Below are positions 1 to 64,000 of a stretch of DNA of 64,000 bases, one piece after another. Where the stretch lies: contig CAWEYG010000001.1 of NCBI GenBank assembly GCA_963813155.1, positions 480,001 through 544,000 of the forward strand, written 5' to 3'. Under the pieces are notes generated by a model that saw only the letters and a program-made list of their open reading frames with translations, did not search any database and was not told the origin of the DNA. The position numbers and the translations under genes are program-made. Source of the stretch: an uncultured Acidobacteriota bacterium. GTDB lineage: Bacteria; Acidobacteriota; Thermoanaerobaculia; UBA5066; DATFVB01. Each line of letters opens with the position of its first letter. The stretch's first letter is position 1.

Positions 1-513
1 CTTCCGAAAGTTTCGCGCGTCGAGATCCGTGTAGCGGACGATCCCGTTCGCGAGCGTGACTCGTATCCGAAAGGCCTCGCGGCCGCGGATCTTTTCCTTT
101 CCCTCGACTTCGAGGCGGATGCCCCTCTCCTTCCAGCGCAGGAGCGGCCCGTCCATGTCGGCCTGCTCGGGCAGGTTCCGGGCCTGTTCGGCCGACATCT
201 CGGCCGGTTTGCCTCCGCGCGAGGGGTCGATCATCCATCCCGTCGTGCCGTCGAACCCCTGGACGAACGTTCCCGCCGAGAAGCCGACCTCCGTCCGGAT
301 CTTTCCCGGCCGTTTGAGCTCGACGACGAGCGGGACGGCGGCTTCCGACCCGAAAGAAATGCGCCCGGTCATCCGCTCGGTTCGAACAGCCCCGAGCTTC
401 CCCGCTCCGCCGAGCGCGTCGACCCCTTTCCGGGCGATCTCGCCGATGCTCAATCCTCGCGCCGGGAGACCTCGGAGGACGAACGCAATCAGCACCAGCC
501 GTGAAAACTTCAT
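1..513 (-). CDS. Secreted outer-membrane lipoprotein-sorting (LolA-like) family protein, 3' end outside window
   Basis: Manual translation from ATG at 513: MKFSRLVLIAF...DALGGAGKL...KRPGKIRTE...QGFDG..GW...ADMDGPL...EGKEKIRGREAFRIRV; shares motifs with 8322..9422. Confidence 0.6.
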   Translation of the reverse strand, partial: MKFSRLVLIAFVLRGLPARGLSIGEIARKGVDALGGAGKLGAVRTERMTGRISFGSEAAVPLVVELKRPGKIRTEVGFSAGTFVQGFDGTTGWMIDPSRGGKPAEMSAEQARNLPEQADMDGPLLRWKERGIRLEVEGKEKIRGREAFRIRVTLANGIVRYTDLDARNFRK

Positions 514-604
514 TCTTCTCTCTCCTCGCGCATTTCCTTGAACCGGGAGAATAACCCGCCCGGCGTCTTCCGATATCATCCTGGCGCAGCGGGAGGCCGC
601 ATCG

Positions 605-1051
605 ATGGCGCTGATGGACCTGGGCACGACCAACCTGATGGAGACGGCGGCGAAGATGGGTCTCGCCTACGCGCTCGCTCTTCCGATCGGCTGGCAGAGG
701 GAAAGCGAGCACCGCAGCGCCGGGATCCGGACGTTTCCGATCGTCGCGATGGCGAGCTGCGGCTACCTGCTGATCGCCGTCCAGGGCGGCGGCGGCACGG
801 GCGACCTGCGGGCACTGCAGGGGTTGATGACGGGCATCGGGTTTGTCGGGGGCGGCGCGATCCTGCGGGAAGGCATGACGGTGCACGGCACCGCGACCGC
901 CGCGAGCGTCTGGAACACGGGCGCGATCGGCGCCGCGGTCGCGTTCGGGCGGCTCGACATCGCGGTCGTCCTCTGCGTCCTCAATTTCCTCACGCTGCGA
1001 TACCTTCTGCCGGTCAAGGTCCGGCTCGACCGCGAAAAGGGTCCGGAGTAG
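605..1051 (+). CDS. MgtC/SapB family membrane protein
   Basis: IGWQRE..HRSAGIRTF and TGIGFVGGGAIL...GTATAASVW motifs. Confidence 0.9.
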   Translation: MALMDLGTTNLMETAAKMGLAYALALPIGWQRESEHRSAGIRTFPIVAMASCGYLLIAVQGGGGTGDLRALQGLMTGIGFVGGGAILREGMTVHGTATAASVWNTGAIGAAVAFGRLDIAVVLCVLNFLTLRYLLPVKVRLDREKGPE

Positions 1052-1059
1052 TTCGCCGG

Positions 1060-1169
1060 GCGGGTGGCGCGGGGCGAGACCCCCTTTTGCCGCTCGCGAC
1101 GCAGGTGTAGCAAAGTCATTAGGCTCGCGGCGAGCGGAAAAGCGGGGCGAGTCCCGCGACAGGACCCGC
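1060..1169 (-). repeat. Structured intergenic repeat, copy A (core hairpin only)
   Basis: Reverse complement GCGGGTCCTGTCGCGGGACTCGCCCC..TTTTCCGCTCGC...GCGAGCGGCAAAAGGGGG..GCCCCGCGCCACCCGC matches copies near 7987, 10081 and 29739. Confidence 0.85.
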
Positions 1170-1207
1170 CCCGGCCCCGTCCGGCCAGCGCACCCGGGTG
1201 CCCCGGG

Positions 1208-2236
1208 CTACCGAGCCTCGAGCTTCTCGAGGAGCTCTGGCGACCAGAGCGCGAGTTTCTTCCCGGACTTCGAGTTGAGCTCCGCCGCGTCCCGGTCGTA
1301 GGCAGCGAGCAGCTTTCGCGGGTCCGCCATGCACGCAATGAGCGCCGCGCGCCCTTCGCGCCTCTCGACGACGACGGCCATCTCGTACCCGACCGTGTAC
1401 CACGGGCCCTGCTCCCCGAAGAACTTTATTCCGGCCGCGTCGATTTTTTCGCGCGAGTCGAGCTTCCCGTCCAGCGCGCCGAGAAAAAACGCCTCGAGCG
1501 CTTTCAGGTCGCGGTTGAAATTCGCCATGTCGCGGTCCCACCGCTCGCGGTCCTTCGCCGGGCTGGCCGCGTGGGGATGCATGTCCGGCGAGCCCGCCGC
1601 CGCGAGCATCGCGAACCCCTCGCCAAACGCGCCCAGCCACTCCCTCGCCGCCGCGAGGCGCGGCGGGCCGGACGCCGCTTTTTCGCCTTCCGTCACGCTC
1701 GCAAACCCGATGTGGTGGAGCTCGTGCGCGACCGTGTTCTCGAACTTCGCCGGCGCAACGGCGGGATCGAGGAAGAGAAAGATCGCCGGGTTCGTCGCGG
1801 TCTCGACGACGAAGCTGTTGCTCTTCGGCTTGATCACGGGGTAAACCGCGGCCCGAATCACCGCCTGGTCGGGCAGGTAGGCGAGCGCGCGCCGCGCCGC
1901 CGCGTTCAGGTCTGCCGCCTTCCACTTCGACAACGCCGACTCCAGCTCCGCCCGTCTCCGCGCGAGGTCCTCCGACAGGACGTATTTCTTGAAATCGTCG
2001 TCCGAAAAGCCGGCGTGAAACGATTCCTCCCGCCTTTTCAGCCGGACGTACGGCTCGCACTCGAAGAGACGTCGCCAGGAAGCGTCGGACACGGGCTTTC
2101 CGGCGGACCTTTCGTCGAGGATCGCGAGCACCGAGTCGGCCTCGCTCGTGTCGAGCCTCAGCGCAACGCGGTCGGCGGCCGGCGCCGCTGCCGAAACGCC
2201 GGCCGCGGCGAGGAACGAAAGAGCGAACATCTTCAT
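1208..2236 (-). CDS. Secreted putative Zn-dependent protease (DUF5700-like)
   Basis: Signal peptide MKMFALSFLAAAG; AHELHHIG (HExxH), EGFAMLAA, QGPWYTVG. Confidence 0.75.
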   Translation of the reverse strand: MKMFALSFLAAAGVSAAAPAADRVALRLDTSEADSVLAILDERSAGKPVSDASWRRLFECEPYVRLKRREESFHAGFSDDDFKKYVLSEDLARRRAELESALSKWKAADLNAAARRALAYLPDQAVIRAAVYPVIKPKSNSFVVETATNPAIFLFLDPAVAPAKFENTVAHELHHIGFASVTEGEKAASGPPRLAAAREWLGAFGEGFAMLAAAGSPDMHPHAASPAKDRERWDRDMANFNRDLKALEAFFLGALDGKLDSREKIDAAGIKFFGEQGPWYTVGYEMAVVVERREGRAALIACMADPRKLLAAYDRDAAELNSKSGKKLALWSPELLEKLEAR

Positions 2237-2313
2237 CTGAGGGAACCCTCCGGAAGGGAGACGCTCCCCCGGCGGCAGGGTTTCGCCGCCGGGGGGTCCG
2301 CCCCGCGGGAGAC

Positions 2314-2922
2314 CTACTTTTTCCGCGTGTAGACGATCTCGAGGTCCTTGAACATCTTTCCGTCGGGCCCCCCCATCCACATCTCGTAGCGCATGTGATC
2401 GCCGTCGATCATCGACATCCGGCCTTTCATGGGAGTCGGCTTGCCCGTCATGAAGTCGTCCATGTTCCCCGTCTCGGTCAGCGACCCGTCCGCGTCCCAT
2501 CCTCCGGTCATGACGAGCATGCCGGTGCCGAACGTGTCCATCCATACCGTCTGCGTCGTCTTCTTCGCGTTGTCGTATCCGGAGACCCCGAAGCCGTTGA
2601 ACGGCTGCCCCATCATCGAGCCGGAGAAAGACTGCGTCAGGTAGCGCCCGCCGAGGATCATCTTGAACTCCGCCGTGGCCATCGATTCCGACGCGGGCGC
2701 GCCGGGCGCCATCCACTGGCTCACCTTCGCCGTCCAGGATCCTTCGTTTCCAGCCATCTTCTTGTGGGCGTCGCCGGGCGTCGCGTACTTCGCCCAGGCC
2801 TCCATCATCGCTTTGTCGTCGCCGGACGCCGGGGCGGCGGGCTTCTTGTCGTCGGCCGCCGAAAAGCGCGCGAAGGACGCGCAGAGAGCCAGACCCAGGA
2901 CCGTGAGAAATCGTCGGTTCAT
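2314..2922 (-). CDS. DUF1579 domain secreted protein
   Basis: Signal peptide; ATPGDAHKK..G.W, ILGGRYL, GYDNAKK..VWMDTFGTG. Confidence 0.85.
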   Translation of the reverse strand: MNRRFLTVLGLALCASFARFSAADDKKPAAPASGDDKAMMEAWAKYATPGDAHKKMAGNEGSWTAKVSQWMAPGAPASESMATAEFKMILGGRYLTQSFSGSMMGQPFNGFGVSGYDNAKKTTQTVWMDTFGTGMLVMTGGWDADGSLTETGNMDDFMTGKPTPMKGRMSMIDGDHMRYEMWMGGPDGKMFKDLEIVYTRKK

Positions 2923-3088
2923 GAACTCCGTTCCTTTCTCGCCGAAGGCGAAAGAGAGATTTTGCGCGAAGTCTGCCCGATCGGCACGAGACAAATCAAG
3001 CCTTTCGCGCTCCCTGGAACGCGGGCCGGCCGCCGTCATAGAATGGCGGGCTTGACCGGACACCCGACACGATGAAAGGAGCCTCCTC

Positions 3089-5286
3089 ATGTCCAGCCGC
3101 CGGTCCGCCCTGGCCGCCTGCTTTCTTCTCCTGGTTCCGGCCTTGAGCTTCGCCACCGAATCTTCCGCGCCGGCGACGGCGGCAGCCGGGAACCCGCTGC
3201 TCGCGAAATGGACCGGCCCCTACGGCGGCGTCCCGCCGTTCGACAAGGTCAAGGTCGCCGACTTCAAGCCCGCGCTCGAGGCGGCGATGGCCGAGAACCT
3301 GGCCGAGATCGACGCGATCGCGAACAACCCGGCGACGCCGAACTTCGAGAACACGATCGCCGCCCTCGAGCGCGCCGGAAAGCCGTTCGAGCGCGTCTCG
3401 ACGATCTACGGCATCTTCCGCTCGACGATGAGCTCGGACGACTTCCAGACGGTCGAGCGGAGATGGCGCCGAAGCTCGCGGCCTTCGACGACCAGATCGT
3501 CCAGAACGAGAAGCTCTTCGCGCGCATCAGCGCGGTCTACGACGCCCGCGAATCGAGCGGGCTCACGCCCGAGCAGAAGCGGCTCGTCTGGCTCGACTAC
3601 ACGCAGCTTCGTCCGCGCCGGCGCGAAGCTCGAGCGGCGCGGCGAAGAAGCGCGTGGCGGAGATCAACCAGCGCCTCGCGACGCTCTTCACGAAGTTCAG
3701 CCAGAACGTGCTCGCCGACGAGAAAGACTACGTCGCTCTTCCTCGACAGGGAGGCCGACCTCGCCGGCCTGCCCGAGTCCGTCGCGGGCCGGCGCGGCCG
3801 CCGCCGCCGAGACGCGCGGGCACAAGGGCAAGTGGGCGATCCTGAACACGCGCTCCAGCATGGAGCCGTTCCTGACGTACTCCGACCGCCGCGACCTGCG
3901 CGAGAAGGTCTGGCGGACCTTCTACAACCGCGGCGACAACGGCGACGCGCACGACAACAACACGATCATCACGGAGATCCTGAAGCTGCGCGCCGAGCGG
4001 GCCAAGCTGCTCGGCTACGCGACCCACGCCCACTGGCGGCTCGAGAACAGCATGGCGAAGACGCCCGAGCGCGCGATGGAGCTGATGGAGGCGGTCTGGA
4101 AGCCCGCGGTCGCGCGCGTCCACGAGGAGGTCGCCGACATGCAGGCGATCGCCGACGCAGCGGCGCGAAGGCGGCGCGAAGATCACGATCGAGCCCTGGG
4201 ACTACCGCTACTACGCCGAGAAGGTCCGCAAGGCGAAGTACGACCTCGACCAGAACGAGGTCAAGCCGTACCTGCAGCTCGAGAAGCTGCGCGAGGCGAT
4301 GTTCTGGGTCGCGGGCGAGCTCTTCGGGCTTCGCAGTTCACGCCCGTCGACAGACGTGCCGGTCGTACCACCCGGACGTGCGCGTCTGGGAGGTGACCGA
4401 CGCCGCCGGCAAGCACGTCGGCCTCTGGTACTTCGACCCGTACGCGCGGCCCGGCAAGCAGCTCGGGCGCCTGGATGAACGCCTACCGCGCCCAGGAGCG
4501 CTTCGACGGCGAGGTCACGACGATCGTCTCCAACAACGCGAACTTCGTGAAGGGCAAGCCGGGCGAGCCGGTCCTGATCAGCTGGGACGACGCCGACGAC
4601 GCTGTTCCACGAGTTCGGCCACGCGCTGCACGGCCTCCTGTCCGACGTGACCTACCCGTCGCTGTCGGGCACGACGGTCGCGCGCGACTACGTGGAGTTC
4701 CCGTCGCAGCTCCTCGAGCACTGGCTCGCGACGCCCGAGGTGCTGAACCGCTTCGCGCTGCAACGTACCAGACGGGCAAGCCGATCCCGAAGGAGCTCGT
4801 GGAGAAGATCGAGAAGGCGTCGACGTTCAACCAGGGCTTCGCGACCGTCGAGTACCTGTCGACGGCGCTCGTCGACATGAAGCTGCACCTCGCCGGCGAC
4901 GCCGACAAGACGATCGACCCGCACGCGTTCGAGCGCGAGACGCTCGCCGCGCTCGGCATGCCGACGGAGATCGTCGATGCGCCACCGCACGCCGCAGTTC
5001 GCGCACATCTTCTCGAGCGACGGCTACTCGGCCGGCTACTACAGCTACCTCTGGGCCGACACGCTGTCCGCCGACGCCTTCGAGGCGTTCACCGAGGCCG
5101 GCGGCCCCTACGACAAGGCCGTCGCGCAAGCGGCTGCGCGAGAACGTCTTCTCCGTCGGCAACACGGTCGACCCGGCCGACGCTTACCGCGCGTTCCGCG
5201 GGCGCGACCCGGGAATCGCCGCGCTGATGCGCAAGCGCGGGTTTCCGGTGCCCGCAGCCGCGCCGGCCTCGGGCGGGGCTCCCTAG
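3089..5286 (+). CDS. dcp: M3 family metallopeptidase (peptidyl-dipeptidase Dcp-like), many frameshifts
   Basis: Fragments across frames: [66 protein letters not shown]. Confidence 0.85.
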
Positions 5287-5290
5287 AAGA

Positions 5291-5800
5291 CTACCGGCCG
5301 CTAGCGAAGAGGCGGACCTCCTCGGGATCGTTCGGAAGGCGGATCCGGCGCTCGAAGCGCAGCCCGAGCTTCTCGAGCACCTTCACGGAGCGCTCGTTGT
5401 CGAGCGACGTGATCGCGAGAATGCGCGAGAAGCCCAGGACGTCCCGGCCATAGGCCACCGCCGCGGCCGCGGATTCGTACGCGAAACCTTTGCCCCGGAA
5501 GGCGGGGAGAAACGCGAACCCGACGTCGACGTCGTCGAGAGTGTCTCTCTTGAGCAGCCCGCAGATTCCCGCCGGCTTTCCGCTCTCCTTTACCTCCACG
5601 AGACACAGGCCGATGCCGAGGCGCTCGTACATGTCCATCGGGCCCTTCCGGATGTAAGCCTGTGCTTCCTCGGTCGTTCGCACGCCGCGGTCGCCGATGA
5701 ATCGCAGCCAGTCGGGGTCGTTCAGGAGCTCGAGGATGAACTCCGCGTCGTCCGGCGTCAGCCGGCGAAGGATGAGTCGATCCGTTTCGAGGCGCCGCAT
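5291..5800 (-). CDS. GNAT family N-acetyltransferase (RimJ/RimL-like)
   Basis: [27 protein letters not shown]. Confidence 0.9.
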
Positions 5801-5846
5801 GGGAAGCGTCCCGACTCTATCCGAGGACCCGTGCGAAAATCCCCCC

Positions 5847-6341
5847 ATGGCGAACGAAGCGAATAAACCGAATGAACCGATGGAAGTCTTGCTCGACGAG
5901 CTCGAAGCGATGCCGTCCCTGCTCGAACGTCGGGCGGCGGAGTGTCCGCCCGAAGCGCTCCGGCGAAAACCCGCCGAAGGGGAATTCTCGTTTCTCGAGA
6001 ACGTGTGGCACCTCGCCGACCTGGAGCGCGAAGGGTTCGGAACGAGGATCCGGCGCCTCCGCAGCGAGGAAGGGCCCCGGCTTCCCGACTTCGACGGCGC
6101 GGGCACCGCGCGGGCGCGGGACTACAACCGACTCGACCTCGCGCGGGGGCTCGCGGCCTTCGCCGAGTCCCGGAGGGAGAACCTCGCCGCCCTCCGGAGC
6201 CTCGGCCCGGCCGACTGGGACCGGGCCGGCTCGCAGGAGGGCGTGGGCCCGATTCGGCTGCGCGACGTGCCTCACATGATGCGAGAGCACGACGCCTCCC
6301 ACCGTAAGGAGATCGAGGAGCTGTTCTCTACGATTCGATGA
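5847..6341 (+). CDS. DinB family protein
   Basis: FSFLENVWHLADLE and C-terminal EHDASH. Confidence 0.85.
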   Translation: MANEANKPNEPMEVLLDELEAMPSLLERRAAECPPEALRRKPAEGEFSFLENVWHLADLEREGFGTRIRRLRSEEGPRLPDFDGAGTARARDYNRLDLARGLAAFAESRRENLAALRSLGPADWDRAGSQEGVGPIRLRDVPHMMREHDASHRKEIEELFSTIR

Positions 6342-6747
6342 CCGACAGGAAGTTCCCCGCCGGGTCCTTGAACCAGGCGATCTTCATGCCGTGGCCCCGG
6401 GCGATTCCCTTCTCGTCGGTCTTCATCTCGCCGTCCCGGTAGACCTCGAAGCGAGCGCCCCGTTTTGTGAGCTCCGCGACGGTCTCGTCGATATCGCCGA
6501 TCGGAAAATTGAGGATCGTGAACGTCGCGGGAACGTGGTTTCCCTTCGGGTACACGAAGACCGGCGAGCAGCCGGAAATGTTCAATTCCAGCCCCTCTTT
6601 CTTTTCGACGACGTCCAGCCCGAGCGTCTCGTGGTAGAACTTCGCCGCCTTCTTCAGGTCGTTGACGGAGAAGCTGGAAAACGCCCGCGTGTTCTTGAAC
6701 ATTTCGGTTTTCGTTTCGACTTCCTGTTCGGCTGTGGCCTTCATCAT
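6328..6747 (-). CDS. VOC/glyoxalase family protein
   Basis: FSVNDL..A..FY...LGL; IAWFKDPAGN. Confidence 0.9.
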   Translation of the reverse strand: MMKATAEQEVETKTEMFKNTRAFSSFSVNDLKKAAKFYHETLGLDVVEKKEGLELNISGCSPVFVYPKGNHVPATFTILNFPIGDIDETVAELTKRGARFEVYRDGEMKTDEKGIARGHGMKIAWFKDPAGNFLSVIES

Positions 6748-6759
6748 TCCTCCGTGATT

Positions 6760-7116
6760 TCAATCCGTTTCGAGCGTGCCCGTGAGCGGGTACCACTCCT
6801 TCTGGTTCGACGCGATGCCGAAGCATTTCTGCGTCTCGAAATTCAGTGCGACCGTCAGCGTGTAGCCGGAGTCCGACAAATACGACACGAGATGCGCGGC
6901 GGGTGCGATCTCGAAAGAGGCGTACCTCGCGCCGGCGGCGTCCCCGCCTTTCTCGCTCTTCGCGTCTTTTTTCGAGACATCTCGCCACACCACCCGGCCG
7001 TCCGGGCGAAACGTGTGCTCGTAAGTCGTTCCGGCGGTTGGACCTTCATCGAACCTCCAGCGGAGCGTCATCCCCGCGAGAGACTTCGAAACCTCCAGCT
7101 CGGCGGTTGCTCGCAT
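6760..7116 (-). CDS. Hypothetical protein (MoaF-like N-terminal fold)
   Basis: WRFDEGPTAGTTYEHTF, LVSYLSDSGYTLTV, GIASNQKEW. Confidence 0.55.
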   Translation of the reverse strand: MRATAELEVSKSLAGMTLRWRFDEGPTAGTTYEHTFRPDGRVVWRDVSKKDAKSEKGGDAAGARYASFEIAPAAHLVSYLSDSGYTLTVALNFETQKCFGIASNQKEWYPLTGTLETD

Positions 7117-7149
7117 GATTTCACCTCCCTCTCGAGAGGCGTGCAAGAC

Positions 7150-7237
7150 TCGTTCCGGATCGGAGGGCGACGCGTTGCTTCGCTGCGCTCGATTCGCGGC
7201 TACAGCCCGTAGCGGCGCTCCCGGGACGAGCGAATAC
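7150..7237. repeat. Degenerate REP-like element ending in the terminal motif of the structured repeat family (copy F)
   Basis: GCGCTCCCGGGACGAGCGAA (7215-7234) resembles GCGCTCTCGGGCCGAGCGA ends of copies B and C; internal GCTAC..GTAGC hairpin. Confidence 0.45.
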
Positions 7238-7915
7238 TCATTCCCGGAGCCCGGGAGCAGGTTCGGTGCAGCCGCGGCCGCCCACGAGACTCGCTTCGTC
7301 CCCGACCGCGATCTCCCCGCCTTCCAGCACGAAACAGTTCAAGGCGAGCTGTCCGCCGAACCGGCGATAGATGTCGCGCGTGATCGAAGCGTCCTGCGCG
7401 AGCGTGTCGGGGTCGAACGACGTCATGATGCACCGCAGACGCAGGTCCTGAACGCCGATCCGGACGCTTCCGATTCGAAGGCACCGTCCCGGCCACTCGC
7501 GCTCGGCGAGGCCGTCGACGCCCCCGATCACGATGTTGGGCCTCAGGCGGCGCCCGTCCTGCCCGAACGCGGCGATCGCGCCGTCCGTCGCGACGAGCAG
7601 CGGCAGCACGTCGAACCGCTCCGCGCCCTCGAACCGCACGAGCGTCGAGCCTTTCCCCGCGATCTTCGCGACGTCGGCGGCGACCGGCGCGCTCTTCCAG
7701 GGCCGTCCGTCGACGAGCGGCTCCCCGCCGGGCCCGAGCGTCCCTCGGTGGCCCAGGAAAAGCGGATGCGTGCGCGACGTGATCACACGACCCAGGGCAT
7801 CTTCCACGTGGACGATACGGTCACCCTCGATGCCCAGCGCCCCGACTCGCGCGCGGTCGAGCCGCTCTCCCGCCATCGTCTTGACGGGGTATCGCCAGAT
7901 CTCGGTGACCTTCAT
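7238..7915 (-). CDS. MOSC domain protein
   Basis: IWRYPVK..GE, GDR, RLRPNIVI, RCIMT..DPDT. Confidence 0.9.
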   Translation of the reverse strand: MKVTEIWRYPVKTMAGERLDRARVGALGIEGDRIVHVEDALGRVITSRTHPLFLGHRGTLGPGGEPLVDGRPWKSAPVAADVAKIAGKGSTLVRFEGAERFDVLPLLVATDGAIAAFGQDGRRLRPNIVIGGVDGLAEREWPGRCLRIGSVRIGVQDLRLRCIMTSFDPDTLAQDASITRDIYRRFGGQLALNCFVLEGGEIAVGDEASLVGGRGCTEPAPGLRE

Positions 7916-7939
7916 GCGCCGGCAATCGTACCCGGAACA

Positions 7940-8321
7940 GGGCTTCGCTCGGCCCGCTCGGTCCAGCCCCAGCGCCGGCTCGGCAAGCGGGTCCTGTCGC
8001 GGGACTCGCCCCACTTTTCCGCTCGCTGCGTTCTAAGGCCTTTGCGACGACTCCGGCCGCGAGCGGCAAAAGGGGTCTGCCCCGCGCCACCCGCCCTTCT
8101 AGCCCGGCGCTTCAACCTCGCTCAGCTCCTCTGGCGAAGGGAGTGGCCAGGATGGAGCGGTGCGAGGCGGTCTGCGCCGAAAGGTGGTTCGAGCTGGAGG
8201 CGCAACTGGAAGGCTCCTGTTCCCTCAGCGAGCGAGGCCGAGCGAATCCCGAAGGCGCGAGCCTCTTCGAGGGAGGCGCCGAAGACCCGCGGGGTCTTGC
8301 GCTCTCGGGCCGAGCGAGCCC
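7940..8321 (+). repeat. Structured intergenic element with terminal inverted repeats, copy B (MITE/REPIN-like or ncRNA)
   Basis: Starts GGGCTTCGCTCGGCCCG, ends CGGGCCGAGCGAGCCC; conserved core hairpin and 3' arm GGAGGCrCCGAAGAC shared with other copies. Confidence 0.8.
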
Positions 8322-9422
8322 CTACTTCCCCAGCTCCTTCAGCGCCTCGGCGGCCCGCTTGTTCTTCGGGTCGAGCGCGACGGCGCGCTCGAAGGCGGCG
8401 CGGGCTTCCGCGGGCTTGCCGGACGTCTTCAGCGCGCGCCCGAGCCCGAACGCCGCGCCGGAAGACTTCGGATACGCGGCCGCGTTCGCTTCGAGAAGCG
8501 CGACGGCGGAAACGGAGTCGCCCATCTTCAGCATCTGGTAGCCGATCGCCTGGATGCCGGCGTCCGTATCGACCTCCGGATAGGCCCGCCGAAATCCACG
8601 GTAGCTCCACATCACGGCCTCCCGGTCGGCGCGCTCCGCGAAGAGCTTCTCGAGAAGGGTCTGCAGCGCCGTTCGCGAAAAGTTCGGCGGAGAGAACACG
8701 GAGGGATCCAGTTTCTCGTTTACCGTGATCGAGCCCCATTTCATCTCGTTCAGGACCCGGCCGCTCGCAATCTCGACTTCGCGGGAAGAGAACGCGAAGA
8801 GCACTCCCTCGACCGGCCGATAGTCGAAGAAACGCTCCTCCGACGCGACGGAATTTCCAAACGCGTGGATCGGCGCGACTTTTCGCTCCGCGATCAGCAG
8901 CCAGCTCTCCGAATCGATCAGCTCGTCCTGCTCGAACCCGTCCATCATCCGGACGCGAAGCCGGTAAGCGTCGCGGTCGCCGACTTTTTCCCTGCCGATC
9001 AGCGTCACGGACGAGCCCTTTTGCTCGAAATCCGCGAGCGGGCCGTCGATCTCCAGGCCGTGCCTCGACGCCGCGGACGCCGCGCCGACGGTGCGCATCA
9101 CGATTCCGGGGTCGCCGTAGAACTCCCACGCGCTGCCGTCATAGCCTTCCGCGAATTCCGGGTCCGGCTTCGCCGGGTCGCCGACGAGCTTGTAGAACGG
9201 ACGCATGATCGCCATCGTGGCGTTCCCATTGACTTCGCTTCCTTCCCGGTATTCCCCGCGGTAGACAGCCGTTCGAAGATTGCGAAGCCTCTCCGCTCCC
9301 CCGCGCGCATCCACGTACCGGTCGACGATCCCCTTCGCCGTGGGGGTCGCGGCGCCGGCCGCGCGAACCGAAAGACACAGACCCAGAGCGCATCCGAATG
9401 CTCGAATGGACATGAATTTCAC
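8322..9422 (-). CDS. Secreted LolA-like lipoprotein-sorting domain protein with C-terminal TPR
   Basis: Signal peptide; YVDARGG.ERL, EGYDG..W, IDGPL; TPR helices GYQMLK..AVALLE.N..AYP.S..A.FGLG.A...AR.AFERAV.LDP. Confidence 0.75.
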   Translation of the reverse strand: MKFMSIRAFGCALGLCLSVRAAGAATPTAKGIVDRYVDARGGAERLRNLRTAVYRGEYREGSEVNGNATMAIMRPFYKLVGDPAKPDPEFAEGYDGSAWEFYGDPGIVMRTVGAASAASRHGLEIDGPLADFEQKGSSVTLIGREKVGDRDAYRLRVRMMDGFEQDELIDSESWLLIAERKVAPIHAFGNSVASEERFFDYRPVEGVLFAFSSREVEIASGRVLNEMKWGSITVNEKLDPSVFSPPNFSRTALQTLLEKLFAERADREAVMWSYRGFRRAYPEVDTDAGIQAIGYQMLKMGDSVSAVALLEANAAAYPKSSGAAFGLGRALKTSGKPAEARAAFERAVALDPKNKRAAEALKELGK

Positions 9423-9440
9423 CGCCTTTGCTGTCCGTAG

Positions 9441-9467
9441 GACGGAGGTGACCAGGGAAAGGTTACG
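9441..9467 (-). promoter_or_regulatory. Putative ECF sigma promoter
   Basis: Minus strand CGTAAC-N17-CGTC just upstream of 9422; same pattern as 35894..35920. Confidence 0.5.
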
Positions 9468-9487
9468 GCGCGAGCCGTTCGCGCTTT

Positions 9488-9504
9488 CTTAAGGAGATGT
9501 TAAG
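9488..9504 (+). promoter_or_regulatory. Putative OmpR/PhoB-family tandem binding site
   Basis: CTTAAG-N5-GTTAAG (11-bp period), AT-rich in a high-GC context, between divergent genes. Confidence 0.45.
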
Positions 9505-9549
9505 CGGCGGCCCTCCCGGGCGAGTTTCGGGAGATGCTAGCCGTTACGA

Positions 9550-9933
9550 ATGAGACCCTTCTCCCGGAAAACGGTGCTCCTCCTCGTCGCCCTGCTGTGC
9601 GGCCCGCGTGTGCGCGCGGGCCTTCGCCGCGCCGAAGCGGCTCCCGCCGCGCAGGCGGGCGTTCGCCACGTGACCGTCGCCGGCTACATCGGCGACTCGA
9701 TGTGCGGGCTGCATCACGGCAAGTCGGTGGTGTCCCCCGCCCAGGAGCGGGAATGCACGATCCAGTGCGTCTCCGACGGCAGCAAGTTCATCCTGGCGGA
9801 CCGGGCCAACCGCAAGGTCTACCAGCTGGAGGACCAGTTGGCGCCGCGGCGCTTCGCGGGAAAGAAGGTGCGGGTCACCGGAGAGATCGAAGAGGACGGC
9901 CTTCACGTGGAGACGATCGAACCCGCGGAATAG
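9550..9933 (+). CDS. Small secreted Cys/His protein (DUF5818-like)
   Basis: Signal peptide; GYIGDSMCGLHH...CTIQCV..GSKFIL...FAGKKVRVTG. Confidence 0.7.
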   Translation: MRPFSRKTVLLLVALLCGPRVRAGLRRAEAAPAAQAGVRHVTVAGYIGDSMCGLHHGKSVVSPAQERECTIQCVSDGSKFILADRANRKVYQLEDQLAPRRFAGKKVRVTGEIEEDGLHVETIEPAE

Positions 9934-9939
9934 ATTCCC

Positions 9940-10478
9940 GGGCTTCGCTTGGCCCGATTGGCGGCCCCAGCCCGCAGCGGCGCTCGGCAGTTCCTCGCTC
10001 GCCGAAAAGAACTCGCCCATCGGGCTTCACCTCGGCAACCGCTCACCGAGGGGGGCTTCGGGGACTTCGAGCGAACACATCCGCTCACATGCGACTCTGG
10101 GGCTTTGCAACGACTCCGCGCCGCGAGCGGCAAAAGGGGGTGCCCCGCGCCACCCGCGACTTCTTGCGCCGGCGTGTTGGAGCCCCGACCCTCGCGGGTC
10201 GTTGCGGGCTCAGGAGATGGGGCTCCAACTCCGCGGGAGGAGGGTCGCGAGAGAGGGAATCGGTTGTCTGAGGCGCCGTCTCGTGCGCCGACCCAAGGTG
10301 GAAGCTCGAAGACCGAAGAGCGCGAAACCGGGAAAGCCGTCCCTGTTCACACTGCAGCGGTCGGCGCAAGGCGACGAGTTCCGATTCCCGAAGGAGCGAC
10401 CGCCTCCCGCGCGCTCCGTCGACGGAGGCACCGAAGACTCCGCCAGGGGCTTCAGTCGCTCTCGGGCCGAGCGAACCC
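9940..10478 (+). repeat. Structured intergenic element with terminal inverted repeats, copy C (longest)
   Basis: GGGCTTCGCTTGGCCCGA ... TCGGGCCGAGCGAACCC; shares GGCTTTGC.ACGACTCC..GCCGCGAGCGGCAAAAGGGG and the 3' arm with copy B; unique hairpin-rich middle. Confidence 0.8.
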
Positions 10479-10522
10479 TTCGTTTCGATTCGAGAATTCT
10501 ACCGCCGCGCCGCGTCAACCGG

Positions 10523-10978
10523 CTAGCGGCGAGTCGCGTCAACACGAAGAATGAGGTCGTCGACGAGCGGGTTTCGCGCAAACCGCAGGAATCGCACCGG
10601 CGGCGCGAACACGATCCGATCGCCGAGGGCGGTCGCCTCCCGCAACGTCAGCGTCATGAGCGGCGGATTCGTGAACCGCTCGTAGCTGATGTTGACGATC
10701 TGCGCGAGCAGGACGTGGGCCTCCTCGCCGCCCTTCTTCACGATCAGCTCGCTTCCCGCGTCCCAGACTTCGTCGGCGAGCGGGGCGATGAGCCATCGGT
10801 AGAGAAAAGCGCCGAGCAGCGCGACCGGCCCCAACACGCTCCACACGATGGCGCGGCTGCCCGGCTTCGGGTGGCGATCCGCGAACACCGCGATCGCCAC
10901 GACCACGAGCGTCCCGAAGTACAGCACGGGAAACATCTTCTTCAGGAACCAAGTCTGGCGAGACGAGATGAGCTTCAT
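10523..10978 (-). CDS. Hypothetical membrane protein (2 TM)
   Basis: ORF with two hydrophobic segments; LADEVWD.G motif. Confidence 0.7.
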   Translation of the reverse strand: MKLISSRQTWFLKKMFPVLYFGTLVVVAIAVFADRHPKPGSRAIVWSVLGPVALLGAFLYRWLIAPLADEVWDAGSELIVKKGGEEAHVLLAQIVNISYERFTNPPLMTLTLREATALGDRIVFAPPVRFLRFARNPLVDDLILRVDATRR

Positions 10979-11042
10979 GCAGTCGCCGTATTATCCCTTC
11001 TCTCGCACACGAGGCCACCCTCCTGTATTCTCTGGAGACATC

Positions 11043-11492
11043 ATGCCGCCGCTCGACGAGAAGCCGTTTCGATCCCCGGGCGAGTCCGACGAGCCCTCGC
11101 AGGTGCACGTCCAGATGAGCCAGCCGCGCGTGCGGCCCCACGTCGCTCCGGCCGCCGGAAAAACGGGAGCCCTGACGAAGGCGGACTACGTGACGAGCTT
11201 CCTCGTCGCCTGGCAGCCCACTCCGACGCCCCCGGCCCACTGGGTCGAGCTCCTGCGGCAGGCCCCGTTCGGCACGCAGACGATCCGCGCGCGCGACCTG
11301 CACTGGGACGGCCGCTATTTTTCGATCGAGCTTCCCAACGAAGGGGACATCGAGGCCTTCAGCATCGAGATGCCCGACTGGGTGGCCTTCGCGAACGCCG
11401 AGTTCGGCCGCCGCGAGCACACTCCCGCCGAAGAGGCGCTCGCGGAGGCGCAGAAGCGCGCGCAGGAGCTGGAAAACCGATTGCGGCGCTAG
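11043..11492 (+). CDS. Hypothetical protein
   Basis: GGAG RBS before ATG 11043; genome-typical codon usage; C-terminal coiled coil. Confidence 0.6.
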   Translation: MPPLDEKPFRSPGESDEPSQVHVQMSQPRVRPHVAPAAGKTGALTKADYVTSFLVAWQPTPTPPAHWVELLRQAPFGTQTIRARDLHWDGRYFSIELPNEGDIEAFSIEMPDWVAFANAEFGRREHTPAEEALAEAQKRAQELENRLRR

Positions 11493-11504
11493 CGAGCCCT
11501 GAAC

Positions 11505-11696
11505 CTAATCGTTTCGCGAACGAAATGCCCAGAGCGCGAGAAGCGCGGCGACGACGGTCGCGACCCACGAGGTCCAGATCGGAATGCGGTGGAGGCCGAG
11601 ATAGACATTCATTCCCCGAAGCGCCCTCACGGCGTGCCCCGCCGCGACCAGGAGAAACACCAACCCCGAGACAACCGGATAAGCGCTCTTTTTCAT
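11505..11696 (-). CDS. Small 2-TM membrane protein
   Basis: MKKSAYPVVSGLVFLLVAAGHAVR...IPIWTSWVA. Confidence 0.65.
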   Translation of the reverse strand: MKKSAYPVVSGLVFLLVAAGHAVRALRGMNVYLGLHRIPIWTSWVATVVAALLALWAFRSRND

Positions 11697-11812
11697 AGTG
11701 CGAGCATCATATCCGGGTGGATGCGGCCAAGATCGTTTCCCTTCTTTGGCTTGCCCAGGATTCTATGCCTCTCCCGCGTGGGCAGTGAGCAAGCCCTCGT
11801 TGGGCCAAGTCC

Positions 11813-12132
11813 TCATCGCCCCGATTCCCCGATCGCTTTCCCAAGCTCTCGCGCAGTCGCGCCGAGGGTGAACAGCGACCGAACCAGCAGATCCATCGAG
11901 ACCGACCGGTCAGCCGCTTCCATCTTCGCCACGCGCGACTGGCTCGAATGTAGCCGCTTCGCAAACGCGGCCTGCGAGAGCCGATGATGGATTCGGGTGT
12001 CACGAAGTAAGCGGCTTAGGGTCAGCTTGAGCTCGATCAGGGCCTCCTCTGCCTGACTCAGCCCGAGGAACTCCGCTGCCGTGCCGACCTTCCAGCCGGC
12101 CGCGGCCAGCCCAGTCGCCTCGCAGTTCTCAT
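11813..12132 (-). CDS. XRE-family HTH antitoxin-like regulator (one frameshift near the 5' end)
   Basis: Manual translation MRTARRL/LAAAGWKVGTAAEFLGLSQAEEALIELKL...LSQAAFAKRLHSSQSRVAKMEAADRSVSMDLLVRSL; missed by the ORF track. Confidence 0.75.
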
Positions 12133-12142
12133 TCGCTCAGTA

Positions 12143-12160
12143 TATGTCACTTCTGACATA
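12143..12160. promoter_or_regulatory. Palindromic operator upstream of the HTH gene
   Basis: Perfect inverted repeat TATGTCA-CTTC-TGACATA about 10 bp upstream of the start codon. Confidence 0.65.
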
Positions 12161-12168
12161 ACACCCAT

Positions 12169-12213
12169 CCCTCTCCACCTGGAGAGGGGGGACCGCCGCA
12201 GCGGTGGGTGAGG
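12169..12213 (+). repeat. CCCTCTCC-type REP-like hairpin
   Basis: CCCTCTCCACCTGGAGAGGG..CCGCCGCAGCGGTGGGTGAGG; related copies at 15692 and 49364. Confidence 0.75.
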
Positions 12214-12231
12214 TGGAAACTGCGACCCAGG

Positions 12232-13276
12232 GCGATTCTTTGATTTCACAAACGAAGTGCAACACCTTCTGATGGGGGTGCTGCGATGGGGCGCCAATAC
12301 GGGCAGCTTGGGATCCAGGAACGGTGTGAGATTGCCCGGCGTCGCTGCGCCGGGCAATCGATCCGGCAAATCGCGGCAGGTCTGGATCGCGCGCCATCGA
12401 GCGTTGCTCGGGAGCTGAAGCGCAACAGCACGACGTCGGGCGGGTATCAGCCCGTTTACGCCGGTCAACAGGCCAAGGCACGGCGCTGGACCGGCAGCAA
12501 ACTGTTGCGTCGGCCCGACCTCCAGGCTCTGGTCTTGGACCGCCTCAGTCAGGGATGGTCGCCGCAGGAGGTCGCCGGCAGGCTCGCGCGCGAAGAAGGC
12601 CGGCCGGTTGTCAGTCATGAAACCATTTATCGCTTCATCGCCGCTCAGATCGCTCGCACCAAGGATTACTCCTGGCGGCTCTACCTCCCCCGCGGCAAGA
12701 GCAAGCGCGGCCGACGCTCCCCAAAACACGGCAACTCGACCGTGCACATCCAAAACCGTGTCCCCATTGCTCTGCGACCCCCAGAAGCCAGTGACCGAAC
12801 CAACCCTGGCCATTGGGAGGCCGATCTCATGCTCTTTGCCACCTATGGGCAGGCCGTCTTGGCCCTTCACGAACGTACTTCTTGACTGACGGTTATCCTG
12901 CGTCAACAAAGCAAGGCCGCCGCACCTCTTGTCTCTACCATCGAAAATCTTCTGCGACCTCTTCCCCCGTCCCTGCGCCGCACCGTGACCTTCGACAACG
13001 GAACCGAGTTCGCTTTCCATCACCGCCTGGGGAAAACCCTCGGAGTCGAAACATTCTTTTGCGATCCACGGTCTCCTTGGCAGAAGGGCGGAGTCGAAAA
13101 TGCCATCGGCCGGCTTCGTCGCTTCCTCCCCCGAAAAACCGACCTGGCAGTCCTTCCCACGAGCCAAATCCTCCGCCTTGCCCAACTCTACAATCACACA
13201 CCTAGGAAATGCCTTGACTTCCAAACCCCGGCCGAGGTCTTCTCTCATCTGTTGCACTTCAAATGTGAATCCACCT
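12232..13276 (+). mobile_element. IS30 family insertion sequence, copy 1
   Basis: Matches 15771..16815 with only one difference seen; imperfect IRs TTTCACAAACGAAGTGCAACA / TGTTGCACTTCAAATGTGAAT; exact ends uncertain. Confidence 0.9.
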
Positions 13277-13296
13277 CCCCGCGTTCGCGGGAATGA
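12286..13296 (+). pseudogene. IS30 transposase interrupted by a nonsense codon (CGA>TGA at 12883-12885)
   Basis: Same protein as 15825..16835 but stops at HERTS*. Confidence 0.85.
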
Positions 13297-13297
13297 C
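13277..13297 (+). repeat. GGGAATGAC-type REP half abutting the IS right end
   Basis: CCCCGCGTTCGCGGGAATGAC hairpin; variant TCCCGCGTGCGCGGGAATGAC after copy 2. Confidence 0.65.
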
Positions 13298-13358
13298 GGG
13301 GCTGGGCGCGCCGGGGAGGGGTCGGCGTATCGTCGATTTGGTAGACTTTCTTGCGCAA

Positions 13359-15072
13359 ATGTCCTTTCCACGGGCGGCGATTCTCGTGCTCGGCCTCGCC
13401 CCGTTCTTCGGAGCGCGGCCTGCCGCGGCCGCGCCTTCCCGCGACCCGCGGGAATTCGCCGTCGATCGGCTGCCGGCGGACTTCTCCGGAACGTGGGAGA
13501 TCTTGTTCGACGACGGCCGCTGGCGTCCCGTGACGATCCCCGGAACCTGGCAGGAGAGCGGCTATCCGAACCACGGCTTCGCGTGGCTGCGCGTTCGGTT
13601 TCGGGTTTCGTCCGGCGCCGCTGAGCAGGCGCTCGCGCTGGCCTCGACGCAGATCCGCGACGCCGAGGAAGTTTTCCTCGACGGACGCCGGATCGGCGGC
13701 GCGGGCGGCTTTCCACCCGTCTACGCGAAGGCCACGCTGCTCGATCGCGTCTACCCGCTGCCGGTCACCCTCGGCGCCGGACCGCATGTCCTGTCTTTCC
13801 GAATCTACAACGCCGGGCCGCGCGGCGGCGGAATCACCGGAGTGCCGAGAATCGAGCGGCTCGAGGATGCGCTCGGGCGCCGGTCCGGCCGCGACTTGTT
13901 CCGGTTGCTCCTCGCCTCGTCGATCGGCGCGATCGGCCTCGTCGCTCTGATTTTCTATCTGCGCGACCGCCGCCAGCGCGAGCTCTTGTTCTTCTTTTTC
14001 TACGCCCTCTCGATCTCCGCCTACCAGCTCACCTGGCTCTCCGCGTGGAGCCAGGCGCGATCGCCGGTCTGCTGGCAGTTCCGGCTGAACATGTTTTTCA
14101 TCTTCGTCATTCTCGGGTTCTACATCGTCTTCAACCTCCGCGTGTTCGGCCGGGCCTTTCGGCGGCGGCACGTGGCGGCTCTCGCCGTGATCGCCACGCT
14201 GTCCGCGCTGACGCTCGCCTGGCCTCGCGTGGACGATCTCTACGTTTTTCTCGCGGTCGACGAGATCGTGTTCGTCCTCGTCGCGGTCGAAATGCTGACG
14301 AACCTCGTCCAGGACACCCGCCGCCGAATTCCGTACGCCGCGCCGGTTCTGGCCGGCACGGTCGTCTGCGTCTTCGGCGCGGGCTACGACATTCTGCAGG
14401 ACATGGGGCTCCTGGGAGATCCCGCCGGGACGTTCCGGCTGCTCGGCCCCGCGATCCTGGTCTTCACCCTGGTCTACCTGTGGGTCATGGCCGACCGATT
14501 CGCGTGGGCGAACCAGGCCGCGGTCGACCGACCCGCTGACCGGACTGCCGAATCGCAATCTCCTGTTCGAGCGGCTGTCGCAGGAGCTTTCCCGGTCCCG
14601 GCGGACGGGTCAGCCGTGCGCGCTCGCGATCCTCGATCTCGACAATTTCAAGGCTTTCAACGACCGCTTCGGCCACCTCGCGGGCGACCAGTTCCTGCGG
14701 GTCGTCGCCAACGCGATCCAACGGGCGACGAGGGACACCGATCTCGTCGCCCGCTACGGCGGCGAGGAGTTCGTGATCGTGCTGCCGGGGAGCGACCGCG
14801 AGATCGCAACGCGTTGCCTCGAGAGGATCCGCTTCGAAGTCGCGCAGACGCGCCTCGGGTCCGACTCCGAGACGCGCACCGCCTCGATCGGCGCTGTCAT
14901 CTACGATCCCGTTTCGCAGCCCTCGATCGGGATGTTGCCGCTGCTCCGAAACGCCGACGCGGCGCTGTATTCCGCCAAGGCCGAGGGCCGCAACCGCCTC
15001 GTGCTCGTCAAGGGCCCGCTGCGCGAAACCATCTCCGGTCCCACGCCGATCCCGAAGCTTCGCACGCGCTGA
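13359..15072 (+). CDS. Membrane sensor diguanylate cyclase (extracellular sugar-binding jelly-roll + multi-TM + GGDEF), frameshift near 14530
   Basis: WRPVTIPGTW..GY...GFAWLR..F (GH2-type sugar-binding motif); about 7 TM; shifted frame TDPLTGLPNR, DLDNFKAFNDRFGHLAGD, ARYGGEEF, ADAALYSAK.EGRNR. Confidence 0.85.
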
Positions 15073-15088
15073 CTTCTCCGAGCTCCCG

Positions 15089-15131
15089 AAAAAAGAAGCC
15101 GGGCTCCCGGTCATCCAACCGGGGGCCCGGC
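15089..15131 (-). terminator. Rho-independent terminator
   Basis: GCCGGGCCCCCGG/CCGGGAGCCCGGC stem followed by TTCTTTTTT on the minus strand, between convergent genes. Confidence 0.7.
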
Positions 15132-15141
15132 GGGAAGGAGA

Positions 15142-15400
15142 TTACCGCTTCGAAGAAGCGGGGGCCGCGGCCGGCTTCGCGGCCGGGCGTTTGGAAACGC
15201 TCCGGCGGTGACGGCGCGTCGACCTCTTCACCGCGGGCTTCGGGCTCGGCGGTGCTGGCGGTGTTTTGTCCGGACGTCGCGTTGGCAGACGGCGCCGGGG
15301 TCGCCTTGGCGGACGACGGCGAGGCCGCCGGGCTGGCGGCGAAGACCGCTGCCGACAGGGACAGGATCCCCGAGGCGGCGAGAGCTGCGAGTTTCTTCAT
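15142..15400 (-). CDS. Small secreted low-complexity Ala/Ser/Pro/basic protein (Asr-like); probable frameshift near 15235
   Basis: MKKLAALAASGILSLSAAVFA signal; shifted frame gives VKRSTRRHRRSVSKRPAAKPAAAPASSKR* ending just before the terminator. Confidence 0.55.
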
Positions 15401-15691
15401 GACCTTGTTACTCCCCTGTCTCCCGTTGGGTTGTCGAGGTGGGAGACTCCGTAAGACCTCGCCAACCCCTATTGGAACTCTCGTGCCACGCGTCGCCAGA
15501 AGCCAAGCTCAACGGCGCGCGGCACTTCGCAAAGGCGGGGTTTTTTGGAGCCGGCGAAATCTGAACGAATTCGTCTATCCCAGTTCGACGTCTTCGTGTT
15601 TTTCGATTTGGGAAGAATCTATTCCCGGATTTCGATCTTCCCCGACCTGCAAGCGGGGAGGGGCGGCGCACATGAAGCCTTCTTCCGATTT

Positions 15692-15734
15692 CCCTCTCCC
15701 GGCGGGAGAGGGTGCCGCGCAGCGGCGGGTGAGG
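15692..15734 (+). repeat. CCCTCTCC-type REP-like hairpin
   Basis: CCCTCTCCCGGCGGGAGAGGGTGCCGCGCAGCGGCGGGTGAGG. Confidence 0.75.
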
Positions 15735-15770
15735 GAAGGAGCGCCGGGGTGGGGTCAAAGCTCGACCCGA

Positions 15771-16815
15771 GCGATTCTTTGATTTCACAAACGAAGTGCA
15801 ACACCTTCTGATGGGGGTGCTGCGATGGGGCGCCAATACGGGCAGCTTGGGATCCAGGAACGGTGTGAGATTGCCCGGCGTCGCTGCGCCGGGCAATCGA
15901 TCCGGCAAATCGCGGCAGGTCTGGATCGCGCGCCATCGAGCGTTGCTCGGGAGCTGAAGCGCAACAGCACGACGTCGGGCGGGTATCAGCCCGTTTACGC
16001 CGGTCAACAGGCCAAGGCACGGCGCTGGACCGGCAGCAAACTGTTGCGTCGGCCCGACCTCCAGGCTCTGGTCTTGGACCGCCTCAGTCAGGGATGGTCG
16101 CCGCAGGAGGTCGCCGGCAGGCTCGCGCGCGAAGAAGGCCGGCCGGTTGTCAGTCATGAAACCATTTATCGCTTCATCGCCGCTCAGATCGCTCGCACCA
16201 AGGATTACTCCTGGCGGCTCTACCTCCCCCGCGGCAAGAGCAAGCGCGGCCGACGCTCCCCAAAACACGGCAACTCGACCGTGCACATCCAAAACCGTGT
16301 CCCCATTGCTCTGCGACCCCCAGAAGCCAGTGACCGAACCAACCCTGGCCATTGGGAGGCCGATCTCATGCTCTTTGCCACCTATGGGCAGGCCGTCTTG
16401 GCCCTTCACGAACGTACTTCTCGACTGACGGTTATCCTGCGTCAACAAAGCAAGGCCGCCGCACCTCTTGTCTCTACCATCGAAAATCTTCTGCGACCTC
16501 TTCCCCCGTCCCTGCGCCGCACCGTGACCTTCGACAACGGAACCGAGTTCGCTTTCCATCACCGCCTGGGGAAAACCCTCGGAGTCGAAACATTCTTTTG
16601 CGATCCACGGTCTCCTTGGCAGAAGGGCGGAGTCGAAAATGCCATCGGCCGGCTTCGTCGCTTCCTCCCCCGAAAAACCGACCTGGCAGTCCTTCCCACG
16701 AGCCAAATCCTCCGCCTTGCCCAACTCTACAATCACACACCTAGGAAATGCCTTGACTTCCAAACCCCGGCCGAGGTCTTCTCTCATCTGTTGCACTTCA
16801 AATGTGAATCCACCT
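15771..16815 (+). mobile_element. IS30 family insertion sequence, copy 2
   Basis: Direct repeat of copy 1 at offset 3539 bp; intact transposase. Confidence 0.92.
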
Positions 16816-16835
16816 TCCCGCGTGCGCGGGAATGA
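15825..16835 (+). CDS. IS30 family transposase
   Basis: HTH SIRQIA..L.R.PSSVARELKRN; GHWEADL, TFDNGTEF, PWQKGGVEN, N.TPRKCLDFQTP (DDE). Confidence 0.95.
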   Translation: MGRQYGQLGIQERCEIARRRCAGQSIRQIAAGLDRAPSSVARELKRNSTTSGGYQPVYAGQQAKARRWTGSKLLRRPDLQALVLDRLSQGWSPQEVAGRLAREEGRPVVSHETIYRFIAAQIARTKDYSWRLYLPRGKSKRGRRSPKHGNSTVHIQNRVPIALRPPEASDRTNPGHWEADLMLFATYGQAVLALHERTSRLTVILRQQSKAAAPLVSTIENLLRPLPPSLRRTVTFDNGTEFAFHHRLGKTLGVETFFCDPRSPWQKGGVENAIGRLRRFLPRKTDLAVLPTSQILRLAQLYNHTPRKCLDFQTPAEVFSHLLHFKCESTFPRARE

Positions 16836-16866
16836 CTCGGGCGACGGAATCCAGCGGTCAGCCCGC

Positions 16867-18490
16867 TTAATTCGGTTCCCTTCCCGTCGGCGGCCGCAGA
16901 GCGAGGAGCTGGCGGTTCAACGACCACGCGACGACGCGTGGCCTGCCCGGCCCCGGCGGATTCGGGAAGGGCAGGTACGCCTCGAGCCCCTCGCCGAACG
17001 GAACGACGCGGCCCGGAAGTCCCGCCCGCCCCGCCCACGACGAAACGAGGCCCGGTTCCCAGGCGACGAGCGCGAACGGCGCGGGCTCCGCCGGCAGGAA
17101 GGCCCCGTAGCTCCCTTCGTCCGCATAGGCCGGAACCGCGCGGATTTTTTCGAGGGACAGAAAATTGATTCCGTAGACGTCCCAGTAGTCTCCGACGACG
17201 TAAACGACGTTCTCCCGCCGGAGAAAATCGAGGAGGCGGGTTTCCGCGCCGAGCGCGCGGACCCGCTCCGGCTCGAACGCCGGATAGCCGGCGTTCGCGA
17301 GGGTGTACGCCGGCCAGACCGCGAAAAGCGCGACTGCCCACCCGGCCCGGACGCGCTCCGAGACGGCCGAAGAGATTCGCGAGGAGAATCGGCGTCGCGA
17401 GCGCGACCGGGAGCGCGTAGCGCACCGTCGCGCCCCGGACGCCGCCCGTCCACGAAAAGACGTTTGCTGCCGCCGTGGCCGCGACGATCAGCGCGGGCAG
17501 CAGGTCTTCCCACGGAGAGGCTTCGCGCAAATGCGAGATCTCTCGACCGCGAAAGAGGCGCCACAGACAGAACCCCGCCGCGAGAGCGAGCTCGACGAGG
17601 AGCAAGCCGCCGAGGACCGCGTTGGCGCCCGGCCCGACGCGCCGTGCATTCGAGACGCGCCCATGCGCGAGCGAGGCGCGGCCGAGCGCGAGCTCCACGA
17701 GGTCGTACGCCGCGAAATGCCGGGCGTTGTCCGCGATTTGCGCGAGGCCCCCCGCGGGCGCGATCGGATACTGACTCGAACGGAAGGTGGCCAGCGGATG
17801 CATGGCGTTGTAGGCGAGGAACGGCAGCGCTCCCAGGAGGAACCCGGCGGCGATTCGAGGAGCGGCCCGCGGGCCGCCGCGGCGCCGGCGCGCCTGAAAC
17901 CCGATCCAGATCAGCGCGGGGACCGTCACGGTCAGGCTCAGGAGATTGTTCCAGAGCCCGAGGCCGGCGCAGAGGCCGGTCAGCCAGGCCGAGAGGACGA
18001 CCGTCTTTCCGCCGACCACGCGGGCGGCGAACGCGAGCGTGGCGGCGCCCAGGAACATCAGGACGTCATAGCCGGTGGGCCGCGCGCAGACGTCGGTCAC
18101 GGCCAGGAGGGGAATCGCGGCGAGCGCAGCGGCGAAAGCCGCGCGGCGCCCGGGCAGAAGCTCCTTCGCGAACAACGCGTAGGCCGCGACGAATCCCACG
18201 CCCGCCGCGAACGGGGCGACGAGCAGCGCTCCGGACGAAATTCCGAAAATCCGGAACACGGCCGCGTGGAAGTAGCCTTCGAGCGCACCGAGCCGCACAC
18301 CGGAATAGAAGACAGGGTGGTGGCCGCGCAGGACCTTGAACGCCGTCAACCCCGTCATGACGGAGTCAGATTCCCCGCGGAGCCTCGCCACGGGCAACGC
18401 GAGCGCCACGCGGAACGCGGCGCCTGCCGCGACGAGGACGGCCAAAGCGAGGTTCTCGCGGAGCCGGAAGAACGACAATCGCTCTTCCAT
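16867..18490 (-). CDS. GT-C fold membrane glycosyltransferase-like protein (PMT/ArnT-like), frameshift near 17310
   Basis: ESDSVMTGL.A..VL.G.HPVFY.G..LGALEGY, many TM helices; C-terminal GDYWDVY.INF in shifted frame. Confidence 0.65.
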
Positions 18491-18498
18491 CGAAATTC

Positions 18499-18930
18499 CT
18501 AGCGTCCCCGCGCCGCCTCGCCGCGGAGCACGAGGCAGGTGCTCGTCGCGAAGGCGACGAGCGAGCCGCCTTCGTCGCGGACGTCGCACTGCAGCAGCAC
18601 GACCTTGCGCCCCGCCTTCTTGACTTCTCCGCGCGCGGTGAGCCGGCCGCTCCAGACCGGCTTCGTGAAGTTCACTTTGAGCTCGATCGTCGTGAACGAC
18701 TCCTCTTCTTCGAGCGTCGAATAGCAGGCGACCCCCATCGCGAGGTCGGCGAGATCGCACAACACCCCGCCGTGCACGGTCCCCATCGTGTTCGCGTGCC
18801 GGGCGTCGGCGTGAAGCTCCAGGAGCGCGATTCCCTCGTCGAAGGAGATCACGCGCATGCCGATGAGCTTCGCTACCGGCGGCGCGAGCTCCGGCAGGTC
18901 GTGGAGTCGCATTTTCTCGATGTTCTTCAT
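18499..18930 (-). CDS. PaaI family thioesterase
   Basis: NTMGTVHGGVLCDLAD, TTIELKVNF. Confidence 0.92.
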   Translation of the reverse strand: MKNIEKMRLHDLPELAPPVAKLIGMRVISFDEGIALLELHADARHANTMGTVHGGVLCDLADLAMGVACYSTLEEEESFTTIELKVNFTKPVWSGRLTARGEVKKAGRKVVLLQCDVRDEGGSLVAFATSTCLVLRGEAARGR

Positions 18931-19043
18931 CCGGCGCCGCAAATCTACCTCACCGAACGCAGAGGAAGCGCGCAGAAGGGCCTCCGGGCGCTGACGCTCC
19001 GGCCGTCCTCGTTCGTGTCATCATCGGGCGAGAGGAGGTCCCC

Positions 19044-19313
19044 ATGGACGACCGTCCCTGCCCGCACCTCGCCGCCGTGGAGACCGTGCGGCACGCCAAA
19101 CGCCGGGAATGCGAGGAATGCGTGAAGATCGGCGCGCAGTGGGTCCACCTGCGCACGTGCCAGCAGTGCGGCGCGACGCTGTGCTGCGACTCCTCGCCGA
19201 ACCAGCACGCGAGCAAACACGCGAAAGCGACCGGCCACCCGGTGATTGCCTCGGCGCAGCCCGGCGAGCGGTGGCTCTATTGCTACCCGGACGACGCGAT
19301 GGCGGAGTACTGA
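19044..19313 (+). CDS. UBP-type zinc finger protein
   Basis: CPHL, CEEC...WVHLRTC..CG...CCDSSPNQHASKH, W.YCYPD. Confidence 0.92.
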   Translation: MDDRPCPHLAAVETVRHAKRRECEECVKIGAQWVHLRTCQQCGATLCCDSSPNQHASKHAKATGHPVIASAQPGERWLYCYPDDAMAEY

Positions 19314-19331
19314 GGCGGATCCCCGCGGCGG

Positions 19332-21554
19332 CTAGCCCTGGGACGCCGAAATCTCGCGATTCGCGAAGTCCAGCCGATCGGCGAGCGCGCGCACCACGAA
19401 CCGGTGGAACGCGAGGGCGAGCTGAGGATCCTCGGCCTCCATTCGCTCGAGAGACGAGCGGGACAGCCGGAGCACCTCGGTGGGCTGGTCCGCGAGAACG
19501 CGCGCGCCGCGTGGCGCCGTGCGGTAGAGGCCCATCTCTCCGACGATCGTGTGCCGGTGCATCGATCGCAGCCGCGACTCGTTCCCCTCGGGAGAGCGAA
19601 AGATGACACTGACCCGGCCGGAGGAGATCAGGCAGAGAAACTCCGCCGGGTCTCCCTGGACGAAGAGCGTGTCGCCCGCCCCGTACGACACCGCTTCGAG
19701 GTAAGCGCCGAGCCGTCGAAACATTTCCGGTCCGCCCATCTCGTGGACGAGCCATTCTTCGGCGGACCGCTTCGCGTCTTCGGGCCCGGTCCGCTCCTCG
19801 AGCAGGCGTTCCTCGCACCATTCGAGCGCGGCGTCGAGCTCGCGGAAAACCTGGCAGGCTCCGTCCCCGGCGCGCAGCAGGCCGCCCGAACGGAGCTGCC
19901 CCCCGACCCTCGAGCCGAGGCCGGAGAGCACGAGGACGAAGCCCTCGCGCTCGGCGAACTGGCGCATCTTGACGAGCACTTTCACGGCCGACGTGTCGAT
20001 TCCCAGGACATGGCGAAAATCCAGGATCACCCGGCTGCAGGCCCCGCGACCCCGAGTGGACACGGTTTTTTTGACGTGCTGCAGGAGCGCGTTCACGCTC
20101 CCGAAGAAGATGAAGCCCTGGAGCCAGATGATCTGGATGGCGTGGCCGTTGCGAACGAGCTCGCGCGTCTCGCCCACGGATCGGAGCACGCGGCTCCCGA
20201 ACTGGCTTCGGTCCTTTTCCTGCCTCACGAGGCCCACGCGGCTCGTGTTGATCGCGAACGTCACGCACGCGGCGATGATGCCAAGAGCCACGCCCGCGAT
20301 GAATCCCTCGATCGCGATCGCGAGCAGGATGATGACGACCTGCGCGTAGTCCGCGCGGTCCATGCGCTTCCATCCCTGGACGAACCAGTCGTCGAGGAGA
20401 TCGGCCCCGAGCCGGATCAGCATTCCGCCGAGGATCGGAATGGGAACCCAGCCGAGCGCGCCCGTCCCGAACGCGAGCGCCGCGAGGCACAGGGCCGCCG
20501 CGACGGCTCCGCCGAGGCGGCTGCGCGCGCCGTTCTGGTAGTTGAACAGCGTTCGACTGAGCGAGAGGGTCCCCGCCATGCCGCCCGCGAGCCCCGCGGC
20601 GAGGTTCGCAATTCCGTTCACGCGCAGCTCTCGGTCGATGTCGACGTCGTCGCCGAACTGCGTGTCGACCTCGATCGACGTGATGCCGAGCACCAGGGTG
20701 AACGCCGTCACGACGATGAGGGCGATCGCTCCGCCCGTTTCTCTCAGCAGAAGAGCCGCCGGGGGCGCCTGCCAGTGGCGGGCGAGCCAGACGATCGGAA
20801 TCACGGCCTGCCGCGGCATCTTCAGCAGCCAGCCGGCCGCCTGGGCGTCGCCGATCGAAATGCCCGCCAGCGCCCGGCCGGCGTGGGCCAGCGCGATCGT
20901 CCCGACCAGAAGGGCCGGAAAGGCGATTCCCCTTCGGCTTCGCTCAGTCGCGGCGAGGGCAAGCGCAAAGAGGATCCCCGCGCCGAGCTGCGCGAGCCGG
21001 ACGGGCGTCGCGAGCTCCCGGAGAGTCGCCCACCCCGGCTCGACGCGGGTGAGAATGCGCACCGCGCTGACGATCAGGAGCCAGCCGGAGGCCGCCATGA
21101 ATCCCCCGACGACGGGAAAAGGAACGAAGCGGATCCACCGGCCGATCCGGAATCGGCCGCAGAGGTAGAGGACGAGGCCGTTGAGGATCGCGGCGCCCAC
21201 CAGAACGAGGAGAGCGATCGCCGCGGTTCCCTCCGCTCCGCCCGCGAGGTGAAGCGACGCGGCGGAGCCGGCGACGCCGACGGCCATCAGCGCCAGGACC
21301 GCCGTGGGCTTGGAGTCCGGCCCCCCCACCGCGAAGGGAATGCCGCTGCGGGCCGCGAAGATCGCGGCCGAGATCGCCGCGCCGAGCAGGCCGTATCCGA
21401 TTCCGACGGGAAGAAACGCCGCCAGGGGCCCGGAAAAGACGGCGGCGGCGTAGCTGACGGAAGACGCGATCAGGAAAATCGCGGTGAGGAGACCGGCGCC
21501 GATCTCTTTCGATCGCGCGATCGGAACGCTGCCGCGGTCAGCCGTGTCGTTCAT
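19332..21554 (-). CDS. SulP family anion transporter with STAS and cNMP-binding domains
   Basis: [39 protein letters not shown]. Confidence 0.92.
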
Positions 21555-21663
21555 TCTTCCGGTCCGGCGGATTCTAGTTCACCGTCGCGGGCCGGGATGT
21601 GAAGTTCCCGTGAAGCCTGCGAGGAAGGATCCGATCCGCTCGGGCGGGACTAGAATCCCAGGC

Positions 21664-22299
21664 ATGCACGAGACACTGAACGACGAAGCCCTGGACCGGA
21701 TCTTCCGCACCGCCCGGACGCACAGCGCGTGGCTGGACAAACCGGTCGGCGACGACACGTTGCGCCGGCTCTACGACCTGATGAAATGGGGCCCGACGAG
21801 CGCGAACACCTGCCCGGCGCGGTTCGTCTTCCTCCGGTCGCCGGAAGCCAAAGAGAGGCTCCGGCCGGCGCTCGCCCCCGGCAACGTCGAGAAGACGATG
21901 AAAGCACCCGTCACCGCGATCATCGCCTACGACCTCCTGTTCTTCGAGAAACTGCCGAAGCTGTTTCCGCACAGTCCCACCATGCGCGATCATTTTGCCC
22001 GGAACCCCCAGCTCGTCGAGGTCACCGCGAAGCGCAACTCCTCGCTGCAGGGGGCATATCTGCTGATCGCGGCCCGTGCGCTCGGCCTCGACTGCGGCCC
22101 GATGTCCGGCTTCGACAACGCGAAGGTGGACGAGGAGTTCTTCGGCGCCGGCAAGGAATGCGAGGGGTGCGAGCAGGAGTTCTTCCCGGCCGGCCACGTG
22201 AAGTCGAACTTCCTCTGCAACCTTGGCTACGGGGACGCTTCGAAGCTCTTCCCCCGCGGACCGCGGCTGGCTTTCGAAGAGGCCTGCACGCTGCTGTAG
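21664..22299 (+). CDS. rutE: Nitroreductase family, malonic semialdehyde reductase (RutE-like)
   Basis: [45 protein letters not shown]. Confidence 0.8.
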
Positions 22300-22339
22300 C
22301 GCCTCGCTCCAGGTGTATTCTCGACCCGGAGACGCTTCG

Positions 22340-24031
22340 ATGACCGACACGGCCAGAACTCCCGTCATTTCCCAACTCTCCTCCGAGCGTTTCGCGGAGA
22401 TGTTCCCCACTCTCACGGCGGAACAGGTCCGCCGGGTGGCCGCGGTCGGGCGAGCACGCCCCGTCGAGGCCGGCGAGGTGCTCGTCGAACCGGGCGACCA
22501 CGACGTTCCCTTCTTCGTCGTCACGCGCGGAGAGCTCGAAATCGTCCGGCCTTCGAATCCGAACGAAGGAGAGATCTTCATCGCCGCGGTCCAGCCCGGA
22601 ATGTTCACAGGCGAAGTCAGCATGCTGTCCGGGCGCCGGGTGATGGTCCGGATCGGCGCGAGCGCGGCCGGCGAAGTCGTCGAGGTCGCTCACGACCGGC
22701 TCCTGACGCTCATCCAGACCGACGCCGAGCTGGGCGAGATCGTGTTGAAAGCCTTCATCCTTCGCCGCGTGGACCTGATCGCGCACGGATTCGGCGACGT
22801 CGTGCTGCTCGGCTCGAACCACTGCGCCGGGACGCTTCGCCTCAAGGAGTTCCTGACTCGAAACGGACATCCCTACGCCTTCGTCGACCTCGATCGGGAA
22901 GACGACGTCCAGGCGCTCCTCGACCGTTTCCAGGTCGCGCTCGAAGACGTGCCCGTCCTGATCTGCCGCGGCAAGACCGTGCTCCGCAATCCGAGCAACC
23001 AGCAGATCGCCGACTGCCTCGGCCTGAATGCCGCGATCGATTCCGAAAAGGTCCGCGACCTCGTGATCGTCGGGGCCGGACCCGCCGGGCTCGCGGCCGC
23101 CGTCTACGGAGCCTCGGAAGGGCTCGACGTGCTGGTCGTGGAATCCAACGCTCCCGGCGGCCAGGCCGGGCTCAGCTCGAAGATCGAGAACTACCTCGGC
23201 TTTCCGACCGGCATTTCGGGCCAGGAGCTCGCGGGACGCGCTTACACGCAGGCGATCAAGTTCGGCGCGCAGCTCGTCGTCGCGAAGGGGGGCAAGCGCC
23301 TCGCGTGCGCGCGGAGGCCGTATGCGATCGAGGTCGAGGACGGCTCCCGGGTAGCGGCGCGCGCGGTCATCCTCGCGACCGGCGCCGACTATCGCCGGCT
23401 CGCCGTCGAGAACCTGTCCCGGTTCGAAGGGGCGGGCGTTTACTACGGCGCGACGTTCGTCGAGGCGCAACTGTGCAAAGCCGAAGACGTCATCGTCGTC
23501 GGCGGGGGAAACTCGGCCGGCCAGGCCGCGATGTTCCTCTCGCAGACCGCGCGGCGCGTCTACATGCTCGTGCGTTCGACGGGCCTCGCGGCGAGCATGT
23601 CGCGGTACCTGATCCTCCGCATCGAGCAGAACCCCGCGATCGAGCTGCACACGTCGACGGAGATCGAAGCGCTCGAAGGAGATTCGCGCCTCGAGCGGGT
23701 GCGCTGGCGCGACAAGACCGCGGGCAAGGCCGAGACGCGGGAGATCCGCCACGTCTTCGTGATGACCGGCGCGGTGCCGAGCACGGGCTGGCTCGATCGC
23801 TGCGTCGCGCTCGACGAAAAAGGTTTCGTCAAGACCGGGCCGGACCTGTCGCCCGAGGACCTCGCCGCGGCGAAGTGGCCGCTCCAACGTCCGCCGCACC
23901 TGCTCGAGACGAGCCTGCCCGGAGTTTTCGCGGTCGGCGACGTGCGCGGGGGCAACGTGAAGCGGGTCGCTTCGGCCGTCGGGGAGGGATCCATCGCCGT
24001 GTCGTTCGTGCACCGGGTGCTGAGCGAATAG
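22340..24031 (+). CDS. Thioredoxin reductase-like FAD oxidoreductase with N-terminal cNMP-binding domain
   Basis: GAGPAGL, SSKIENYLGFPTGISG, GGGNSAGQ, GVFAVGDVR.G.VKRVASAVGEG. Confidence 0.92.
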   Translation: MTDTARTPVISQLSSERFAEMFPTLTAEQVRRVAAVGRARPVEAGEVLVEPGDHDVPFFVVTRGELEIVRPSNPNEGEIFIAAVQPGMFTGEVSMLSGRRVMVRIGASAAGEVVEVAHDRLLTLIQTDAELGEIVLKAFILRRVDLIAHGFGDVVLLGSNHCAGTLRLKEFLTRNGHPYAFVDLDREDDVQALLDRFQVALEDVPVLICRGKTVLRNPSNQQIADCLGLNAAIDSEKVRDLVIVGAGPAGLAAAVYGASEGLDVLVVESNAPGGQAGLSSKIENYLGFPTGISGQELAGRAYTQAIKFGAQLVVAKGGKRLACARRPYAIEVEDGSRVAARAVILATGADYRRLAVENLSRFEGAGVYYGATFVEAQLCKAEDVIVVGGGNSAGQAAMFLSQTARRVYMLVRSTGLAASMSRYLILRIEQNPAIELHTSTEIEALEGDSRLERVRWRDKTAGKAETREIRHVFVMTGAVPSTGWLDRCVALDEKGFVKTGPDLSPEDLAAAKWPLQRPPHLLETSLPGVFAVGDVRGGNVKRVASAVGEGSIAVSFVHRVLSE

Positions 24032-24032
24032 C

Positions 24033-25656
24033 TTGACCGCGATGGACGGTCAACTGAATTCTCCGGCCGCGGCGCCGGCAAGCCCGTGGCGGCCGCTGAA
24101 GACCCGCGTCTTTCGCGATCTCCTGCTCGCCAATTTCGTTTCCGACATCGGGGCCTTCATGCAGGGAGTCGGCGCCGCCTGGCTGATGGTGTCGCTCAAG
24201 GCGGGCCCGCTGAACATTGCGCTCATTCAGACCGCCTCGGCGTTGCCGTTCTTTCTCCTCGTGCTTCCCGCGGGCGCCGTGGGCGACATCGTGGACCGCC
24301 GGCGGCTGATCCTCGTCACGGAGTGGTGGATGCTTGCGGCCGCGCTCGTCCTCGCCGTGCTCACGTTCCTCGGCATGATGACGCCGTGGCTTCTTCTGGC
24401 GTCTGACGTTCCTCCTGTCCGCGGGAGACGCCTGCGAAGCTCCCTCCTGGAGGGCGGTCCTTCCCGAGCTGGTCCAGCGCGAGGACTTCGCCTCGGCCTC
24501 GGCCCTGAACGGAATCGAGTTCAACCTCGCCCGGGCGGTCGGCCCCGCGCTCGCCGGGCTGCTCGTCGCGGCCGCCGGCGCCGGAACGGCGTTCGCCGTG
24601 AACGCCGTGTCGTTCCTCGGCGTCATCGTCGTGATCCTCCGGTGGAAACGGCCCGCCCGGCAAAGCACGGCGCCGGCCGAGACGCTCGGGGGCGCGACGG
24701 TCGCGGCGTTCCGCTACGTTCGGCATTCGCCGGCGATCCGGATCGTGCTCGTGTGGGCGGGAACCGTGATGTTTTTCGCGTCGGCCCTGATGGCGCTTCT
24801 CCCCGTGGTCGCCCATCGGCTGAGCGGGAGCTCCCTCGGCTACGGGTTGCTCCTCGCGTTCTTCGGGTCCGGCGCGGTGGGCGGGGCGATGGTCATGCCG
24901 CGGTTGCGCGCCCGTTTTTCGACGCCCTCTGTCCTTTCGCTCGCTCTGGCCGCGCTGAGCGCCGCGCTCCTGGCAACCGGCGCCGTTCGGAGCCTGCCCG
25001 CGCTTTGCGCTTTTCTGATCTTCGGGGGAGCAGCGTGGATCGTCTTCATCTCGACGCTCAACACGATGATGCAGCAGCTCGCCCCCTCGTGGGTTCGGGC
25101 GCGCGTGCTCGCGGCGTTTCTCCTGGTCTTTCAGGGAAGCGTGGCGCTCGGGAGCATCGTCTGGGGCCTCGCCGCGGAGCGGCGAGGCATTCCTTTCGCG
25201 CTCACGCTCGCGAGCGCGGGGACTGCCGCTTCCATCCTGCTTCGCTTCGTCGCGCGCCTGCCGAACGCGGACCTCGACGTGACCCCCTGGGTTCACTGGA
25301 ACGCGCCCCCGGGCTCGCTCCAGACCGGCGCGGGCGACGGACCGGTCCTCGTGACCGTCGAGTACCGCGTGGACCCGGAGCACGCCGCGACGTTCCTCGA
25401 AGCCGTCCACCGGCTGGGGCGCCTGAGACGCCGCGACGGCGCCTCGCGCTGGGGAATCTTTCGGGACACGGAAACCCCCGACCGGTACGTCGAGACCTTC
25501 GTGGTGAGCTCCTGGGCCGAGCATCTGCGCCAGCACGAGCGGTCGGTGCACGCGGATCGGCCCGTGGAGGAGGCCGTCCAAGGCTCGGCGCGGGAGAAGC
25601 CGACCGTCCGGCACCTTCTTTACGCGCGGCGGGACGAGTCTCGATCCTCTGGCTGA
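24033..25656 (+). CDS. MFS transporter (MFS_3) with C-terminal soluble domain, frameshift near 24405
   Basis: SDIG.FMQ.VGAAWLM, GD.VDRR, FNLARAVGPA, RRRDGA.RW..F.D, W.EHLRQHER. Confidence 0.88.
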
Positions 25657-25726
25657 TCGATCGGTCTCGCGAAGGTATAGATTAGGCCAAGATTCCTGCA
25701 CCCTGTTGTGAACGGAGTCACGAGAC

Positions 25727-26430
25727 ATGACGATCGAGATCCAGCGAGCCGAGGAACGGGGCCGCACGGAATGGGGATGGCTCGACAGCCGGCACACCTT
25801 CGCCTTCGGCGAGTACCACGACCCCGGGCGCATGGGATTCCGCGCGCTGCGGGTCTTGAACGACGACCGCGTCCAGCCCGGCCAGGGCTTCGGCACGCAC
25901 GGTCACCGCGACATGGAAATTCTGTCGTACGTTCTCGAAGGAGCGCTCGAGCACAAGGACAACGCCGGCGGCGGCGGCGTGATCCGCCCGGGTGAGATCC
26001 AGTTCATGCGCGCGGGCACAGGCGTGATGCACAGCGAGTTCAACCATTCCGCGACCGAGCCCGTGCACTTCCTCCAGATCTGGATCATTCCCGACACGCG
26101 GGGTCTCGCGCCGGCCTACGGACAGCAGGCGTTCGACCGCGAAAAAGCGAGCCGGTCCTTCGTGCTGCTCGCGTCGAGGGACGGTCGAGACGGAAGCATC
26201 CGGATCCAACAGGATGCGGACGTCTGGGTCGCGCTCCTCGGCGAAGGACAGAAGCCGCGAGCTCGCGATCCGGCCCGGACGGGGCGCGTGGGTCCACGTC
26301 GCGCGCGGATCGGCGTCGCTCAACGGAAATCGGATGCGCGAGGGAGACGGCGCGGCGGTCACCGTCGGAGGAGACGCTGCGGCTCGTCGGAGAGGGATCC
26401 GCCGAGGTGCTTGTTTTCGACCTGAAGTAG
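25727..26430 (+). CDS. Pirin family protein (YhhW-like), frameshifts near the 3' end
   Basis: WLDSRHTF.FG.Y.DP, GFGTHGHRDMEI, AGTGV.HSEFN, LQIWI. Confidence 0.9.
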
Positions 26431-26434
26431 ATCC

Positions 26435-27826
26435 ATGAGAACGTCGCGCGGCCTCGCGGCCCTCGCGCTTTTCGCCCTCTCCTGCACGGCGCACGCTCCC
26501 CTGCGGTCCGTTCCGGGAGCCGTCGTCACGTCTTCCGAGAGGCTCGGCCGCCCCGAGGGGCGGAAGGAAGCGGCGCGCCATTCGATCGAGCGCCATCCCG
26601 ATTTCACGCTCTCGTTCGTGGAATTCGACGACCAGGGCCGCTTCTGGGACCGGAGACAGCTCGAGGAGCTCGAACGGACGCTCGAAGCGGAATCGAGAGC
26701 GGCGGACGGGCGGGTGATCGTCGCGGTTTTCGCGCACGGCTGGGAACACGACTCCGCCGTCTGCGACGAAAACGTCGCTTGCTTTCGCGCTTTTCTCGCG
26801 CAGCTCGCGCGCGACGCCGGGGCGCTCACGCGATTGTCGGCGGGGCGGCTCGCTCCGCGAAGAGTCGTCGGCGTCTATGCGGGATGGCGCGGGCGCTCGG
26901 GAACCGTTCCGGTCTTGCGCGAGCTCACGTTCTGGGCGAGGAAGCGCGCGGCGCTGCGGATCGGCGGGGGCGACCTGATCGAGCTCCTGACACGCGTCGA
27001 CGCCTTCGTGAAGAGGACGAACGTCGACGGAGCCGATCGGGCCCACATGATGACGATGGGCCACAGCTTCGGCGGGACGATGGTCTACGCGGCGCTCGCG
27101 AACATCCTGAAGGCGCGGCTCGTCGAGGCGCTCGACCGGCAGGACAATCCGGATCCGCGCGCGACGATCGTCCAGGGCTTCGGGGACCTCGTCGTCCTGA
27201 TCAACCCCGCCTTCGAAGCGTCGCTCTACCTCACGCTGCACGAGCTGTCGAATTCCTTGAAAAGGCTCTCGCCCCTGCAGGGACCGGTCCTCATCACGAT
27301 CGAGTCCGAAACGGACCGACCGAACCGGACGTGGTTCCCGCTCGGCCAGATGCTCGCGACACTCTTCAATCGGGCCGCGAACCGGACCGAGCGAATCGCC
27401 CTTCGGACGGCGGTCGGCAACGACAAGGATTTCTGGGACTATCGACTGACGGCAGCGCCCGGCGAGCCGACGCCTCCTCGCGCAAGCTCCGACTCGTTCG
27501 GCGCAAGCGCCAACTGTTCGTGCGATCTGAACCTCGAGACGAGCGACGCCGAGTTTCGGAGCCTGCTGTCGATTCTGGCGCCGCCCGTATCGGACCGCCG
27601 GGAAAACGGGTCGGCCTCGCCGGCCCTCCCGGACGGAATCGCCCGATACGGAAGAGCGGAGCTCACCTGCCTCAAGCCCCACGACCGCCGCAGCCCTTTC
27701 TGGGTCGTCCGCGCGAGCGACGAAGTGGTCCACGAGCACAGCGGAATCTTCACGAAGTACCTCATGGACTTCATCCGCCACGTCATCCTCGAAGAGCTGG
27801 AACGAGAGGGCCGAGCCGGCCGGTAG
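26435..27826 (+). CDS. Lipoprotein with alpha/beta-hydrolase fold
   Basis: Lipobox ALSC; FVEFDDQG, FAHGW, GHSFGG nucleophile elbow, LINPAFEA, late His (HSGI). Confidence 0.75.
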   Translation: MRTSRGLAALALFALSCTAHAPLRSVPGAVVTSSERLGRPEGRKEAARHSIERHPDFTLSFVEFDDQGRFWDRRQLEELERTLEAESRAADGRVIVAVFAHGWEHDSAVCDENVACFRAFLAQLARDAGALTRLSAGRLAPRRVVGVYAGWRGRSGTVPVLRELTFWARKRAALRIGGGDLIELLTRVDAFVKRTNVDGADRAHMMTMGHSFGGTMVYAALANILKARLVEALDRQDNPDPRATIVQGFGDLVVLINPAFEASLYLTLHELSNSLKRLSPLQGPVLITIESETDRPNRTWFPLGQMLATLFNRAANRTERIALRTAVGNDKDFWDYRLTAAPGEPTPPRASSDSFGASANCSCDLNLETSDAEFRSLLSILAPPVSDRRENGSASPALPDGIARYGRAELTCLKPHDRRSPFWVVRASDEVVHEHSGIFTKYLMDFIRHVILEELEREGRAGR

Positions 27827-27912
27827 GTCCTCGGCGGTGGACTTCGAAGTGGCTCTTTTCCGCGTCCGGATTCCGCCAGACAATTTCCCGGAGGCGAGAG
27901 AGAGTCCGAAGC

Positions 27913-28854
27913 ATGAAACATCCTTCCCGAGCAGCCGTGATCGCGGGATTCGCCGCGATCTACTTCGTCTGGGGCTCGACGTACCTCGCGATCAAGTTCG
28001 CGGTCGTCACGATCCCCCCGTTCCTGATGGCGGGAACGCGACACCTGGCGGCCGGAGCGATCCTCTACCTCTACGCGAGGCGCAGCGGCGCGCCGAAGCC
28101 GACCTTCGCGAACTGGAAGGCCGCCGCATGGATCGGCGCGCTGCTTCTGCTCGGCGGCAACGGCCTCGTCTCCTGGGCCGAGCAGCGCGTCGCGTCCGGC
28201 CCGGCTGCGCTCATCGTCGCGTCCGTCCCGCTGTGGATGGTCGCGTTGTCGGCCGCCGGAGACAGGCGTCGCCCCGCGCTGCCGGTGCTCGCCGGCCTCG
28301 CGCTCGGCCTCGGGGGCATCGCGCTGCTCGTGCTGCCCGCGCGCAACGGTTCCCGCGGCGGAATCGACCCGCTCGGCGCGGGCGCGCTGCTGCTGGCGGC
28401 GCTGTCCTGGTCGATCGGCTCGCTCCGGAGCCGCCGCGCCGCGCTGCCGACCTCCACCCTTCTCGCGACCGGCATGGAAGCGCTCGCGGGAGGAGCGGCC
28501 CTGTGGATCGCGGGACTCGCGGGGGGCGAGGGCGCGGACCTCCGCCTGGCCTCGATCACGGCCCGGTCGGCGATTTCCCTGGCCTACCTCATCGTCTTCG
28601 GCTCGGTCATCGGGTTCTCGGCCTACGTCTGGCTCCTCAAGGTCGCGAGCCCGGAGCGCGTCTCGACGTACGCGTTCGTCAACCCGATCGTCGCGGTTTC
28701 GATCGGCGTCGCGATCGGCGGCGAGGCGATCACGCCGCGCATCGCCGGCGCGGCCGGGGTCATCGTCGGCGCGGTCGCGCTGATCCTGCGGTTCGGGAAG
28801 GCGCGCGCCGCGAAGAGCGAAGAGCCGCCGGAGCAGGCGTGCGAGGTGGGATAG
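27913..28854 (+). CDS. EamA/DMT transporter (YedA-like)
   Basis: IYFVWGSTYLAI, GGNGLV..AE, STYAFVNPIVAV. Confidence 0.92.
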   Translation: MKHPSRAAVIAGFAAIYFVWGSTYLAIKFAVVTIPPFLMAGTRHLAAGAILYLYARRSGAPKPTFANWKAAAWIGALLLLGGNGLVSWAEQRVASGPAALIVASVPLWMVALSAAGDRRRPALPVLAGLALGLGGIALLVLPARNGSRGGIDPLGAGALLLAALSWSIGSLRSRRAALPTSTLLATGMEALAGGAALWIAGLAGGEGADLRLASITARSAISLAYLIVFGSVIGFSAYVWLLKVASPERVSTYAFVNPIVAVSIGVAIGGEAITPRIAGAAGVIVGAVALILRFGKARAAKSEEPPEQACEVG

Positions 28855-29093
28855 AAGACTCGCACGGCCGGGAGCGCGGCCAGGTCGCTGAGGCGAGTCT
28901 TCGGTGCCTCCCTCGAGGAGACGCAGCGCGCCCGGCGGTGGCATCCTGTCCGTGCGCGCTCCTCGGGCAAATTTTTTCGCGGCAACGACTTCGCTGGTTC
29001 AAGGTCGTTTTCAGCGAAAAAACATACGCTCCTCTCGGGAGGCACCTGTGACCCGCCTTACGCCCGGCTGCGAGGACTCGCCGAGCGAAGCTC
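28855..29093 (-). repeat. Structured intergenic element, diverged copy E
   Basis: Reverse complement begins GAGCTTCGCTCGGC and ends CTCGAGGGAGGCACCGAAGACTC...GCGCTCCCGGCCGTGCGAGTC, matching the arms of B and C. Confidence 0.65.
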
Positions 29094-29119
29094 TGGTACG
29101 CTATCCGCGAGGTAACGCG

Positions 29120-29698
29120 ATGACCTGGATCAAGACCATCCCCATGGCGGAGGCGGACGAAAAACTCAAGCGCGCGTGCGAAAAACAGCGCGAGTTGTAC
29201 CCCGCCGAATACGCGGAGTCGGTTCCCGGGGCCGAGATCCGGCGGGACGGCGAGATGTCGGGCGTCGTCGGAGCGCACAGCCTCATTCCCGACGCGCTCT
29301 ACCACGCGTTCGCGACGTTCGGTGTGCTGATGTCGCCCGAGCTTCCGCTGACCCGACGCCAGCACGAAATGATCACGACCGTCGTCTCGGCCGTGAATCG
29401 CTGCGTCTATTGAACGGAGTCTCACGCAGAGTTTCTGCGTCGGGTGACTCTGGACGAGGAGCTGGTCGGGGCGCTGCGCGCCGACTATCGGAAGGCCCCG
29501 ATCAACGAGCAGGATCTCGCGATGCTCGATTTCGCCGCCCAGCTGACGAAGGATTCCACGAAGATCCAGCCGCGCGACCATGACCGGCTGAGGGAAGTCG
29601 GCTTCGACGACCGCGGCATCCTGCAGATCACGCTGATCGCGTCGTGGTTCAACTACATCAACCGCGTCGCGGACGCGCTCGGAGTCGGGAGAGAGTAG
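29120..29698 (+). CDS. AhpD/carboxymuconolactone-decarboxylase family peroxidase, probable selenoprotein (CVYU)
   Basis: Two ORFs in the same frame joined by one TGA (29411-29413): [30 protein letters not shown]...L.FA..LT...GFDD..I..I....[14 protein letters not shown]. Confidence 0.85.
29414..29450 (+). promoter_or_regulatory. Putative bacterial SECIS element
   Basis: GAGTC..ACGCAGA-GTT-TCTGCGT..GACTC hairpin; apical-loop G follows a 17-nt spacer after UGA. Confidence 0.7.
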
Positions 29699-29888
29699 AG
29701 TTCGCTCGGCCCGCTCGGGCCCAGCGCCGGCTCGGCAAGCGGGTCCTGTCGCGAGACTCGCCCCACTTTTCCGCTCGCTGCGATTTGAGGACTTTGCTAC
29801 GACTCCGCGCCGCGAGCGGCAAAAGGGGGTCTTGCCCCGCGCCACCCGCCCTTCTACCGCCGGCGCATTAGCTCCGTCGCTCTCGGGC
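29699..29888 (+). repeat. Structured intergenic element, copy D
   Basis: TTCGCTCGGCCCGCTCGG..CCCAGCGCCGGCTCGGCAAGCGGGTCCTGTCGCG.GACTCGCCCCACTTTTCCGCTCGCTGCG nearly identical to copy B; ends GTCGCTCTCGGGC. Confidence 0.85.
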
Positions 29889-29942
29889 TTTCGCTCAGGG
29901 GTTGGCCGCGAATGAGGCATCACTCTTGCTCTACGGGACGGC

Positions 29943-31440
29943 GTGGAAGAATTTCGTCGAATCGCCGCCCTTCTGATCGCGCTCGCGCTCCCGGCTGCGC
30001 TGGGCGCGCAGGACCCCGGCCGGGCGCCCGAAATGGAATTCGCGAGCGGGTTTGCCAACGTCTCCCTCGTCTCTGACGAGACGCCGCCTCCGCCCGTCGA
30101 TCCCAACGCGCACGGCACCGCGCCGATGCAGGGGCACGAGACGACGGCGCCGAGGCCGAAGCACTTCTTCACCGGCGTTTCGGAAATCGTCCTGCTCGAG
30201 GCGATCCCCTGGGCCTTCGATCGATACGTCGACAACGAGGACTTCTCCCGCATCTCCACGCACACCGTGAGCGAGAATTTCCACCGTGGCTTCGGGTTCG
30301 ACCGCGATCACTTCAATGTCAACCAGTCTTCGCACCCGTACCACGGCAGCCTCTTCTTCGAAGCCGGGCGATCGAACGGTTACACGTACTGGGAATCCGG
30401 TTTTTTCGCGCTCGCGGGAAGCCTCGCGTGGGAATGCTGCATGGAAAACGACCGCCCGTCCACGAACGACGTCGTGAACACGACGCTCGGCGGCATGACG
30501 CGCGGCGAGATCTCGCACCGGCTTTCGATCATGATTCTCGACAACACCGCTAGCGGGATCGAACAGATTCTTCCGAGAGCTCGGAGCGGCGATCGTCAAC
30601 CCCGTCAATGCGCTTTCGCGCCTCGTCCACGGCGACATGACGCGCGACTATCCGAACCCGGAGGAGCGCTTCCCGAACAGCTTCAGCATCGCGGCCGATA
30701 TCGGCTACCGGCACATCGAGCCGGACGCCGGACATCCGAATCAGGGGACGCTGTCGTTCTCGGCCCTGTACGGAGATCCGTTCGGCGGGGATATCCAGAA
30801 GCCTTTCGATTCGTTCTGGGTCGGGTTCGACGTGAACACTCCGGGCGGCACCTCCATTTCCCGCATCGAGGAGCGCGGCATCCTGAAAGGCTGGGAGCTG
30901 ACCGACCCTTCCGACTCCGCGCGCCACATCTTCGGCTTCGCTCAGGAATATGAGTACCTGAACAACGAATCCCAGGTCGTCGGCGCCCAGATGTTTTCGG
31001 CCGGCCTGCTCTCGCGCTACAAGATCGGCAAGCTCGCGGCGGCGACCGATTTCAGCCTGCTCGCGATTCCGCTCGCGGGAATCCGAACGACCGACTTCGA
31101 GAATCCCGAGACGGGCCGCAACTACGATTACGCGCCGGGGGGCGGCGTCCGGGCGGCCGTGCGGCTCTTCGGAGGCGCGCGCGAGCTCCTCGCGGTGGGT
31201 TACGGCGTCGCCTGGGCTCACACGGTCAACGGAGTTTCGAAGAACAACACGCTGCAGTTTTTTCGCGCGACGGCGCGGATCCCGATCGCGGGGCCGCTCG
31301 GCGTCGGCGGAGGGTACTGGTGGTACAGCCGGCAGACGACCTATGCCGGCTTCGCCGAACCGCGGAAAACGCAGTCGGAATGGAGAGCCTTCCTGAATCT
31401 CGCGTTCGGCGGCTCGGACCTTCGCAAGACCGGAAACTGA
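29943..31440 (+). CDS. DUF3943 domain outer-membrane protein, frameshift near 30565
   Basis: FD.D.F.VNQ..HPYHGSL.F..GRSNG..YW, GSL.WE...E...PS.ND..NT.LGG...GE. Confidence 0.8.
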
Positions 31441-31446
31441 CCGGCG

Positions 31447-31932
31447 CTACAGCGTCCGGTAATACGCGATCAGGTCGAGGGGCGGCGGCGCCTGTCCCAT
31501 CGATCGGAGGAAGCCCGCGACCTGGCCCCGATGGTGCGTGCCGTGGTTGACGACGTGGAGCGCGATCTGCCAGATCGGAGAGACCCACGGGTTTCCTTTC
31601 AGGTCGGTGTAGGAGAGCCGCTCTTCGACGGACGCCTCCGTCAACCCGGCCGCCCACCGTTTCCATCGCCCGTACAGCTCCGCCCATTCGGCGGAAAGGC
31701 GCGAGAGGTCGTATCCCTGCGGCCGCTCCTGCGGTTTTCCCTCGATTCGCGCGAGCCACGCTCGGTCGGCGCCGAAAATGTGCGTCAGGGTCCCGAGCAC
31801 GCTCTTGTCCGCCGTGCCGAAATCGCGCTCGAGCTGCTCCGAGGAGAGCTTGCCGGCCTCTTCGAGCAGGCGGTTCGTCGCCCACTCGGTGTAGTCGAAA
31901 TGGATCCGAATGGTCTCCGGACTCACGTGCAT
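31447..31932 (-). CDS. DinB family protein
   Basis: Y..WA..RL, SV.GTL.H, HVVNHGTHHRGQ. Confidence 0.92.
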   Translation of the reverse strand: MHVSPETIRIHFDYTEWATNRLLEEAGKLSSEQLERDFGTADKSVLGTLTHIFGADRAWLARIEGKPQERPQGYDLSRLSAEWAELYGRWKRWAAGLTEASVEERLSYTDLKGNPWVSPIWQIALHVVNHGTHHRGQVAGFLRSMGQAPPPLDLIAYYRTL

Positions 31933-31935
31933 ACT

Positions 31936-32412
31936 CTACGCCCCCTTCTTCGCCGCGAGCGCTCTTTCCCTTTTCTCCATTTCCTCGGGCGAGACGTCCT
32001 CGACGTGCGACGCGATCGACCAGATGTGGCCGAACGGGTCCTTCAACACTCCGTTGCGATCGCCGTAGAACTGGTTCTCCAGCGGCCGGATCACGGTCGC
32101 GCCGCCCGACACCGCGCGGTCGAACACGTCGTCGCAGTCTTCCACGTAGAGGAGCAGCGACACGGGCGGACGCTTATCCGGGTCCGGACCGAAATAGCCC
32201 ATCTCCGGGTGCTCGTCGGCGAGCATCAGGACAGAATCTCCGATCTCGAGCTCCGCGTGTCCGACCCGGCCGCCCGGCATGGGCATCCGGAATCGTTCCT
32301 TCGCCCCGAACACCTTCGTGTAGTAGTCGATCGCCTTCGGCGCTCCCTGGACGATGAGATACGCGGTGATCGAACGGTATCCCTCGGGAATCGGCTTCAC
32401 TTTGTCCGGCAT
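31936..32412 (-). CDS. VOC family protein (PhnB-like)
   Basis: PEGY..IT.YL, HAELEIGDS, QFYGDR.G...DPFGH.W. Confidence 0.92.
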   Translation of the reverse strand: MPDKVKPIPEGYRSITAYLIVQGAPKAIDYYTKVFGAKERFRMPMPGGRVGHAELEIGDSVLMLADEHPEMGYFGPDPDKRPPVSLLLYVEDCDDVFDRAVSGGATVIRPLENQFYGDRNGVLKDPFGHIWSIASHVEDVSPEEMEKRERALAAKKGA

Positions 32413-32529
32413 GGCTGCCCTCCGTCGGAAAGCCTACCTCACGTCGATGAAGACCGATCGAGACGAGCGACCGGGGCGAGCGATCGAGACAAGGAAAACT
32501 TTCGGCGACATGCCACGTAGGATCACGTC

Positions 32530-32937
32530 ATGAAGAGAATGTTGATGATCCTTTTCGCCTCATCCGCGTTGCTGACGGGAATCGCCGCTGCGGCCGGACC
32601 GCCCGAGACGGTCCACGTTTCGTATCACGTTCAGCCCGGAAAGCTCGACGAATTCCTCAAGGCTCTCAAGGAGCACTTCCCCGCCTGCCGCAAAGACGGC
32701 CTCGTCCTCGAATCGCCGCACCTGATCCTCTCCGGCAAGGAAGACGGCGGCAAGCCGGTCGTCGTCGAAATCCTCACCTGGCGCGACGGCGACGCGCCGG
32801 ACAACGTGGCGGAAAAGAACCCCGATGTCCTCGCGATCTGGAACCGGCTCAACGCGCTCGTCGAGAAACGGGGCGGCAAGCCGGGAATCGAGATCGACCA
32901 GGTGGAGATCGTGGCCGGGGGAAACGCCTCGAAGTAG
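32530..32937 (+). CDS. Hypothetical secreted protein
   Basis: Signal peptide; V.YHVQPGK..EF, VEILTW. Confidence 0.7.
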   Translation: MKRMLMILFASSALLTGIAAAAGPPETVHVSYHVQPGKLDEFLKALKEHFPACRKDGLVLESPHLILSGKEDGGKPVVVEILTWRDGDAPDNVAEKNPDVLAIWNRLNALVEKRGGKPGIEIDQVEIVAGGNASK

Positions 32938-32982
32938 CGCCCCAAGGCCTGTGATACAACTCCTGCTCAAGGAGACCTCAAA

Positions 32983-33408
32983 ATGAAAACAGCCGTCCGG
33001 ATGACCCTCGTGGCGCTCGCTCTCGCGTTGCTCGCGAATCCCCTGCGAGCCGCCGACGATCCGAAGAAGCTCGAAGCCACTGCCCAGGTCAAGGCGTACC
33101 GCGCGAACGCGAAAGCGATGCAGGCGGGCGACTGGGAAGGCTACAAGAAGAGCATGGTGAAAGAAGCCGGGCCGATGATGGAGAAGCAGATCAAGGACAT
33201 GGGCAAGACCCCGAAGGAAATGCTCTCCTTCATGGCCTCGATGACGCCGACCGACCTGAAGTTCACGTCGCTGAAGGTCGAAGGAAAGAAAGCCACGCTG
33301 ATGGCGACCGGCAAGGTCGGCGGGGAAATGAACAAGGGCACGATCGATCTCGCGCAGGAAGACGGACAGTGGAAGGTCGGCCAGCAGAGCTGGACGAACT
33401 CGAAATAA
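32983..33408 (+). CDS. Hypothetical secreted protein (NTF2/DUF4878-like)
   Basis: AAGGAG RBS, signal peptide, C-terminal L.QEDGQWKV. Confidence 0.7.
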   Translation: MKTAVRMTLVALALALLANPLRAADDPKKLEATAQVKAYRANAKAMQAGDWEGYKKSMVKEAGPMMEKQIKDMGKTPKEMLSFMASMTPTDLKFTSLKVEGKKATLMATGKVGGEMNKGTIDLAQEDGQWKVGQQSWTNSK

Positions 33409-33447
33409 CGGTTCTCTCGTCAGCAGCCTGCTAGAATCCCCGCCAGG

Positions 33448-33789
33448 ATGAAGACCGAGGTTCGGAAGGCGGGCGACGTGGTGGTCGTCGATCTCGACGG
33501 AAGGCTGGTCGTCGGCGACGGCGGCGACCAGATCCTTCGCGCGACGATCGACGGGCTGCTCGCGGACGGAAAGCGAAAGATCGTGCTCAACCTCGCGGGC
33601 GTTCCCGCGATCGACAGCTCCGGCGTCGGGGAGCTCGTCGAAAGCAAGAAGGTCGCAGAAGGCGTCGGCGCTCAGCTGAAGCTCCTGATCGCCCCGGGCC
33701 GCGCGCAGCACGTTCTGGATGCGATGCTCCTGCTCCCGGTCTTCGAGAGCTTCGACGACGAAGCCGCCGCCCTCGCCTCATTTTCCTGA
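33448..33789 (+). CDS. STAS domain anti-anti-sigma factor
   Basis: VVVDLDGRL, IVLNLAGV..IDSSGVGEL. Confidence 0.88.
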   Translation: MKTEVRKAGDVVVVDLDGRLVVGDGGDQILRATIDGLLADGKRKIVLNLAGVPAIDSSGVGELVESKKVAEGVGAQLKLLIAPGRAQHVLDAMLLLPVFESFDDEAAALASFS

Positions 33790-34732
33790 CGAAAGCCCTC
33801 TTCCCGCGAGGAATCACGATCGCGAGCGAAATTACCCCGAGCGCGAGGACCCACGCCGTGATCGCGCCGCCGAGGTGCATCGAACGCAGGGCCTCGAGCT
33901 GCGTCCGGTCGCGCGGGCCCAGACTTTCGACCGAAGAGGCCGCGCGTTCGATCCGATCGATCGTGAGACCCCGAGCGATCAATACGTCGACGACGGTTCG
34001 GATCGCGACGACCGCGACGGCGCCCGCCCAGGCCCACCGCAGCCGGCGCACGAGCCCCCAACCGAGCAGCAGCTGGAGCAGGGCCGCGCCGAGAAATGCG
34101 AGGCGGTACCGTACGTCGAGCACGTCGCCGAAAAACATCCTCTGGCGCGGGGCGGAGAAGCCCAGGCCGAGCGCGAGCCCGGCTCCCGCGACGAGCAGCA
34201 TCGCGGCAGAGAGGACGACGACCGGAAGCCGGTCCGTCCAGCGCTCCTCCGGGTCCAGCCGCTCGCAGGCCTCTCGCACGCCGGCGCTCCGGTAAAAGAG
34301 GAAGTACGCTCCCGGAAGAAGGATTCCGGCGATGGCCATGGCGGCATCGACGCCGAGCGGCGGATTTCGGCCGGCCGACGAAACGATCCTCGGCAACACG
34401 GCCAGCACGCATACGACCGTCACGGTCCCGAAAGCGAGCCAGAGAGCAGAGAACGCCAGCGAGAGAGCCCGGGACCACCGGCGGCCGGCGATCGAGCCGA
34501 TGCCGAGAGCGCCGAAGAAGACCGTGATCGCGAAGGCGACGAGCGTCCAGACGGCCAGCTCCCCGGGAAGGACGGCCTCCGGGCGCGGATTCGTCCCCGT
34601 CAACGCGACGAAGCCGTAGACGAGCGCGCGGATCAGAAACAGGACCGCGAGCAGGAGGTCCAGGATTCCGAACAGGACGAGACCGGCACGGCGGTCCGCG
34701 GGTTCCGCCGCGGCGACTCCAGGAGAATTCAA
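33778..34732 (-). CDS. Hypothetical multi-pass membrane protein (ends uncertain)
   Basis: GLVLFGIL, LGIGSI..RRW.RAL, FY....VR..CE..DP..RWTD. Confidence 0.65.
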
Positions 34733-34764
34733 GCCGCGATCTTACGCCCGCCGCGGGAAAAGCG

Positions 34765-35266
34765 TCAGTTGTTGCCGTTCCCCCGGAACGGAAAGCCTCG
34801 GCCGCGGCCAAACGCGCCGTTGCCGTCGCGGTAGCTCGCGAACTTCTGCTGCTGGTCGGGGTTCAGGAGCGCGCCGACCTGCGAGCGAGTCCTCGCCTCG
34901 AGAAGCGCCGAATCCCCTTCGGCCTGGCCGACGGCCTGCGCCGCGCTTTTGATCGCCTGCTCGTTGAGCGGGGTCGCGACCGTCGCTTTCTGCAGAGCTT
35001 CGCGGGCGGACATGATCGCCTGCGAACGCGCAGATCGATCCGCCTGATGGCTGTCGTAAATCTCCTTGATCTGCTTCGCCTGGTCGTCCGTCAGGCTGAG
35101 CGACCGGGTCATGCGCCCCATGTCTCATCGCCGAAGAGTTGTCGCGCTGCCGGCCGCCCGACGGGTCGGCGGCGAGCGCGGAACTTGCCGAAAGCGAGCC
35201 CGCGACGGCGGCCGCGATCGCCGCAAGTCGAATGAATTCAAGCCTCGTGGACCGGTTCCGAATCAT
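34765..35266 (-). CDS. Spy/CpxP family periplasmic chaperone, frameshift near 35130
   Basis: Signal MIRNRSTRLEFIRLAAIAAAV; L.LTDDQ..QIK, LLNPDQQQK. Confidence 0.8.
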
Positions 35267-35316
35267 GCTCGTTCCCTCCGGACGCTTCAACCGTCGTGGA
35301 GCCCGGATTGTTTCAC

Positions 35317-35357
35317 AAAAAAAACGGGCCGCCCCTCCCGTAGAAGAGGCGGCCCGG
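35317..35357 (-). terminator. Rho-independent terminator
   Basis: CGGGCCGCC stem followed by a T8 tract on the minus strand. Confidence 0.8.
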
Positions 35358-35376
35358 GCGCCTGGGACCGGGACTC

Positions 35377-35868
35377 TCAGTCGGAGGCGCGCGGCGAATG
35401 CATTTTCCGGAAATGGCCGGGTTCCATCCCGACGGCTGCGAACTTCTGCTGCTGATCGGGCGTCAGGAGCGGAACGATCTGAGCGTGGACCTGCGCATGG
35501 AGCAGGGCCGCGTCGCCTTCGGCCTGGGCGAGGGCCTGCGCGGCGTTTCGAATTGCGCCCTCGTTGACGGGAGAAGCGAGCGTCGCCTGACGCAGCGCCT
35601 GGTGCGCGGTGCGAAGCGCCTGGAACTGCGCCGTCATCTGGGCCTGGCGGGCGTCGAGCACCTGCTTGATCTGAGCCGACTGCGGGTCGGTCAGCCCCAG
35701 CCGCGCGGTCAGGTGCGAGACCATCCGGTCCGAAGTGAACGGATGCACGCCTTCGGCCGCGGCCGGAGTCACGGCGAGCGCCTGACCGCCCACGAGGACG
35801 GCTCCAACGATCAAGCGGGCGCCCAATCCGCGTAATCCTCTGAATTTGCTGGCTGTATTCCGAGTCAT
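35377..35868 (-). CDS. Spy/CpxP family periplasmic chaperone (tandem paralog)
   Basis: LGLTDPQ..QIK, LLTPDQQQK (LTxxQ motifs). Confidence 0.85.
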   Translation of the reverse strand: MTRNTASKFRGLRGLGARLIVGAVLVGGQALAVTPAAAEGVHPFTSDRMVSHLTARLGLTDPQSAQIKQVLDARQAQMTAQFQALRTAHQALRQATLASPVNEGAIRNAAQALAQAEGDAALLHAQVHAQIVPLLTPDQQQKFAAVGMEPGHFRKMHSPRASD

Positions 35869-35893
35869 GGTTCATTACCCTCCGACCCTTTTA

Positions 35894-35920
35894 AACGGAA
35901 CTGGCGCCCGGTTCGTTACA
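35894..35920 (-). promoter_or_regulatory. Putative ECF sigma promoter
   Basis: TGTAAC-N17-CGTT upstream of the spy-like gene. Confidence 0.55.
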
Positions 35921-35962
35921 GGGCCGCGAGGCCGGCCCTTCGGTGCGGGTACAATTCCTCCG

Positions 35963-36241
35963 ATGGACGACGATCTCGGGGGGAAGGAAAAGAGGTTCGT
36001 TCGGATCTGCCGCGAGCCTTCCTACAGCATGTCCGGCCCGATGGGAACGGCGATCCTCAGCCGCGTGCCCTCCTTCCGCGTGCAGCGCCACGACGAGGAG
36101 AAATCCGTCTTCTGCGCGATCTCCCGCCTCGCCCGGCACCTGGAGGCCTGCGGCATGAGCGAGCCCGCGATTCAGGACGCGATCGCAAGGGCAGTTCTCC
36201 TCGAAGAAGAGGGCGACTTCATCGAAGTCGAGCTCCTTTAG
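35963..36241 (+). CDS. Hypothetical protein
   Basis: ORF with genome-typical codon usage; start tentative. Confidence 0.5.
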   Translation: MDDDLGGKEKRFVRICREPSYSMSGPMGTAILSRVPSFRVQRHDEEKSVFCAISRLARHLEACGMSEPAIQDAIARAVLLEEEGDFIEVELL

Positions 36242-36312
36242 TGTCCCGAGTCTCCCGGGGAATAGATCTCCCGCGAAGGGAGTTCAGGCTCGTCAACAAG
36301 AGGAGAATTCCC

Positions 36313-36906
36313 ATGAAGCTTCGATTCGGACTCGCACTGCCTCTCCTGCTCGGCGCGCTCGCGCCGGCCTCGGCCGCGACGACGACGTGGACGATCGACC
36401 CGAACCATTCGGCGGCGCAGTTCAGCGTTCGCCACATGATGGTCTCCAACGTCCGCGGCGAATTCGGAAAGCTCAGCGGCGCGATCGTCTTCGACGACCA
36501 GGACGCTTCCCGTTCGACCGTCGAGGCGACGATCGACGCGACGACGATCAGCACGCGAGTGGAAGCGCGCGACAACGATCTGAAAAGCGACAGCTTCTTC
36601 GACGTCGCGAAATATCCGACCATCACGTTCAGGTCGGCGACCGTTCGCCCGGCCGGCCCGAACAAGTATTCCGTCGACGGCAATCTGACGATGCACGGCG
36701 TCACGAAGCCGGTCACGCTGGAAGTCAACGTGACTCCCGCGATCAAGGACAAGAACGGAAACGAGCGGCGCGGCGCGGAGGCGACGACGAAGTTGAACCG
36801 GAAAGAATTCGGCGTCAACGGCGGGGGCGCCGCCGTCAGCGACGACGTCCAGGTCCTCATCGACTTCGAGGCGGTCCACAAGGCGGAGCAACCCGCCGCG
36901 AAATAG
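36313..36906 (+). CDS. YceI family protein
   Basis: WTIDPNHS..F.VRH, RDNDLKS..FFD..KYP.ITF, GNLTMHGVTK. Confidence 0.93.
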   Translation: MKLRFGLALPLLLGALAPASAATTTWTIDPNHSAAQFSVRHMMVSNVRGEFGKLSGAIVFDDQDASRSTVEATIDATTISTRVEARDNDLKSDSFFDVAKYPTITFRSATVRPAGPNKYSVDGNLTMHGVTKPVTLEVNVTPAIKDKNGNERRGAEATTKLNRKEFGVNGGGAAVSDDVQVLIDFEAVHKAEQPAAK

Positions 36907-37020
36907 AACGCCGGCCCCCAAGCGCGGCCTCAGGCCCGGCGCAGCGGACAGGCTGCCGGAGTCGTCGACATATCATCGCGAGACGCCGCTCGCGTCGCGA
37001 AGCGGCGCGGGAGGATCGAC

Positions 37021-38052
37021 ATGACGAAGATGCGAGCAGTTCAGGTTTCCCGGGCCAACGGGGATTTCGAGATGGTCGAACGCGAGATCCCGGAGCCGGG
37101 CCGCGGCGAGGTGCGGCTCCGAGTCCAGGCGTGCGGCGTCTGCCACAGCGACGTTTACGCGAAGACCGGGGCGCTCCCCGGCATCCGGTACCCGCGCGTG
37201 CCCGGACACGAAGTTGCCGGAGTCGTCGACGCGGTCGGGACCGACGTCGCCGCCTGGAAGCCGGGCGACCGCGCGGGCGTGGGGTGGCACGGCGGTCACT
37301 GCGGTTATTGCGACTCGTGCCGCCGAGGCGAGTTCGTGAGCTGCCGCATCGCACCGCAGGTCACGGGCATCACGATGGACGGCGGGTACGCGGACTACCT
37401 GATCGCGCCCTCGGGCGCGCTCGCGCTCATTCCCGCCGAGCTCTCCCCCGCCGAGGCGGCGCCGCTCCTTTGCGCCGGCGTGACGACCTTCAATGCGCTT
37501 CGGAACAGCGGCGCGCGGGCCGGGGACCTCGTGGCGATCCTGGGCGTGGGCGGCCTCGGCCACCTCGGCGTTCAGTTCGCGGCGAAGATGGGGTTCCGCA
37601 CCGTCGCCATCGCGCGCGGAGAAGAAAAGGAGCCCCTCGCGCGCGAGCTGGGCGCCTGGCGCTACATCGACACGCGCAGGCAGGATCCCGCCGCCGAGCT
37701 CACGAAGCTGGGCGGCGCGCGGGTAATCCTCGCGACCGTCACCGCCGTCAAGGCCATGAACGACACGCTTGCCGGTCTCGCGATCAACGGGAAGTTCCTT
37801 GCGGTCGGCGCTCCGCCCGACCCCCTCTCGGTTCCGGTGGGGCTGCTGATCGGGGGCCGTCGCTCCGTCTCGGGGTGGCCCTCCGGGTCGTCGATCGACT
37901 CTCAGGACACGCTGGCGTTCGCGGCGCTCTCGGGGGTTCGGTCGAGGAATGAGGAGTTTCCGCTGGAACGCGCCGCGGAGGCGTATGCCCGGATGATGAG
38001 TGGGGAGGCGAGGTTCCGGGTCGTCCTGACGACGGCCGCCAGACTGGAGTAA
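37021..38052 (+). CDS. Zn-dependent alcohol dehydrogenase
   Basis: CGVCHSD, GHE, CGYCDSC..G....C, LCAGVT, GVGGLG. Confidence 0.95.
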   Translation: MTKMRAVQVSRANGDFEMVEREIPEPGRGEVRLRVQACGVCHSDVYAKTGALPGIRYPRVPGHEVAGVVDAVGTDVAAWKPGDRAGVGWHGGHCGYCDSCRRGEFVSCRIAPQVTGITMDGGYADYLIAPSGALALIPAELSPAEAAPLLCAGVTTFNALRNSGARAGDLVAILGVGGLGHLGVQFAAKMGFRTVAIARGEEKEPLARELGAWRYIDTRRQDPAAELTKLGGARVILATVTAVKAMNDTLAGLAINGKFLAVGAPPDPLSVPVGLLIGGRRSVSGWPSGSSIDSQDTLAFAALSGVRSRNEEFPLERAAEAYARMMSGEARFRVVLTTAARLE

Positions 38053-38093
38053 AATCGCGCATCGTCCAACCCGGAAACGTTTGGAGGTGCGAG

Positions 38094-40331
38094 ATGGCTC
38101 CTGCGCTTCGCTCCCTGATCCTTTCCACGGTGGTCCCGCTGCTGCCGGCCGCGGCTCTCGCGGCAACGTTCCCCTCGATTGAAGTCGTCCGCGCCGACGC
38201 GACCCGGACGGTCCGCCTCGACTCCGCGCCCGATCTGGGGGACGCGGCGACGGGCTTCGACTTCTGCCTGAAGGACTCGACGAACGGCTCGAGGCTGCGA
38301 TTCAATTCGACGACCGGCGCGTACGTCGTCTGCGGCGCCGACGGCACGTTCGAGGAAGGGGTCGGAACGGTGACGACGTCGGGCAGCACCGTGACCCTTT
38401 CCCACGCGTTCGGCAACCGGGCTTTCCACGGCCTGGAATCGGTCCACGCGACGGTGAACACGGCGACGGCGCAGGGGCAGGCGTACCTCAACGCCTCGAG
38501 CGAATCGCGGCCGTCTTTCAAGCCGGTCACGATCGACGATCCGAACATCAACGACAACGGCGACTGCTCCGCGTGCGCCTCCCTGACGGCGGTCAGCGAG
38601 GGAACGATCAACCTCACGGACACTCCGACACACGTGTTTTCCCTGAACACGACGCAGACGCAGTTCAACGTGCTGCAGAAATACACGCTGAATCCCGACT
38701 TCGACGGGACGCTGACGCGCCTCGTCGGCGGCATCTCCCGCAACGGTGCCGGGTCTCTTTCGTTCCAGATGGTCGTCTATCCGGACAACAACGGCCTGCC
38801 CGGAAGCACGCCGCTCTACGTGAGCCCGACGTTCGACTACCCTTCTTTTCCCGCGTTTCCCACGATCGGGATCGTCCATCAGGACCTGAGTCTCCGGGTG
38901 GACCCGAAGTTCTGGGCGGGAGTTCGCTACAACCCCGTCTCGGACCCGCTCTATTTTCCGTTCGACGACGCGCCCACGTCGCCGGACACCGACGTCTATG
39001 GGTGCGGAGCGACGGGACCGTGCCAGAGGATCTCGATCAGCCAGGTCGTCATCCGCAACCTCTATCTCTCGGCCGATTCCAAGTACTCGAACCTCTACCA
39101 GAGCGGCGGGTTCGTGCGCTACGGGATTCCGGGCACGAGGGAAATCGTCTCGGACAAATGCGGAGACGGCTCTTACGAGCAGATCAGTCTCACCCCGACC
39201 GGCATTTCCCAGCTCTACTCGGAGAACGGCGTGGTCTCCGCCACGTCGGAATTTCCGCCGACCGACTTTTCGAAAGCTTTCGCCCGGATCCGGCCCGTGA
39301 TCGACGTCAATGGCACGGGTCTCGACGGGAAGGCGGACACGCGGTACGGAACGAACCAGCGTTTCTCGGCGTTTTCGTTCATCGGGAACAACGACTGGAA
39401 CTTCTGCACGCGGCTCTCCACCACGACCGACTACGAATGCCACACGATTCCCGGCTTCGTCTCCGGTTCGGGCGGCTACACGCGCATCACCGGAGTGGCG
39501 AACGGACTCGAGGCCTCGTACGGGAACTCCGTGGCCGACCAGCTCAACCGCGTGTTCCTTCAGTACAACGGATCGAACTGGACGGCGCAGACTCTCAACC
39601 CGGTCACCGCGTCGCCGTCGATCGGTAACCCGGAGTTCGGCTTCAACTGGTACCAGGCGAGATCGTTCAAGCTCGGGGTCGTGTACGAGTACAAGAAGAC
39701 CGATGGTGCGATCGAAGCTCAGCTGCTGAACGGAAATTCGGTCATCGGAAAATATGCGATCGACACCGACGACCCGCCCGCCGGGTTCAACCCGAGTCTC
39801 GCGACGCAGATGGGCGCCGACTGCTCGAGGCAGGGGTGGTGCATCATCGGACGCTTCGACTCCCACCTGCAGAGCAACGTCGCGGACTACATCGACTTCA
39901 CCGAGTCGCCGCCGGAAATCCAGCACTGGGTTCTCGGCTCCGCTCCGCAGGGTTTCGGCTTCGGCCGGGCCGTCAACATCAACGGCCGAGACCAGAAGGC
40001 GCTCTACGCCAGCTATTCGCTCTCCTCCACGGCGAACCAGTACCGGCTGCAGCTCGATTACATCGACCTGAAGAGTACGACTTACAAGAACTTTTCCCTC
40101 GGGTTCGACTACACCGCGAGCGCCGGGAATTTCCCGCTGAGCATCGCGCGCGAAGGAGGCTCTTTCGGCCTCGGGCAGCTCCGCGGCGTGAACACGTTCT
40201 ATTCGCTGACGGAAAACTGCGGCCCCTCGAACTTCCGCGGCCGCGGAACGGGGACCGGATCGGGAGACGGCGGGGAGCCGAGGATCCCGTGCGAAAGCCT
40301 GCCGCCGATCAGCATCCACAACCGGTTCTGA
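38094..40331 (+). CDS. Large secreted beta-rich Cys-containing hypothetical protein (745 aa)
   Basis: Signal peptide; long intact ORF rich in S/T/N/G/Y; no catalytic motif recognised. Confidence 0.8.
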   Translation: MAPALRSLILSTVVPLLPAAALAATFPSIEVVRADATRTVRLDSAPDLGDAATGFDFCLKDSTNGSRLRFNSTTGAYVVCGADGTFEEGVGTVTTSGSTVTLSHAFGNRAFHGLESVHATVNTATAQGQAYLNASSESRPSFKPVTIDDPNINDNGDCSACASLTAVSEGTINLTDTPTHVFSLNTTQTQFNVLQKYTLNPDFDGTLTRLVGGISRNGAGSLSFQMVVYPDNNGLPGSTPLYVSPTFDYPSFPAFPTIGIVHQDLSLRVDPKFWAGVRYNPVSDPLYFPFDDAPTSPDTDVYGCGATGPCQRISISQVVIRNLYLSADSKYSNLYQSGGFVRYGIPGTREIVSDKCGDGSYEQISLTPTGISQLYSENGVVSATSEFPPTDFSKAFARIRPVIDVNGTGLDGKADTRYGTNQRFSAFSFIGNNDWNFCTRLSTTTDYECHTIPGFVSGSGGYTRITGVANGLEASYGNSVADQLNRVFLQYNGSNWTAQTLNPVTASPSIGNPEFGFNWYQARSFKLGVVYEYKKTDGAIEAQLLNGNSVIGKYAIDTDDPPAGFNPSLATQMGADCSRQGWCIIGRFDSHLQSNVADYIDFTESPPEIQHWVLGSAPQGFGFGRAVNINGRDQKALYASYSLSSTANQYRLQLDYIDLKSTTYKNFSLGFDYTASAGNFPLSIAREGGSFGLGQLRGVNTFYSLTENCGPSNFRGRGTGTGSGDGGEPRIPCESLPPISIHNRF

Positions 40332-40363
40332 GGGAGGCCCTCGATGGCGACAGCGAAGACAGT

Positions 40364-41057
40364 CTAAGGCCCGAAGACGACTTCCCCTTTCGGGCACTTC
40401 AGCGTCACACGCAGCGCCGGGGCTGGCGCGAGGCGCGCTGGAACGTCCAGTCCGAGCAGCGCGAAGAGCTTCGCGAGCGCGGAAACGTCCTTGTCGAAGA
40501 CCTCGAGCCTTGCAAGCGTGCATCCACCCGGCGACGTTCGGCTCGGGTGCGGCGACGATTTGTCCCATTCGATGAAGAACGGGGCCTCGTCGAGGCCCAC
40601 ACCCGTGAGACCGAGCGTCCGCCAGCGGAGCATCGACCCGTCCGCGCGCTTCCGGGATCCGGGCCGGACCTCGGACGCCGCAAAGCCACCGTCGGCAGAG
40701 CAGTTTCGCGCTCTGATCGAGGTCCGACGAACGAACTGCGAAGAAGACCGGCTTCGGGCTCTCGAACTTCAGAAGCTCCCTGTCGCCAACCGAAAGCTGC
40801 GCCCCGGCAACCGGCGCGAGGATCTCGAGGTATGTTCCGCCGCCGAGGCTCATCAGCGCGTTCTGCGTTCCCCGCCCCGGATGAACGCCGCCCTTGACGG
40901 CGCGGACTCCCGTTCGCTGCGCGACGGCCGCGATCCCCGCATCCAGGTCCGCCGCCCCGATGCCAACGTGATCGATCGCGTGCGCGGGAGGCCCGGCGGC
41001 GCCGAGAATCCGCGACGCCGCGAGCAGGATCGCCGAACCGAAGGCGCCGTTTTTCAT
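40364..41057 (-). CDS. Glyoxalase-like (VOC, Glyoxalase_3) protein with signal peptide, frameshift near 40700
   Basis: IDHV.I...DLD.G, GGVHPGRGT.NAL..LG...YLEI, PFFIEW....HP. Confidence 0.85.
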
Positions 41058-41716
41058 GGCAGGGGGCGCTTTCGCCCCGCGTGCTTCTTCCCGGAGTCCG
41101 GCGTCGCCACGCCCGGGAAGAGCGCGAGAAACCGGCCGGGATTCAGCTCGGAGAAGACCATCGCGGCCGCGTAGACGACGACGAGGAGGTGCGGACCGAA
41201 TCGCCCGAACAGGCGCGGCAAGCCCGTGTAGGTCACGAAGATCACGGCGACCCACCGGAGCAGCGTCAGGCCGAACAGAGGCTTGAGCCCCACCTGCTCC
41301 GGCGTCCGGCGGCGAAGCTGCCAGAGGAGGGTGACGCCCCACGCGATCGACAGCAGCGCCTGGATCTCCAGGGATCTCTGGAACTGCGGATCGGCCCACG
41401 TCATCCGCAGCGAGAATCCCGTGCCCGCGAGCGCGAAAATCAGCACGCCGCCCAGCGGAATCGAAAGGATCGCGACGAGGAACGCGGCGGCGAACACGGA
41501 CCCGACGAGCGCCTTCGCGGCCGGGACGGCGGCCCCATCCGCCCCCTGCCTGGACAGGGAGAACGCGATCGCGACGATCAGCATGCCGAGCGCCAGCATC
41601 GTGTCGGCGAACAGGATCAACAGGACGTTCCCCGGATCCCAGCCCAGGAACAACACGCCGATCGCGGGCATGAGGCACCGCGCGACGACGACGACCAGCA
41701 GCGCGAGGGAGATCAT
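41054..41716 (-). CDS. Hypothetical membrane protein
   Basis: Several TM segments; P.IGVLFLGW. Confidence 0.65.
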   Translation of the reverse strand: MISLALLVVVVARCLMPAIGVLFLGWDPGNVLLILFADTMLALGMLIVAIAFSLSRQGADGAAVPAAKALVGSVFAAAFLVAILSIPLGGVLIFALAGTGFSLRMTWADPQFQRSLEIQALLSIAWGVTLLWQLRRRTPEQVGLKPLFGLTLLRWVAVIFVTYTGLPRLFGRFGPHLLVVVYAAAMVFSELNPGRFLALFPGVATPDSGKKHAGRKRPLP

Positions 41717-41758
41717 CCGCGAATCCTATCTCCGGACGGAGATAGACTTTCCGCCGCC

Positions 41759-42646
41759 ATGGCGAATCTTCGAACCGGGAAACGCGTCGCGCTCGTGACC
41801 TGCCGGGACGAAGCGGAGCTCCCTGCCGACGACCGTCTCCTGCCGCCCGAGCTCGCCGGGCGCGGCATCGCGGCGTCCGCACAGCTGTGGGACGACCCGA
41901 ACGTGAGGTGGGAGTCCTTCGACGCGATCGTGCTGCGCTCCACCTGGGATTACCACGTCCGCTACGAGGAATTCCGGCGGTGGATCGAGGCCCGCGCGAG
42001 CGAAGGCGCTCCGCTCTGGAATCCCGCGCCGCTGGTCGAGTGGAACTCGCACAAGTTCTACCTGCGGGACCTCGAGCGCCGGGGCGTCCCGATCGTGCCG
42101 ACCCGCTTTCTCCCGGCCGGCACGGGCGGCGACCTGGGCGAGATCCTCGCCCGCGAGGGATGGCAACGCGCGGTCGTCAAGCCGGCCGTCTCGGCAACGG
42201 CGTTCCGAACGCACCGGGTGGACCGGCGGTCGGCGCCGAACGACGCGCCGGCCCGGGAGCTCCTCGCGGAATCCGACGCGCTCGTCCAGGAATACCTGCC
42301 GGAGATCGAGTCGGACGGCGAGTGGTCGTTCGTCTATCTCGGCGGAGAGTTCAGCCACGCGGTCCGAAAGCGCCCGACGCCCGGCGACTTTCGCGTCCAG
42401 GAGCAGTTCGGAGGGACCGCCGAAACGGGCAGGCCGGACGCCGAGCTCGTGCGCCGGGCGCAAGCCGCCGTCGCCGCGATCGATCTGCCCTGGCTCTACG
42501 CGAGGGTCGACGCCGTCGAGACCTCTCGCGGACTCCTGTTGATGGAGCTCGAGCTCGTCGAGCCGACGCTCTATCTCGCGTCGGACCGCGACGCCGTCCG
42601 GCGTTTCGCGGACGCGATCGAGAAAATCCTCCCGCTCACCGCGTGA
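41759..42646 (+). CDS. ATP-grasp (RimK/GshB-like) ligase
   Basis: LRSTWDY, WN.HK.YL, VVKPAVSA, GDFRVQ..FGG, YARVD, MELELVEP. Confidence 0.88.
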   Translation: MANLRTGKRVALVTCRDEAELPADDRLLPPELAGRGIAASAQLWDDPNVRWESFDAIVLRSTWDYHVRYEEFRRWIEARASEGAPLWNPAPLVEWNSHKFYLRDLERRGVPIVPTRFLPAGTGGDLGEILAREGWQRAVVKPAVSATAFRTHRVDRRSAPNDAPARELLAESDALVQEYLPEIESDGEWSFVYLGGEFSHAVRKRPTPGDFRVQEQFGGTAETGRPDAELVRRAQAAVAAIDLPWLYARVDAVETSRGLLLMELELVEPTLYLASDRDAVRRFADAIEKILPLTA

Positions 42647-43584
42647 TCTTTTCCTTCGGTTTTACGGCGGACGGGCGCCAAAGCGATTTCGTCGCCCGGA
42701 TCAGCCGCGCCGGGTGCGCGAGCCACCGGATCAGCATCCCCAGGTTCTTCGGGAACGGCCGCACGAACGTCTCCGACAGCACCTCGACCGCGTAGCGGCG
42801 GCGGGACCGGCGGTGCCACGCGAGGGCCGCCGGGTCGTTGTCCTCGCGCGGCTCGGGCTCGAGGTCGAAGTTGCCGAACGTATCCTCGCCGCGCACGAGC
42901 GTCGCCGAGTTCCGCATCCCCCGCTGGCGCACGCGGGTCGCGATGTAGCGGACCGCGAGGCCGACGCGCGGACCGTCCGACGCGTTGCCCTCGGACCCGT
43001 GCAGCATGCGCACGTGGTGGAGCGACATCTCGCCGGGCCGAAGCTCCAGGCGGCGCGCGTCGCCTTCCGGGACGTCCACGAGCGCCTTCTGGCCGCGAAC
43101 GAGCAGGTTGTTTTCCGTGAACTGAAGGGCGTGCGGCACGGCGGGCCGCCCGTGGGAGCCCGGAACGACCTGCAGACAGCCGTTTGCCGCGGTGCTCTCC
43201 GTCAACGCGATCCAGGCGGTGACCTCCTCTTCCGTGCTCAGCCCCCAGTAGGCGGAGTCCTGGTGCCAGGCGATGTAGTGGGGGTCGCGCGCGAGCTTGA
43301 CGAAGAAGACCGAGCGCCAGACGAGAAGGTTCGGGCCGAGGATCGACTCGACCGCGTCGAGCACGCCGGGGATGGCGGACGAGATCGCTCACCCACTTCG
43401 AGTGGAGATGGGGCTTGTGCCTCGTCCCCGGATCCGCCAGCGACGCGGTCTTTTGCATCAGGTCGTCGAGATTCGCGCGGGCGGCTTCGGCCTCGTCCGG
43501 GGAGAGCACTGGAACGGGCGAAAGATACCCTTCCGCGCGATATCGCTCGAGCTGGTCGGCGGAGAGCGACCCGGCCGGCCTCAA
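42636..43584 (-). CDS. Phytanoyl-CoA dioxygenase family (Fe/2OG), frameshift near 43370
   Basis: Y...GY, WHQDS.YW, WIAL...NGCL.VVPGSH, HGS..N.S...R. Confidence 0.85.
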
Positions 43585-44000
43585 GGTTCCGGCGAAAGAG
43601 CGATCGAGGATTGCCCGAAGGCGTATTTCCACCCGTCCTTCGTGCGTACGTACGTGTCGGAGAACCAGAGCTTGCGGTCGAACGGCTCCTGCCCGTGCTT
43701 GCCCTTCAGCCAGAGCTTCGCGGTGACGACGGCCGTGTCGCCCCAGACCCGGACTTTCTGCGAATTCTCGATCTCCACCTGATGCTCGTAGACGGCGTCC
43801 TTGTCGCGAGCGGATTTGAGGAGATCGGCTTTCGTGTAGACGGTTCCCTTTCCGACGACGAGGACCATGTCGTCCGCGAGGATCCGGGCCATCGTGTCCG
43901 CGTCGTTCCGTTCGACGGCCGCCTGGTATTCCGTGTCGAGCGCCGCGACCGCTTTCGCGTCGTCGGCGGCAGTAGCGCCCGTTTTTCCGATTCGTTCCAC
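43581..44000 (-). CDS. NTF2-like (DUF4440) protein
   Basis: ILADD, VRVWGDTAVVT, FSDTYVR..DGWK. Confidence 0.88.
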   Translation of the reverse strand: MERIGKTGATAADDAKAVAALDTEYQAAVERNDADTMARILADDMVLVVGKGTVYTKADLLKSARDKDAVYEHQVEIENSQKVRVWGDTAVVTAKLWLKGKHGQEPFDRKLWFSDTYVRTKDGWKYAFGQSSIALSPEP

Positions 44001-44028
44001 GGCTCCTCCTCGAAAGGCAGCCGGGATT

Positions 44029-44502
44029 TTATCCGGTTTTCCGCGCGGGTGAGCTCTTCGACCGCTTCTCCGCTTCCTCGAGCCAACCCCGTTTCAGGCG
44101 CTCCGCCGGAACGCTCGACAGGTACGGCTTGATGTCGAGGATCGGCGTGCCGTCGAGCATGTCGACGCCTCGGACGAACAGCCGGTTGCCCTCCCGCCGG
44201 ACGAGCTCGACGACCGTCAGGCCGATCGGATTCGGCCGGTACGGCGAGCGGGTCGCGAATACCCCGTGCGGGCGGTCGTCGGAGGGAGGCGTGCCGAGGA
44301 GCTCCCTCGTTTCCGCCGACCGGTCGAACACCCAGACGACGAAGAGGTGAGAAAACCCTTCGATGTCGGTCAGTCCGGCGGCGAGCGCGAGATCGATTTC
44401 CAGAACTCCCTCCGCGTCGTGCTTCGCGCCGAGCCCCCGGGGGACCTCCGCCGAGTCGCGATAGCCGCTCCGGACCGTCCCGATCGACCGCAGCGAGAAC
44501 AT
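44029..44502 (-). CDS. tsaA: tRNA m6t6A37 methyltransferase TrmO/TsaA
   Basis: GVFATRSP.RPNPIGL, DMLDGTPILDIKPY. Confidence 0.9.
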   Translation of the reverse strand: MFSLRSIGTVRSGYRDSAEVPRGLGAKHDAEGVLEIDLALAAGLTDIEGFSHLFVVWVFDRSAETRELLGTPPSDDRPHGVFATRSPYRPNPIGLTVVELVRREGNRLFVRGVDMLDGTPILDIKPYLSSVPAERLKRGWLEEAEKRSKSSPARKTG

Positions 44503-44507
44503 GAGAC

Positions 44508-44954
44508 CTACCCCCCGAACTGGCGGAAGTGGTGATCCGCGTGCCGCCACGCGAGCCGCCCCCACGCCCGGCGGGAAAGCCGCCAGAACGCCGGATGGAG
44601 CGGGAGCGGCGCGTCGGCGGGCCGATTCACGAACGCTTCCATGGTCCCGGGGAAAGCCGCGACCTCTTCGTCCCAGAGAGCCCGATCTCCGCGCGCGAGA
44701 AGCTCGGGGACCGTCGGAACGCCCTTCGGCCAGGGAGCGAAGTACACGAAGGCCTGTTTGACGACGGGAAAGCGCGCGGGAGTGCGCTTCAGGGAGGTCT
44801 TCAGGGTCCCGGCGGACATCCTCATGGCGTCGTTCAGATGCGCGAGCATTTTCGGGGCGGTGAACCTGCCCCAGCGGGCCGGCGAGTCCGGCGTGAGGCG
44901 CTCGAGTCGGGCGAGGAGCGATTCGCGGTCGCGCGCGTTCCAGAGAGTCTTCAT
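44508..44954 (-). CDS. DUF1569 (DinB-like) protein
   Basis: WG.....MLAH, HPAF..L....WG....H.DHH.RQFG. Confidence 0.88.
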   Translation of the reverse strand: MKTLWNARDRESLLARLERLTPDSPARWGRFTAPKMLAHLNDAMRMSAGTLKTSLKRTPARFPVVKQAFVYFAPWPKGVPTVPELLARGDRALWDEEVAAFPGTMEAFVNRPADAPLPLHPAFWRLSRRAWGRLAWRHADHHFRQFGG

Positions 44955-45022
44955 AAACGCGATTCTATCGCTCGGATGGGCAGGAGCGAGCCGCGATAGA
45001 CTTCCCGCAGGAGAATCCCACA

Positions 45023-46892
45023 ATGAAGCTCAGACTCGCGCTCGGCGTCTGTGTGTTCGCCTTTCTGGGAGCGCATGTTTCCGCGCGCACGCTCCACTGG
45101 CGATCCCTCGAGGTCCAGGCGACGCTCGACGGCGACGGCGTCCTGCACGTCCTCGAGCGGCAGAACATCGTCTTCGACGGCGACTGGAACGGCGGCGAGC
45201 GCCGTTTCCGCCTGGAGCCGGGACAGCAGCTGACGCTCGCGAGTGTGACGCGGATCGACCCCGAAACCGGCGCGAAAACGCCGCTCGCCGACGGCAACCT
45301 GTCGCAGGTCGACGCCTACAGCTTCGTCGACTCGAAGACGCTTCGCTGGCGCAGCCGCCTCGCCTCCGACCCGCCGTTCTCCAACCGCGAAATCGACTAC
45401 GTGCTCGACTACACGCTCTCCGGCATCCTCGAAAAACGCGGCGGAGGCTACCGGCTCGACCACAACTTCGTTTTCCCGGAGCGAGACGGCCCGATCGAGC
45501 ACTTCACGCTCGATCTCGCGCTGGACCCGTCCTGGAAAGCCACCCCAGCGCTCCCGGGGCACTGGGAAGCCGGGCCGCTGCCGCCGGGCCGGGGATTCGT
45601 CGTCTCCGCTTCCCTGCAATCCTCGCGGTCCGTCGCGCCCTCCGCGATTCGCACCGTTCCCCTTCTGGCGGATCGGCGGCTGGCCATGCTGCTGATCGGG
45701 TTTGCGCTGCTCGTTTTCGGCGTCCACTACTGGCTCCACGACCGGGCCCGCGGACGCTTCGCCCCGCTTCTGCCCGTCTCGCAAGTCGACCACGCCTGGC
45801 TGAAAGCAAACGTTTTCGACATTTTGCCGGAGGAGGTCGGCACCGCGATCGACGACGACGTCGGCTCGCCGGAAGTGGCGGCCATTCTCGCGCGCCTCGT
45901 CGCGGAAAAAAAGCTGCAGAGCGAGACGACGTCCGGGGCCGGAGGCAAGACGACTCTCCGTCTCACGCGACTGGCGGACGGCCGCAACCTCTCGGGCTAC
46001 GAGAAAGCTCTCGTGGACGGCCTCTTCTTCGGAGAAGAGACCGTGACGCCCGACGACGTGCGGTCCCACTACAAGTCGTCCGGTTTCAACCCCGCGAAGC
46101 TGATCGAGCAGGATCTGAGAGCGAGGCTCGCCGCGAAAGGCGCGTTCTCCGACACGATCAGTCCCCCTTCGCGGTGGCGGAGCCTGTTGTTCCTCTTCGC
46201 CGCCGTTGGGTTCGGCGCCCAGACGATTCGCCACCACGTTCCGACCGACGCGCCCGCGCTCTTCGCGTTTCTGTTCTCGTCCGCTTTCTGCGCCCTCATC
46301 GGCCTCCTGCTCGCGAAGCGATCAGCCGAATCCTTCCGTCCCTTCGGTCCCGCCCTGCTCGTCGGCGTCGTGATTCTCTCTGATCCCCTGGACCATCGCG
46401 GGAGAACTTCTGACGATCGACTACTCCCCGACCCTGTTCGCCGCGTTCACGTTCCTCACGCTGATGTACGTGAGCTCGGCATTCCACCAGGCGATGTCGC
46501 GCGACGGGGCCGCGCGAATGGAGCGCCGGCGGCGCCTCGCAACGGCGCGCTCGTATTTCCGGGCCCAGCTCCAGTCCGCGCACCCGGACCTCGAAGACTC
46601 CTGGTTTCCCTATCTCCTCGCGCTCGGCCTCGGTTCGGGCGTCGACCGCTGGTCGAAGAGCTTCGGGGGGGCCGCGACGCGCGCAGTCGCCGGCTCGACG
46701 TCGTTCGGCTCGTCGTCTTCGTCCGGCTCGGGTGGCGGGTGGACGGGAGGAGGAGGAAGCTTCGGCGGCGCGGGAGCGTCGGCGGGTTGGGCGGCCGCAG
46801 TCGGCGGCTTCTCCGCGGGCGTCGCCGCGCCGTCGTCTTCGTCGGGCGGAGGCGGGGGCTCCTCCGGAGGGGGCGGCGGAGGCGGGTGGTGA
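45023..46892 (+). CDS. DUF2207-like membrane protein with Gly/Ser-rich tail, frameshift near 46380
   Basis: Signal; LHV.E....F.G.WNG..R; PY.LALG...W; tail SSGGGGGGGW. Confidence 0.8.
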
Positions 46893-46932
46893 GCCGGGCG
46901 CGGGAAAGGAAAACCGTGACCGCGGCGGGGCG

Positions 46933-47055
46933 TCAAGGAACGGGGCAGATTCCGTGCGCCATCTGGGTCAGGAAGGCGGCGACGATCGCCGCAATCACGA
47001 GCCCGAACGCGATCGTCCTGCCGAGCCGGCGCGCGCCGCCCGCGGGAGCGCTCAC
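46933..47055 (-). CDS. 40-aa single-TM small protein ending HGICPVP
   Basis: GTG start overlaps the DoxX stop (GTGA): MSAPAGGARRLGRTIAFGLVIAAIVAAFLTQMAHGICPVP. Confidence 0.55.
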   Translation of the reverse strand: MSAPAGGARRLGRTIAFGLVIAAIVAAFLTQMAHGICPVP

Positions 47056-47519
47056 CGGCTCCCCCGGCGCCGGGCGTCGAGCCCCCAGAGCTTGCCCGCG
47101 TCGGCCGACGCGAAGACGAGGAACAGCAGCGCGTAGGCGGCCTGCGTCAGCCACGCCGTGACGTACTGGTACCAGTGCGGATCGCCGCCGGGCCAGGAAC
47201 TGCCGAATCCGATCGCGAGCATCATCGCGATCCCGCCGGCGCAGGACCAGCGCACGAGGAACCCGAAGAGCAGCGAAGCCGAGATCGCGAGCTCGCCAAG
47301 CGCGATCGCCCAGGCGAACGGAGCCGGATGAACGACGACAACGCGCTCCAGGAAGGGACGCCAGAACGGGTAGCCCTTCGCTGCCATCTCGGCCGCGGAT
47401 TTCGCAAAACCCCCATGGACGAAGGACCCGACGACCTTCCCGTATCCTTCGCAGAAAAGAATCGCCCCGGTGACGATGCGCGCAAACGCGATGGAGCGCG
47501 GAGGAGACGCGGCGATCAT
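47052..47519 (-). CDS. DoxX / TQO small-subunit-like membrane protein
   Basis: RI..G..F..EG..K, GEL.I...LLFG.L.R, AG..WGLD. Confidence 0.8.
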   Translation of the reverse strand: MIAASPPRSIAFARIVTGAILFCEGYGKVVGSFVHGGFAKSAAEMAAKGYPFWRPFLERVVVVHPAPFAWAIALGELAISASLLFGFLVRWSCAGGIAMMLAIGFGSSWPGGDPHWYQYVTAWLTQAAYALLFLVFASADAGKLWGLDARRRGSR

Positions 47520-47603
47520 CCGCGTATTGTAGCCCGGCGTCTGTTAGAGTTCGGGCCGGAGGAACTGCCCACCTGAACTCGCGCGCCGCGACGGCGATTC
47601 TTC

Positions 47604-49126
47604 TTGCCGCATTCGCCCATCCCCGCTCCGGTTCGGCCGCCACACCGGAAACGTGCGCGGGACGGGCCAACGACACGGTCGCCCGGATCACGGAGTGCAT
47701 CGCGGGTCCGGCGCTGCAGCAGCACCTCGCGGATTTCCAGAGCATTTCGGATTCGCACGGCGGGAATCGAGACTCCGGCGACCCCGGGGGCGGCTACGAG
47801 GCCTCCGCGCAATACGTCGCCGACCGGATGACGGCCGCCGGCTACCGCGTGACGGTCCAGGCCTTTCCGTTCGCCTACTACAAGATCGTTCGGACGCCGG
47901 CTCTCGAGGAGATCTCCCCGTCGGCGCGGTCGTTCTCCCCCGCAACCGATTTCGGCCTTCTCGACTTCTCGGGCAGCGGCGACCTGACCGCGAAAGTTCA
48001 ACCCGCCGGGGGAATCGTCCTTCCGCCCGCTCCCGTCTCCACCTCCGCGAGCGGCTGCGCCGCATCCGACTTCTCGCGGTTCGTCCCGGGGAACATCGCG
48101 CTGATCCAGCGGGGAGCATGCTCCCTCTCGATCAAGGCCGCGAACGCCCAGGCCGCGGGGGCCTCCGCCGCGATCATCTTCAACGAGGGAAATCCCGGCC
48201 GCACCGACAACTTCGGGGCGACACTCGGCTCTCCCGTCTCGATCCCCGTTCTCTCGGCGTCGTTCGCGCTGGGCCTGCGGCTCGCGAATCTCTCTTTCCT
48301 TCCGATCTGCACGCCCGTTCCCGGCTTGCCGAGCGGGGAGTTGTGCCGGAAGAGAGGCGTCAGAGCCCTCGGCAGCCCTGCGGTCGTGCACCTGGACGCC
48401 GCGACGATCAACGAGACCCGGTCCAGCGAAAACGTCTTCGCCGAGACGCCGGCGGGAGACGAAAATCGCGTGTTGATGATCGGCGCCCACCTGGACAGCC
48501 TGTACGGCGCGGGCATTCTCGACAACGCGTCCGGCTCGGCCTCGATCCTCGAGGTGGCGCTGCAGATGAAGAACGTGGCGCCCGCAAACCTCGTCCGGTT
48601 CGCGTGGTGGGGAGCGGAGGAAGAAGGGATTGCCGGGTCGGACTACTATCTCGGCCACCTCGACGCGGCGGAACGGAGCCGGATTTTCTTCTACCTCGAC
48701 GCAGATGTCATCGCGACGCCGAACTTCTACATCAACGTCCTGGACGTGGCGCAGTCGCCGCTGGCCGCGACGTGGGCGCCGGACGCGGTCAGCGGCTCCG
48801 CCCGGGCCACCCAATTGTTCGGCTCCTACTTCGACAGCGTGGGATCGACCTTCATCACGATCGACAAAGACGACCTGCCGCGCAGCGACACCCTTCCCTT
48901 CCTGAACGCGGGACTTCCCGTCGGCGGCGTCTTCACCGGCCAGGGAGACTTCAAGTCGCAGGCGGAAGTGGACCTCTTCGGCGGATTCGTCGGCCTCACC
49001 GAGTCGTGCGCGGACGAGCCGACGGGCTGCGACGACCTGGGAAACGTGAACCCTATTGCCCTCGAGCTCGTGTCGAAAGCCTACGCCGCCGTCGCGATCC
49101 AGATGGCGTTCGACGCCGGTCCCTGA
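47604..49126 (+). CDS. M28 aminopeptidase with PA domain (5' end frameshifted, start uncertain)
   Basis: IALIQRG.C...KA.NA..AGA, GAHLDS, DNASG, WGAEEEG, RSD. Confidence 0.85.
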
Positions 49127-49150
49127 AGCGGAAACCGGACCAGGGTTCCG

Positions 49151-49357
49151 TCAGACTTTCGGGCCGGCCAGAACGTTCCGGATCTTCCCCGCGAAACTCT
49201 CGAGCAGCTGGGCGGCCTCGTGACCGACGAGAAGAAGCGCCTGCCCCGTTTTCAGGAGCACGTGCGTGCCGATCTCGTCGATCGAGACGTCCGCGATGTC
49301 CTTTTCCTCGAACTCCAGCAGCCCGTCCGACGCCAGGACCACGATCGAGTTACTCAT
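49151..49357 (-). CDS. Small hypothetical protein
   Basis: 68-aa ORF with a GAGGGG RBS that lies at the end of the adjacent REP. Confidence 0.5.
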   Translation of the reverse strand: MSNSIVVLASDGLLEFEEKDIADVSIDEIGTHVLLKTGQALLLVGHEAAQLLESFAGKIRNVLAGPKV

Positions 49358-49363
49358 GTTTAC

Positions 49364-49408
49364 CCCTCACCCTCGCTGCGCTCGCCCTCTCCCACAGGGG
49401 GAGAGGGG
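49364..49408 (-). repeat. CCCTCTCC-type REP-like hairpin (no IS next to it)
   Basis: Reverse complement CCCCTCTCCCCCTGTGGGAGAGGGCGAGCGCAGCGAGGGTGAGGG. Confidence 0.75.
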
Positions 49409-49441
49409 AAAAACCCGCGGGCGCCGTTTCCGGCGCCCGCG
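49409..49441 (-). terminator. nrdJ terminator
   Basis: CGCGGGCGCC stem-loop followed by TTTTT on the minus strand; a second hairpin at 49478-49499. Confidence 0.7.
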
Positions 49442-49522
49442 CTTCGAAGGAGACCCCTGACGGGGAAGGAGGAAGCACCCTCCCGGAAAACCGGGAGGGA
49501 GATCGGAACGTTTGCCGCATCC

Positions 49523-52327
49523 TTAGCTGCACCCGCTGGTCGCGCCGCAATTCATGCACTTGTAGCAAGCGCCGTTGCGAACCATGATCGAGCCGCACTC
49601 GTGGCAAGCGGGCGCGTCCGCCTGGACCTCGTACGCCCGGCCGGCCGACATCGGCGAGCCCGAATTGACCGGCTTCAACAACGCCTTCGTCACCGGGATC
49701 GGCCCCGTGTCGGTCGTGTTGTCGCGCGAGATGATGCCGATTCGTTCCTTCGCCTCGCTCGAGAGGAACTTCGAGCCGAGCCACCGGAAGATGTAGTCGA
49801 CGAGCGACTTCGCCATCGGGATTTCGGGGTTCTTCGTGAAGCCCGACGGTTCGAACCGCATGTGGGAGAACTTGTCGACGAGCGCGTCGAGCGGAACCCC
49901 GTACTGCATCGTGAGGGAGATCGCGGTCGCGAAGGAATCCATCAGACCGGATACCGTCGAGCCTTCCTTCGACATCGTCAGGAAGATCTCTCCCGGCTGG
50001 CCGTCCTCGTAGAGCCCGACGGTGATGTATCCCTCGTGGCCGGCGACGTTGAATTTGTGGGTGATCGCCTGGCGCTCGTCCGGCAGCTTGCGGCGGAACG
50101 GCGCGGGCGATGCCGTCACCGCCTTGCCGACGTATTCGAGGCTCGATCGCGCCTCGGGATTCTTCGAGTCCGACTTCGACGCCGAAGTGTTCAGGGGCTG
50201 CGTGCGCTTGCACCCGTCGCGGTAGATCGCGATCGCCTTCAGCCCCATCTTCCAGCCCTGCAGGTACGTGTCGGCAATGTCGTCGGGCGAAACGTCGGTG
50301 GGCATGTTGACAGTCTTGCTGATCGCTCCGGAGAGGAACGGCTGCGCCGCCGACATCATCCGGACGTGCCCCATGTAGTGGATGGAGCGGGAGCCGTTCA
50401 ACGCCTTGAACGAGCAGTCGAAAATCGGAAGGTGCTCCGGCTTGAATCCGGGCGCGTTCTCGATCGTGCCCTGTTCGTCCACGTACGAGACGATCGTGTT
50501 GACCTCGTCTTCGCTGTAACCGAGCCGGCGAAGCGCGAGCGGAACGGTCTGGTTGACGATCTTGATCGTGCCCCCGCCGACGAGCTTCTTGTACTTGACG
50601 AGCGCGAGGTCGGGCTCGATGCCGGTCGTGTCGCAATCCATCATGAATCCGATCGTGCCGGTCGGCGCGAGAACGGTCACCTGCCCGTTCTTGTAGCCGA
50701 ACTGGCTTCCCGACTCGAGAGCCATGTCCCAGACGGCCTGCGACCAGGAGTGCAGTTCCGTCGGAACGCCCTGCTTGTCGATCTCGTACGCCGCGTCGCG
50801 GTGCATCCGGATGACGTCCAGGAACGCGTCGCGGTTGGGCGGATAGGCCGAGAACGTCCCCATCTCGGCCGCAATCTTCGAGGACTGCAGGTACGCTTCG
50901 CCGCACATCAGGGAGGTGATCGCGGCCGCGTAGGAGCGGCCCTCGTCGGAGTCATACGGAAGGCCGGCGGCCATGAGCAGCGCGCCGAGGTTCGCGTAGC
51001 CGAGCCCGAGCGGGCGCATCGCGTACGAATTCTTTCCGATCGCCTCGGTCGGGTACGAGGCGTTGTCGACCATGATCTCCTGCGCCGTGATCGTCACGTC
51101 CACGGCGTGCTTGAACCGGTCGACGTCGAACGTGCCGTCTTCCCGCTCGAACTTCATGAGATTCAGGGAGGCGAGGTTGCACGCCGAGTCGTCCACGAAC
51201 ATGTACTCGGAGCACGGATTCGAGGCGTTGATCCGGTGCGTCGACTTCACCGGATTCCACCGGTTGATCGTCGTGTCGTACTGCATGCCGGGGTCGCCGC
51301 AGACCCACGCCGCGTCGGCGATCTCGCGCATGAGCTGTCGCGCGCGGAATTTCTCGAACGGCTTGCCCGTCAGGACTTCCTTCGTCCAGTACTCGCCGTC
51401 CTTCTCCACCGCTTCCATGAACTCGTCGTTGACGCGGACGGAATGATTCGCGTTCTGGTAGAAGATCGACGAATACGCCTCGCCGTTGAACGAGCCGTCA
51501 TAGCCGGCGTCGATGAGCGCCCACGCCTTCTTCTCTTCCTTCGCCTTCGAGAGAACGAATTCCTCGATGTCGGGGTGATCGATGTTGAGAATGACCATCT
51601 TCGCGGCGCGGCGCGTCTTGCCGCCGGACTTGATCGCGCCGGCGAAGCTGTCGAAGCCCTTCATGAAAGAAAGCGGGCCGGACGCCGTTCCTCCCGAAGA
51701 CAACCCTTCCCGCGAGCCCCGGAGGCTCGACAGGTTGCTCCCCGTTCCCGAGCCGAATTTGAAGAGCATTCCCTCGGTCTTCGCGAGCGTCAGGATCGAG
51801 CCCATCGAGTCCTGCACGGAATTGATGAAGCAGGCCGAGCACTGGGGCTTCTCCTCGACTCCGCAGTTGAACCAGACGGGCGAATTGAAAGACATCACCT
51901 GGTTGACGAGAAGCGTCGTCAGCTCGTCGTGGAACGCATCGCGGTCGGCCGCCGTTTTGAAGTAACGCCCCTCTTCGCCCCAGCGGGCGATCGTGTCGGA
52001 GACGCGGCCGATGAGCTGGCGGACCGAGGTCTCCCGATCCGGCGTTCCGAGCTTTCCGTGAAAATATTTCTGCACGACGATGTTCGTCGCGGTCTGGGAC
52101 CACGATTTCGGGGTTTCCACGTTCTTCTGCTCGAAGATCGTCTCCCCCTTTTCCGACGTGATCGCGGCGGTGCGAAGCTCCCACTCGATCGCGTCGTAGG
52201 GGGATACCGAAGGATCGGAGTACACGCGCGCGAAAGTCAGCCCTTTGAGCACGCGGGGGGCGCTGGTTGCCGCTTCGGCGGCGCTCGCGGCGGTTTTCCG
52301 GTCCGTCCGTTCTTCGTTTCGGCTCAT
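49523..52327 (-). CDS. nrdJ: Vitamin B12-dependent (class II) ribonucleotide reductase
   Basis: FNSPVWFN, PQCSACFI, RRAAKM, ASNPCSEY, LAPTGTI, GAISKT, YRDG.K, C-terminal C..C...C..CG...GCS. Confidence 0.96.
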   Translation of the reverse strand: MSRNEERTDRKTAASAAEAATSAPRVLKGLTFARVYSDPSVSPYDAIEWELRTAAITSEKGETIFEQKNVETPKSWSQTATNIVVQKYFHGKLGTPDRETSVRQLIGRVSDTIARWGEEGRYFKTAADRDAFHDELTTLLVNQVMSFNSPVWFNCGVEEKPQCSACFINSVQDSMGSILTLAKTEGMLFKFGSGTGSNLSSLRGSREGLSSGGTASGPLSFMKGFDSFAGAIKSGGKTRRAAKMVILNIDHPDIEEFVLSKAKEEKKAWALIDAGYDGSFNGEAYSSIFYQNANHSVRVNDEFMEAVEKDGEYWTKEVLTGKPFEKFRARQLMREIADAAWVCGDPGMQYDTTINRWNPVKSTHRINASNPCSEYMFVDDSACNLASLNLMKFEREDGTFDVDRFKHAVDVTITAQEIMVDNASYPTEAIGKNSYAMRPLGLGYANLGALLMAAGLPYDSDEGRSYAAAITSLMCGEAYLQSSKIAAEMGTFSAYPPNRDAFLDVIRMHRDAAYEIDKQGVPTELHSWSQAVWDMALESGSQFGYKNGQVTVLAPTGTIGFMMDCDTTGIEPDLALVKYKKLVGGGTIKIVNQTVPLALRRLGYSEDEVNTIVSYVDEQGTIENAPGFKPEHLPIFDCSFKALNGSRSIHYMGHVRMMSAAQPFLSGAISKTVNMPTDVSPDDIADTYLQGWKMGLKAIAIYRDGCKRTQPLNTSASKSDSKNPEARSSLEYVGKAVTASPAPFRRKLPDERQAITHKFNVAGHEGYITVGLYEDGQPGEIFLTMSKEGSTVSGLMDSFATAISLTMQYGVPLDALVDKFSHMRFEPSGFTKNPEIPMAKSLVDYIFRWLGSKFLSSEAKERIGIISRDNTTDTGPIPVTKALLKPVNSGSPMSAGRAYEVQADAPACHECGSIMVRNGACYKCMNCGATSGCS

Positions 52328-52442
52328 CTTTCCTACCCCTTCCTCTCTTCCCAACACTCTTCAATCGACGGAGAATCCGAGAACTTCCCGGGGACTCGCG
52401 GTTGGAGGTTCGCGGCCAGCCGGCCGTTTTTTACTTGAAGAA

Positions 52443-52471
52443 AAGGTAAACCCAGCGCGAAGAGATGTCAA
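52443..52471 (-). promoter_or_regulatory. Sigma70 promoter of nrdJ
   Basis: TTGACA-N17-TACCTT on the minus strand. Confidence 0.65.
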
Positions 52472-52477
52472 GAAAAA

Positions 52478-52524
52478 ATACCAGATGTTGGGGTTGTCCA
52501 CCGGGAAGGCCAAAGATCTGGGTG
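52478..52524. promoter_or_regulatory. Tandem NrdR boxes
   Basis: ATACCAGATGTTGGGG (52478) and GCCAAAGATCTGGGTG (52509), 31 bp apart, resemble acaCwAtATaTwGtgt. Confidence 0.75.
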
Positions 52525-52555
52525 TCCGGCTCCCCGGAGGGGGGAGCCGGCTCGC

Positions 52556-52585
52556 TTGACCCTCCCGGGGGTTGGCTGTCATAAT
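52556..52585 (+). promoter_or_regulatory. Sigma70 promoter of the Fe-S carrier gene
   Basis: TTGACC-N18-CATAAT with extended -10 TG. Confidence 0.55.
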
Positions 52586-52606
52586 CCATCCCGTTAGGAG
52601 AACCCA

Positions 52607-52981
52607 ATGTCCGCTGAACTCTCTGCCATTTCGCCGACCCCTCAGCCCGATGCTCCCTTTCTCACGCTGACGGAGAAGGCTGTCGAAAAAGTGAAGTATT
52701 TCGCGTCCCAGATGCCCGATTCCGCCGGCAAACCTCTCCGGATTTTCGTCCAGGGAGGCGGCTGCTCGGGCTTTCAGTACGGATTCACGTTCGACGACAA
52801 GAAGGAAAACGACACCCAGATTTCCGCCGGAGAGGTGGAAGTCGTCGTGGACCCTCAGAGCGCCATGTACCTGAAGGGCGCCAACGTCGACTATCTCGAA
52901 GACTTTCGCGGCGCGGGATTTTCGGTCAACAACCCGAACGCGACGGGCGGCTGCGGCTGCGGAAAGTCTTTCAACGCGTGA
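52607..52981 (+). CDS. erpA: A-type Fe-S cluster carrier (ErpA/IscA/HesB)
   Basis: GGGCSGFQY, NPNA.GGCGCGKSF; paralog assignment uncertain. Confidence 0.9.
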   Translation: MSAELSAISPTPQPDAPFLTLTEKAVEKVKYFASQMPDSAGKPLRIFVQGGGCSGFQYGFTFDDKKENDTQISAGEVEVVVDPQSAMYLKGANVDYLEDFRGAGFSVNNPNATGGCGCGKSFNA

Positions 52982-53008
52982 GCTAAGGGCGGCTCTTGCC
53001 GCTCGAGC

Positions 53009-53037
53009 AAAAGACCCCACTCGTGTGGGGTCTTTTC
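53009..53037. terminator. Bidirectional Rho-independent terminator
   Basis: AAAAGACCCCAC-TCGT-GTGGGGTCTTTT between convergent genes. Confidence 0.88.
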
Positions 53038-55404
53038 ATTTGGCCTCCCATTTCCAGTCCCGGATCTCTGGCAGGTCTTCGCCGTATTTGCAGATGTATT
53101 GCTGGTGCTCGATCAGCTTGCCTCTGAGCAGGCGCTTCAGGGCGATGCCCTTCTCGCCCGTCTGCGGGAGGCGGTCGATCGTGTCGATGACGAGGTCGAA
53201 CCGGTCGAGATCGTTCAGAACCGTCATGTCGAAGGGCGTGGTGATCGTCCCTTCTTCCTTGTAGCCGCGGACGTGGATGTTGTCGTGGTTGGTTCGGCGG
53301 TAAGTCAACCGGTGGATCAACCACGGATACGCGTGGAATGCGAAGATCACCGGCTTGTCCCGGGTGAAAAGCTCGTCGAAATCCCTGTCGCTTAGCCCGT
53401 GGGGGTGCTCGGATTGCGGCTGCAGCTTCATCAGGTCGACGACGTTGACCACCCGGATCTTCAGGTCGGGCAGGTGTTCGCGCAGGATGGAGACGGCGGC
53501 GAGCGTCTCCAAGGTGGGCACGTCGCCGCAACAGGCCATGACCACGTCGGGCGCAACGCCCTGGTCGTTGCTGGCCCACTGCCACACGCCGATGCCTTCG
53601 AGGCAGTGCTTGACGGCAGCGTCCATGGCCAGCCATTGCGGCGCGGGGTGCTTTCCCGCGACGATGACATTCACGTAGTGCCGGCTGCGAAGGCAATGAT
53701 CCATCACCGACAGGAGGCAATTCGCGTCCGGTGGAAGGTAGACGCGCACGACCTCGGCTTTCTTGTTCACGACATGATCGATGAAACCGGGATCCTGATG
53801 CGTGAAACCGTTGTGGTCCTGACGCCAGACATGCGAGGCGAGCAGGTAGTTCAACGACGCGATCTTCCGCCGCCAGGGCAGGTGCGAGGTGACCTTCAGC
53901 CACTTGGCATGTTGATTGAACATCGAATCGACGATGTGGATGAACGCCTCATAGCAGTTGAAGACGCCGTGCCGGCCGGTGAGCAGATAGCCCTCGAGCC
54001 AGCCCTCGCACTGGTGTTCGCTCAGCATTTCCGTCACGCGCCCGGTCGGCGCGAGAAATTCGTCGTTGGGCAGGGTGGCCGCATCCCACTGGCGGTTGGT
54101 CGTCTCGAAGACAGCCTCGAGGCCGTTGGACAGCGTCTCGTCGGGTCCGAAGACCCGGAAGTTCCGCCGGTCCGAGTTGAGCTTCGCCACGTCTCGTAGA
54201 AAACGGCCGAGGACGTGCGTGTCGCCGACGCCGCGCACCCCGGGAGACGGCACGTCGACTGCATACTCGCGAAAGTCCGGCATCCGCAGATCTCGGAGCA
54301 GAATTCCACCATTGGCGTGAGGGTTCGCGCCCATTCGCCGATTCCCCTTCGGCGCGATTTCGGCCAGCTCCGGGCTCAGGCGGCCGTTCGCGTCGAAGAG
54401 CTCTTCCGGCCGGTAGCTCTTGAGCCAGTCCTCCAACAGCCTGAGATGATCGGGAGGGGTCGAGGGAGAAACGGCGAGCGGCACCTGATGCGCTCGAAAC
54501 GTTCCTTCGATCGGCCTACCGTCGACCATCTTCGGCCCGGTCCATCCTTTTGGCGAATCGAGAACGATCATCGGCCAGCGGGGGCGGGTGACGACACCGC
54601 GGACGCGAGCGTCCTGCTGGATTTCCCGGATTCGCTCCACCGCCGCGTCGAGAGCAGCGGCCATCGCCTGATGCATCGGTTCCGGCTCGCGCCCTTCGAC
54701 GAAGCCGGGCTCCCAACCGTAGCCGCGAAGAAGGTCCGCCAGCTCGGCGCGGGGAATTCGGGCGAGAATCGTCGGGTTGGAAATCTTGTAGCCATTCAAG
54801 TGCAGGATCGGAAGCACCGCGCCGTCGGTGGCCGGATCGAGAAACTTGTTCGAATGCCACGCGGTCGCCAGAGGGCCGGTTTCCGCCTCTCCGTCACCGA
54901 CCACGCAGGCCACGACGAGATCCGGATTGTCGAAAACAGCCCCGAACGAATGGCTGAGCGAATAGCCGAGCTCTCCCCCTCGTGAATCGAGCCCGGGCAC
55001 TCCGGAGAGGCGTGACTGGGAATCCCTCCGGGAAACGAGAATTGAAGAAACAGCCTTCGGAGGCCGGCCTCGTCCTGGCCGATATCGGGATAGACCTCGC
55101 TGTACGTGCCCTCGAGGTACGTGTTGGCCACCACGGCCGGCCCGCCGTGCCCCGGACCGGAGACGTAGATCATGTCCAGGTCGTATTTCTTGATGACTCG
55201 GTTCAAGTGCGCGTAGATGAAGTTCTGCCCCGGCGTCGTCCCCCAGTGTCCGAGAAGCATTCGCTTCACATCCGCCAGCGTCAGGGGGCGCTTCAAGAGC
55301 GGGTTGTCGTAAAGATAAATCTGGCCGACCGACAGGTAGTTGGCCGCGCGCCAGTACGCATCGATGAGGCGCAACTGCTCGTCGGAAAGCCGGCTCTCGC
55401 CCAC
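53036..55404 (-). CDS. xfp: Phosphoketolase, frameshift near 54985
   Basis: [73 protein letters not shown]. Confidence 0.93.
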
Positions 55405-55412
55405 GGCCGTAC

Positions 55413-56123
55413 TTACGAAGGCCAGGTCTCTCCCGGCGCGAGCTCGATCACTTCCGTCGATCCGCCGCGCTTCCGGATCTCCTCCCGCAGGGCGTCGGGC
55501 GTGCCCGTGAGCACGGGAAACGTGCCCCAGTGCATCGGAATGACGCGCGGGACCTTCAGCATCTCGCATGCGAGCGCGGCGCCTTTCGGCCCCATCGTGT
55601 AGAAGTCGCCGATCGGCAGCAGCGCGATGTCCGGAGGGCGAAGCTCCGCGATGATCCGCATGTCGGAAAAGGGCGCCGTGTCTCCGGCGTGGTAAATACG
55701 GAATCCGTCCACTTCCACGACGAAGCCGCATGGCGTCGCGAACGGGTTCCGGTCCGAACCGTCGCCCCCCGAGTGCTCGGCGGGCGTCATCGAGATCGTG
55801 AAGTCGGAGACCTTCTGGGTTCCGCCCTTGTTCATGCCCGAGACGGACTTGACGCCCTTCGTCCCGAGCCAGACCGCCAGCTCGAAGACGCAGACGACGG
55901 TCGCGCCCGTCTTCTTCGCGAGCTCGACGCCGCTGTCCCCGAAATGGTCCGAATGGCCGTGCGTCGGCGCGATCACATCCACGCGCGAAAGGTCGTAGCC
56001 CTTCGGAAACTTCGGGTTCGGCTCGATAAACGGATCGAAGACGAGACGCTTGCCTCCCTTCGATTCGATGACGAACATCGCGTGGCCCAGCCACGTGATT
56101 TTTCCGGGGAAATTCGCCGTCAT
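55413..56123 (-). CDS. Metallo-beta-lactamase fold hydrolase (UPF0173)
   Basis: WLGHA, THGHSDH, YHAGDT, PMHWGTF. Confidence 0.92.
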
Positions 56124-56165
56124 GTTCGCTTCCTTCCTCGCGCTCGCATCCGAGCCCGAATTCAT

Positions 56166-56372
56166 TCAGTTCTCGAAGAAAAACGGCACGGCCATCAGCG
56201 CCGCCCCGATGATGCAGAGCTCCAGAGTTCTCGTGAACAGGTACGGGTAGATGCAGAGTCCCGCGCCGGCGAGCATCGCCGACATCTTCGCCTGCTTTTT
56301 TCCGTAGATGAAGTACGCCGTTCCGACGGCCCCGGTGAAGATCGCGATGAAAAGCTGCGTCCCGGTCGGCAC
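56166..56372 (-). CDS. Small conserved membrane protein
   Basis: G.VG.AYF.YGKKQ...G..L..YPY. Confidence 0.75.
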
Positions 56373-56373
56373 G

Positions 56374-57141
56374 TCAGAACCTCAGCGAGAGGCAGCTCAG
56401 GCCGCCGTCCATCTTCCGGAACTCCGACATCTCCAGGGCGTGGCAAACGTAGCCGAGCCCGCGGAGCTTTCCCTCGGTCGAAGGAAATCCGGAAGCAATC
56501 AGGATCGTGTCGTTCACTCTCACGCAGTTGGCCGCGTACTCCTCGCCCGCGGGCACGCGGACGATCTCGTGGCCGCGAAACTCTTCGCGATCGGCGAGCG
56601 CCTCGATCGCCGCGAGCCGGTTCTCGCCGAGAGACGCGATCCCGCTCTTCAGGTGAAGGATCCCGGCCGTGCTTCGGATGTCGACGAGCGTCGACGCCAG
56701 CCCGGTTTCGCCGAGAATTTCCGCGAGCTGCCTTGCGCCCGCCTCGTTCGTCCGGTGCGAGACCCCGATGAAGAGATGATCACCCGCCTCGCAGACGTCC
56801 CCGCCGTCGAGGGTTCCGGGCGGCTCGATCGTTCGCTGATTTGCGAAGAACGGACTCAGCGCCGCGGCCATGGCCTCCACCTCCCCCTTGCGACTCTCCG
56901 CCCCCGGGCGCGTGTGGACGGCCAGACCCGGAAGAAGGACCGCCGTGTCCTCGACGAACGTCGAGTCGGGATACTGCGGATCGGCAGGAAGGCGCGTCAG
57001 GACGAGGCCGAGGCCCTCGAGCGCCTCGCAGTATTTTTCGTGCTGCGAAAGCGCGGTTTCGAGCTCGGGAGCGCCGAGCTGCGCCGTCGTCAGGCCGTTC
57101 GCGAAACTGATCGCCGGCGGCCGCACGATCGCCCGGTTCAC
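56374..57141 (-). CDS. ddaH: Dimethylarginine dimethylaminohydrolase
   Basis: PDSTFVEDTA, LDGGD, LHLKSG, EFRKMDGGLSCLS. Confidence 0.92.
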   Translation of the reverse strand: MNRAIVRPPAISFANGLTTAQLGAPELETALSQHEKYCEALEGLGLVLTRLPADPQYPDSTFVEDTAVLLPGLAVHTRPGAESRKGEVEAMAAALSPFFANQRTIEPPGTLDGGDVCEAGDHLFIGVSHRTNEAGARQLAEILGETGLASTLVDIRSTAGILHLKSGIASLGENRLAAIEALADREEFRGHEIVRVPAGEEYAANCVRVNDTILIASGFPSTEGKLRGLGYVCHALEMSEFRKMDGGLSCLSLRF

Positions 57142-57153
57142 GGTTTCCTCGTC

Positions 57154-57564
57154 TCAGGCACGGCGGGCGCGGGCCTTCGCCCCCGCGACGAGCCTCTCCG
57201 CCGCGACGGCCGCGCGGCGATGAGTTCCCCTTCCGATTTCGCCTCCTTCGTCGGCGGCGGAGACCTCGAAGAAGAAGAGTTTTCCTTCCTTCCGGACGAA
57301 CGTCGCCGTCGCCGTGACGGTCGCCCCGGGGGGCGTTGCAGCCGAGTGCCGAACGTCGATGGACACTCCGACGGACAGCTCTCCCGGCGCGAGATGCGGC
57401 CGGAGGATTCGCGCCGCCGCCATCTCCATCAGCGCGACCAGTCGCGCGGTCGCGAAGACGCCGGGAAATTCGTCCACGGATTCGATCCCGACCGAGCTCG
57501 CGAGGTCGGCAGGCCCGACCGTGAGGCTCGCCGAGCCGGTCGATCCGGGGACGGGATCGCTCAT
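57154..57564 (-). CDS. FlK-like hotdog thioesterase
   Basis: VFAT..L..LME.AA, SVG....V.H.AATP.G, G.H.R. Confidence 0.88.
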   Translation of the reverse strand: MSDPVPGSTGSASLTVGPADLASSVGIESVDEFPGVFATARLVALMEMAAARILRPHLAPGELSVGVSIDVRHSAATPPGATVTATATFVRKEGKLFFFEVSAADEGGEIGRGTHRRAAVAAERLVAGAKARARRA

Positions 57565-57574
57565 CGCCGGCGCC

Positions 57575-57983
57575 TCAGGCCATCGGCCGCCACGGGCCGA
57601 TCAGGAGCGCGATCGCGACGACGAAATCGAACGCCGCGCAGAGCGGCGGGAACCACCTCGCGACCTGTGTCGAGACCGCGCGGGGATGGTGCAGGAGATC
57701 CCAGACGCCGTGGATCACGTAGCCCGCGGCCAGCCACCCGGTCTGCGCCCGCAACCCGACGGCGGCGCAGCAGAAGACGACCGCCGCGATGAGCGAGCTC
57801 GAGCAGCGCGATTCCCGCCGGCGGCTTTTGCGCGAGCATCGCCCCCGCGTACACGCACGCCGTGAATGCGAGAAAGAGCGCAATCGCCTGCCGCGCCGGC
57901 TGCGGAGGGATCGTGTGCACGAGCAGAACGAACAGCAGCCCGAGAAGGAGCCCGACGACGAGACTGGGAATCCACGATTTCAT
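57575..57983 (-). CDS. DUF6010-like membrane protein, frameshifted
   Basis: MKSWIPSLVVG...; LAAGY..HGVWD.LHH, W.PP.CA.FD. Confidence 0.7.
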
Positions 57984-58972
57984 CTTTCCGCCCTTCTTCG
58001 CGTTTCGTTTCCCGTTCTTTTCGCAAACGCGCACCAGCGCGAAACTGCCTCTTGGGGACCCTCGAACACGCGGTCGCGGACGCGGGGATGGCTCGTCACG
58101 TACTCGAGGTTCTCGCGGAAGCGATCTCTGCCGCCGGGCAGAACGAAATCGCCGGTGCGCGCCACGCTCACGACGATCGGCTCTTCGGCGTCCATGAGAC
58201 CATCGAGGATATGACGAATCCACGCCGGATCGAGGCCGAGGTTCAGGTGGACGAAATCGTGTTGGGGGCCGACCGGGACGGGCAACGGAGGGCCGTTGAT
58301 ACAGCCCGTGCTCACCGGCACGAGCCAGAGCCGGCGACGGCGAAAGAAGCCGCCCGGCTCCAGGTAGTTCGAGCGCGACGGGCGATAGGGCCGTCGCGGC
58401 GCCCGCTGGAAGTCCGGCAACGAACCGGTGCTCCCTTCGCCCGGCACTATCGACGGCGCCGGCCTCAGTCCCGGTTCGAGGGTGAGATCGTAGGGGATCT
58501 TCAGACGCTCGAGCAGGGCCACCGCGCGATCGCTCAGCCAGTGATCTCCGAAGCGAAAGCCATCCGGCGGGCCGCCCACCCCTCGAACGAAGCCGTCCAG
58601 AGCGCGCGCGACCCCGCTCTCGATCCAGGCCTCGTCCCCGAAGTCGGAAATCCATCGCCCCTCCGGTTCGTGCCATCGAAACGCGTGGTGATGAAGACCG
58701 ATTGAATCTCCCCGGGCCCGAAGCTCCGCGAGGGGCGCCGCGTAGCGCCGAGCGGCCCAGGCAATATCCCCGTAGGTCGTCTCGATCTGCGAATCCATCC
58801 GAAGAAACCAGTTGAAGCGGGCCCGGCACCCCGTCCGTTCGTTCAATCGCTCGCGCAAACGCTCGATCCACGGAAGCAGGTCGAGGAAACCCTGCCATTC
58901 GGGGCGGCGGCGGCGTTCGAGCAGCCGATCGTCCGGCTCGATATCGACCGTCAGGACGAAGGAACCGGTCAT
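57980..58972 (-). CDS. Polysaccharide-deacetylase-like hypothetical protein
   Basis: LTVDIEPD, IGLHHH, FRFG, YDLT. Confidence 0.6.
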   Translation of the reverse strand: MTGSFVLTVDIEPDDRLLERRRRPEWQGFLDLLPWIERLRERLNERTGCRARFNWFLRMDSQIETTYGDIAWAARRYAAPLAELRARGDSIGLHHHAFRWHEPEGRWISDFGDEAWIESGVARALDGFVRGVGGPPDGFRFGDHWLSDRAVALLERLKIPYDLTLEPGLRPAPSIVPGEGSTGSLPDFQRAPRRPYRPSRSNYLEPGGFFRRRRLWLVPVSTGCINGPPLPVPVGPQHDFVHLNLGLDPAWIRHILDGLMDAEEPIVVSVARTGDFVLPGGRDRFRENLEYVTSHPRVRDRVFEGPQEAVSRWCAFAKRTGNETRRRAER

Positions 58973-58976
58973 CTCA

Positions 58977-59573
58977 CTACCGAGCGTATTTCCAGTTCCG
59001 CGTCTTCCCTTCCGAAAGCCATTCGACCGCGGTTTTGATCCGCCGGTCGCGGGTCTCAGCGGTCTTCGCCCCGATAACCCAGTCGACGTATTCCTTCCTG
59101 TTCGTATAATTGAAAGCGGCGAAGACGGCGGCGGCCTTTTGGTTTTTCTTGAGCGCTTCCTCGAGGTCGCGCGGAACGACGATCTTCTTTTTCGCCGCCG
59201 GGCGGGACGGCGCGCGCGGGGCCCGGACTCCCGCGTCGTTGAGCGCGGCGGCCTTGCGCACGAGGCGGAGCAATTCAGAGTCTTTCGGCAGGTCCGAGAC
59301 CGATCCGATTCGCCCGAACTGCCCCATTGAGTCGTTGGATTTCTCTCCCGTCACGAGGCTTCCTTTCCAGAACCCGAACGCGCAATGTTTCTGGAAGGCG
59401 GCCATCGAGCAGAACATTCCCTTGTAATCGAAGTGGGGAAAGCTCCATTTCATCGTCTCTTCGACGCCGGGGCATCCCCGATGGACGACGCGGCGGAGGC
59501 GAAGGAGGATCGGCTTCGCGAACGGCGCGGCCTTCGCGATATAGGCGTCGACGCGCGGATCCTTCCTGCCCAT
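58977..59573 (-). CDS. YdeI/OmpD-associated family protein
   Basis: DPRVDAYI, E.MKW..P.F, VP.DL..AL, AK..ETR.RR. Confidence 0.92.
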   Translation of the reverse strand: MGRKDPRVDAYIAKAAPFAKPILLRLRRVVHRGCPGVEETMKWSFPHFDYKGMFCSMAAFQKHCAFGFWKGSLVTGEKSNDSMGQFGRIGSVSDLPKDSELLRLVRKAAALNDAGVRAPRAPSRPAAKKKIVVPRDLEEALKKNQKAAAVFAAFNYTNRKEYVDWVIGAKTAETRDRRIKTAVEWLSEGKTRNWKYAR

Positions 59574-59600
59574 TGCGATCCCCTTTCCTTCCAGCCGATT

Positions 59601-60953
59601 CTACAATCGACCCGAATTGCCGCCGCGGCGAAACAGGAAATACAGCGGGACGCCGAGCGCGATGAATCCCAGGCCGAGCAGCGACTCGCGCGGCCTCTGC
59701 ACGATCGTGCTGATCATGAGACCGAGCGCCGCGGCCACGAATACCGCCGGCGTCACCGGGTAGCCGGGAACGCGAAACGGCCGTTCCAGGAGCGGTTCTT
59801 TCCGCCGAAGCACGAACACGGAGGCGACGGTCATCCCGTAGACGAGCCAGCCTCCGAAAATCACGTACGTGAAGAGCTGGGAGAATCCGCCCATGAACGC
59901 GACGAGCAGGCTCGACCAGATTCCCTGGAGGGCGATCGCGGCGGCCGGCGAGCGGAAACGGGGATGCACGCCCCCGAGACCCGCCGGCAGCAGTCCGTCG
60001 CGGGACATCTGAAAATAACTTCGCGGTCCCGCGAGGATCGAGCCGTTCATCGCCCCGAGAATCGAGCACACGATCGCGGCGGTCAGCGCCCGGACGCCCC
60101 ACGGCCCGGCGACCTTCGCGATCGCCGCGATTCCCACACGCGGCGACGCCGCCATCTCGGGAATGGTCATGACGCGGAAATACGCGGCGTTCGCGGCGAG
60201 GTAGAGACCGATGATCAGGAGCTCGCCGAGCACGACCCCGAGCGGAAAATTCCTTCTCGGATCGCGGACTTCGCCGGCCACGAAACTCGCGTCGTGCCAT
60301 CCTTCGTAGCCCCAGAAAACGGCGACGAACGCGATGCCGATCGCAGCAAGGCCGGTCGGCCCGCCCGCCGGGACGATGGCGGCCTTCGCCTCGTGCGCCG
60401 GCAGAACGAAGATCGCGATCGTCATTCCCACGAGGCCCGTAATCTTCAACGCCGAGAGCGTGTTCTGGACGGCCGAGCCCGCGCGGATTCCCAGGATGTT
60501 CGCGCCCGTCAGGGCGAGAATCCCGAAAATCGAGATGGCGCGCGACTCCCGGGGCGACAGGGAGAAGAAGGCGCCGAGGTAGATCGTGAGCGCGACGGCG
60601 AGAGTCGCGATCGCGCCGGACGTGATGACGGTGAACATCGTCCACCCGCAGAGAAAGCCCGCCAGCTTTCCGTAGGCGCGGGAAAGATACGTGTACAGGC
60701 CTCCGGGCGAGGGAATCGCGGCGCCGAGCTCGGCCATCGAGAGCACGCCGAGCATCGTCAGCAACCCGCCGAGGGCCCAGATGCCGAAGATGAGCGGCTC
60801 GGAATGAACGACGCGGGCGATCTCGGAAGGAACGAGGAAGATGCCGGAGCCGATCACCGTTCCGACGAGGAAGAGCGCCATGTCCCACGGGCCGAGCACC
60901 CGCAGCAGGCCGTGATCGGGCTCGGCGGGATGGGCGGGCGTCGCGAGCTTCAT
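59601..60953 (-). CDS. APC family amino acid permease
   Basis: GTVIGSGIF, AELGA.IP.PGG.Y, W.YEGW, RPFRVPGYP. Confidence 0.93.
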   Translation of the reverse strand: MKLATPAHPAEPDHGLLRVLGPWDMALFLVGTVIGSGIFLVPSEIARVVHSEPLIFGIWALGGLLTMLGVLSMAELGAAIPSPGGLYTYLSRAYGKLAGFLCGWTMFTVITSGAIATLAVALTIYLGAFFSLSPRESRAISIFGILALTGANILGIRAGSAVQNTLSALKITGLVGMTIAIFVLPAHEAKAAIVPAGGPTGLAAIGIAFVAVFWGYEGWHDASFVAGEVRDPRRNFPLGVVLGELLIIGLYLAANAAYFRVMTIPEMAASPRVGIAAIAKVAGPWGVRALTAAIVCSILGAMNGSILAGPRSYFQMSRDGLLPAGLGGVHPRFRSPAAAIALQGIWSSLLVAFMGGFSQLFTYVIFGGWLVYGMTVASVFVLRRKEPLLERPFRVPGYPVTPAVFVAAALGLMISTIVQRPRESLLGLGFIALGVPLYFLFRRGGNSGRL

Positions 60954-60960
60954 CGGGCGA

Positions 60961-61143
60961 TCACTCCGATCCGTCGGCGCGCCCGACGTCGAGCCGCCGC
61001 CCGTCTTCGTCGCCCGAGATCCGCACGAGCCACGGGTTGCAGCAGATCTCGCAATCCTGGACGAGCGAGCCGTTCACGTCCGGCTCGAAATGGACTTCGA
61101 CTTCCTCGCCGCAGTACGGGCACGTCACGAGAAAGTCGTCCAT
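60961..61143 (-). CDS. CPXCG-motif cysteine-rich protein
   Basis: CPYCGE...QDCEICCNPW. Confidence 0.88.
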   Translation of the reverse strand: MDDFLVTCPYCGEEVEVHFEPDVNGSLVQDCEICCNPWLVRISGDEDGRRLDVGRADGSE

Positions 61144-61147
61144 CGAC

Positions 61148-61645
61148 TCAGATCTCGTTCCAGTTCACCCGGGGAATCAGGATTCGCGCGACGTTCTGAA
61201 GGCCCTTTCGGTCCTCTTCGTCGAAGCGGTTTTCCTTCGGAGCGTCGACGTCGAGGACGCCGGCGAGTTTGCCGTTCGCGACGAGCGGAACGACGATCTC
61301 GGAGCGCGACGCCGCGTCGCACGCGATGTGGCCCGGAAACGCGTTGACGTCGGGCACGACGAGCGTTTCCCGCTTCGCGGCCGCCGTCCCGCAGACGCCC
61401 TTCCCCATCGCGATCCGCACGCACGCGGGCCGCCCCTGGAAAGGCCCGAGCACGAGCTCGCTCCCGCGCAGGATGTAGAAACCCGCCCAGTTGATCCCGG
61501 GAAGCGCCTCCCAGATCAGGGCCGCGGCGTTCGCGAGATTCGCGAGCGAGTCGGGCTCGTCGCCGATCAGGGCCTCGAGAGACGCGGGCGAGCTCGCGTA
61601 GAGCTCCGGTTTCGGGACGGAGCGATCGAAGGAGGATTCGTGCAC
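61148..61645 (-). CDS. msrC: GAF-domain free methionine-R-sulfoxide reductase
   Basis: NWAGFY, LGPFQG.PAC, GVCG, FPGHIACD..SRSEIV. Confidence 0.92.
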   Translation of the reverse strand: MHESSFDRSVPKPELYASSPASLEALIGDEPDSLANLANAAALIWEALPGINWAGFYILRGSELVLGPFQGRPACVRIAMGKGVCGTAAAKRETLVVPDVNAFPGHIACDAASRSEIVVPLVANGKLAGVLDVDAPKENRFDEEDRKGLQNVARILIPRVNWNEI

Positions 61646-61654
61646 GCGAAGATC

Positions 61655-62098
61655 TTAGCGCGAAGAACTTCGCTTCGGCTTCACGTGCGGGTCCCAGAAG
61701 TGGTCGAACGCGAGCCACAGCGCCTTCGCGTGCCGGACGAACAGAATGCTGAAGACCGGCAGCGGCAGGAGCACGACGAGAAGTGTCTGCGTGAGCGTCA
61801 AATGAAAAAACATCGACGACCCGAGCCAGAGGAGCAATCCGAGCACGGAGGTCGCGCCGTAGCCGAACGCCCACGTCGCGAGCAGGAAGTAGCCCGATTC
61901 CCGTTCGTACTGGTACCGGCAGCGGGTGCAGCCCGGAAGAGGGCTCATCCAGCCGGACAGGGAGCGAACGTCCGCGAGCGGAAGAAAGAGGCGGGATTCG
62001 CCGCACGTCGGGCACCGCAGACGCGCCGCGCGGAACAGGAACGTCGCCGCCTTGCGCAGCGAGCGCGGCTCCCTGCCGAGCGAGACGACCTCCGTCAC
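61655..62098 (-). CDS. DUF983 domain protein
   Basis: RCPTCG...LF, C..C...YERE.GYF, two TM, K.LW. Confidence 0.82.
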   Translation of the reverse strand: MTEVVSLGREPRSLRKAATFLFRAARLRCPTCGESRLFLPLADVRSLSGWMSPLPGCTRCRYQYERESGYFLLATWAFGYGATSVLGLLLWLGSSMFFHLTLTQTLLVVLLPLPVFSILFVRHAKALWLAFDHFWDPHVKPKRSSSR

Positions 62099-62104
62099 TC
62101 GCGG

Positions 62105-62272
62105 TTACTTCGGATCGGTCGAGCGCCGTTTCGGAGAATCGGGAACATCCTGCTTTCGGCGATCGGGCCCGTTGCGCCGATCCGGAGCACCGAGCCGGCC
62201 CCAGCGGCGGCGGTCTTTGCCCGTCCGGCGGTCGCCGGGCGGGGGCGAAGTCGCGTCTTCGTCGTCTGCCAT
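62105..62272 (-). CDS. 55-aa DRR-repeat small protein
   Basis: MADDEDATSPPPGDRRTGKDRRRWGRLGAPDRRNGPDRRKQDVPDSPKRRSTDPK. Confidence 0.6.
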   Translation of the reverse strand: MADDEDATSPPPGDRRTGKDRRRWGRLGAPDRRNGPDRRKQDVPDSPKRRSTDPK

Positions 62273-62371
62273 GGGAACCTGAAATCTACGACTTCGCGGG
62301 GCCGCGCGCAATCGGCGGCAGAAGAACCTAATGTCCTTTTCCTCGTACTATGGCGGAATAGAGGAGGACCC

Positions 62372-64000
62372 ATGCACCGGTATGTGATTCTTTTCCTCGC
62401 CGCTGCGGCCGCCACGGCGGTGTTCGCGGCCGAGGCGCCGAAATCCGATCTCGAGGGCCGCCGGAAGGCCCTGAACGACCTGCTCGCCGAGCAGTGGGAT
62501 TACACGATGGAGACGAACCCGGAGTACGCGTCGATCCTCGGCGACAAGCGCTGGAACGACAAGTCGAGCGACAACTCGCTCGCCGCCGTTCAGAAGGACC
62601 TCGTCAAGACCGCGGAATTCCTGAAGCGCTTCCAGGCGATCGACACGACCGGCTTTCCGGAGCAGGAGAAGCTGAACAAGACCCTGATGGTCCGGCAGCT
62701 CGAAGAAGGGCTCGAAGGCGCGAAATTCAAAAACTGGGAGATCCCGGTCGCCCAGAACTACGGCATCCAGATCGAGGCGCCGCGGTTCGTGAACTACCTC
62801 CCGTTCGACACCGTGAAGGACTACGACGACTACATCACCCGCCTGAAGGACCTGCCGAAACAGTTCGAAGACACGATGGACAACATGCGCGCCGGCATGG
62901 CCGACGGCCTCATGCCGCCGAAGTTCCTGCTGGAGAAAGTCGTGCCGCAGGCGGAAGGCATCGCGTCCCAGGACCCGGAGAAGAGCCCGTTCGCGCAGCC
63001 GCTCGCGAAGTTTCCGAAGACGGCTTCCGCCGAAGACCAGAAACGCATTCACGACCAGGTCATCGCCGCGATCCGGGACGCGGATCCTTCCCGAGTACGT
63101 GAAGTTCGCGAAGTTCGTCAAGGACGAGTACGCCCCGAAAGGACGCACCGAAGTCGGGATCTGGTCGCTGCCCGACGGCCCGGCGCGCTACGCGTTCCGG
63201 GTGAAGCAGTCGACGACGACGAACCTGACCGCGGAGGAGATCCACCAGATCGGCCTGAAGGAGGTCGCGCGGATCGAAGGGGAAATGCAGAAGATCGCGA
63301 AGAAGAGGGGTTTCGCGGACATGAAATCCTTCAACGACGCGCTCGCGAAAGACCCCGCCCACCACGGCCACTCCCGCCAGGAGTTCATCGACCTCTACAC
63401 GAAATACATCGACCAGATGTCGGCGAAGCTCCCGCAGCTCTTCGGGCGGCTGCCGAAGGCGAAGGTCGTCGTGAAGCCGACGGAGGAGTTCCGCGAAGCG
63501 ACGGCTTCGGGCGCCGAGTACAACCAGGGAACGCCTGACGGTTCGCGGCCGGGCACGGTCAACGTGAACACGAGCGACTTCGCGAAGCGCACGACGATCA
63601 ACGTGGAAACGACCGCGTACCACGAAGGCGTGCCGGGACATCACATGCAGATCTCGATCGCGCAGGAGCTGCCGACGATTCCTCCCTTCCGCCAGCAGGG
63701 CGGCAACGGCGCCTACGTCGAGGGATGGGCGCTCTACTCCGAAGATCTCGGCCGCGACGTCGGGTTCTACCAGGACCCGTACCAGCTCTACGGCCACTAC
63801 CAGGACGAGATGCTCCGCGCGATCCGCCTCGTCGTCGACACCGGATTGCACGCGAAACACTGGACCCGCGACCAGGTCGTGAAGTTCTTCCACGACCACT
63901 CGGGAACCGACGAGGTGGAGGTCCAGAGCGAGACGGATCGCTACATCTCGTGGCCGGGCCAGGCGCTCGGCTACAAGATCGGCCAGCTGACGTTCTCGCG
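62372..64000 (+). CDS. DUF885 family protein (metallopeptidase-like), frameshift near 63085, truncated by window end
   Basis: Signal peptide; IHQIG..EV, YHEGVPGHH.Q, YVEGWALYSE, R.IRLVVDTG.H...W, RY..WPGQA..YKIG. Confidence 0.92.

Follow-up and report, generated by a model that had tools for sequence, protein, structure and literature searches.

We focused on a window of 64,000 nucleotides from the genome of an uncultured Acidobacteriota bacterium (contig CAWEYG010000001.1, positions 480,001 to 544,000). The window contains two direct copies of one 1037-bp insertion sequence (IS) of the IS30 family, at 12239-13275 and 15778-16814. Each copy splits a short palindromic repeat, here called REP-B. 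A second repeat, REP-A, lies close by. The features are listed below with their window coordinates and strand.

12169..12213, + strand, REP-A unit (CCCTCTCC..GGAGAGGG..GGGTGAGG), 16 bases left of the REP-B unit split by copy 1
12230..12238, + strand, REP-B left piece at copy 1 (GGGCGATTC); the final TTC (12236-12238) is the left copy of the duplication
12239..13275, + strand, IS30-family element, copy 1, 1037 bp, transposase frame broken
13276..13297, + strand, REP-B right piece at copy 1 (TCCCCGCGTTCGCGGGAATGAC); the initial TCC (13276-13278) is the right copy of the duplication
15692..15734, + strand, REP-A unit upstream of copy 2, 34 bases left of the split unit
15769..15777, + strand, REP-B left piece at copy 2 (GAGCGATTC); it ends with the left TTC of the duplication (15775-15777)
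15778..16814, + strand, IS30-family element, copy 2, 1037 bp, intact
15825..16835, + strand, transposase open reading frame, 336 aa, NF033563 (IS30) match, with D180, D237 and E271
16815..16836, + strand, REP-B right piece at copy 2 (TTCCCGCGTGCGCGGGAATGAC); it begins with the right TTC of the duplication (16815-16817)
49364..49408, - strand, solitary REP-A unit with neither IS nor REP-B, from the sequence and a genome pattern search

A preliminary description of this DNA reported two IS bodies that differ at one position and have homologous but diverged flanks. Both observations hold for the sequence of the window copies. Across aligned 1300-bp stretches, the sole mismatch between the IS copies is T at 12883 in copy 1 and C at 16422 in copy 2. 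The change is nonsense: copy 1 has TGA (12883-12885) at codon 200 of the transposase frame that begins at 12286. Of 26 positions in the terminal inverted repeats, 19 match; such repeats are approximately 20-30 bp long in the IS30 family. The IS ends are also delimited by a 1039-base contig, covering 15777-16815, in two public runs from two studies. No end-to-end IS junction was found in contigs from public runs, which are blind to rare forms, and we found no orthologous empty site for either window copy. In the relative G001, the counterpart of 11715-16864 is swapped for about 2 kb of other genes.

A single open reading frame fills the element from position 48 to its end. The product matches the NCBIfam model NF033563, "IS30 family transposase", over residues 38-308 (238.7 bits, cut-off 80). 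The Pfam models HTH_38 and rve give 48.4 and 27.4 bits, respectively, the rve score being under its cut-off of 32.6. Briefly, IS30-family transposases have a DDE triad with about 33 residues from the second D to the E. The triad here, assigned by motif and not through alignment to IS30, comprises D180 in HWEADLM, D237 in TFDNGTEF and E271 in GGVENAIG, with 33 residues between the second D and the E. The transposase gene lacks a stop codon of its own. The IS finishes exactly after codon 330; codons 331-336 and the TGA (16833-16835) are supplied by the REP-B piece, outside the IS.

REP-B is a 28-bp palindromic repeat, GRGCGATYCCCGC-N4-GCGGGRATGAC, with the layout GRGCGA-TYC-CCGC-loop-GCGGGRA-TGAC. 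The unit ATTCCCGC-TTTC-GCGGGAAT folds, as DNA, into eight pairs at -8.8 kcal/mol; A-T pairs start the stem and the loop is 4 nt. The inserted IS divides one REP-B, leaving 9 bp on its left and 22 bp on its right, and duplicates 3 bp (TYC). With the true ends set, a target duplication that had been described as not visible is found at copy 2, with TTC on both sides, and in imperfect form at copy 1, where TTC on the left and TCC on the right differ in the middle base. Each IS had also been placed between two different REP hairpins. The nine bases on the left (GRGCGATTC) and the 22 on the right are the parts of a single unit, of which the genome has 13 uninterrupted examples. The right-hand motif, yCCCGCGTkCGCGGGAATGAC, is present as first described at 13276-13297 and 16815-16836, and the copy 2 right-piece hairpin retains seven of its eight stem pairs.

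The genome contains seven copies of the IS, 99.3-100% identical, on six contigs. All seven share one insertion bond and one orientation, flanked by GRGCGATYC on the left side and by TYCCCGC..GCGGGRATGAC on the right side. The five copies elsewhere did not have random flanks; they too lie within REP-B. The 3-bp duplication, of a length (2-3 bp) usual for the IS30 family, is identical at five of the seven, and the variable base disagrees at two, window copy 1 included. Each of the 13 empty units (GRGCGATYCCCGC..) corresponds to the two pieces joined, with one TYC removed. REP-B accounts for approximately 0.015% of the genome yet hosts every IS copy, which is far above chance. A "type 1 association" in the sense of Tobes and Pareja (2006), with every copy at a REP and at the same position in the unit, is seen for seven of seven. 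Independent insertion guided by a REP, the core of the earlier proposal, is upheld by these seven copies with one site and one orientation, by 21 of 22 copies in a complete Chloroflexota genome and by most of 78 related loci (both described below); the part given to REP-A, the two-hairpin anatomy and the missing duplication are not. We estimate a probability of roughly 0.85 that both window elements are IS30-family insertions into REP-B, a hot spot chosen by the transposase, as judged from sequence comparison.

Occupied and empty units differ in one respect. A G follows CCCGC in 6/7 occupied units compared with 2/13 empty ones (p = 0.004), and an identical, imperfect right piece, TCCCCGCGTTCGCGGGAATGACGGG, is common to three of the seven copies. 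Hence, either the IS favours a subtype of REP-B, or right pieces become homogenised among copies or occasionally move with the element. The REP-B family is small in this genome, with 13 empty and seven occupied units.

The association extends beyond this genome. An unpublished genome of the same genus, G002, carries an IS that is 81-82% identical, with the same flanks. We also collected 80 related loci at 60-73% protein identity, in Chloroflexota, Nitrospirota, Alpha- and Gammaproteobacteria and Binatia; both ends were visible in 78. A right-end hairpin is present in 62 of the 78 and YGAC is in register in 70, counts that carry a slight bias to repeat-adjacent copies, since the ranking query ended in six repeat-encoded residues and one search peptide (HFKCESTF) spans the first repeat codon, and that include non-independent loci from one genome or from kindred genomes. 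The 3-bp duplications are TTC (41 loci), TCC (10), TAC (8), TGC (3) and CCC (1); relatives outside a clear repeat have GGT, TTG, CGG, ATG and ACC once each and GGG twice. The same nucleotide is used in all copies in this genome and in most relatives from other phyla, so that such repeats serve this element group as its landing site.

These observations suggest a mechanism. The transposase would pick REP-B as a hot spot and make a 3-base staggered cut at TYC, which occupies bases 2-4 of the 5' stem arm. The right end of the IS always faces the REP-B loop. Because the second TYC restores the 5' arm, a near-complete hairpin adjoins the right inverted repeat. The transposase frame reads six codons past the IS and stops at the TGA within the ATGAC tag of REP-B. 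By analogy with known IS30 behaviour, movement may be of the copy-out-paste-in type, via a circular form whose ends are joined, and the N-terminal helix-turn-helix part of the transposase may select the target on double-stranded DNA. The features recognised are probably the invariant flanks (TGGAT/GCGAT on the left, TGAC on the right) plus the palindrome.

Alternatively, the transposase could read the shape of the repeat alone, as an extruded hairpin or cruciform or as single-stranded fork DNA, and not its sequence. Compensatory changes are indeed found in the stem across hosts (one pair is T-A in 40 targets, C-G in 11, A-T in 7 and G-C in 2) with the insertion point constant. Even so, we think recognition of shape alone rather unlikely. 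Orientation is fixed in all seven copies and in every repeat-associated relative, despite the palindromic stem. The bases outside the stem are nearly invariant in the 62 related targets (left T 62/62, G 58/62 and G 62/62; right GAC 62/62). The complete Chloroflexota genome G041, whose census is unaffected by the search bias, is also informative. It has 22 copies with both ends; duplications are identical in 21/22, and 21/22 lie inside the repeat with the flank pattern seen here. Of the 21 repeat insertions, 20 hit the CCCGC subtype, although just 37/83 empty units are of that kind (p = 1.4e-5). Units of the CCGGC type, of the same shape, outnumber the CCCGC type, yet the hits are 20 CCCGC to 1. 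Consistent with sequence recognition, PMC9333248 describes a marked preference of IS30 for nearly palindromic hot-spot sequences.

The hairpin and the nine left bases might instead belong to the element itself, for example as its own terminator, with no repeat being targeted. The hairpin does stand directly after the right inverted repeat in every copy, and the transposase frame closes inside it. In agreement with this, the protein is exactly 336 residues long in 98 of the best 120 protein relatives, and the right piece is identical in three of seven copies. We nevertheless regard it as quite improbable that the hairpin is part of the element. Variable columns number 7/31 in the REP-B pieces and 7/1037 in the IS body (Fisher p = 2.5e-8), a 30-fold difference. 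The left and right pieces minus 3 bases occur uninterrupted 13 times here and, in five other host genomes, 83, 46, 21, 5 and 5 times, with controls at 0. In 70 of the 78 related loci the 3 bases at the two ends are identical, and so co-vary as a duplication. Three relatives outside repeats with neither hairpin nor YGAC tag (L061, L083 and L087) have other duplications, TTG, ACC and GGG. Furthermore, the two outer pieces show no inverted-repeat relationship, and 15777 and 16815 are contig breakpoints in two studies.

It is similarly improbable that the IS itself gives rise to REP-B units, as excision footprints or as miniature derivatives mobilised by its transposase. The small size of the family here would fit, as would the GATTC (TGGATTC in relatives) shared by the left half of the target and the tip of the right inverted repeat. 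No Y1 (RAYT-type) transposase was found in this genome, which is 90.8% complete, and CGTC-tagged REPs are said, in PMC3733652, to lack a dedicated transposase. However, the repeat exists independently of the element. The REP-B core pattern has 15, 15, 7 and 8 matches in the relatives G001, G003, G004 and G006, and none with a reversed-pattern control. The transposase was not found at E <= 1e-10 in these four genomes, of which G004 is a single contig and 98% complete, nor in G005, which was covered by the transposase search only. By DNA, more than 60 bases of the IS body were found in only two of 41 genomes searched, G000 and G002. In G041 there are 83 empty units against 22 IS copies. REP-B also lacks paired IS-like terminal repeats, and excision footprints would not yield a perfect 8-bp palindrome at many loci.

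The preliminary description favoured a further possibility, that the IS is guided by and placed between two REP families, REP-A to its left and the CCCGCG hairpin to its right, and might join the two. Its left motif, CCCTCTCC..GGAGAGGG..GCAGCGG.GGGTGAGG, is present at 12169-12213 and 15692-15734, 16 and 34 bases left of the split units, and recurs without an IS, as had been noted at 49364, in inverted orientation (49364-49408). However, insertion between two families is hardly credible, since the nine bases adjoining the IS are REP-B. REP-A is a separate, abundant family, with 77 pattern matches genome-wide, often beside REP-B with no IS. It lies on the left of only two of the seven IS copies; inverted REP-B is found there in three, and the remaining two (C8 and C4) have neither repeat immediately left. 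Composites of REP-A and REP-B without any IS occur at C2:44703, C3:294952 and C1:732107. Hence, nothing is being joined, and REP-A is a bystander, not the target. Finally, there is only a negligible chance that the two copies arose through misassembly or by simple segmental duplication: although nearly identical and 2.5 kb apart, they differ in both flanks from the first base past the conserved repeat pieces and in the nonsense change of one copy, five further copies lie on other contigs with unrelated flanks, and the same IS is found in contigs from an independent public run.

Insertion into REP-B, our preferred reading, invites a more tentative suggestion, which is possible but which we would not yet call probable. 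The element and its landing site may form one functional unit, in which the repeat completes the transposase gene with six codons, a TGA and a stem-loop at the 3' end. A protein of the standard 336 residues and a hairpin-ended message would then come only from insertions into CGTC-type REPs. The shared landing pad could have let one IS30 clade spread over at least five phyla, because CGTC repeats are present in many phyla and are not known to have a dedicated transposase. A bolder form, in which the transposase of this clade moves or multiplies CGTC REPs, seems scarcely probable.

The consensus of the relatives' targets, on the other strand, is (C)CGTC-ATTCCCGC-N4-GCGGGAAT-CCAG. GTCA is constant; the preceding C is found in 6/12 empty and 4/7 occupied units here and in 49/62 related targets (G at +20). 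We matched such targets with the CGTC-1 family using the text description of that family and the sequence ATTCCC-N8-GGGAAT, which we take to be that of dRS3. In its published description, CGTC-1 has an 8-bp stem opening with A-T pairs and a 4-nt loop, with a CGTC tag on one side and an unpaired tail, mostly fitting CCA, on the other; it is equated there with the dRS3 repeats of Neisseria (Di Nocera, De Gregorio and Rocco 2013, PMC3733652). The relatives' target fits this description of CGTC-tagged REPs at the sequence level. The tail here is CGC(TC) and not CCA, whereas the relatives' targets do carry CCA(G). Hence, REP-B in this genome appears CGTC-1-like but is not a typical member.

The element resembles IS30 of Escherichia coli, the prototype, in its DDE transposase, N-terminal helix-turn-helix, inverted repeats of about 26 bp and very short duplication. 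IS1655 of Neisseria meningitidis is counted among the nearest known IS30-type systems. It is REP-associated in only 2/13 and 2/6 copies in the tables of Tobes and Pareja (PMC1525189). The IS30 stagger is given as 2 bp in PMC9333248, compared with the 3-bp duplication here. Also unlike IS30, the hot spot is an interspersed repeat family found in many phyla, orientation is fixed and the stop codon of the transposase frame lies outside the element. Our literature searches found no REP targeting by an IS30 member. Such targeting has been published for five other families, IS3, IS110, IS4, IS256 and IS5; examples are IS1397, ISKpn1 and ISPsy8 (IS3), IS621, ISPpu9, ISPpu10, ISPa11 and ISRm19 (IS110) and ISRm22 (IS4) (Tobes and Pareja 2006, PMC1525189). 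Known REP-targeting elements hit GTAG-type REPs of enterobacteria and pseudomonads, whereas the target here is of the CGTC type. Unlike those elements, this one belongs to a group whose habit is conserved across several phyla.

The window carries one IS30-family element twice, in direct orientation. The element proper is 1037 bp, and its ends were fixed by comparing all other copies. Its termini are imperfect inverted repeats, with 19 of 26 positions matching. In all, the G000 assembly, from which the window is taken (23 contigs, 3.81 Mb, 66% G+C), contains seven copies with 99.3–100% identity. Positions below are those of the window.

Features of the window
12239-13275: IS copy 1, 1037 bp, ends from all-copy comparison
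15778-16814: IS copy 2, 1037 bp, ends from all-copy comparison
12169-12213: REP-A repeat, form CCCTCTCC-N-GGAGAGGG..GGGTGAGG
15692-15734: REP-A repeat, same form
49364-49408: REP-A repeat, same form

The two bodies differ solely at 12883 (T, copy 1) and 16422 (C, copy 2). The T converts codon 200 from CGA to TGA. Hence, the gene is broken in copy 1 and intact in copy 2. The 336-residue product of copy 2 matches the NCBIfam model NF033563, 'IS30 family transposase', with 238.7 bits against a cut-off of 80. Pfam HTH_38 also matches, and rve falls slightly below its cut-off. Residues D180, D237 and E271 are in place, with 33 residues between the last two. A promoter formed at the circle junction was considered from the end sequences only, in which a -35-like TTGCAC seemed too far from the left end.

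All seven copies lie, in one orientation, between the same two short pieces. The left piece reads GRGCGATYC and the right piece TYCCCGC(G/T)T(T/G)CGCGGGRATGAC. Beyond the pieces, the flanks of the seven copies are unrelated. The uninterrupted repeat, REP-B, is GRGCGATYCCCGCTTTCGCGGGRATGAC; this equals the left piece plus the right piece minus one TYC. Therefore, the IS sits inside REP-B, after bases 2–4 of the 5' arm, and TYC, present on both sides, is the 3-bp target duplication. Folded as DNA, REP-B has an 8-bp stem and a 4-nt loop (-8.8 kcal/mol). The preliminary description had proposed REP-guided insertion. This central inference was right, with 7 of 7 copies in REP-B. The anatomy required correction: rather than an IS between two different REP hairpins with no target duplication, a single REP-B is split and TYC duplicated, and REP-A stands beside only two of the seven copies.

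A pattern scan of G000 for hairpins of the form CCCGC-N2-6-GCGGG-NN-TGAC returned 21. Seven adjoin the IS, 12 follow GRGCGAYY and two are unrelated. An nhmmer profile search added one further uninterrupted REP-B unit and two units with a 21-base loop insert. Occupancy is 7 of 20 units, and the family makes up about 0.015% of the genome. The two units with the insert, which is the same in both and itself a small hairpin, are at C2:879030-879067 and C7:13522-13563. The two loci look like duplicates of a single longer segment.

REP-A forms a separate family and is abundant, with 77 pattern hits in G000. Its form CCCTCTCC..GGAGAGGG..GGGTGAGG is found on the left of the window copies only. To the left of the other five, there is an inverted GTCAT..CCCGCG hairpin in three cases and neither repeat in two. 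REP-A also lies upstream of uninterrupted REP-B at C2:44703, C3:294952 and C1:732107. Hence, the arrangement first described exists without any IS. REP-A often occurs as inverted pairs and, several times, 13–14 bases upstream of a REP-B unit, forming an A-B composite. G000 yielded no Y1 (RAYT-type) transposase. A composite transposon (IS, GGDEF gene, IS) was also considered and rejected. The outer duplications agree (TTC/TTC), but TTC is the commonest duplication, and each window copy has its own A-B composite site to account for it.

It had been allowed that the hairpins might be part of the element, or that other copies might have random flanks. The same REP-B pieces adjoin every G000 copy. 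Among these, 7 of 31 columns vary in the two pieces compared with 7 of 1037 in the IS (Fisher p = 2.5e-8). REP-B is also present in genomes in which the IS was not found. In the related genomes G001, G003, G004 and G006, the core pattern was counted 15, 15, 7 and 8 times, and the reversed-pattern control gave none. In these four genomes, no transposase match was detected at E <= 1e-10. The G004 assembly is a single contig and 98% complete; the absence carries little weight for G001 and G006, because these are 78% and 51% complete. IS-body DNA matches longer than 60 bases were confined to G000 and G002, a member of the same genus, among 41 genomes searched. Public soil metagenome runs from two studies contain contigs that are exactly 1039 bases long and match 15777-16815 with 4 and 28 differences. 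This span is the IS plus one constant base on each side. If flanks differ between copies, these positions are where a graph assembler must break. We conclude that the REP-B pieces are not part of the element.

Three observations sit awkwardly. Left TTC is paired with right TCC in two of seven copies, namely window copy 1 and the copy on C8. An identical imperfect right piece of 25 bases, with a C-A stem mismatch, occurs at C1:492232 (window copy 1), C8:20208 and C5:215503. At the first loop base, which follows CCCGC, G is found in 6 of 7 occupied units versus 2 of 13 empty ones (p = 0.004). A possible explanation for these observations is preference for that repeat subtype. Another is gene conversion between IS copies that extends past the element into the homologous repeat piece. 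The piece may also occasionally be transferred together with the IS. The difference between occupied and empty loop bases suggests subtype preference or flank homogenisation.

The reading frame of the transposase is completed by the repeat. The right end of the IS falls exactly at the end of codon 330. Codons 331–336 (FPRARE, SPRSRE and similar) and the TGA stop are in the repeat piece, the stop being the TGA of ATGAC. A 336-residue product is encoded by six of seven G000 copies, and 98 of the 120 best database relatives have exactly this length. The frame continues where the tag is CGAC, as in alphaproteobacterial loci, or where insertion is outside a repeat. The final residues of the annotated transposase are host-derived.

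The habit is conserved. In unpublished G002, IS copies have 81–82% DNA identity and there are 19 REP-B units. The one complete IS copy has GAGCGATTC on its left, and all four right ends seen adjoin TTCCCGC../TCCCCGC..ATGAC pieces with differing loops. For more distant relatives, we scanned one genome per species. At least 581 stretches encode a related protein, and the best 80, with 60–73% protein identity, were kept. This ranking favours loci with a tail like the repeat-encoded tail of the query, and many of the 80 are from the same or related genomes. Their labels are Chloroflexota or Dehalococcoidia, Nitrospirales or Nitrospira, Alphaproteobacteria, Candidatus Binatia and Stagnimonas. Both ends were placed in 78 of the 80 loci; L028 is cut by a contig end and no ends were seen in L077. 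Of these 78 best-ranked loci, 70 have identical three bases on both sides and eight disagree. Duplications in repeats are TTC (41), TCC (10), TAC (8), TGC (3) and CCC (1), and those outside a clear repeat are GGT, TTG, CGG, ATG, ACC and, twice, GGG. At the right end, a hairpin with 6 or more pairs is present in 62 of the 78, and (T/C)GAC is in register in 70. The duplicated bases track the host repeat subtype: TAC accompanies ..GGTATGAC, for instance, and TGC accompanies ..GGGCATGAC. Stem pairs of the best-ranked relatives are compensated: one is T-A in 40, C-G in 11, A-T in 7 and G-C in 2, and another is C-G in 45 and G-C in 14. Beyond the stem, the target hardly varies: its left side is (C/A)TGGA and its right side TGAC(G). 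Uninterrupted targets number 83, 46, 21, 5 and 5 in five host genomes of relatives, and controls gave 0. Right flanks of three loci in Chloroflexota hosts (L050, L102 and L105) have the occupied hairpin followed by tandem short units ending GGGAATGACGG or AGTAATGACGG. In several Chloroflexota hosts, the 3' half of the repeat seems to have multiplied independently.

To escape the tail-ranking bias, we took every copy in one complete Chloroflexota chromosome, G041. There were 26 matches, 22 with both ends. Duplications are identical in 21 of the 22. Similarly, 21 of the 22 copies are inside a repeat, and one is elsewhere with duplication GAG. The CCCGC subtype accounts for 20 of 21 occupied units versus 37 of 83 empty ones (p = 1.4e-5). 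Hence, the target sequence matters and not hairpin shape alone.

Orthologous empty sites were sought by searching five relatives with a 10-kb stretch around both copies, and the syntenic place was read in G001, a genome of the same genus. Here, conserved flanks stop at window positions 11715 and 16864, and the interval is filled by about 2 kb of unrelated genes. In comparison with G001, 5.1 kb of the window, comprising both IS copies, a GGDEF gene and two small ORFs, is replaced. The insertion sites are therefore not comparable with G001, and 11715-16864 may be a variable spot shaped by the IS copies. In public runs, no contig joined across either IS at its own locus. A joint in metagenome run X6 (12213>13278) was rejected as an empty allele; one of its sides has only 24 letters, and 21 foreign letters separate the two. 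We take this joint to be a further REP-A/REP-B composite, present in a different organism. In run X1, a 975-base contig aligns on one strand to 11900-11956 and 13331-13540; the two matches are separated by 508 letters, where the window has 1374. This gap is too short for the 1037-bp IS, so the contig is probably from a related strain without copy 1; we take it only as a hint of an IS-free relative.

The gene between the IS copies (13359-15072) encodes 7TMR-DISM_7TM (frame of 13293-14522) and GGDEF (frame of 14521-15069) in different frames. Contigs of three public runs have one base fewer at 14525/14526. Hence, this diguanylate cyclase gene has a +1 frameshift or an assembly error in the window. 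The right piece of copy 1 ends (13293-13297) about 60 bases upstream of the likely ATG at 13359, and the IS reads toward the gene. Read-through from copy 1 is possible.

IS30 moves by copy-out-paste-in via a circle or dimer with joined ends, and its targets are nearly palindromic hot spots or its own ends, according to PMC9333248. The present element may use the same route, with the repeat serving as hot spot. The target would be read as double-stranded DNA, via the palindrome and its asymmetric flanks. Recognition of these flanks would account for the single orientation. Read backwards (GGTGGATTCAC), the tip of the right inverted repeat is similar to the left part of the target, which is TGGATTC in relatives and GCGATTC in G000.

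REP-targeting insertion sequences are examples of mobile DNA finding safe intergenic sites. PMC1525189 lists such targeting in five families (IS3, IS110, IS4, IS256 and IS5), and places 2 of 13 and 2 of 6 copies of IS1655, of the IS30 family, near REPs. In the searchable literature, a scope that leaves aside subscription journals and ISfinder, we found no paper linking an IS30-family element to REP targeting. The element described here is real. It is a REP-targeting insertion sequence of the IS30 family, aimed at CGTC-type hairpins. Members of its clade are ordinary DDE cut-and-join elements that insert in a single orientation at one bond of a 28-bp hairpin. Their hosts are far apart: Acidobacteriota-like bacteria, Chloroflexota, Nitrospirota and Proteobacteria. 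Given the one bond, one orientation and distant hosts, the clade offers a compact natural model for studying how a palindromic target and its polarity are recognised by a DDE transposase. For annotation, the true element ends are inside the repeat, and adjoining repeat halves should not be taken as element parts.

CGTC-tagged REPs, as described by Di Nocera et al. (PMC3733652), have 8-bp stems opening with A-T pairs and a tail of CCA; the loop is 4 nt long in family 1, and CGTC-1 corresponds to the Neisseria dRS3 repeats. The same paper reports no associated transposase. Read on the other strand, the target of the relatives agrees with this description. The REP-B of G000 agrees except in the tail. 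The clade ties a transposase family to CGTC-tagged REPs.

Follow-up and report, generated by a model that had tools for sequence, protein, structure and literature searches.

A predicted AhpD-like selenoprotein gene with a highly conserved SECIS hairpin in an uncultured Acidobacteriota bacterium

Introduction

AhpD-like selenoproteins have been met several times in bacterial sequence data. A family named as an AhpD-like protein (TIGR01926) with CxxU is listed in Table 1 of PMC13188914 as predicted and not experimentally verified, an AhpD-like selenoprotein was predicted in the Sargasso Sea study, where an AhpD-like SECIS appears in a figure (PMC1088965), the GOS data yielded 299 AhpD-like 1 and 70 AhpD-like 2 sequences (PMC2398784), and BSepDB has an AhpD-like family page (PMC13326102). 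The kind of gene considered here is thus already known, and the TIGR01926 CxxU family of PMC13188914 agrees with a preliminary description of this DNA, which had taken AhpD-like selenoproteins as established. For the phylum itself, one Acidobacteriota genome is counted among the users of selenocysteine (Sec) (PMC12013277), and four selenoproteins were counted in Acidobacteria (PMC1794560).

Among related proteins, the catalytic relay has been described as Glu36, Cys48, Tyr50, Cys51, and His55 in PA0269 and as Glu118, Cys130, His132, Cys133, and His137 in Mycobacterium tuberculosis AhpD (PMC3141380), and relay residues are also described in PMC6300522. AhpD is fed by lipoamide, and a DR1765 deletion is H2O2-sensitive, with a rescue that needs CxxC (PMC8945050).

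Here we analysed 64,000 nt of an uncultured Acidobacteriota bacterium (GCA_963813155.1, contig CAWEYG010000001.1, positions 480,001 to 544,000), which we call the window and whose own numbering is used below. Our main reading, to which we give a probability of roughly 0.88, is that it holds one AhpD-like (TIGR01926) gene with a Cys-x-x-Sec site, in which UGA-98 would be read as Sec by means of a hairpin. Among the papers listed in our literature search, none dealt with this clade of Acidobacteriota or with the invariance of its SECIS; BSepDB or the listed representative MCB9421940.1 may already cover these genes.

Results

One reading frame interrupted by TGA

The frame opens with ATG at 29120, meets an in-frame TGA at 29411-29413, and closes with TAG at 29696-29698. 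Translation with TGA as U gives 192 aa including NRCVY-U-TESH, which reproduces the pair of same-frame ORFs parted by TGA at 29411 in the preliminary description. Translation table 11 splits the gene into one ORF that ends at 29413 and another that begins at GTG 29444. Such a split had been expected of standard annotation, and it really occurs, since 29 of the best 150 library representatives stop exactly before the TGA column and 3 begin just after it. The features of the frame are as follows.

29120 to 29698, plus strand: single coding sequence of an AhpD-like peroxidase-related (seleno)protein, TIGR01926, 192 aa when read through
29109 to 29113, plus strand: Shine-Dalgarno-like GAGGT, present in the sequence 6 nt before the ATG, putative in function
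29411 to 29413, plus strand: in-frame TGA, predicted Sec98; TGA in 80 of 80 GTDB loci, Cys in 63 of 120 protein homologs

The relatives come from a GTDB scan that returned at least 588 among 599 stretches; the best 80 loci (68-78% identity, 78 assemblies by accession prefix) were analysed, and together with the window gene they make up the set of 81 genes used throughout. They comprise 69 loci from Acidobacteriota, 6 from Gemmatimonadota, one each from Armatimonadota, Planctomycetota, and Vulcanimicrobiota, and 2 unassigned. Two assemblies hold two TGA-bearing gene copies each (L009 with L028, and L025 with L034), and extra in-frame stops occur in the loci L019 and L043, through either decay or assembly errors. 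The surroundings of the TGA are biased against the GC3 preference of these genes, with TAT directly before it in 76 of 81 genes compared with 23% TAT elsewhere, and A directly after it in all 81. As a guess, this TAT-TGA-A context may reduce termination.

The protein and its relay residues

The read-through protein, with C written for U, scores 118.1 bits against TIGR01926 (cut-off 81.8; model positions 30-173 of 178), while its separate halves score 29.1 and 69.5 bits, both under the cut-off. Pfam CMD also matches the read-through protein, and full-length protein homologs are found at 62-74% identity. The best PDB sequence matches are 2PFX, 2OYO, 3C1L, 2PRR, and 6K40, and in the three PDB alignments shown the TGA column is the second Cys of CxxC. 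The placement of the TGA at the second Cys of the AhpD CxxC...H motif, as first proposed from the sequence, is borne out by these alignments as well as by the 63 of 120 homologs with Cys. An AF2 model, again with C for U, has a pLDDT of 79.7 and an all-helical AhpD-like fold; its top Foldseek matches are 2PFX, 6K40, and 3C1L (TMq 0.70-0.76), and it places a predicted two-helix hairpin at residues 79-92 and 96-110.

The window protein carries the relay pattern E83, C95, Y97, U98, and H102, whose spacing equals that of the relays in PA0269 and M. tuberculosis AhpD (PMC3141380). Its four sense residues, E83, C95, Y97, and H102, are invariant in all 81 genes. Two of them are placed as follows:

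29366 to 29368, plus strand: Glu83, putative proton-relay residue (equivalent to M. tuberculosis Glu118 and PA0269 Glu36), E in 81 of 81 genes
29402 to 29404, plus strand: Cys95, which opens the CxxU motif; C in all 81 genes and in 112 of 120 protein homologs

In 8 of the 63 homologs with Cys at the TGA column, Thr takes the place of the first Cys (TxxC). Three neighboring families were tried and rejected: NF041238 AhpD_rel_CFYUT (63.1 bits, cut-off 175), NF053654 YciW-related (seleno)protein (29.5 bits, cut-off 310), and TIGR00777, the mycobacterial type of AhpD (21.1 bits, cut-off 191.95).

The TGA column among relatives

The pairing of TGA with Cys that one expects of a Sec codon was found in the homolog alignments called for by the preliminary description. 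Codon 98 is TGA in 80 of the 80 best loci out of at least 588 GTDB relatives, and the same column in the best 120 of 1025 protein homologs reads Cys in 63, Trp in 54, and Leu, Ser, or a gap in one each; some of the Cys rows could be Sec records displayed as C. A plasmid search for close Cys-codon DNA controls gave 310 records, all below 60% identity, and these were left out of the comparison.

The Trp rows have a peculiar origin. None of the 54 has a source contig above 2138 nt (53 JGI, 1 ENA). Of the 59 Cys proteins for which a length is stated, 41 are encoded on contigs longer than this. The Trp rows also carry the residue signature of the TGA genes, and they interleave with the TGA loci (20 changes) on trees from which columns 96-108 and 33-47 were left out. 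We infer that they are TGA genes translated under table 4 by a gene caller that chose this table on short contigs. Gly stands at the Sec column (CxYG) in 7 of 150 library representatives, as a real inactive variant or as TGA under table 25.

In FastTree, the 81 TGA genes, the 54 Trp rows, and 16 of the 63 Cys rows form one clade with a support of 0.996. Despite this, IQ-TREE gave no strongly supported set containing the window gene and placed 7 changes between the Sec type and Cys, and so we claim no direction for the evolution between Sec and Cys.

The hairpin after the TGA

A hairpin follows the TGA directly and overlaps the codon of the relay residue His102.

29423 to 29440, plus strand: SECIS core, codons 102-107 including His102; 7-bp stem of 29424-30 with 29434-40, GUU loop at 29431-33
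29417 to 29450, plus strand: optional lower stem of 29417-21 with 29446-50, present here; 57% of cells paired over 81 genes

Its position, the 17-nt spacing from the UGA to the loop G, and the loop G itself are as first described, and the stem has 7 bp and a GUU loop. The GAGTC/GACTC extension proposed along with it folds here in the centroid structure, but it is not a conserved part of the element, since only 3 of 81 genes could form all five pairs and 57% of the cells are paired. The core stem has 99.8% of its cells paired over the same genes, and the folding z-scores are -2.6 for 42 nt and -3.15 for 23 nt.

The criteria given for bacterial SECIS elements are a loop of 3-9 nt, a stem of 4-16 bp, G in the first two loop positions, a spacing of 16-37 nt, and an MFE <= -7.5 (PMC13188914), and all 81 genes agree with them (a 3-nt loop that begins with G, a 7-bp stem, a spacing of 17 nt, and an MFE <= -8.8). 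Hairpin geometry alone is nevertheless weak evidence, because a loose implementation of these rules fits 611 of the 1202 TGA triplets in the window (51%; the window is 66% GC). A strict rule, with a 7-bp stem, a spacer of 16-18, and a loop that starts with G followed by G or T, leaves 6 of the 1202, among them the site at 29411. Another 20 window TGAs were listed with a Cys three residues away, and of these 21 sites in total only 29411 looks coding; its GC2 is 0.44, compared with 0.66-0.95 for the other 20.

It is the conservation of the hairpin, not its geometry, that lies far beyond chance. The 18-nt core is the same in 79 of 81 genes and differs by a single base in the other 2, these relatives not being independent of each other. 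The most frequent codon at each of codons 102-107 reaches a fraction of 0.99-1.0, against values below 0.98 in all 75 other conserved degenerate columns; 4-fold sites in these genes are saturated, with a median identity of 0.37. The core even keeps codons that are rare in these genes (GCA at 10%, TTT at 30%, and CGT at 10% of usage), and codon usage would lead one to expect core identity in 0.04 of the 81 genes. The peptide HAEFLR, encoded by these codons, occurs in all 81 TGA genes, in 54 of 54 Trp rows, and in 26 of 63 Cys rows. Of its 1152 possible encodings, one gives 7 Watson-Crick pairs together with the loop G, and this is the natural one (8 do so if G-U is allowed). The hairpin is thus nucleotide-invariant because the peptide and the RNA stem overlap and leave one synonymous encoding.

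The two variant cores differ in kind: in one an A-U becomes G-U and pairing is kept, and in the other (L066) the closing pair is broken. No two-sided compensatory change was found in the core stem of the 81 genes; 5 of its 7 pairs are constant, and covariation in this nearly invariant stem did not score above shuffles (156/500). A search for the 18-nt core with up to 4 mismatches in the window and the 80 loci gave no second TGA-linked copy, the sole extra match listed being the reverse strand of the same hairpin.

Sec machinery and genomic surroundings

Rfam and ARAGORN gave no tRNA and no Rfam match in the 64-kb window. Searches by tblastn with E. coli SelA, SelB, and SelD found none in the window, and among the window and the 80 loci they found them at L079 only; with up to 10 kb scanned on each side, this is the 1 locus of 80 with sel genes nearby. 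L079 is from an Armatimonadales MAG, and its selA, selB, selD, and tRNA-Sec(UCA) are oriented convergently with the gene and start 0.85 kb downstream of it.

L079, 11430 to 16981, minus strand: selA-selB-selD-tRNA-Sec cluster, by tblastn and Rfam

The tRNA-Sec scores 73.9 bits against an Rfam cut-off of 47. The selD of this cluster carries an in-frame TGA as well (at 12519, in the context G-U-A-A-K), and the hairpin behind it has a G loop of 3 nt, again with a spacing of 17 nt. The hairpin geometry therefore suits the system of at least one carrier, which is L079 and not the organism of the window. As this selD SECIS shares geometry but not sequence with ours, and as a second TGA-linked copy of the core is lacking, the core is not shown as a genome-wide SECIS.

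In the window, the gene is flanked by genes for an EamA transporter and a DUF3943 protein, not by ahpC. Within 4.5 kb, the window and the 80 loci share no conserved neighbor beyond frames that overlap the gene, and the family most often seen in the flanks is present at 27 of the 80 loci. A promoter scan gave no promoter-like site, and a terminator scan gave two minus-strand terminator-like matches where 0.7 were expected.

Several other features of the window were observed. A hairpin-rich intergenic repeat, which we take to resemble a REP/MITE-type element, begins right after the gene's stop (29701-29866, about 115-170 nt), with copies at 7944-8110 (plus strand), 1058-1169 (minus strand), and 10080-10198 (plus strand); the copies are 81-90% identical to each other and have no Rfam match. 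A transposase-like ORF, presumably IS30-like, is present in two copies, at 12286-12885, where it breaks off at 199 aa, and at 15825-16835 (336 aa). A redox-flavored cluster at 19044-24031, 5-10 kb upstream, holds a zf-UBP protein, a SulP-STAS-cNMP transporter, a nitroreductase, and a cNMP-binding pyridine nucleotide-disulfide oxidoreductase. Genes that look frameshifted lie at 3089-5453, 24033-25656, 25727-26438, 29943-31440, 53039-55404, and 62372-64000 and are of peptidase-like, MFS, pirin, DUF3943, phosphoketolase, and DUF885 types, which suggests indel errors in the assembly.

Discussion

The pairing of TGA with Cys among relatives, the position of the codon in the motif, and the geometry of the hairpin support the selenoprotein reading of the CxxU gene put forward in the preliminary description, and we regard Sec insertion at codon 98 as very probable. 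In mechanistic terms, the 7-bp hairpin with its GUU loop just after the UGA would recruit SelB-GTP-Sec-tRNA(Sec), and UGA-98 would then be read as selenocysteine and not as a stop. What we observe at the locus is its sequence, conservation, and geometry; SelB binding and selenium insertion would follow by extension of the pathway established in bacteria. In its function the product most likely resembles AhpD-family proteins. A relay of Glu83, His102, and water would activate the CxxU center, which would cycle between a reduced and a selenenyl-sulfide state, and the protein may reduce peroxides directly or hand electrons to a partner peroxidase, with electrons probably drawn from a lipoyl/NADH system. 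This chemistry is proposed by analogy with M. tuberculosis AhpD, PA0269, and DR1765.

Given Sec, a role in peroxide or thiol redox chemistry is likely. The alternative that survives best accepts Sec at this position but assigns the protein another redox role, for instance in reductive dehalogenation or in exchanging disulfides with one particular partner. The debrominase Bmp8 (6OHI/6OHJ) has the same fold (TMq 0.72), the H2O2 activity of PA0269 is only weak (PMC3141380), and neither ahpC nor another redox partner is a conserved neighbor, but the closest structures belong to the peroxidase-related group at 28-34% identity, as against 15% for Bmp8, and the H2O2 sensitivity of the DR1765 deletion is CxxC-dependent (PMC8945050). 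We therefore consider a non-peroxide role unlikely, though it is to be taken seriously.

Far less probable is that the UGA is read as Cys or another residue by a route that resembles SECIS and SelB and needs no selenium, for example with a selC*-type tRNA(Cys) that has a UCA anticodon. Such tRNAs exist, non-canonical allo-tRNAs have been reported in Acidobacteria (PMC7609411), and the 64-kb window holds no Sec machinery of its own. However, the selC* tRNA(Cys) described in the same source is placed in Firmicutes, Thermodesulfobacteria, Nitrospirae, and Proteobacteria (PMC7609411), and the L079 locus, where gene and machinery are linked, has a canonical tRNA-Sec, SelA, and a Sec-type SelD.

We give even less credit to a true stop, whether in a naturally split gene, in a pseudogene, or through sequencing error in an error-prone assembly. 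This would fit the frameshifted appearance of several other window genes, the storage of the halves as separate proteins in databases, and the extra stops of two relatives (L019 and L043), but the same TGA stands in 80 of 80 loci. Moreover, the first in-frame ATG, GTG, or TTG after the TGA lies between codons 109 and 135, and thus a separate 3' protein would always lack His102, which makes a natural split unlikely. Across the 81 genes the 3' half also keeps its residues while the synonymous sites around them vary freely. A reassigned code, with TGA as Trp (table 4) or Gly (table 25) and an inactive CxxW variant, would account for the Trp in 54 of 120 database homologs but can largely be dismissed. 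Of the 81 genes, 38 end their downstream frame in TGA and all have TGG for Trp176, and 16 other genes of the window use TGA as a stop that comes no earlier than the end of the Pfam match; the Trp proteins, none of which has a source contig above 2138 nt, are interspersed with TGA loci on the tree.

With Sec at codon 98 as the preferred reading, a wider interpretation can be offered tentatively, at slightly less than even odds: the gene would mark a large, mostly misannotated selenoprotein clade that is frequent in Acidobacteriota, chiefly in Blastocatellia, and extends to four further phyla, and its fully locked SECIS would be portable across the SelB proteins of unrelated phyla. Cultured Blastocatellia are largely aerobic soil bacteria. 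If this interpretation is true and the carriers are largely aerobic soil bacteria too, a Sec-dependent antioxidant would be widespread among them, in contrast to the view that aerobes "rarely retain selenoproteins" (PMC13188914), and the 18-nt core could be used as a DNA marker for Sec use in soil metagenomes. A correction of annotation would also be in order, as the clade is stored in two halves or, it seems, under erroneous CxxW translations. Because the family is predicted only and lies outside the verified part of the table in PMC13188914, a compact member of 192 aa that has Cys counterparts in nature would serve well for asking what the AhpD relay gains from Sec. No new mechanism is involved, but the invariant SECIS is a clean case of a protein code and an RNA code that together fix one sequence.

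Among the known systems compared, M. tuberculosis AhpD (TIGR00777) has a similar relay of Glu, Cys, Cys, and His in a two-helix hairpin but differs in topology (TMq 0.42-0.45); the window gene also lacks an ahpC neighbor and has Tyr at the His132 position. The families NF041238 ("CFYUT") and NF053654 share CxxU in an AhpD-type hairpin with the window protein, which falls far below both cut-offs; the NF041238 model is 357 positions long. The Cys-type peroxidase-related proteins 2PFX, 2OYO, 3C1L, 2PRR, 6K40 (D. radiodurans DR1765), and PA0269 have a similar fold (TMq 0.63-0.76), and the relay pattern E-x11-C-x-Y-C-x3-H is common to the window protein and to the 2PFX group and PA0269, from which it differs in having a predicted Sec-coding TGA for the second Cys and in an identity of about 25-34%. 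The AhpD-like selenoprotein family has the same TIGR01926 model, CxxU, one predicted Sec, and a bacterial SECIS right after the UGA. Within that family, the window gene may be set apart by its clade (66-78% identity within it), which consists mostly of Acidobacteriota and Gemmatimonadota MAGs and has a nucleotide-invariant 18-nt SECIS. It is a well-supported further member of a known predicted selenoprotein family, with a SECIS shared across five phyla.
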